A DNA stretch of 20,000 nucleotides from an uncultured virus (IMG/VR IMGVR_UViG_3300027848_000016) (taxonomy: Duplodnaviria; Heunggongvirae; Uroviricota; Caudoviricetes), in the IMG/VR virus record IMGVR_UViG_3300027848_000016; one strand, written 5' to 3'. The notes under the pieces are model-generated. The model saw nothing but the letters and a program-made list of their open reading frames with translations. It was not told the origin of the DNA and did no database searches. The translations under genes were made by a program, and so were the position numbers. Shown piece after piece: positions 1-20,000 of this stretch (its first letter is position 1; every line of letters begins with the position of its first letter).

Positions 1-685
1 CTACAGTACTTTCAACTGCACTATTATCAAAGTCAGCAGCAACTACACTAGTGTCTGCGTCAGAAATACCAGGTTGAAAGTTACTTGTAAATGCATATGT
101 TACATAATCAACTAATCCTTTAGCATTTGGAATAAAATCGTTATTTAATACAACATTTCCGCCGCCTGGATCAGTAATTACGCCAGCAGTATAGTTAAAT
201 ACATTTTCTTCGTAGTCAACTGTACCTGCTACATTAATAGCACTGTTAGGAGTTGTTACATACAACGGTCCTTCAGCATTAATACTGTTTACATTAAGTG
301 GAAGAAATGCTCCATTAATGTCTTCAAATCTAAATGAGCCTGTGCCGCTGCTTCCTCCTGCAACATAAGGACTTTGTTCATCAAATACTAATCTTGCAGT
401 AGGTAAACTACCTCTATCAATTTCAATACCTGCTTTATAGTCGAAGCTGGCACGTATTCCGGCACCAGCTTCTCCATCGTTTAGTGTTAGTATGTTATCA
501 GCAATAGTAGTAACAGTAGATTCTACAGTAGTTGTAGTCCCTTTAACTTCTAAGTCGCCGGTGATCACAACAACGCCTCTAGGGCTTGCTGATCCACTAG
601 TAGTATCTAAGTAGATTGTTCCGGTCGTACCGTTATCTACTATGATTCTATAGTTACCGTCTGTTACTCGTAATACCTTTGACAT
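1..685 (-). CDS. Virion structural protein (fiber/adhesin-like, beta-rich), partial, runs off the left edge
   Basis: Not in the ORF track; translated by hand. ATG at 685 after AGGA RBS: MSKVLRVTDGNYRIIVDNGTTGTIYLDTTSGSASPRGVVVITGDLEVKGTTTTVESTVTTIADNILTLNDGEAGAG...AGIEIDRGSLPTARLVFDE. The GDLxVxGTTTTVxS...DNIxxLN...GIEIDRG motif is typical of T4-like phage structural proteins. Confidence 0.75.
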   Translation of the reverse strand, partial: MSKVLRVTDGNYRIIVDNGTTGTIYLDTTSGSASPRGVVVITGDLEVKGTTTTVESTVTTIADNILTLNDGEAGAGIRASFDYKAGIEIDRGSLPTARLVFDEQSPYVAGGSSGTGSFRFEDINGAFLPLNVNSINAEGPLYVTTPNSAINVAGTVDYEENVFNYTAGVITDPGGGNVVLNNDFIPNAKGLVDYVTYAFTSNFQPGISDADTSVVAADFDNSAVESTV

Positions 686-744
686 TCTTAATTCCTATGT
701 AGAAAGTAATGGGAGAACTTAATCCCCCATAACTAATATTACGC

Positions 745-1308
745 TTATTCGTCAGCTTCAAAATCATCTGGTGCAATTCTAACAGTACCAGTTCCTGTGC
801 CTGGCTGTGCTGCCATAGTAAAGATTGTACCGACATCACTGTCTGCTGCGCCGAATGTTGTAAAGTCTGTGTTTCCAGCTGTAACGATTTGGTAAACAAT
901 ACCATTCGTAACAAGTGCTGTTGCAACAAGAATTTCACTAGCAGTTTCACTACCCGCCTCTTCCATTTCAACAGCATTATCATTATTTGCGTCTGACATG
1001 TTCCAAGCAATGCTTACACCTGTGTCAAGTGTTACTTTACGTCCTGCAATTTTGGTAACTTGACGTGCTACTCCGTCGTCGTCTTTAACTGTAATAGTCA
1101 TTTCGCCAGCAGCAATTGCTCCAGTAAGTTTGTCTACTAATGTACAAACTTTTGTTTCTGTGCCGTCGGTGCAACGGAATTTCTTACTTCCAAGTTGCTT
1201 AATGATCCAACCGTTTACTGATGCATCTCCGTTGTGAAACTGTACTTTAATCTCGTTACCAGCATTTGTTGGTGTTCCGAAAAATCTCTTGTTTAGTGGA
1301 CGTCCCAT
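745..1308 (-). CDS. Conserved phage protein, probably virion-associated, downstream of MCP
   Basis: 187-aa ORF with strong AAGGAG RBS, its own late-promoter motif, and position directly after the capsid gene. Confidence 0.7.
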   Translation of the reverse strand: MGRPLNKRFFGTPTNAGNEIKVQFHNGDASVNGWIIKQLGSKKFRCTDGTETKVCTLVDKLTGAIAAGEMTITVKDDDGVARQVTKIAGRKVTLDTGVSIAWNMSDANNDNAVEMEEAGSETASEILVATALVTNGIVYQIVTAGNTDFTTFGAADSDVGTIFTMAAQPGTGTGTVRIAPDDFEADE

Positions 1309-1397
1309 TTGTTTTTTCTCCTTTAAAACGTTCTAGGTCTACGCAGTGGGTCATTTCTGCATAAGTCCGCTGATTGCGGCACGATTATCGACACAAG

Positions 1398-1404
1398 TAT
1401 TTAT
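1398..1404 (-). promoter_or_regulatory. T4-like late promoter (ATAAATA)
   Basis: GATAAATA on the minus strand just after the MCP terminator and about 90 nt upstream of the 1308 ATG; T4 late consensus is TATAAATA. Confidence 0.65.
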
Positions 1405-1423
1405 CAAAGTTTACTCAAGTCAT

Positions 1424-1450
1424 AAAAATAGGCCCCGGAGGGCCTATTTT
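1424..1450 (-). terminator. Rho-independent terminator after major capsid gene
   Basis: Minus strand AAAATAGGCCC-TCCG-GGGCCTATTTTT: perfect stem with a C(UCCG)G UNCG tetraloop and U tail, shortly after the MCP stop; potentially bidirectional. Confidence 0.9.
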
Positions 1451-1466
1451 ATATTTCAGTAACTAA

Positions 1467-2642
1467 TTACTGGAATGATACGTTGCCGTTTGTGATAGCA
1501 ACTTTAGCTAGGTAGTCAGCAGCATTGCCTAAAGACGATGCTGTGTTGTTTAGCTCAACATATCCGTAACGTGTCATAAACGATACGACTGGTTCGAATG
1601 TTGCTGGGTCTAGTACAACACCTGAGCTCATTAGCGGGATGTATGGGCAATAGAATGCCGCTGCATCTGATTCGCTTGAACCTTTGTAACCGATTAGAAC
1701 TGCTGCGCTATCTGCTGAATATGTGTTAACATAAACTTTCATAGCATTATTCAATGTACCAACCATCTTAGTGTTAGTTGGAGATTCGAATGTTCCTTCA
1801 GTTGTACGTGCAAACGCTGAAGTAGTTGCAGATTGTAGGATTGTTAACGCGAATGGCGAAACAACGGCCCAGTTACCTGCGCCACGACGTGTGCGTTGAG
1901 CAATTTTGTTTGACTCGCGGTTAATTAAAACAGCAAGAGCAGCATGCTCGTCACCAACGAAAGTAGCAGTACCACTTACAGTTGCTTGGTCGTATGTTGA
2001 ACCAGCTGTACCAGCAAGCGAAACTAGCGAAGCTAGTACTTCTTGGTCAATCTCAGCAGTAATCTCTTGTGCAAGAGCTGCCATGATTTCTGCTTCAACA
2101 TCAATACCGTGCATTGACTGTGCGTCTTGTGCTGATTCAAAAGTCCAGCGAGCTGATAGCTTGCGTGATTTTGCTTCAACAGTTTGCTTCAAGATCTGGA
2201 TGCTTAGTTTATTACCAGCAGCACCTTCAAGAGCGGCAGTTGAAGCTGCTTTACCTGATGTTGTGTTGCCTGAATATGCTTCAGCAATCTTGAATGGGCT
2301 TAGTGCCTCTTCACCAGCTACTGCGCCACTTGCGCCTGTACCTGCCGTGTCGCTATAGCGAACACGTAGTGTGTGGATTTGTCCCACTGGGCCTGTCATA
2401 GGCTGAACACCAACTAGATCGTTAGCGATAACGGTTGGCATTACACGTCTAATAACGGGTAAAATAACACGGTTAAGTGTTGCGACATTGCCTGCAGATG
2501 TTGCACCAGCTGTAGCACTCTCTGAAAGATACCTACGGGTATTTTCCAAAGTAGTTGCCATTACAGCCTTCTTGGTACCTGTTAGGCCCTCAAGAAGTGC
2601 ATTTTTTGTATCTGACCAGCGGCTTTCTAGTAGTTCCGACAT
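1467..2642 (-). CDS. gp23: Major capsid protein, T4 gp23-like
   Basis: Motifs LPVIRRVMPTVIANDLVGVQPMTGPVGQI, KSRKLSARWTFESAQD, EITAEIDQE, FYCPYIPL and TRYG match the gp23 family; AGGAG RBS; follows the protease and scaffold genes. Confidence 0.97.
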   Translation of the reverse strand: MSELLESRWSDTKNALLEGLTGTKKAVMATTLENTRRYLSESATAGATSAGNVATLNRVILPVIRRVMPTVIANDLVGVQPMTGPVGQIHTLRVRYSDTAGTGASGAVAGEEALSPFKIAEAYSGNTTSGKAASTAALEGAAGNKLSIQILKQTVEAKSRKLSARWTFESAQDAQSMHGIDVEAEIMAALAQEITAEIDQEVLASLVSLAGTAGSTYDQATVSGTATFVGDEHAALAVLINRESNKIAQRTRRGAGNWAVVSPFALTILQSATTSAFARTTEGTFESPTNTKMVGTLNNAMKVYVNTYSADSAAVLIGYKGSSESDAAAFYCPYIPLMSSGVVLDPATFEPVVSFMTRYGYVELNNTASSLGNAADYLAKVAITNGNVSFQ

Positions 2643-2652
2643 AGTTTTCTCC

Positions 2653-3747
2653 TTATTTTAAACCAGCTAAACGACGAATGTCAACGACATTATCATCTTG
2701 CATTGAACTAACGTTAGTGTGCGATTTCTCGCGGTTGCCTGTAATTTCTTTTGCCTCTGATAAGACTGCCTTCTTTGCCGGAGTATGTCCATCGATAACC
2801 GATGGTAGGTACTTATCAAAAGACTTTTGTAGTCTATCGGTTTGTACTGATTCCAGTAAATCTGTCATGATTTCTCTTTGACCTTTATTCAAGGGCGATA
2901 AGAGTTCACTAAGTCTGTTTTTGCGCTCGGCAATAGATGCCATGCGTTTAATTTCTTGGTCTTTAGATTCAGCTAATACTTTTGCTTTAACAGCAAATGC
3001 TTTTGCTTCAACTAATTGTTTGTCTTTCAACGCAACAACTTGCATTAATTTTGCAGTTTCTGAATTTTCGTTCAGATGACTTGTTGCGTACTCTGAAGCA
3101 AATGCTTCAAATAACTTACGACCAAAATCGTTTCTACGTGCTTCTTCAATATCTTCTTTAAGTTGTGTCATCTCTTTAGTAAGAGTTGATTCAACAATAG
3201 CAGATACCTTAGCAGCGCCTTTTGCAATAAAGTTATTTTTAACTTCTGCAAATTTGTTTTTAGCTTCTTTAATAAGTTTGACCTTAGTTTCAGCTAAATC
3301 TTTCTTGTCTTCGTGGAATTCTGCAATTTCTTTTGCAAGTGCATCAACGATAAAGTTCTCAAGCATACCAAACTTTTTGGCAATTGCTTTTTGATCTTCA
3401 TGCAGCTCAGTAACTTCTTTTGCTAGCGACTCAGCAACAAAGCGTTTCATTAGGTCTGCGTTTTCACGCATTGCTACTGCATACTTTGCTTTTGCTTCAG
3501 CTAGTTGTTTGCGATCTTCTGCAAACTCTGAAATTTCTTCTGCAAGGCGTTCTGAAATCATAGAGTCGATTGCGTCAACCATAGTTGACTTGTCGTGCTC
3601 GTATTTCTTTGCAAATTCTTCACGTAACTCAGCAGTTGCCTGCATCTTGTTTTCTTGAATCTTTGCATTCCATGCGCCTTCGATATCTGCACGTACTTCC
3701 TCAGAAACTACATCGTTTTCGAAAAGTGTTTTAAGTGCTTCCAACAT
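2653..3747 (-). CDS. gp22: Prohead core scaffolding protein, T4 gp22-like
   Basis: 364-aa coiled-coil, E/K/A-rich protein between prohead protease and MCP; contains FGRKLFEAF. Confidence 0.85.
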   Translation of the reverse strand: MLEALKTLFENDVVSEEVRADIEGAWNAKIQENKMQATAELREEFAKKYEHDKSTMVDAIDSMISERLAEEISEFAEDRKQLAEAKAKYAVAMRENADLMKRFVAESLAKEVTELHEDQKAIAKKFGMLENFIVDALAKEIAEFHEDKKDLAETKVKLIKEAKNKFAEVKNNFIAKGAAKVSAIVESTLTKEMTQLKEDIEEARRNDFGRKLFEAFASEYATSHLNENSETAKLMQVVALKDKQLVEAKAFAVKAKVLAESKDQEIKRMASIAERKNRLSELLSPLNKGQREIMTDLLESVQTDRLQKSFDKYLPSVIDGHTPAKKAVLSEAKEITGNREKSHTNVSSMQDDNVVDIRRLAGLK

Positions 3748-3761
3748 ATTTTGTTCTCCTT

Positions 3762-4385
3762 TTATTGGAGTCGACTGATTATATTAATCAGCGATTCTTT
3801 TAAGTACTTCTGTGCCTTGGTGTCGTGTTTTGTTGCCTGTGCCAGTTCATACGCCTTCATTCCTCCACGAGCGTTCATAAGATGCTCATAGATTGCAGTA
3901 GGATATGCTCCAGGGGCGCTAGGCTGTGCCACAACGTCCACTGTTATAATTTCAAAGTCGCTAACGTTGCCGCTACCGTCTTCACTAACATTACCTGAAC
4001 CTCTTGATGAGACTCCTAGTTTAACTCCGCTTTCCAGCATTGTTTTAACTAGGTTACCCATAGGTGTTGGTAGTATCTTTAATTTCCCATAACCGTTTGG
4101 GCCATCCATCCAGCATTCGCTGATCATATGGCTTACGCGATCTAGGTTAATATTAAGTCCTTCTGGATGATCAACTTCTCCGAGCACACTGTATCCACCC
4201 TCGATTTGTTCGCTGAGAGTTTTGACAGCCCTGCCAATTTCATTTACAGGATACACACGCTGGTTAGCGTTGCGTACTCCGCCTTGTATCATGATTCCTT
4301 TCATGAACAAGTCTTTTCCTTCGTTAGCAGACTCAACGATTATCTTCGCTTGGTCGAAACTTAGGTGTTCTCGTAAGTTTTTCAT
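3762..4385 (-). CDS. gp21: Prohead core protease, T4 gp21-like
   Basis: RNANQRVYP, GEVDHP (catalytic His), GVSSRGSG (catalytic Ser) and DVVAQPSAPGAY motifs. Confidence 0.95.
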   Translation of the reverse strand: MKNLREHLSFDQAKIIVESANEGKDLFMKGIMIQGGVRNANQRVYPVNEIGRAVKTLSEQIEGGYSVLGEVDHPEGLNINLDRVSHMISECWMDGPNGYGKLKILPTPMGNLVKTMLESGVKLGVSSRGSGNVSEDGSGNVSDFEIITVDVVAQPSAPGAYPTAIYEHLMNARGGMKAYELAQATKHDTKAQKYLKESLINIISRLQ

Positions 4386-4399
4386 CTAGATTTCCCTAC

Positions 4400-5308
4400 T
4401 TACTTGCCGATAGTACTTTTGGTATTAGCAGCAGTCTCTGGCTTGCCCTTTTTCTCAGCGCCGTGACCAGGTTGGCTTGACATTTTTGTCGCGCCATTTG
4501 CACCAACAACGTTTACGTTCTTGGTATTCATTGCTTGTGGTTTGTTACTTGCTAAACCACCAGCTGTTCCTTTAGTATCTGCTGTTCCGCCTTTTGCGAT
4601 ATTAGCAGTTGTTCCGCCCATGTTGTTTGGCTTAGCTAGAGTTGACGTTGTGTTTACACCGTTGTCGCCCATTGTAGCACTTACTTTTTCAACATACTCG
4701 CGCATTTGCTCGCCTGCTGATTTAGCTACTTTTGATTCTAGTGGGGTAATTGTTGCTTGGAATGACTCTTCTTCTGGCTCTTCGTCGTCCATGTCGTCAT
4801 CGGCTTCTTCGTCGTCCATATCCATTTCGTCGTCGTCCATTTCTGGTTCGCCTTCTTCACCGGACATCATTTTTTCAAATTCTGCTTTTAGTTCTTCTAA
4901 AGCATCTTCTAAATCATTGATACGCTCGTCAGTACCTTCTTCACCATCGTCACTGTCGTCATCGGAGCTCATTTTCATATCGCCCATCATGTCGTCAGTT
5001 TTGTCGCCGCCCATCATGTCTGCCATTGGGTCTGCTTCAACTTCAAATTCGTCTAGGTTAAAGTCTTCGTCTAGTTCTTCGTCATCTTCTGACTCATCAA
5101 CTTCTTCGTCGTCTGACTCATCAACTTCTTCATCAGTTGTTTCATCAACTTCTTCGTCATCTTCATCTTCTAGATCTGATTCTAGTAGTGATTCATAAAT
5201 GTCACGTGATTTTTCAACTACAATCTCGTGGAATAGTTCTTCTGCACCTGCGCGGTCTTCGTTTACAAGACGCTCAAGCATTTCTTCAAATTTGTTACGA
5301 TCTGCCAT
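4400..5308 (-). CDS. Highly acidic prohead core/internal protein (gp67/gp68 position)
   Basis: 302 aa, D/E-rich with DEEVDE repeats, directly upstream of gp21; AGGAG RBS and own late-promoter motif. Confidence 0.65.
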   Translation of the reverse strand: MADRNKFEEMLERLVNEDRAGAEELFHEIVVEKSRDIYESLLESDLEDEDDEEVDETTDEEVDESDDEEVDESEDDEELDEDFNLDEFEVEADPMADMMGGDKTDDMMGDMKMSSDDDSDDGEEGTDERINDLEDALEELKAEFEKMMSGEEGEPEMDDDEMDMDDEEADDDMDDEEPEEESFQATITPLESKVAKSAGEQMREYVEKVSATMGDNGVNTTSTLAKPNNMGGTTANIAKGGTADTKGTAGGLASNKPQAMNTKNVNVVGANGATKMSSQPGHGAEKKGKPETAANTKSTIGK

Positions 5309-5355
5309 TTTTATTCTCCTAATAAATGTTATACCTATGGTAAGGCTGTCATTTG

Positions 5356-5362
5356 TATTTAC
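5356..5362 (-). promoter_or_regulatory. Late promoter variant (GTAAATA)
   Basis: TAAATA core in the intergenic region ahead of the core protein-gp21-gp22-gp23 operon. Confidence 0.55.
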
Positions 5363-5407
5363 TGTTTATAAGGAATATGATGCGATAATGGGCTCAAAAC
5401 GAGCCAT

Positions 5408-6118
5408 TTAAGAGAGAGAGTATATTTTTTTAAATGTATCTGTTGTAATATGTTCTACATTTACAAATTTATTTAGCTCTTCTGGAATGTAGTTATCTGA
5501 TGCTATTACTCTTATAAAATTAATTTTAGGATTATCTTTTATTACACTTACTGTTTGTCTTAGCCAATTACCAAAGAATGTTGCACCTTCTGTTGATTTT
5601 TTATAGTTTACAGTGTCAGAATACATGTTATTAAGTTTTTTACCCTCATCTAACCCTTTATAGTCAAACCCCAATATAAAGATTTTTTCATAATCGTGTT
5701 GGCTAGCTAGCCATAGCGCTGTAGGCCCACTACTCCACCCTTTGCTAGGTTGAAAGAAGTTTAGGTTTGACATTTTTTGATAACTTTTATTGGGATTAGT
5801 CCATACATTATGTTTGTGCTGATACCCCGCTTTGTTTATTTCAAGTACCATTTTAACATCAACTGCAATTAAGTAATCAGGGTCAAATGTTCTATAAAGC
5901 GCATTGCAACCATATACTTTACCAAACGTTTTTAATTCTTGAGATTTTACACTTGCTCTGCTAGTTCCGTTACCTAGTACAAATGCAGTATTTGATTCTA
6001 TCATAGGCATTGATTCAACATTTTCTATTTCAGAAACAACTAACTTATCTGCTTTTGCAGCAGTTTTAAGTATCTTGTATTGTTGTTTTGTATATTGAGT
6101 TTTGTCTATTTTTGCCAT
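5408..6118 (-). CDS. MptE/MAF_flag10-like or sialyltransferase (GT29/GT42)-like Rossmann-fold enzyme
   Basis: Motifs AFVLGNGTS, YGCNALYR..PDYLIAVD, SSGPTALWLAS and KIFILGFD resemble CstII/Maf-type proteins. Confidence 0.6.
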   Translation of the reverse strand: MAKIDKTQYTKQQYKILKTAAKADKLVVSEIENVESMPMIESNTAFVLGNGTSRASVKSQELKTFGKVYGCNALYRTFDPDYLIAVDVKMVLEINKAGYQHKHNVWTNPNKSYQKMSNLNFFQPSKGWSSGPTALWLASQHDYEKIFILGFDYKGLDEGKKLNNMYSDTVNYKKSTEGATFFGNWLRQTVSVIKDNPKINFIRVIASDNYIPEELNKFVNVEHITTDTFKKIYSLS

Positions 6119-6366
6119 TACACTCCGGCTGCGGCTGCTTGTGCTGCTATTCCATACATCTGTCTAACGAAATCTAATTCGCCAGCTTTCTCAGTTGTAT
6201 GTAGCTCACTTGCTTTCCTTGCACGGTTGATTTGGCGTAGGGTAAGACGTGTTTTGCGTGTATCATCCATTTTAACAACACTGTCGTCGTACTGAGGATC
6301 ATATCGATCATCCTCAGTAGGCTCGATTGTTTCTTTATCAAAATAAAATAGCTCGCGTAATATCAT
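6118..6366 (-). CDS. Small conserved head-module protein
   Basis: 82-aa ORF directly after the portal, stop/start coupled to the next gene, preceded by a perfect TATAAATA. Confidence 0.7.
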   Translation of the reverse strand: MILRELFYFDKETIEPTEDDRYDPQYDDSVVKMDDTRKTRLTLRQINRARKASELHTTEKAGELDFVRQMYGIAAQAAAAGV

Positions 6367-6370
6367 ATTG

Positions 6371-6378
6371 TATTTATA
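6371..6378 (-). promoter_or_regulatory. Perfect T4 late promoter TATAAATA overlapping the portal stop codon
   Basis: TATAAATA-CAAT-ATG on the minus strand. Confidence 0.7.
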
Positions 6379-9300
6379 TCGTTTGTGCTGTTGCGCCTGG
6401 AGCAGCAGCTCCTGGTGCTGCGCCCGTTGCTGTGTCTGGAGGAGTTGCTTCTGCGCCTATTTCTGGTTCGCCGCCTTCTGGCGCAATATCTTCTGCACCA
6501 TCAATATCTGCACTAATACCTGCACTGCTAATACCTGCTGTACGCATTTCTGAACTTGCGTCTTCACCACCGGTATTGATAGTTTCGTCGTTTTCTTCTT
6601 TCCATAGACGCTCGTTTTCTGCAATCTCTTCTTCGCTCATACCTAAGAAGCGTTTCATAGCAAAGCGATTTGAAACATATGGTATAGCACTCATTTGTGT
6701 ATATGTTGGTACACGAGCATTATCAAGTTCTGCTTGACGATAGCTTGCAAAGTTTTGTGGTGTTTCAAACTCTAGATCAAACATTGCAGTATCAATGTTT
6801 ACGCCTTTTTCTAACAAGTAACGTTTAAACTCTTGATTAAATTCTTCTACAATTAAGCCTTGCAACCGTTCGCAGTAAGTATTAAAGCGTAGTTCTTGAA
6901 TGTATGCTGTTCCGACACGACCGTCATTATAACTGCTAGATGAATCATCTGCTCCAGTTGGTAAGTAAGAACTTGGAATACGCAATCCACGTACTAGCTT
7001 ATTGGTAAAATATCTAAGGTCATCAATTTCACCTAGGTTAGTACCACCCGGAAGTGTTTCAACTTTAGATCCGCGACCTTCTGCTGTCTGCGGAAAGAAG
7101 TAATCTTCATTTATTGAATTTTTAACAAAGATACCACTTTCAATAGCAAACGTGTGATAGTTGTGCCATTTTTCAGTGCCGTCTATAGTAATAGTTCCTG
7201 TATCTCGATTAGACACTACTTCTATTTTTACTACTTTGTGGTTAAACTGATCGATTTCTTTTACAAACTGTTTCCAGTTAGTGTATCCGTTTTTCTTAAG
7301 AAGTCCATTTAGTTTACTATAACCAAATCGCGTAAAGTCAATCTTACACTGAGCGTTCTTATAATCAAGAGCAACTGAATTTTCTTTCTTTAACAGATCT
7401 AATAACTCTTTGTTATTGTCACAAAGATTAATTACAGTGTTCTTATTTGTTGACTGAGTCTTAACTATCTCCACTACTATCTGTAACATTTCAAATGTCA
7501 AATGTAACGATTGATTTTTTATTTTAACTCTAGATTCCAAGTTTTTTACCACTTGTTGCATCGCAGCTAGATTACTATTAAGGTGGTCACTTCTAGATTT
7601 GCCAGCGTTCTTTTTATAACTGACCGTAGTCGCAGGATCATTCTGTCTCATCCACACTGCTCTCTGTTGTGCTGACCTAATATTGTAAAGAGCTGATTGT
7701 CTTTCTACAATAGTCATATTCTTCCAATGTGTTTTTAACGTATTAGAAATTTTTCCCGTAACTAACTGGAATTCTTCTTCTGATAAATTAGACCAGTAAT
7801 CTGATTTATTTGCAGCATGGTACTGTATGTGATCAGCTTTATTCATATATTGAAGATTACGTGGATCGTTATTAAAGCGATTATAATCTCGATGATGTAT
7901 TACTGCTTTAGACTTTCCTGCATTTTGTTCAAGGTATGTAAATTCCTGATGTTTGCTCAAGTTTCTAAAAAACTCGCCTACAACTCGATGAGTCCACTGC
8001 CATTCCTTCTTGCTATGATCCCAAACTTGCTCATAGTCATTAGATTTAGACGATATCTTTTTGTTTCTTTTATTAAAAGATATTAGACTATCAGTTTCGA
8101 CAATGTCCTTGGCCTCTACCATACCTTTTCCAAATACTGGTATCTTGTGGTCTGGAGTACAAACTAAAGTTTCGCCATTATCAAATGTTAATTGAATAGT
8201 TTGTGTATTTCTACGAGTAATACCAGCCCAGTTAATTACCCCTGGCGCTATTTTGCCAGTCACAGGATCACAACTGTATGCCCAGTTTTCTTTTCCTTGC
8301 TTAAACTCTGCAATTAACTCAGTTAGTGCTAATGTTCTTCCATCAAGTAGAGGAATCCTTGTAGATAAATCCAAACAGAGAGGATTATAGCTTGAGTCAA
8401 TAACATTAGTGCCACCGCCTGTGGCACTTGGAATACGTCTTTGATGAATCTCAGTTTTAACACGCTCAACAAACTGCATAGCAAGGTGACTTGGCATGTT
8501 GCCTACGTCCACATAAAATACTCGGCGTTCCGGAGCACGTTGTACACGATAGATAATAATAGCATCTTCGAGTAATTCTTTTTGTTTGAATACTTTAAAA
8601 ATAGTTTCTAATAAACTGTTTCCAAATGGGTAATTGTTGTCTAAGCCTTCACTTAAACTAAGATGCAACACATGTTCGGCATCAATTGCAACTTCACCGT
8701 TGGTAGTATTAAATCGTGATCCGTTTTGTGTAGGAGCATTACCTACCATACCTCGAACGCCACCAGTAGTATATCCTCCTCCGCCACCACCTGTGATATT
8801 ACCATTAGTGATAAACGGTGTTGTTGCAACCATCTCAGTAAAGTTTAAGTTTATGTCTTTAACAATGTATTGTTCAGGAACTTTACCTTCGCTTTCGTTA
8901 ACAATAATTCGTGTTAGTTTTGCGGGGTCAACATGATAAAGTTTTTTAGTTTCTGGATCTCTTAGAAATATTGCATCGCCGTATTTAAATATGTTACGGA
9001 ATGTTCTAAACATTCTAGTTTCAAATTGATTTAGTTTGCACCACTGTTTTAGGTACTGACCTAAAATATTAATTTCATTGTTGGTTGCACTTTTATTAAA
9101 TGCAAATTTAAAATTAGTACCGTTGGTTTTATTCTTTTGTGTGCAAAACTCAGCAAGGATATCTAGTGCAGCGTTAACTTCACTGTCCATATCCATAGTG
9201 TTGTATTGACCGTAACGTTCAACTCTGTTTGGACTACCAACATACACATCAGGAAGATATGAACTGTAGTTTGATTTTGCAGGTCCAGGACGTCCAGCAG

Positions 9301-9382
9301 AGTTAGCACCACTTATTGGGCTGTAACTTCCGTTTGGGTTATCCCCAGTTTGTACCGGAGTAAAATATTTTTTCCACGACAT
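6374..9382 (-). CDS. gp20: Portal vertex protein, T4 gp20-like, interrupted by an intein (spliced length 582 aa)
   Basis: gp20 motifs [66 protein letters not shown] and LRIPSSYL. Confidence 0.95.
   Translation of the reverse strand: [1002 protein letters not shown]
7118..8377 (-). mobile_element. Intein (420 aa) with HNH homing endonuclease domain, in the portal
   Basis: Block A [13 protein letters not shown] (Cys at residue 336), block B [9 protein letters not shown] (TxxH), C-terminal [16 protein letters not shown] followed by +1 Ser. Internal [10 protein letters not shown]...[20 protein letters not shown]...H is an HNH motif. Removal restores YNPL|[9 protein letters not shown]. Confidence 0.93.
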
Positions 9383-9395
9383 TATGCTGCTATCC

Positions 9396-11519
9396 TCATG
9401 CTCTACCGAATCCGTTCATTAAATTGCCAGCGCCCCTAGCACTTCTTAAATGCTTTTCGCCTGTACGTGCTTGTGCAGTATTTACCCCTAACACAGCTAA
9501 TAAAAGATCGTTAGTGGTTTGTAGTAATTGTTCAATTTCACCGCCACCACCGCCCATTGCTGATTGTGCAGATTGTGACCTTGGTGCTCCAAACTGCGCC
9601 ATATCTTTCTGAAGTTCGTTCATTGCTGCCGGAAGTCTACTTGTTATATTTTTTATGTTTGGAATCATTGAGCCGTCCATTCCAGGAACAAAGTGTTCTG
9701 TTTCGTTACCTTCATTAATTTTATATGGCTTATTTGCTTTCATCGGGCCGCCGTATTTTCTTGCAGCTGGTTCTCCTGGAGAACCAGCTGCTGGTTCTCC
9801 TCCAAAGATTCTTTTAAAGAATCTTTGCGACGATCCTTCATATTCTGGTGCTATAGGATTTTTTTCAGCAGTTTCGCGACGGCTGTCAGAAAGATTTTTA
9901 ATAATTATTACATTAAGACTTCCGTCAGCATTTAAAATATCTCTAGATTGTAGATCAGCCTCAATCTCATTTCTTCTTGCTTGAAGTGTTGTAGGATTCG
10001 CTAGTTCGTCAATTAGTGCTGAATCTTCTTTACTGACCGCGCCCACAGTTACTGCTTCCCTGGCAAGTTCAGCATTGCTTGCTCCGGGCAATATTGAAGA
10101 AATAGTAAGAACTGTAGCTGCAATACCTTCCGGAGTAAATTTTTTCATTTGTTCAGATAATTCATTTAATGCGCCTACAACTAAACTGTTGTTTAATTCT
10201 TTTGCAATTGCTTCATTAGTTGCACTTGCAACATTAGCTAGTGCTTGTTGGGCTTCATTGAGTGCAACTAATGCTTCTTGGCCGGCTCCTTTACCTGCTA
10301 CCTGATTTCCTTGTGATGTAATTATGCCGCCTAACATGTTGTTAAATGATTCAGTAAATGATACAGTGCGTCCAAGTTCTAATTCCATTTTTTTAGTATG
10401 TGCTGCAACAGCATCAATTATTGGAGCAACTTCTTGCAATACATTTGCTTGACCTTGTGCAATTTCACTTATCTGTCCGTAAGTTCCAATTGTTAAATTC
10501 TGTACTGAGTCTGCACTTTTAACAGTCGCTCGCGCTGCCTCTTCAGCATATCTTTGAGCACCTTCAACATCACCTGCTTTAGTTGCATTAGCTGCTTTCG
10601 TTAAGAGTGCACCTGCCTCACTATTCAATGCCATAAAGCTCTTAGTAGCTGCTGTCATTGGTACTCCGGTTTGTACAAGGTCTGCTAACAAATCTCTTAC
10701 TACAGCAGGCGATTGTTGTAATGCTGCTGTTGATTTTTCATATGCGGCCCGTGCAGTAGTAATACCTTGTTTTTCTAATAGACGAAGTTTAGAATCAGTT
10801 GAACCGTTACGCATCCGTGCTGTCATATCATCCATTTGTGATTTAGCGTCTTTGCCTGTCAGCTTAGAAACAATGTCCATTTGTTTAGCAAGCTCTTGAG
10901 CTGCTTGTACTGATTGAGCATCAGTTAGACCTTCTACAAGCTGCCTACGACGCATCAATGATGTATTTTTAACTACGAATTCGTTAGCTTCTTCAATAGT
11001 ATATCCAAGATTCATAAATCCGTCAATCAACTGTGTGCCGTTTTCTCGAGTCGCAAATAATTCTTTACCTAATGCTGCAACTTTTCGTGTGCCGCCTTCA
11101 ACTCCTCCAGCAAAGCCTGCTAACTCTGTGACATTGTTAGAAATCAGTTTTGAAAATTTATCTAACGGTAAGCGAGTTCTTGCAGCACTTACTCTTAGAT
11201 CTGATAAGTTTCCATTTAGGCCTGCGCCAACTTTACTTAAACTATTAAATTCAGATTGGGTGTCTTCGAGATATCCAATAATAGCCGTAACTCCGACTAA
11301 TGCTTTACCTAGTATTCCAAGTCCTTTAGTAGATGATGTAATACCTTTTGAAAAGTCAGTTAATGATCCACCTGCTTTATTAAGTGAATTCTTAAAGGCG
11401 CTTAAAGGCCCAGTAACATCAAAAGAGTTACTCGGGCCACTATTACTGCTTCCGCTGGATTTTTTAACAAATTGAGCTAGTGCTCTTGTTAATCCTTCTT
11501 CAGTTAATGGTTCAGCCAA
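9396..11519 (-). CDS. Tail tape measure-like protein
   Basis: 707 aa, Ala/Gln/Leu-rich and predicted helical; C-terminal RKYGGPMKANKPYKINEGNETEHFVPGMDGSMIPN resembles the common TMP C-terminal GGPV...VGE.GPELFVP...G.IIPN motif; TTG start after AAGGA. Confidence 0.7.
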   Translation of the reverse strand: MAEPLTEEGLTRALAQFVKKSSGSSNSGPSNSFDVTGPLSAFKNSLNKAGGSLTDFSKGITSSTKGLGILGKALVGVTAIIGYLEDTQSEFNSLSKVGAGLNGNLSDLRVSAARTRLPLDKFSKLISNNVTELAGFAGGVEGGTRKVAALGKELFATRENGTQLIDGFMNLGYTIEEANEFVVKNTSLMRRRQLVEGLTDAQSVQAAQELAKQMDIVSKLTGKDAKSQMDDMTARMRNGSTDSKLRLLEKQGITTARAAYEKSTAALQQSPAVVRDLLADLVQTGVPMTAATKSFMALNSEAGALLTKAANATKAGDVEGAQRYAEEAARATVKSADSVQNLTIGTYGQISEIAQGQANVLQEVAPIIDAVAAHTKKMELELGRTVSFTESFNNMLGGIITSQGNQVAGKGAGQEALVALNEAQQALANVASATNEAIAKELNNSLVVGALNELSEQMKKFTPEGIAATVLTISSILPGASNAELAREAVTVGAVSKEDSALIDELANPTTLQARRNEIEADLQSRDILNADGSLNVIIIKNLSDSRRETAEKNPIAPEYEGSSQRFFKRIFGGEPAAGSPGEPAARKYGGPMKANKPYKINEGNETEHFVPGMDGSMIPNIKNITSRLPAAMNELQKDMAQFGAPRSQSAQSAMGGGGGEIEQLLQTTNDLLLAVLGVNTAQARTGEKHLRSARGAGNLMNGFGRA
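9763..9801. repeat. Perfect 14-bp inverted repeat plus a third, direct copy inside the TMP gene
   Basis: GCAGCTGGTTCTCC-T-GGAGAACCAGCTGC (9763-9791); GCTGGTTCTCCT repeated at 9766-9777 and 9790-9801; encodes GEPAAGSPGEPAA. Confidence 0.9.
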
Positions 11520-11545
11520 TTTAGTTTCCTTAAGGTTATCATACC

Positions 11546-11580
11546 CATAAATACATTACAAGTATTACTATGTATTTATG
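11546..11580. promoter_or_regulatory. Pair of face-to-face late promoters (11-bp inverted repeat)
   Basis: CATAAATACAT (11546-11556) and ATGTATTTATG (11570-11580) lie between the divergent genes; each contains ATAAATA pointing across the other. Confidence 0.7.
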
Positions 11581-11591
11581 TAAGGAATAAT

Positions 11592-12455
11592 ATGAGTAGT
11601 TTTTTAGAAAAGTACAAAAGACAACCTAAAATTTATATCGACCTACCTAGCAAGGGTGTGTTCTATTCAGATGATGTTTTAGACAACGGGCAGTTTGTAA
11701 GTTTGCCTGTGTTTGGTATGAGTGCTATGGATGAGATTATTTTTAAGACTCCGGATGCATTATTTTCTGGAGAAGCTACTGCACAAGTTATTAGGAGTTG
11801 TATTCCGGGAATATTGAATCCCTGGGAAATAGTTGGTTACGATTTAGATTATTTGTTAATATCAATTCGCATTGCAACTCACGGTGATGCAATACCAGTT
11901 AATACATCATGTCCGCATTGTAATGAAGCAACACAAAGTCAAATTAATTTATCAGGGCTGTTGGCAAATTTTGCCAACTACGACATTAGAGAAAAATTTG
12001 AGATTGGTGATTTAACATTTAATCTCAAACCTATAACTTATAAAAGAACTACAGATTTTGCTATCGAACGTTATCAGCTTGACAGAGCAATTGTCCAAAT
12101 TGAAAAAGAAAAATTAACACAAGACGAAAAAAATACACTACTTAATAAGTTATTACTAGACATTACTACATTAAATCTTAGATTAGCAGTAGCACACGTT
12201 GAGTCAGTACAAAACGGTGATGATATTGAAATAGAATCAGATACTATCTATAAATTTGTATCTGAAAATGATGCTGAGTTTTATTCAAAATTACAACAAG
12301 GCATTAAAACATTAACTGAAAAATGGAACTTACCAGCATTTGATGTTGCTTGTGCAAGTGAAACATGTAATGAAGTTTATAAGACAAGACTGGACTTGGA
12401 CTATTCAAGTTTTTTCGCGCCACGCTCATCCCTCTCGAGGAATCTCAGATTTTAG
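11592..12455 (+). CDS. gp26: Baseplate hub / tail assembly chaperone, T4 gp26-like
   Basis: IDLPSKG.FY, MSAMDEII.K.PDAL..G, DLDYLLISIRIAT.G, zinc-ribbon CPHC...CASETC and ending DYSSFF, as in gp26-like proteins. Confidence 0.75.
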   Translation: MSSFLEKYKRQPKIYIDLPSKGVFYSDDVLDNGQFVSLPVFGMSAMDEIIFKTPDALFSGEATAQVIRSCIPGILNPWEIVGYDLDYLLISIRIATHGDAIPVNTSCPHCNEATQSQINLSGLLANFANYDIREKFEIGDLTFNLKPITYKRTTDFAIERYQLDRAIVQIEKEKLTQDEKNTLLNKLLLDITTLNLRLAVAHVESVQNGDDIEIESDTIYKFVSENDAEFYSKLQQGIKTLTEKWNLPAFDVACASETCNEVYKTRLDLDYSSFFAPRSSLSRNLRF

Positions 12456-12649
12456 CACTAGCTAAAGATTTTGAAAATGATATCAAACAAATAAAAGACG
12501 ATGCTTATCGGCTTGGTTGGTATATGAGAGGAAGTTTTAGTTACGAAGATCTAATGTTTAGGATTTCTAATGAAGATAGAGAGATCCTAAACAGGATCAT
12601 CAAAGAAAACATTCAAGCTACAAATGATACTAGGATGCCGTTACTTTAG
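12410..12649 (+). CDS. gp51-like frame, probably expressed by -1 frameshift from the gp26-like ORF
   Basis: Not in the ORF track. The -1 frame reads FFRATLIPLEESQILALAKDFENDIKQIKDDAYRLGWYMRGSFSYEDLMFRISNEDREILNRIIKENIQATNDTRMPLL*. It starts at the slippery heptamer T TTT TTC (12410-12416) and has no ATG/GTG/TTG until 12524. Confidence 0.7.
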   Translation, partial: FFRATLIPLEESQILALAKDFENDIKQIKDDAYRLGWYMRGSFSYEDLMFRISNEDREILNRIIKENIQATNDTRMPLL

Positions 12650-13496
12650 CAGCTTTGAGCATAGCAAGTAATTTTGGATCGTTCATTACCATATCTTTTG
12701 AGGCAGCTTTAATTTGTGAAACAGATTCTTGTAATCTAAATTCAATAGCTTCGTCAATTGATTCAGTTGCACCATCACATTGCGGGAAACTTAGACTAGA
12801 TAATGTTTCCTTGCTCAACATGGTGTTTGCAATAAAATCACTAATTCCTTTAATAATTCCAGTATCTTTAGCAAGTTTACCTAATAGATATGATATAGCT
12901 ATACCACTTGCGCCGCCAATAATTGATAGGACCCAGCCAAAGCCAGGAACAACAGTAAAGAATCTTGTTAGCATTGCTAACGAAGCTGCGGTTGATGCGC
13001 CAACTGTTAAGAAACTAACTAAGCCGCCAGCAATATTATCAGTTATTATAAGTTGAGCAGCATTTAATTCCGGAGCATTAATATTACATTTGTTTGCTGC
13101 ATACACATTTGCATATGTGTCTAAGTCAGTCGATAGTTGTTCAAAAGAAATTAGTGCTCCTATTACTCTTCCTACCGGTGATGATAAAAATAAGTTATAC
13201 ATAGTTTTGCCAGGCGATTTAACTATTTGTTTAACTGCTTTTTTAACTTTGCTGACAGACTTAGGTGCCTCAGGCTGAGTAGTAACTGGTAGCGCCGGAG
13301 TATTACTTGGTTTAGGAGCAGCTACATTTGATTTTGCAGTTAAGTTTTTTGCTTTTGCATCTGCTTGTCCACGAATACGTTCTTTACCAACAACAGCACC
13401 AGTTGTAGGATCTATTATATTAAATACTCTATTCCGACCAGATCCTGCTCTGACTACTGCATAATCTACTTCTGCTAATATGTGATGTACTTTCAT
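12630..13496 (-). CDS. Hypothetical late protein with hydrophobic helical hairpin; possible internal/ejected head protein
   Basis: 288 aa, AAGGA RBS, late-promoter motif upstream, N-terminus MKVHHILAE, long Gly/Ala-rich hydrophobic segment. Confidence 0.6.
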   Translation of the reverse strand: MKVHHILAEVDYAVVRAGSGRNRVFNIIDPTTGAVVGKERIRGQADAKAKNLTAKSNVAAPKPSNTPALPVTTQPEAPKSVSKVKKAVKQIVKSPGKTMYNLFLSSPVGRVIGALISFEQLSTDLDTYANVYAANKCNINAPELNAAQLIITDNIAGGLVSFLTVGASTAASLAMLTRFFTVVPGFGWVLSIIGGASGIAISYLLGKLAKDTGIIKGISDFIANTMLSKETLSSLSFPQCDGATESIDEAIEFRLQESVSQIKAASKDMVMNDPKLLAMLKAAKVTAS

Positions 13497-13523
13497 TCTG
13501 AATAATCCTTAATGCTTGCAAGT

Positions 13524-13530
13524 TATTTAT
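13524..13530 (-). promoter_or_regulatory. Late promoter (ATAAATA)
   Basis: GATAAATA about 28 nt upstream of the 13496 ATG. Confidence 0.65.
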
Positions 13531-13553
13531 CTATGAAAGTGTTTAACTGTTAG

Positions 13554-14095
13554 TGTATGAGCAAGCTCATACAAGTTTTCGCTAACGCTCAAACTACTTA
13601 CACTTCGTTTTAATTAAATGATTTATATATGAACAAGCAATATTACGAATGTAATATTGTATTAATTTCATGTAGATCGTTTCAGTCAGACGGAACTATT
13701 TCTAGCTCCGTCGTCTTTAAGATAAACTTCATGTGAGTCTTATCCAGCAATGACATTGGAAGTAGGTAATTATTATACACAAGTTCATTGGGCTCTGACC
13801 TTTCCCAACCTACATCGACATCATGTAACATAAAGAGCGCATTAACTGTGTTAGTGCTACCTTTATAGTACATTACCTTCCGCTTCGTTCCTGTTGCTAA
13901 GAAGTTTTTATGAACTATGTTGTGTTTTTCGACTGACAGCAATCAATCTATATCAACCTGTGAGCCCAATTTGTTTGGTGGCTTCCGCACTCTGGTGCGT
14001 CGATCAATATGTTACGTGTCCGGATATCACCTCGGGCTTTACACAGCGGTATTATTAAACTGGCCCGCCAACCTTATGTGCTGTATTGATTTGCC
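13554..14095 (-). ncRNA. Putative large structured non-coding RNA (family not recognised)
   Basis: About 600-nt intergenic gap in a gene-dense genome with many hairpins (GAAA and CUUG tetraloops on the minus strand) and several long-range complementarities; see findings. Confidence 0.6.
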
Positions 14096-14521
14096 TTAGG
14101 AATTTTTTTTAAGATGTTCTTTGAGAATGGTTGATCCGCCAACTCTAACATTGATAATACCATTGTAGTATTCATCTGTTTCGAGTACTCTACGTTCAAA
14201 CTGTTCACGGGCCTCTAAGTAACTTGCTATGCCTCTGCTGGGACAAAAATGTAATATTTCACGTGTGAAATTTTCTGCGCCTAACTCTAAAACGTCTGCG
14301 TTAAGTCTATCACTGGAGCCATAATATTCTCTCCAATCACTTTCCTTGGTGCTACGTCTTTTATTCTTCTTGCCTTTAAGCGGGGGTTTAGTTACTTTAA
14401 ACTTTGCTAGTTTCTTGCCTACATACATCATGCTATTGGATAGATTTGTTATCAAGTATACAAATGCTTCACATCCTTCCGGAAGTTCGTCTAGTTGTTT
14501 ACCTTGATAAGTCCAATGCAT
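14096..14521 (-). CDS. Small stand-alone GIY-YIG family endonuclease (Seg-like catalytic domain), 141 aa
   Basis: FVYLITN...MYVGKK, YYGSS, catalytic-type E in SYLEAREQ and YYNGII. True start is probably ATG 14521 (MHWTYQG) rather than 14569, which overlaps the upstream gene. Confidence 0.8.
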   Translation of the reverse strand: MHWTYQGKQLDELPEGCEAFVYLITNLSNSMMYVGKKLAKFKVTKPPLKGKKNKRRSTKESDWREYYGSSDRLNADVLELGAENFTREILHFCPSRGIASYLEAREQFERRVLETDEYYNGIINVRVGGSTILKEHLKKNS

Positions 14522-14525
14522 AACA

Positions 14526-14532
14526 TACTTAT
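14526..14532 (-). promoter_or_regulatory. Late promoter variant (ATAAGTA) 4 nt before the GIY-YIG ATG
   Basis: ATAAGTA-TGTT-ATG, with the same spacing as at 6371-6378 and no SD sequence. Confidence 0.5.
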
Positions 14533-14741
14533 TTTGCCTTTTGCTTCTCAGCCGCCTTCTTGGCTGCATAAGCTATATGTATTTCTTCTTGCCTTAATTT
14601 TGCTAACCTTCTAATCTCACGCAACCATTTTCTACTTGCTAGATGTGTTCGATGAGACAAACGAGACTCAAAATTCTCGTTTGCCTTAAAGTACTCTAAG
14701 TAAGCCTTAGTTAACTGATCGTGTATGTCGTCGTTAATCAT
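14529..14741 (-). CDS. Small basic helical protein, possibly histone H1-like/Hc1-type DNA-binding
   Basis: 70 aa, coupled to gp46 by an ATGA overlap; ENFE...ASRKWLREIRRLAKLRQEEI resembles the Hc1-like pattern. Confidence 0.55.
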   Translation of the reverse strand: MINDDIHDQLTKAYLEYFKANENFESRLSHRTHLASRKWLREIRRLAKLRQEEIHIAYAAKKAAEKQKAK

Positions 14742-16510
14742 TCTACAATGTCAATATCGTTTTCGTAGCTTGTAAAGCCATTTTCTTTTACAACACGCAT
14801 AACATAACTTACTCTTCCAATTAATTCGTCTTTGTGTGAGATAAGAAATACATTCTTATCACCTTCACGGCCCATTTTCTTGAGAACGCTCAATGAACTT
14901 TCAACACCAGCAGTATCCATACCGCTATCAATCAGCTCATCAATAAACAACAAGTTGATCTTTTGATATAGGCTTTCCCAAACATCGCGGAATGCAAAGC
15001 TCATACCTAAGATAAGTCTGTTGCGTTCGCCACGACTCAAGTTATCAAAGTCTAGATCTTGTCCTAGTTGAGTAATTTCAACATTCAAATCATTCTGGAA
15101 CACAACTTGATGTGGCAATCCTAGCTTGTCGAGATAATATGTAAGCCTATTGTTCAAATACGCTAGGTTTTGATCAATAATCTTTTTACGAATGAAGCTG
15201 TCTTTATTTGTAAGTAGCTTTAGCAAGAACTCTTGATGCTCTTTGAATGTAGTAAGATCGTTTACAGGAGACCAATCAATTTCTTGCATAGCTGTTGACA
15301 ACAATTCATCAATCTGTGCTTGATAAGGATCGTTTTCATTTTGTTTTGTATCAAGCGACTGTTTCAAACTGTCAACGTTTTTACGATGCTCATATGCTTC
15401 TTTAGCACTTTCATAGAACGTATTAGGCTTTCCGTTGATATCACCAATGTCACTAAGATCTTTAAGCACAGCAGTTAGCTTTTTGCTAATTTCTAAATGA
15501 TAGGTGTCTGCATCCTGTAACTCTTTCATCTTTTTGTCAAGAATTTCTTGTTTCTTGTCTGCATGCAGCAGCTGATTACAAGTGTAACAGGTAGCATCTT
15601 CAAGATTTAAGATGTCTTTTTCAACCTTTTCAACACTAGCTTTAGCACGTAGCTGTGCTGTCTCTAATGTGCTTTTCTCCTTATTAAGAGCCAAAATAGC
15701 AGTGTTATGTTGCGTCCAGTTAGACAATTTTTCATGTGCTTCTAGTTCAGCATCGATGTCTACGTGCTCTAGTTCTGTAATACCATGCTGTAATTTAGCA
15801 CAGTCTTGCTCCTTTTTAGCAAGCCAAGCACGTTGAGTACGACCTAAGCTATCAATAGTAGTTTGTATTTTTTCGTTTGCACCTTGAATAGCATTAATTT
15901 TTAGTGTTTCGTTTGTAATAGCATCTTTAGTTTGACGAGTTTGTTCTTTAAGAGCTTCGGCCTTTTCACTAAGGATAGTAATACCCAGCAACTGCTCAAT
16001 GATAGCACGTTGATCATTAACACGCATGCTTAAGAAAGGCTCAGTGTAGGTGTTAAGTGCAACAATGTGCTTAAACATGTCATGCGACATATCTAACAAG
16101 TCGTTAATATACTCTTGAGTCTTTCGACTGTCGCCTTGTGACTCATCTGTCATCTCTTGTTCTTGCTCGTCGACAAAGAACTTGAGTACATTAGGTGATC
16201 TACCACGCTCGACACGATAATCAACACCGTTCTTTTCAAAATGCAGTGTAACTAACATGCCCTTTGAGTTTGTCTTGTTGATTAGATTGTTACGTTTAAT
16301 ATTAGTGAGTGCTTGTCCGTATAATGCATATGATAATGCATTGATAATAGTAGTTTTACCTGTACCATTACGACTTCCACTATCATCTCCGCCTTGATCT
16401 AAGTTTTCACCTAGCACAAGTGTTAATTGCTCGCGATTAAAGTTTACAGCTTGGGTCTGATTGCCCACGCTCATAAAATTCTTCACAGTCAAATCCTTAA
16501 TTTTTATCAT
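14738..16510 (-). CDS. gp46: Recombination endonuclease ATPase subunit (SbcC/Rad50), T4 gp46-like
   Basis: KNFMSVGN, Walker A NGTGKTT, zinc hook CYTC, signature LSRGE, Walker B LLFIDE and H-loop ISHK. Confidence 0.95.
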   Translation of the reverse strand: MIKIKDLTVKNFMSVGNQTQAVNFNREQLTLVLGENLDQGGDDSGSRNGTGKTTIINALSYALYGQALTNIKRNNLINKTNSKGMLVTLHFEKNGVDYRVERGRSPNVLKFFVDEQEQEMTDESQGDSRKTQEYINDLLDMSHDMFKHIVALNTYTEPFLSMRVNDQRAIIEQLLGITILSEKAEALKEQTRQTKDAITNETLKINAIQGANEKIQTTIDSLGRTQRAWLAKKEQDCAKLQHGITELEHVDIDAELEAHEKLSNWTQHNTAILALNKEKSTLETAQLRAKASVEKVEKDILNLEDATCYTCNQLLHADKKQEILDKKMKELQDADTYHLEISKKLTAVLKDLSDIGDINGKPNTFYESAKEAYEHRKNVDSLKQSLDTKQNENDPYQAQIDELLSTAMQEIDWSPVNDLTTFKEHQEFLLKLLTNKDSFIRKKIIDQNLAYLNNRLTYYLDKLGLPHQVVFQNDLNVEITQLGQDLDFDNLSRGERNRLILGMSFAFRDVWESLYQKINLLFIDELIDSGMDTAGVESSLSVLKKMGREGDKNVFLISHKDELIGRVSYVMRVVKENGFTSYENDIDIVE

Positions 16511-17517
16511 AATTCGCTATAAATGTCCATAAGTGTTTTTTTGTTGAAGTTATCTGAGTCAATTGCAGCGATTTCGCCAGCAACAATTTGATCTACACTT
16601 TCAAACTGTGCAATGTCTAATTGAGTACTAATATCTTCTAGTGACTTTTGTGGAATCAAACTAATTTCACGACAGTTGTATTGAGTAATGAATGTTTCCT
16701 TAATGAAACTTGCTTCTTCATAGCTGATAGGCAAGTCCAAGTTGACACGCAAGTACATATTGGGCTTAATAAACGTAGTTTGCTCGTCAATAAGTTTGCT
16801 AAGTTTAACTGTACGATACTTTGGACACTCTGGCCAGTTAATGTACTGTGGTTCCTTATCGTTTTCACGATCGAGTACCATCATACCACGGTCATCGTCC
16901 CATGTATCAGCATAGTTGTGCGGAAATGCATTACCAATGTAATGCACTGCACCTTGTTGTTGACGTTTGTGGAAGTGTCCGCTAAAAACATACTTTTGAT
17001 TAACAAAATCTTCTGCACGTAGCTCACCATGATCGGGCATTTGTACCATTGCGTTCATAAAAAACGTAGGAAGTTCAAAGTGACCAAATATATACTTGCT
17101 TTTTAGATGTTTTAGCTTTTTCCACTCGTCGCCTACTAGCCAAGGAACAATAGTTACATCGTCTATGGTGGTAATTTCGTCAACAAATGTAATACCTGGA
17201 ATGTGTTTAGCAAACGCAGTTGAATTAACAGTGCGCTTGTCTTTGTAATACAGGTCATGATTACCATCAAAGAAGAAAAACTGCTCAAAAGCAGCACCTA
17301 GCTTCTCCATACTACGGATAGTTGCATCCATAGTAGTAAGATTTAATGAATTTCGATTGTGATGCCAGTCGCCGCAAAAGATACCAGTTTCACAACCGTT
17401 GGCTTTTGCAGTTTTGATGAACCAATCAACAAAATCTTCACAATCTTGATTGTGAATCTTTGAATTACCCTTTAATCCAAAGTGTATGTCTGTAAAGACT
17501 GCTGCTTTTTTAAACAA
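16507..17517 (-). CDS. gp47: Recombination endonuclease nuclease subunit (SbcD/Mre11), T4 gp47-like
   Basis: Metallophosphoesterase motifs TDIHFG, GDWHH, GNHD, GHFE and SGHFH; TTG start after GGAG. Confidence 0.95.
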   Translation of the reverse strand: MFKKAAVFTDIHFGLKGNSKIHNQDCEDFVDWFIKTAKANGCETGIFCGDWHHNRNSLNLTTMDATIRSMEKLGAAFEQFFFFDGNHDLYYKDKRTVNSTAFAKHIPGITFVDEITTIDDVTIVPWLVGDEWKKLKHLKSKYIFGHFELPTFFMNAMVQMPDHGELRAEDFVNQKYVFSGHFHKRQQQGAVHYIGNAFPHNYADTWDDDRGMMVLDRENDKEPQYINWPECPKYRTVKLSKLIDEQTTFIKPNMYLRVNLDLPISYEEASFIKETFITQYNCREISLIPQKSLEDISTQLDIAQFESVDQIVAGEIAAIDSDNFNKKTLMDIYSEL

Positions 17518-17550
17518 AAGTTATTGCTCCATAAATTTGTATATCTTTAT

Positions 17551-17579
17551 AGTATACAGGTTAATGTTAATAGTGTCAA
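17551..17579 (-). promoter_or_regulatory. Sigma70-type promoter for gp47-gp46
   Basis: TTGACA (17579-17574), 17-nt spacer, TATACT (17556-17551). Confidence 0.85.
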
Positions 17580-17583
17580 GAGA

Positions 17584-18411
17584 TTATTTGTTACCTAGTT
17601 CTTTTTCTCTACGTTGTTGTGCTTCCCACTCGCCTTGATTTTGTCGTGTAAAGCTAGGATTCATGTTGTTCATTTCTAAAATATCATCACGAATGTTTTG
17701 ATTACGCTTTTCAATGTTAATAACACGCACAAAACTGTTAGTAACTGCGGCTGTATAGTATGCAAACGGATTATCTGACTTTGATTCGTCAAACTGCAAC
17801 CCGATTTGTGCTAACTGTAGGATAGCTTGCCCGCGCATTTCATCGTTATAAGTGTATCCACGTACATTACCACGAGTAGCATATCGATCACATAGTTTCA
17901 TCCACATAAGAGCAAGTTTATTTGTAGCCATACCGCCGCCTAGATTAAAATGTCCGTTTTCCATTCCGCTTGACCAATGACTTTTGCCCACACACTTTAG
18001 ATTATCTTCTTCATCAAACTTAAAATGTTGGAAAGGTGGAAAGTTAAGTTTTACTTTGTGATCGGCAACTGTCTTTGGTGTCTTCTTGCGCCCCGGCTCG
18101 TCTGGAACATGCTCAAATGTCATAATGCGAAATACTAATGAAGTTTTTTTAATTTTTCTGTAATCAATTTCGCACTCAGCAAGTTTAATTTTTTCTCCTG
18201 CTAGTTTACGAGCTTCAAATGCTTCGTGTTGTAAGCGTTTAGCTTGTACTCTTTTAGCTTCTGCAATAGTTCTAATATTGATTTTGTCAATATTAGGCAA
18301 AATAAGATCAAACTGATGATCAGTATTTGATACAAAGCTACAAAATGTACTCTTTGATTTGTGTATTTCTTTAAGTATATCTTTGTTATTTAAATAGTTA
18401 ACTTTTCTCAT
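17584..18411 (-). CDS. gp55: Late-transcription sigma factor, T4 gp55-like
   Basis: N-terminal NYLNNKD; YATRGNVRGYTYNDEM and FDESKSDNPFAYYT...NSFVRVINIEK motifs; adjacent to gp47 as in T4-like phages. Confidence 0.9.
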   Translation of the reverse strand: MRKVNYLNNKDILKEIHKSKSTFCSFVSNTDHQFDLILPNIDKINIRTIAEAKRVQAKRLQHEAFEARKLAGEKIKLAECEIDYRKIKKTSLVFRIMTFEHVPDEPGRKKTPKTVADHKVKLNFPPFQHFKFDEEDNLKCVGKSHWSSGMENGHFNLGGGMATNKLALMWMKLCDRYATRGNVRGYTYNDEMRGQAILQLAQIGLQFDESKSDNPFAYYTAAVTNSFVRVINIEKRNQNIRDDILEMNNMNPSFTRQNQGEWEAQQRREKELGNK

Positions 18412-18434
18412 GAACTCTCCAATAGTTATAATAC

Positions 18435-18463
18435 ATTATAATATACATACTTAATTTTGTCAA
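18435..18463 (-). promoter_or_regulatory. Consensus sigma70 promoter for gp55
   Basis: TTGACA (18463-18458), 17-nt spacer, TATAAT (18440-18435). Confidence 0.88.
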
Positions 18464-18470
18464 CTAAATA
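18464..18470 (+). promoter_or_regulatory. Late promoter variant (CTAAATA) for the baseplate operon
   Basis: TAAATA core just upstream of the AGGAG RBS and ATG 18492. Confidence 0.55.
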
Positions 18471-18570
18471 ACATATAGGAGACAACAAATAATGGCAATT
18501 AATTTCGGCGGCCTAAAACAACAGGCATTCAGCAGCACTTTCGTCAGCAGCATCGCAGGCTCGCAATTCA

Positions 18571-19377
18571 GTGTCTCCACAAGCATCAGCAGCAGTAAAC
18601 AACCTATTAGGTAGTGCTGCTAGTTTTGGTCAAGGATTAATTGGACAAGCTGGTAACGCAGTAAAAGGCATTGCTGAGGATATATTTAGTGCTAAAAACT
18701 TTATGAGTTTATTGCGTGGCGGCGGCCTTCCTAAGTTTGGTATGCCAGGAGCTGTTGGATTTTCAGAAGTTAGCTGGCAAGGAGCTGATAACGATGACTG
18801 GCGTGTCCGACTTTCTTTACCACCAGGTATGGGTTTAGAACCAACACTTTCGGCAGCATTAGCAGAAACAAACGGAATGATTTTTCCGTATACGCCTAGT
18901 ATTATTATGTCGCATAGTGCTACTTACAGCCAAGTTAAACCTACACACAGTAACTATCCTTTTCCTGTTTATCAAAGTAGTCAACCTGATAACATTCAGA
19001 TCAGTGGAGATTTTATTATTGAAAATGAATCAGAAGGAGTATATTGGGTAGCAATGGTACACTACTTGAGAAGTGTTACGAAAATGTCCTACGGTAATTC
19101 AAGCAATCAAGGTAGTCCGCCACCAGTAGTACAACTTAACGGCTACGGCGATTATGTTTTTAAAAATGTTCCAGTTGTAGTTCAACAATTTACTTGCGAA
19201 CTGCCGCCAGATGTAGATTATATCTACATACCCTCACTAGATACCTGGGCACCAACTAGATGCAACGTAGCAGTAGTATTGATGCCGACATACAGCAGAC
19301 GAGCTGTACAACAATTTAGCCTAGACAAGTTTGTCAGTGGCGGATATGCCAAAGGCAACGGACAAGGATTTATCTAA
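18571..19377 (+). CDS. Baseplate / tail-tube initiator protein (gp48/gp54-like); 5' end uncertain
   Basis: DWRVRLSL, FPYTPSI...Y....PTHSNY and GSPPPVVQLNGYG..VF.NVPVVV..F.CELP resemble tube-fold baseplate proteins; directly precedes the gp53-like gene. Confidence 0.65.
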   Translation: MSPQASAAVNNLLGSAASFGQGLIGQAGNAVKGIAEDIFSAKNFMSLLRGGGLPKFGMPGAVGFSEVSWQGADNDDWRVRLSLPPGMGLEPTLSAALAETNGMIFPYTPSIIMSHSATYSQVKPTHSNYPFPVYQSSQPDNIQISGDFIIENESEGVYWVAMVHYLRSVTKMSYGNSSNQGSPPPVVQLNGYGDYVFKNVPVVVQQFTCELPPDVDYIYIPSLDTWAPTRCNVAVVLMPTYSRRAVQQFSLDKFVSGGYAKGNGQGFI

Positions 19378-19679
19378 TGGCAAATTATATTGGAACTAGT
19401 CCTTGGTTTAACACACCTACACAAGAAGGTCAGTATCTTGACATTTTAAAAATACGACCTATCCCTGCAGAATCAGACGATGTATTAGTTACAATACAGC
19501 CTCAGTATACACATCGCCCTGATCTGTTAGCATTTGACTTATATGGCGATAAAGACTTATGGTGGGTTTTTGCCCAACGCAATATGGAAATACTTAAAGA
19601 TCCTGTATTTGATTTAATAGCAGGAATACAAATTTATGTACCCAAAGGCGCCGCATTATCAAAAGTATTAGGAATATAA
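19377..19679 (+). CDS. gp53: Baseplate wedge protein, T4 gp53-like (LysM-like)
   Basis: HRPDLLAFDLYGDKDLWWVFAQRN motif. Confidence 0.85.
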   Translation: MANYIGTSPWFNTPTQEGQYLDILKIRPIPAESDDVLVTIQPQYTHRPDLLAFDLYGDKDLWWVFAQRNMEILKDPVFDLIAGIQIYVPKGAALSKVLGI

Positions 19680-19680
19680 T

Positions 19681-20000
19681 ATGGCAGTAGTTCCGCAAAA
19701 TGTAGCGTCGAGATTAAAAGCAGCAGGAAAAAGTTTTTCTGATACTATTGATGCAGCTACCCCGCAACTAATTTCATCGGCTAAAAAGTTTGCGCAAAGC
19801 GGTAATATTTCAGTTGACGGAGTTTTAGATTCTGTATCGGGATCTGTACAAGACTTAAAAGGTGCAACAGTTAATCTTGCAAATAGTTTAAATGGGTTAA
19901 CTGGCCCAGGAATAGGACAAAGTTTAGTTGGTAACATTGCTAGTGGGTTAGGCGGCGGCATAATGGATAGAATTAAAGGCGGCCTAGGCGGATTTTTAGG
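19681..20000 (+). CDS. Next baseplate-operon protein, partial (runs off the right edge)
   Basis: ATG 19681 right after the gp53 stop, with AGGA upstream; open to the window end: MAVVPQNVASRLKAAGKSFSDTIDAATPQLISSAKKFAQSG... Confidence 0.7.
   Translation, partial: MAVVPQNVASRLKAAGKSFSDTIDAATPQLISSAKKFAQSGNISVDGVLDSVSGSVQDLKGATVNLANSLNGLTGPGIGQSLVGNIASGLGGGIMDRIKGGLGGFL

Follow-up and report, generated by a model that had tools for sequence, protein, structure and literature searches.

The window analysed here is a 20,000-nucleotide stretch of DNA from an uncultured virus of the Caudoviricetes. It contains a gap of 599 bases between the stop codon of a GIY-YIG nuclease gene (14096) and the start of the next gene (13496), and the question is what this DNA encodes and whether it belongs to the nuclease. 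An earlier note had proposed that a large pseudoknotted noncoding RNA follows an essentially catalytic-domain-only nuclease with no evident terminator between them, and that the two are a candidate nuclease-RNA system. Covariation and the extent of the Pfam match bear out the arrangement of RNA and nuclease. The proposed role of the RNA as a cofactor, guide or processed primer of the nuclease was not sustained, because RNA and nuclease were found to occur independently, the finding that the note itself had named as counting against it. The gap holds a noncoding structured RNA gene of ~420-430 nt on the minus strand, termed class I. Its conserved sequence starts ~10 nt past the nuclease stop, and at the same point in loci that lack the nuclease; the 3′ limit was set at the last invariant block of the alignment. 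A scan of the window detected no terminator-like site between nuclease and RNA on the minus strand.

Thermodynamic folding of one sequence was rejected as proof of structure. The minimum free energy of the minus strand had a z-score of -1.56, and 7 of 100 shuffled sequences folded equally well; the plus strand gave -1.15, and neither value is significant. The dense structure claimed for the locus therefore finds no support in thermodynamics (z -1.56) and is supported by comparative covariation. The comparison drew on uncultured phages and used 47 distinct sequences for the 3′ half and 32 for the 5′ half. Across the whole RNA, 64 base pairs were tested, 97% of the cells were paired, and 26 pairs changed on both sides, so the predicted helices covary in related phages. 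The 29 pairs of the 3′ half were 97.4% paired in the 47 sequences compared to 35-51% when the partners were slid, with both-sided changes at 11 pairs (115 cells) and a covariation score of 0.298 versus 0.165 for shuffled alignments. The 35 pairs of the 5′ half were 97.1% paired in 32 sequences compared to 30-47% with slid partners; both-sided changes occurred at 15 pairs (131 cells), and the score was 0.368 versus 0.162. None of 500 shuffles reached the observed score in either half. Entire helix blocks are exchanged, with compensation, in a relative at 91% identity. These comparisons establish that the predicted class I fold has at least 11 helices, two covarying pseudoknots and one hairpin with a GNRA loop.

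The RNA is assigned to the minus strand, as the earlier note had it, because many G-U pairs would become A-C on the opposite strand. Such pairs occur in 28, 20 and 18 of the 47 sequences at three positions of the GNRA hairpin, and in 30, 31 and 24 of the 32 sequences in helix h5. Conserved coding was not found among the 32 distinct RNAs. The RNA is considered noncoding because the longest sense reading frame varies from 16 to 86 aa at shifting places. An 86-aa frame at 13682-13942 was rejected as a gene since it is not conserved; the longest frame in the nearest diverged relative is 24 aa.

Table 1. Features of the class I RNA locus in the window, listed 5′ to 3′ along the minus strand
Feature	Position	Strand	Remarks
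SegE-type GIY-YIG nuclease gene	14096..14521	-	141 aa; upstream ATG 14569 would give 157 aa
Structured RNA, class I type 1	13667..14088	-	core ~AAUACAGCAC to CUACAUGAA; ends approximate
PK-A 5′ strand ACAGCA	14079..14084	-	pairs with h6 loop 13936-13941
Hairpin h1 GGCGG / CCGCU	14045..14069	-	5 pairs, 100% paired
Helix h2 GUG/CAC around variable hairpin h3	14016..14044	-	middle pair UA 20 / AU 12
Helix h5 AUAUUGAU / GUUGAUAU	13950..14010	-	8 pairs, 95.7% paired, 3 changed on both sides
Hairpin h6 GAUUG / CAGUC	13931..13948	-	5 pairs, 99.4% paired, 2 changed on both sides
h7 5′ strand ACACAA-CAUA-GUUCAU	13910..13925	-	long-range pairing with 13777-13788
Hairpin h8 CUUCU / GGAAG, conserved loop UAGCAAYAGGAACGAAGC	13877..13904	-	5 pairs, 96.6% paired, 4 changed on both sides
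Hairpin h9, variable length	13822..13876	-	seen by eye in the alignment, no formal pair count
Conserved joining strand AUGUCGAU	13814..13821	-	nearly invariant in 47 sequences
Helix h11 GUAGGU / ACCUAC	13762..13813	-	6 pairs, 99.3% paired; one pair UA 42 / CG 3 / GC 2
Sub-domain with motif M1 (ACAUGAA, 13728-13734)	13713..13761	-	GUC..GAC and CC..GG pairings likely
Hairpin h14, GNRA-type loop, GACGGAGCUA-GAAA-UAGUUCCGUC	13689..13712	-	9 pairs, 99.5% paired in 47 sequences
3′ tail UGACUGAAACGAUCUACAUGAA with motif M2 (ACAUGAA, 13667-13673)	13667..13688	-	nearly invariant
Conserved hairpin AAUAUUAC-AUUC-GUAAUAUU	13639..13658	-	7 nt past the RNA; likely 3′ end or terminator element
Second small motif: stem AGUUU/AAACU, loop GAGCGUUAGCGA, then hairpin GUAUGAGC-UU-GCUCAUAC	13555..13595	-	conserved

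The 5′ end of the RNA is held by PK-A, in which all 6 pairs form in every one of the 32 sequences and 3 change on both sides (one pair is CG 20 / AU 11 / GC 1, another AU 21 / GC 11). Its 3′ strand is the loop of h6, UUGCUGU. Hairpin h1 is compatible with the alignment and not proven, because 4 of its 5 pairs never vary, and h3 changes on both sides at all three tested pairs. Helix h5 encloses hairpin h4 (13986-13999) together with an optional insert (13958-13985) that is missing from 6 of 32 sequences. Hairpin h4 is the CGCAC/GTGCG pairing predicted earlier, and it changes on both sides at 3 of 5 pairs. The long-range pairing of ACACAA..GTTCAT with ATGAAC..TTGTGT was likewise predicted and is now h7. 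All five tested pairs of h7 change on both sides, 28 distinct cognate strand combinations occur, and the cognate duplexes have -10.85 kcal/mol versus -5.87 kcal/mol for non-cognate ones; the block is completely swapped relative to one relative, L007. Within the h8 loop, GGAACGA is invariant in 47 sequences. The long hairpin expected at about 13822-13876 is present as h9, and its length ranges by eye from a few nt, of a short GC-GAAA-GC type, to roughly 75 nt among the 47 sequences. A covarying partner of the joining strand AUGUCGAU was looked for and not found. The GTAGGT/ACCTAC pairing (13762-13767 with 13808-13813) was also correctly called; as h11 it encloses hairpin h12 (13789-13807, loop GAAAGGUCAGAG, 94.1% paired) and the 3′ strand of h7. 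Helix h7 crosses h11, which makes the second pseudoknot. The pairings of the M1 sub-domain (h13, h13a and h13b) have poor column counts because of alignment gaps; by eye, the variants GUCUA/UAGAC, UCUUGG/UCAAGA and UCUCGG/UUGAGA can be made out. The GNRA hairpin read at 13712-13689 was recovered as h14, with a top pair that is CG in 42 and UA in 5 sequences and with loops of the GAAA, GUGA and GUAA type.

Of the seven helices in the earlier note, five are thus retained, and two long-range ones did not survive the comparison. The pairing of ATTGGGCTC (13787-13795) with GAGCCCAAT (13962-13970) has all its pairs in only 6 of 29 type-1 RNAs; a deletion removes the 5′ partner in 5, and the changes that occur lack compensation. 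TCAGTC/GACTGA is likewise complete in 6 of 29, and the strand covaries with its local partner in h6 instead, a pairing retained in 28 of 29. Pseudoknots thus do exist as proposed, and the actual ones are the crossing of h7 with h11 and the pairing of the 5′ tail with the h6 loop. Further pairings came from RNAalifold or from invariant complementarity. Those of GUUGAUAU with AUGUCGAC, of UGAUCG with CGAUC near the 3′ end, and of GUAGGUUG with CGAUCUAC were not adopted because a strand is invariant or covariation favors a competing helix. An alternative pairing of the loop GGUCAGA with the tail UCUGACU was also not adopted, and UCGAC with GUCGA was rejected as a further pseudoknot since by eye its changes are one-sided only.

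Downstream of the RNA come, in order, a hairpin, a small motif, ATAAATA (which we take to resemble the late-promoter consensus) and the ribosome-binding site of the next gene. Among 32 distinct tails, 25 fold at -4 kcal/mol or lower, and most have a 9-bp stem at the same place whose sequences differ and remain mutually complementary. The second small motif is present in 69 of 77 loci with the stems AGUUU/AAACU, GUGUA/UACAC and GUGUU/AACAC. The next gene differs among relatives and encodes a protein of 288 aa or 372 aa, an endolysin or a head protease; a tblastn search of phage records with the 288-aa protein gave no match. Promoter and terminator counts over the window were at or near chance, including 4 promoter-like sites between nuclease and RNA where 5.1 were expected. 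At 12 of 76 loci the sigma-70-like pattern TTGAC[AT]-N16-18-TANNNT lies just past the stop codon of the nuclease, a count that carries no shuffle control. Contigs from four metatranscriptome runs (three studies) map onto the RNA and the 3′ part of the nuclease gene, and one contig of 268 nt spans their junction (13972-14239). Transcription is unproven by these data because they are assembled contigs only and DNA carry-over in the libraries is possible. Positions 12600-13295 and some other bins have no contig cover in the four runs, which is uninformative on expression. Skips in these assembled contigs fit length variants of h9 or relatives of low similarity. The composition profile has no skew inflection at the locus beyond the effect of gene orientation.

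The nuclease matches Pfam PF19835 over the full profile (positions 1-123) with an E-value of 2.3e-32 and 112 bits against a cut-off of 25; the domain covers residues 19-139 of the 157-aa reading frame. It also matches phrog_7363, 'homing endonuclease' (E 2.1e-13), and weakly the NCBIfam entry 'group I intron endonuclease' (E 7.4e-5, below the cut-off). TIGR01453 aligns below its cut-off and only at profile positions 2-86 of 215. A separate C-terminal DNA-binding domain was not found by the extents of the Pfam and TIGR01453 alignments. Homologs are 135-172 aa long, with one of 193 aa, more than 600 related stretches occur in IMG/VR, and a PDB sequence search gave no meaningful match. The identity to the window proteins is 74-97% for the nuclease and 48-94% for the adjacent gp46 with no correlation in either direction, as at locus L071 (gp46 48%, nuclease 82%) and locus L123 (gp46 94%, nuclease 76%). 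This decoupling argument is weakened because the 80 loci are the best protein matches, which narrows the identity range. Nuclease identity does not follow the class of the adjoining RNA either, and in four loci the nuclease occurs without gp46 and without RNA. From these distributions the nuclease appears to behave as a mobile gene. None of the RNA loci proved to be a gp46-RNA allele free of the nuclease, which would be the expected target of homing.

Class I is carried by uncultured T4-like phages sampled from fresh water, salt lakes and the sea. The RNA is single-copy on all five long contigs, and most loci have it next to gp46 and gp47, which are recombination genes. The nuclease gene lies directly upstream in 29 of 35 distinct extended class I loci. 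Among the 80 best nuclease matches, 71 have a long noncoding stretch next, which is class I RNA in 37 and something else in 34. Judged from gene order, the linkage to the nuclease is strong, and far stronger than that of an arbitrary neighbor. The other 6 of the 35 RNA loci have no nuclease and lie in unrelated contexts, including between virion genes and an endolysin, before a head protease, and near NifU-like and methyltransferase genes. In one contig of 299,910 bp (G004), nuclease and RNA are 181 kb apart, and the nuclease has gp46 upstream and abuts a 329-aa reading frame. A trans relationship is possible because this contig carries both genes in one genome. At four nuclease loci a coding gene lies immediately past the stop. 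The complete genome of the cultured phage Melnitz-1 encodes a 74% identical nuclease and was not matched by any of five RNA profiles. The distribution of the two genes indicates that RNA and nuclease are separable in both directions.

At least four sequence-unrelated RNA types adjoin nuclease homologs. Types C and D covary at 47 of 104 and 36 of 142 predicted pairs, respectively, and by eye the leaders of the other types contain repeated GGCAC-like words. Types C, D and E are tied to class I only by position, shared short motifs and the twin-motif pattern. The twin motifs M1 and M2 have the same sequence here and are identical to each other in every other RNA class examined. They are invariant in all 47 distinct class I RNAs. 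Their form (7-12 nt) is lineage-specific, and both copies change in parallel between lineages; in type C, M1 is identical to M2 in 11 of 11 sequences that have 6 forms. A search within the RNAs for an internal complement shared by M1 and M2 found none. Duplexes of M1 with M2 have a slight advantage only for cognate (-5.6 kcal/mol) over non-cognate (-4.1 kcal/mol) combinations. Small peptides starting at the AUG of M1 or M2 meet, by eye, an early stop in some relatives. The parallel change of the twin motifs is a pattern that ordinary base-pairing does not explain.

The absence of a known RNA signature, also claimed earlier, held in database searches. All 4227 Rfam families at gathering score gave 0 matches in the window, a search of 13300-14300 at E <= 10 returned only two chance-level snoRNA matches, and nine related loci at E <= 1 yielded nothing relevant. 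ARAGORN detected no tRNA or tmRNA gene in the window. The window locus and the type C and D RNAs were compared by blastn with 50,697 phage records; no RNA matched, and only the nuclease gene did, in four Melnitz records. Full-text literature searches and term look-up in PMC10690425 found no description of class I RNA, although the >10,000 candidates of that paper could include it. Neither a ribozyme signature nor a partner of the class I RNA was identified, and the role that it has in the reading favored below is one that we infer. Class I is, on this comparative evidence, a further, previously undescribed family of large folded phage RNA. Its compact, well-defined fold is supported by covariation and has no Rfam counterpart, and the RNA usually lies beside a GIY-YIG gene.

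We hold it somewhat more probable than its negation that class I is a phage RNA that acts independently and has a homing-type nuclease for a neighbor. The folded RNA would act alone in trans, either as a ribozyme or as a scaffold that holds a protein or nucleic-acid partner. Transcription would read through into it from the nuclease gene or, in some relatives, start at a sigma-70-like promoter of its own, and the conserved hairpin would bound it at the 3′ side. M1 and M2, being identical and exposed, would offer a single partner two equivalent sites for recognition. The 141-aa SegE-type protein would be a free-standing, homing-type mobile nuclease that settled at the boundary of gp46 and the RNA and is often co-inherited; it is not read as the enzyme partner of the RNA.

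Other explanations account for parts of these data. The RNA could be a cofactor or specificity module of the nuclease, or the nuclease could cut the element, as RNA or single-stranded DNA, at M1/M2 beside the hairpins in the manner of the Ssn enzymes. Such a system would suit a protein reduced to its catalytic domain, a gene directly upstream of most RNAs (29/35) with no terminator between, close homologs that precede class I or another long noncoding stretch of at least four unrelated types (71/80), and motifs that are lineage-specific and identical within each RNA (11/11 in type C, with 6 forms). A precedent exists in Ssn, as 71% of ssnA homologs have a hairpin motif nearby according to PMC11893778. 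We consider the system unlikely since RNA and nuclease each occur alone, nuclease identity is independent of RNA class, the RNA is followed by a hairpin and no variable guide-like tail, and M1/M2 are invariant in 47 class I RNAs although the nuclease varies from 74 to 97%, unlike a programmable guide. In a ribonucleoprotein nuclease, the RNA would supply the recognition that the protein lacks, M1/M2 would set or mirror the target, and the pair, acting in cis or in trans, would parallel IscB/TnpB with omega-RNA but with a GIY-YIG enzyme. This version is very unlikely; it was lowered yet retained because the near-complete genome with unlinked genes still carries both. A self-splicing intron or other mobile ribozyme linked to a GIY-YIG gene, like T4 td with I-TevI, is close to refuted. 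The GIY-YIG gene beside a ~400-nt RNA with a pseudoknot and GNRA loops and the weak NCBIfam match recall such elements. Opposed to them are the absence of Rfam matches, those to group I and II introns included, flanks without a split gene, a helix order unlike the group I core, and RNA-library contigs among which no clean joined form was found.

Two further readings place the function in cis. A role in replication or recombination would have the transcript act on its own DNA, for instance by folding into a pre-primer that makes an R-loop at a phage origin as ColE1 RNA II does, with the downstream hairpins as loading sites. The single copy on each of five long contigs, the position next to gp46 and gp47, the conserved hairpins and small motif 3′ of the RNA, the GGCAC-like words seen by eye in leaders of other types, and twin motifs readable as iterons are all consistent with this role. 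It is made quite unlikely by the unrelated map positions among phages and by covariation, pseudoknots and a GNRA hairpin, which point to a defined three-dimensional fold and not a mere hybrid-forming primer; there is also no skew inflection beyond gene orientation, and neither an initiator gene nor an AT-rich unwinding element was identified. As a regulatory or boundary element, the RNA would control stability, termination or translation, either from a long structured 3′ UTR on the nuclease mRNA or from the 5′ leader of the gene downstream, and would belong to a terminator-promoter cassette bordering a variable genome region. The terminator-free junction bridged by one RNA-library contig fits this idea, as do the hairpin, small motif, ATAAATA and ribosome-binding site ahead of a variable gene. 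We regard it as rather improbable because both neighbors change while the RNA stays, a sigma-70-like promoter precedes the RNA in some relatives, a conserved hairpin lies before the next gene, and ~430 nt with pseudoknots is far beyond the phage UTR elements known.

Group I and group II introns provide no counterpart. The group I core has the topology P3-[P4-P6]-P7-P3′-P8-P7′. The crossing of h7 and h11 has two hairpins between the 5′ strands, h12 between the 5′ strand of h11 and the 3′ strand of h7, and none between the 3′ strands, an order that differs from that core. There is no group I Rfam match and no interrupted gene: a complete nuclease frame with its own stop, or virion genes, lies upstream and unrelated genes lie downstream. 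The RNA is not an intron because no exons flank it. Group II introns likewise have no Rfam match, and Pfam scans of the 21 window reading frames detected no reverse transcriptase. The T4 td intron carries the GIY-YIG gene I-TevI, and the likeness extends to a T4-like phage with a GIY-YIG gene beside a ~400-nt RNA that has GNRA loops and a core pseudoknot. The nuclease gene at the class I locus differs in lying outside and upstream of the RNA, not in a loop, and exons are lacking. ColE1 RNA II is comparable in being a transcript of several hundred nt that folds, is followed by hairpins and could work on the locus encoding it; covariation and pseudoknots constrain the class I fold much more tightly, and the map position of class I varies among phages.

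T4 has free-standing Seg-type GIY-YIG homing endonucleases such as SegE, and SegB lies within the tRNA gene cluster. The window nuclease is like them in its SegE Pfam family, its intergenic position beside a conserved structured-RNA gene, and a similarity decoupled from that of gp46. It differs in having no C-terminal DNA-binding half and in that no nuclease-free target allele was found. The likeness fits the location of nuclease genes at boundaries of genetic exchange (PMC10448857). IscB/TnpB with omega-RNA (HEARO) also places a nuclease gene beside a large structured RNA; class I differs by the missing HEARO match, another nuclease fold, separate occurrence, and invariant twin motifs without a variable guide segment. 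The Ssn nucleases (PMC11893778) are very small GIY-YIG proteins whose genes habitually lie beside a structured nucleic-acid element. The Ssn motifs are short repeated 28-nt DNA hairpins, many per genome and on both flanks of the gene, whereas class I is one covarying 430-nt RNA fold per genome and the best protein match is the SegE family. The pairing of the class I RNA with a mobile, catalytic-only nuclease would signify either cooperation or the use of conserved RNA genes as landing sites for homing nucleases.

Large RNAs with many covarying helices and pseudoknots are rare, and almost all those that are understood are ribozymes or ribonucleoprotein cores. GOLLD, ROOL and OLE are orphan large RNAs and open problems, and GOLLD and ROOL are linked to tRNA genes. 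Class I adds a further large-RNA class in abundant uncultured T4-like phages, with sequence-unrelated sister types at the same genomic place, and its compact fold is amenable to synthesis and direct probing. GOLLD and ROOL have been the subject of cryo-EM work (bioRxiv 10.1101/2024.12.08.627333). Class I is like them as a large, elaborate noncoding RNA of phages or prophages that emerged from comparative genomics of metagenomes, and the function of GOLLD and ROOL is unknown too. It is not matched by their covariance models, is smaller (~430 nt), resides in lytic T4-like phages, and shows linkage to a GIY-YIG gene rather than to tRNA genes.

Folding of the single sequence gave minimum free energy z-scores of -1.56 for the minus strand and -1.15 for the plus strand, so on this sequence alone its complementarity does not stand out from chance. 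The earlier note had taken dense complementarity downstream of the GIY-YIG gene as the sign of a structured RNA; single-sequence folding does not bear this out, but the comparison of relatives does. Contig L007, which shares the window's gene order, is 91% identical across the gap region, and its perfectly conserved blocks are interrupted by wholly different yet complementary blocks (ACACAA(CAUA)GUUCAU...AUGAACUUGUGU in the window versus ACUGC(ACAU)UACACA...UGUGUAGCAGU in L007). A pattern from the conserved 3' part identified 50 IMG/VR stretches. With later loci added to these matches, the 3' half was compared in 47 distinct sequences out of 79 loci, and the 5' half in 32 out of 61. The 29 pairs in five helices of the 3' half are 97.4% paired, compared to 35-51% when the partners are slid one to three columns, and 11 pairs and 115 cells have changes on both sides. 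The 35 pairs in seven helices of the 5' half are 97.1% paired, compared to 30-47% when slid, with 15 pairs and 131 cells changed on both sides. Covariation was scored over 64 pairs in all, and 0 of 500 shuffles reached the score in either half. Helix h7 occurs in 28 distinct strand combinations, and its cognate duplexes average -10.85 kcal/mol compared to -5.87 for 1992 non-cognate duplexes. Abundant G-U pairs, which would be A-C on the opposite strand, assign the RNA to the minus strand, as first proposed. The longest sense ORF in the 32 distinct RNAs ranges from 16 to 86 aa and shifts position; because its length and place vary, the window's 86-aa ORF is not a gene. By these sequence comparisons, the RNA is real and the original observation was largely right.

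The GNRA hairpin, h7, h11, the long hairpin h9, and h4 had all been listed from the sequence alone, and these five items are confirmed. Two other proposed pairings fail. All pairs of ATTGGGCTC/GAGCCCAAT are kept in only 6 of 29 type 1 RNAs, and the partner is wholly lost in five. TCAGTC/GACTGA is likewise fully kept in only 6 of 29, and its second strand has a covarying local partner in 28 of 29. The pseudoknots are real and differ from those originally drawn. One, PK-A, joins the 5' tail to the h6 loop; the 3' strand of h7 lies within h11, so h7 crosses h11 and forms the second. The optional insert within h5 is absent from 6 of 32 sequences.

Features of the class I RNA (5' to 3') and of its surroundings in the window
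Feature	Position	Strand	Remarks
5' tail ACAGCA	14084-14079	minus	pairs with h6 loop 13941-13936 (PK-A); 100% paired; 3/6 pairs change on both sides
Hairpin h1		minus	3' of 5' tail
Helix h2		minus	encloses hairpin h3
Helix h5	14010-14003 with 13957-13950	minus	encloses h4 and optional insert
Hairpin h4	13999-13986	minus	inside h5
Hairpin h6		minus	3' of h5; loop is PK-A partner
h7, 5' strand	13925-13910	minus
A-rich joiner		minus	between h7 5' strand and h8
Hairpin h8		minus	loop core GGAACGA invariant
Hairpin h9		minus	length variable
Conserved strand AUGUCGAU		minus	between h9 and h11
Helix h11	13813-13808 with 13767-13762	minus	encloses h12 and h7 3' strand
h7, 3' strand	13788-13777	minus	inside h11
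Sub-domain with M1		minus	between h11 and h14
M1	13728-13734	minus	ACAUGAA in class I
GNRA hairpin h14	13712-13689	minus
Conserved 3' tail		minus	ends in M2
M2	13667-13673	minus	ACAUGAA in class I
9-bp hairpin	13639-13658	minus	UNCG-like loops; exactly 7 nt past last invariant block of RNA
Small motif	13555-13595	minus	5-bp stem around loop GAGCGUUAGCGA, then hairpin; in 69/77 related loci
288-aa gene	12630-13496	minus	unrelated
GIY-YIG nuclease gene	14096-14521 or -14569	minus	PF19835 SegE_GIY-YIG, E 2.3e-32, residues 19-139
70-aa ORF	14529-14741	minus	between gp46 and nuclease; 41-base overlap with 157-aa nuclease reading
SMC/AAA_23 protein	14738-16510		590 aa; Pfam
Metallophosphoesterase	16507-17517		Pfam
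Major capsid protein Gp23	1467-2642		Pfam E 3e-98
T4-type portal (Portal_T4)	6374-9382	minus	Pfam E 7e-99; product 1002 aa

The twin motifs M1 and M2, about 50-70 nt apart, flank the GNRA hairpin and have the same sequence inside each RNA but different sequences between lineages. Other long noncoding stretches that follow homologous nucleases (types C, D, and E) have their own versions: type D has UACAUGAU or AGAUAAUG, type E has UGCCAAG or UGUCAAG, and type C has six forms, with M1 and M2 agreeing at every variable position in 11 of 11 sequences save for one fixed G/A difference. This covariation is parallel, not complementary. Pairing between M1 and M2 is favored weakly, and no shared internal complement of the two was found. 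We infer that M1 and M2 may be twin sites for one partner. Twin motifs also occur in related loci L090, L092, L093, L095, L104, L105, L110, L111, L113, L122, L125, and L126; the core is often N-UG-A-U and resembles a start codon or a C box. The 9-bp hairpin past the RNA is found in most relatives with many compensating variants, and 25 of 32 distinct tails fold at <= -4 kcal/mol; it is likely the RNA 3' end or a terminator. The small motif beyond it also has compensating stem variants and resembles a terminator-promoter cassette.

The gene content (Pfam) identifies the window phage as a T4-like myophage, and a prohead protease and a baseplate protein are also encoded. We take the SMC/AAA_23 and metallophosphoesterase genes to be the gp46/gp47 recombination nuclease pair. 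On the minus strand 3' of gp46 lie the 70-aa ORF, the GIY-YIG gene, a 599-base gap, and the 288-aa gene. The 70-aa ORF had no family match; it is 43-97% identical in many relatives and missing from types C and E. Weak Intein_splicing and HNH_3 matches, both under the Pfam cut-offs, lie within the Portal_T4 match, and the gp20 portal gene probably contains an intein carrying a homing endonuclease. Five gp23-bearing contigs (G003-G007, the contigs of L038, L028, L051, L048, and L036) are 115-300 kb at a CheckV completeness of 32-86%, which implies genomes of ~350 kb, so the phages may be jumbo-sized. Two contigs in the 560-contig bin G001 (G001:C274 = L010; G001:C300 = L009) are phage DNA binned together with a bacterial genome; one is the contig of the window phage, and the other carries a type 2 RNA. 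Type 2 has the 3' domain of type 1 and a different 5' half.

The NCBIfam group I intron endonuclease model aligned over only the first 86 of its 215 positions and scored under the cut-off, so the nuclease consists of a catalytic domain and lacks the DNA-binding half usual in such enzymes, as the earlier note had said. IMG/VR holds >600 stretches from this family. Identity to the window nuclease is 74-97% next to a gp46 of 48% identity just as next to one of 94% (gp46/nuclease pairs of 48/82, 51/80, 94/76, and 88/74%); the loci were picked by nuclease similarity, which imposes the lower bound, and the cases free of this bias are those with near-identical gp46 and a diverged nuclease. Four loci have the nuclease without gp46. 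In L066, L070, L082, and L086 the nuclease is 79-87% identical, there is no upstream gp46, and a coding gene of ~130 aa lies immediately 3'. Such behavior is that of a mobile gene and fits a free-standing homing-type gene at a boundary between a conserved gene and a variable region. Co-conversion of the neighboring RNA also fits locus L068, where gp46 is 55% and the nuclease 84% identical and the RNA scores 363 bits compared to 417 for the top match.

The earlier note had proposed that nuclease and RNA form one system, and their adjacency is indeed strong. Of the 35 distinct extended RNA sequences, 29 have the 3' end of the nuclease gene immediately upstream. Among the best 80 of the >600 nuclease stretches, 71 are followed by a class I RNA (37, by nhmmer) or by another long ORF-free stretch (34, in sequence-unrelated groups: type C, 13; type D, 11 plus 1; type E, 5; a further group, 4); a coding gene comes straight after the stop in 4, and 5 are not classifiable. 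Types C and D have their own covariation (both sides change in 47 of 104 predicted pairs in type C and in 36 of 142 in type D), and type E varies too little for such a comparison. By eye, words such as AAGGCACACA and CACAUGGCA recur two to five times in the first ~100 nt past the nuclease stop in type C (L088, L090, L096, L102, L104, L110, L111, L113, L120, and L125), and these repeats could be iterons or protein-binding sites. This linkage favors an element coupled to the nuclease, but the two are separable in both directions, and the system as originally stated is unsupported. The remaining six of the 35 RNAs are found in different contexts that lack the nuclease. A 299,910-bp contig (CheckV completeness 86%) has gp46 and then a nuclease (56% identical) abutting a 329-aa ORF; its single RNA copy, flanked by virion genes and an endolysin, is at a distance of 181 kb. 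Methylophilales phage Melnitz-1, whose genome is complete, encodes a nuclease (74% identical) in another context, followed by 148 bases and small protein genes; none of five nhmmer profiles of the RNA types matched this genome significantly. A nuclease-coupled element is therefore unlikely, and a relationship in trans is possible.

DNA sequencing runs from freshwater and salt-lake metagenomes contain the exact window stretch and may be its source; its relatives are present in metatranscriptome runs. Contigs from four RNA-library runs (three studies) cover the RNA and the nuclease gene's 3' portion, and one spans the junction; being assemblies, they record presence in RNA libraries only, not ends, strand, or proof of transcription. 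A TTGAC[AT]-N16-18-TANNNT site lies just past the nuclease stop in 12 of 76 relatives (a raw count, without a chance control), and the window has no such site above chance. These data suggest read-through transcription in the window phage and an RNA-specific promoter in other relatives. Sigma-70-like TTGACA-N16-18-TAnnnT sites between nuclease stop and RNA were seen in L006, L023, L061-L063, L071, L083-L085, L092, L103, L105, L118, and L124; in L006 and L023 the site comes with a ~100-nt insert.

Rfam had no match at the gathering score across the whole window; with the limit relaxed to E = 10, the stretch 13300-14300 matched only two snoRNA models, both at chance level. ARAGORN detected no tRNA or tmRNA. 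The families named for checking in the earlier note (HEARO, GOLLD, ROOL, and group I/II introns) had no model match, in line with the missing intron signatures it had reported, and the first three are ruled out. Blastn against 50,697 phage records placed the RNA in no cultured phage. No description of it was found in the literature, including the main text of the PMC10690425 catalogue of >10,000 viral candidate RNAs. By all searches run, the RNA is outside every described family.

We lean toward a conserved gene for an autonomous folded RNA, which would be a ribozyme or a ribonucleoprotein core, with the mobile GIY-YIG nuclease as its habitual neighbor. An origin or primer element is improbable, and a cis-regulatory or boundary element equally so. 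An intron is the most remote of these readings: no gene is split, and the flanks vary among relatives, with nuclease or virion genes upstream and a 288-aa or 372-aa protein, endolysin, or head protease downstream. The group I intron core has its helices in a different order from the class I RNA.
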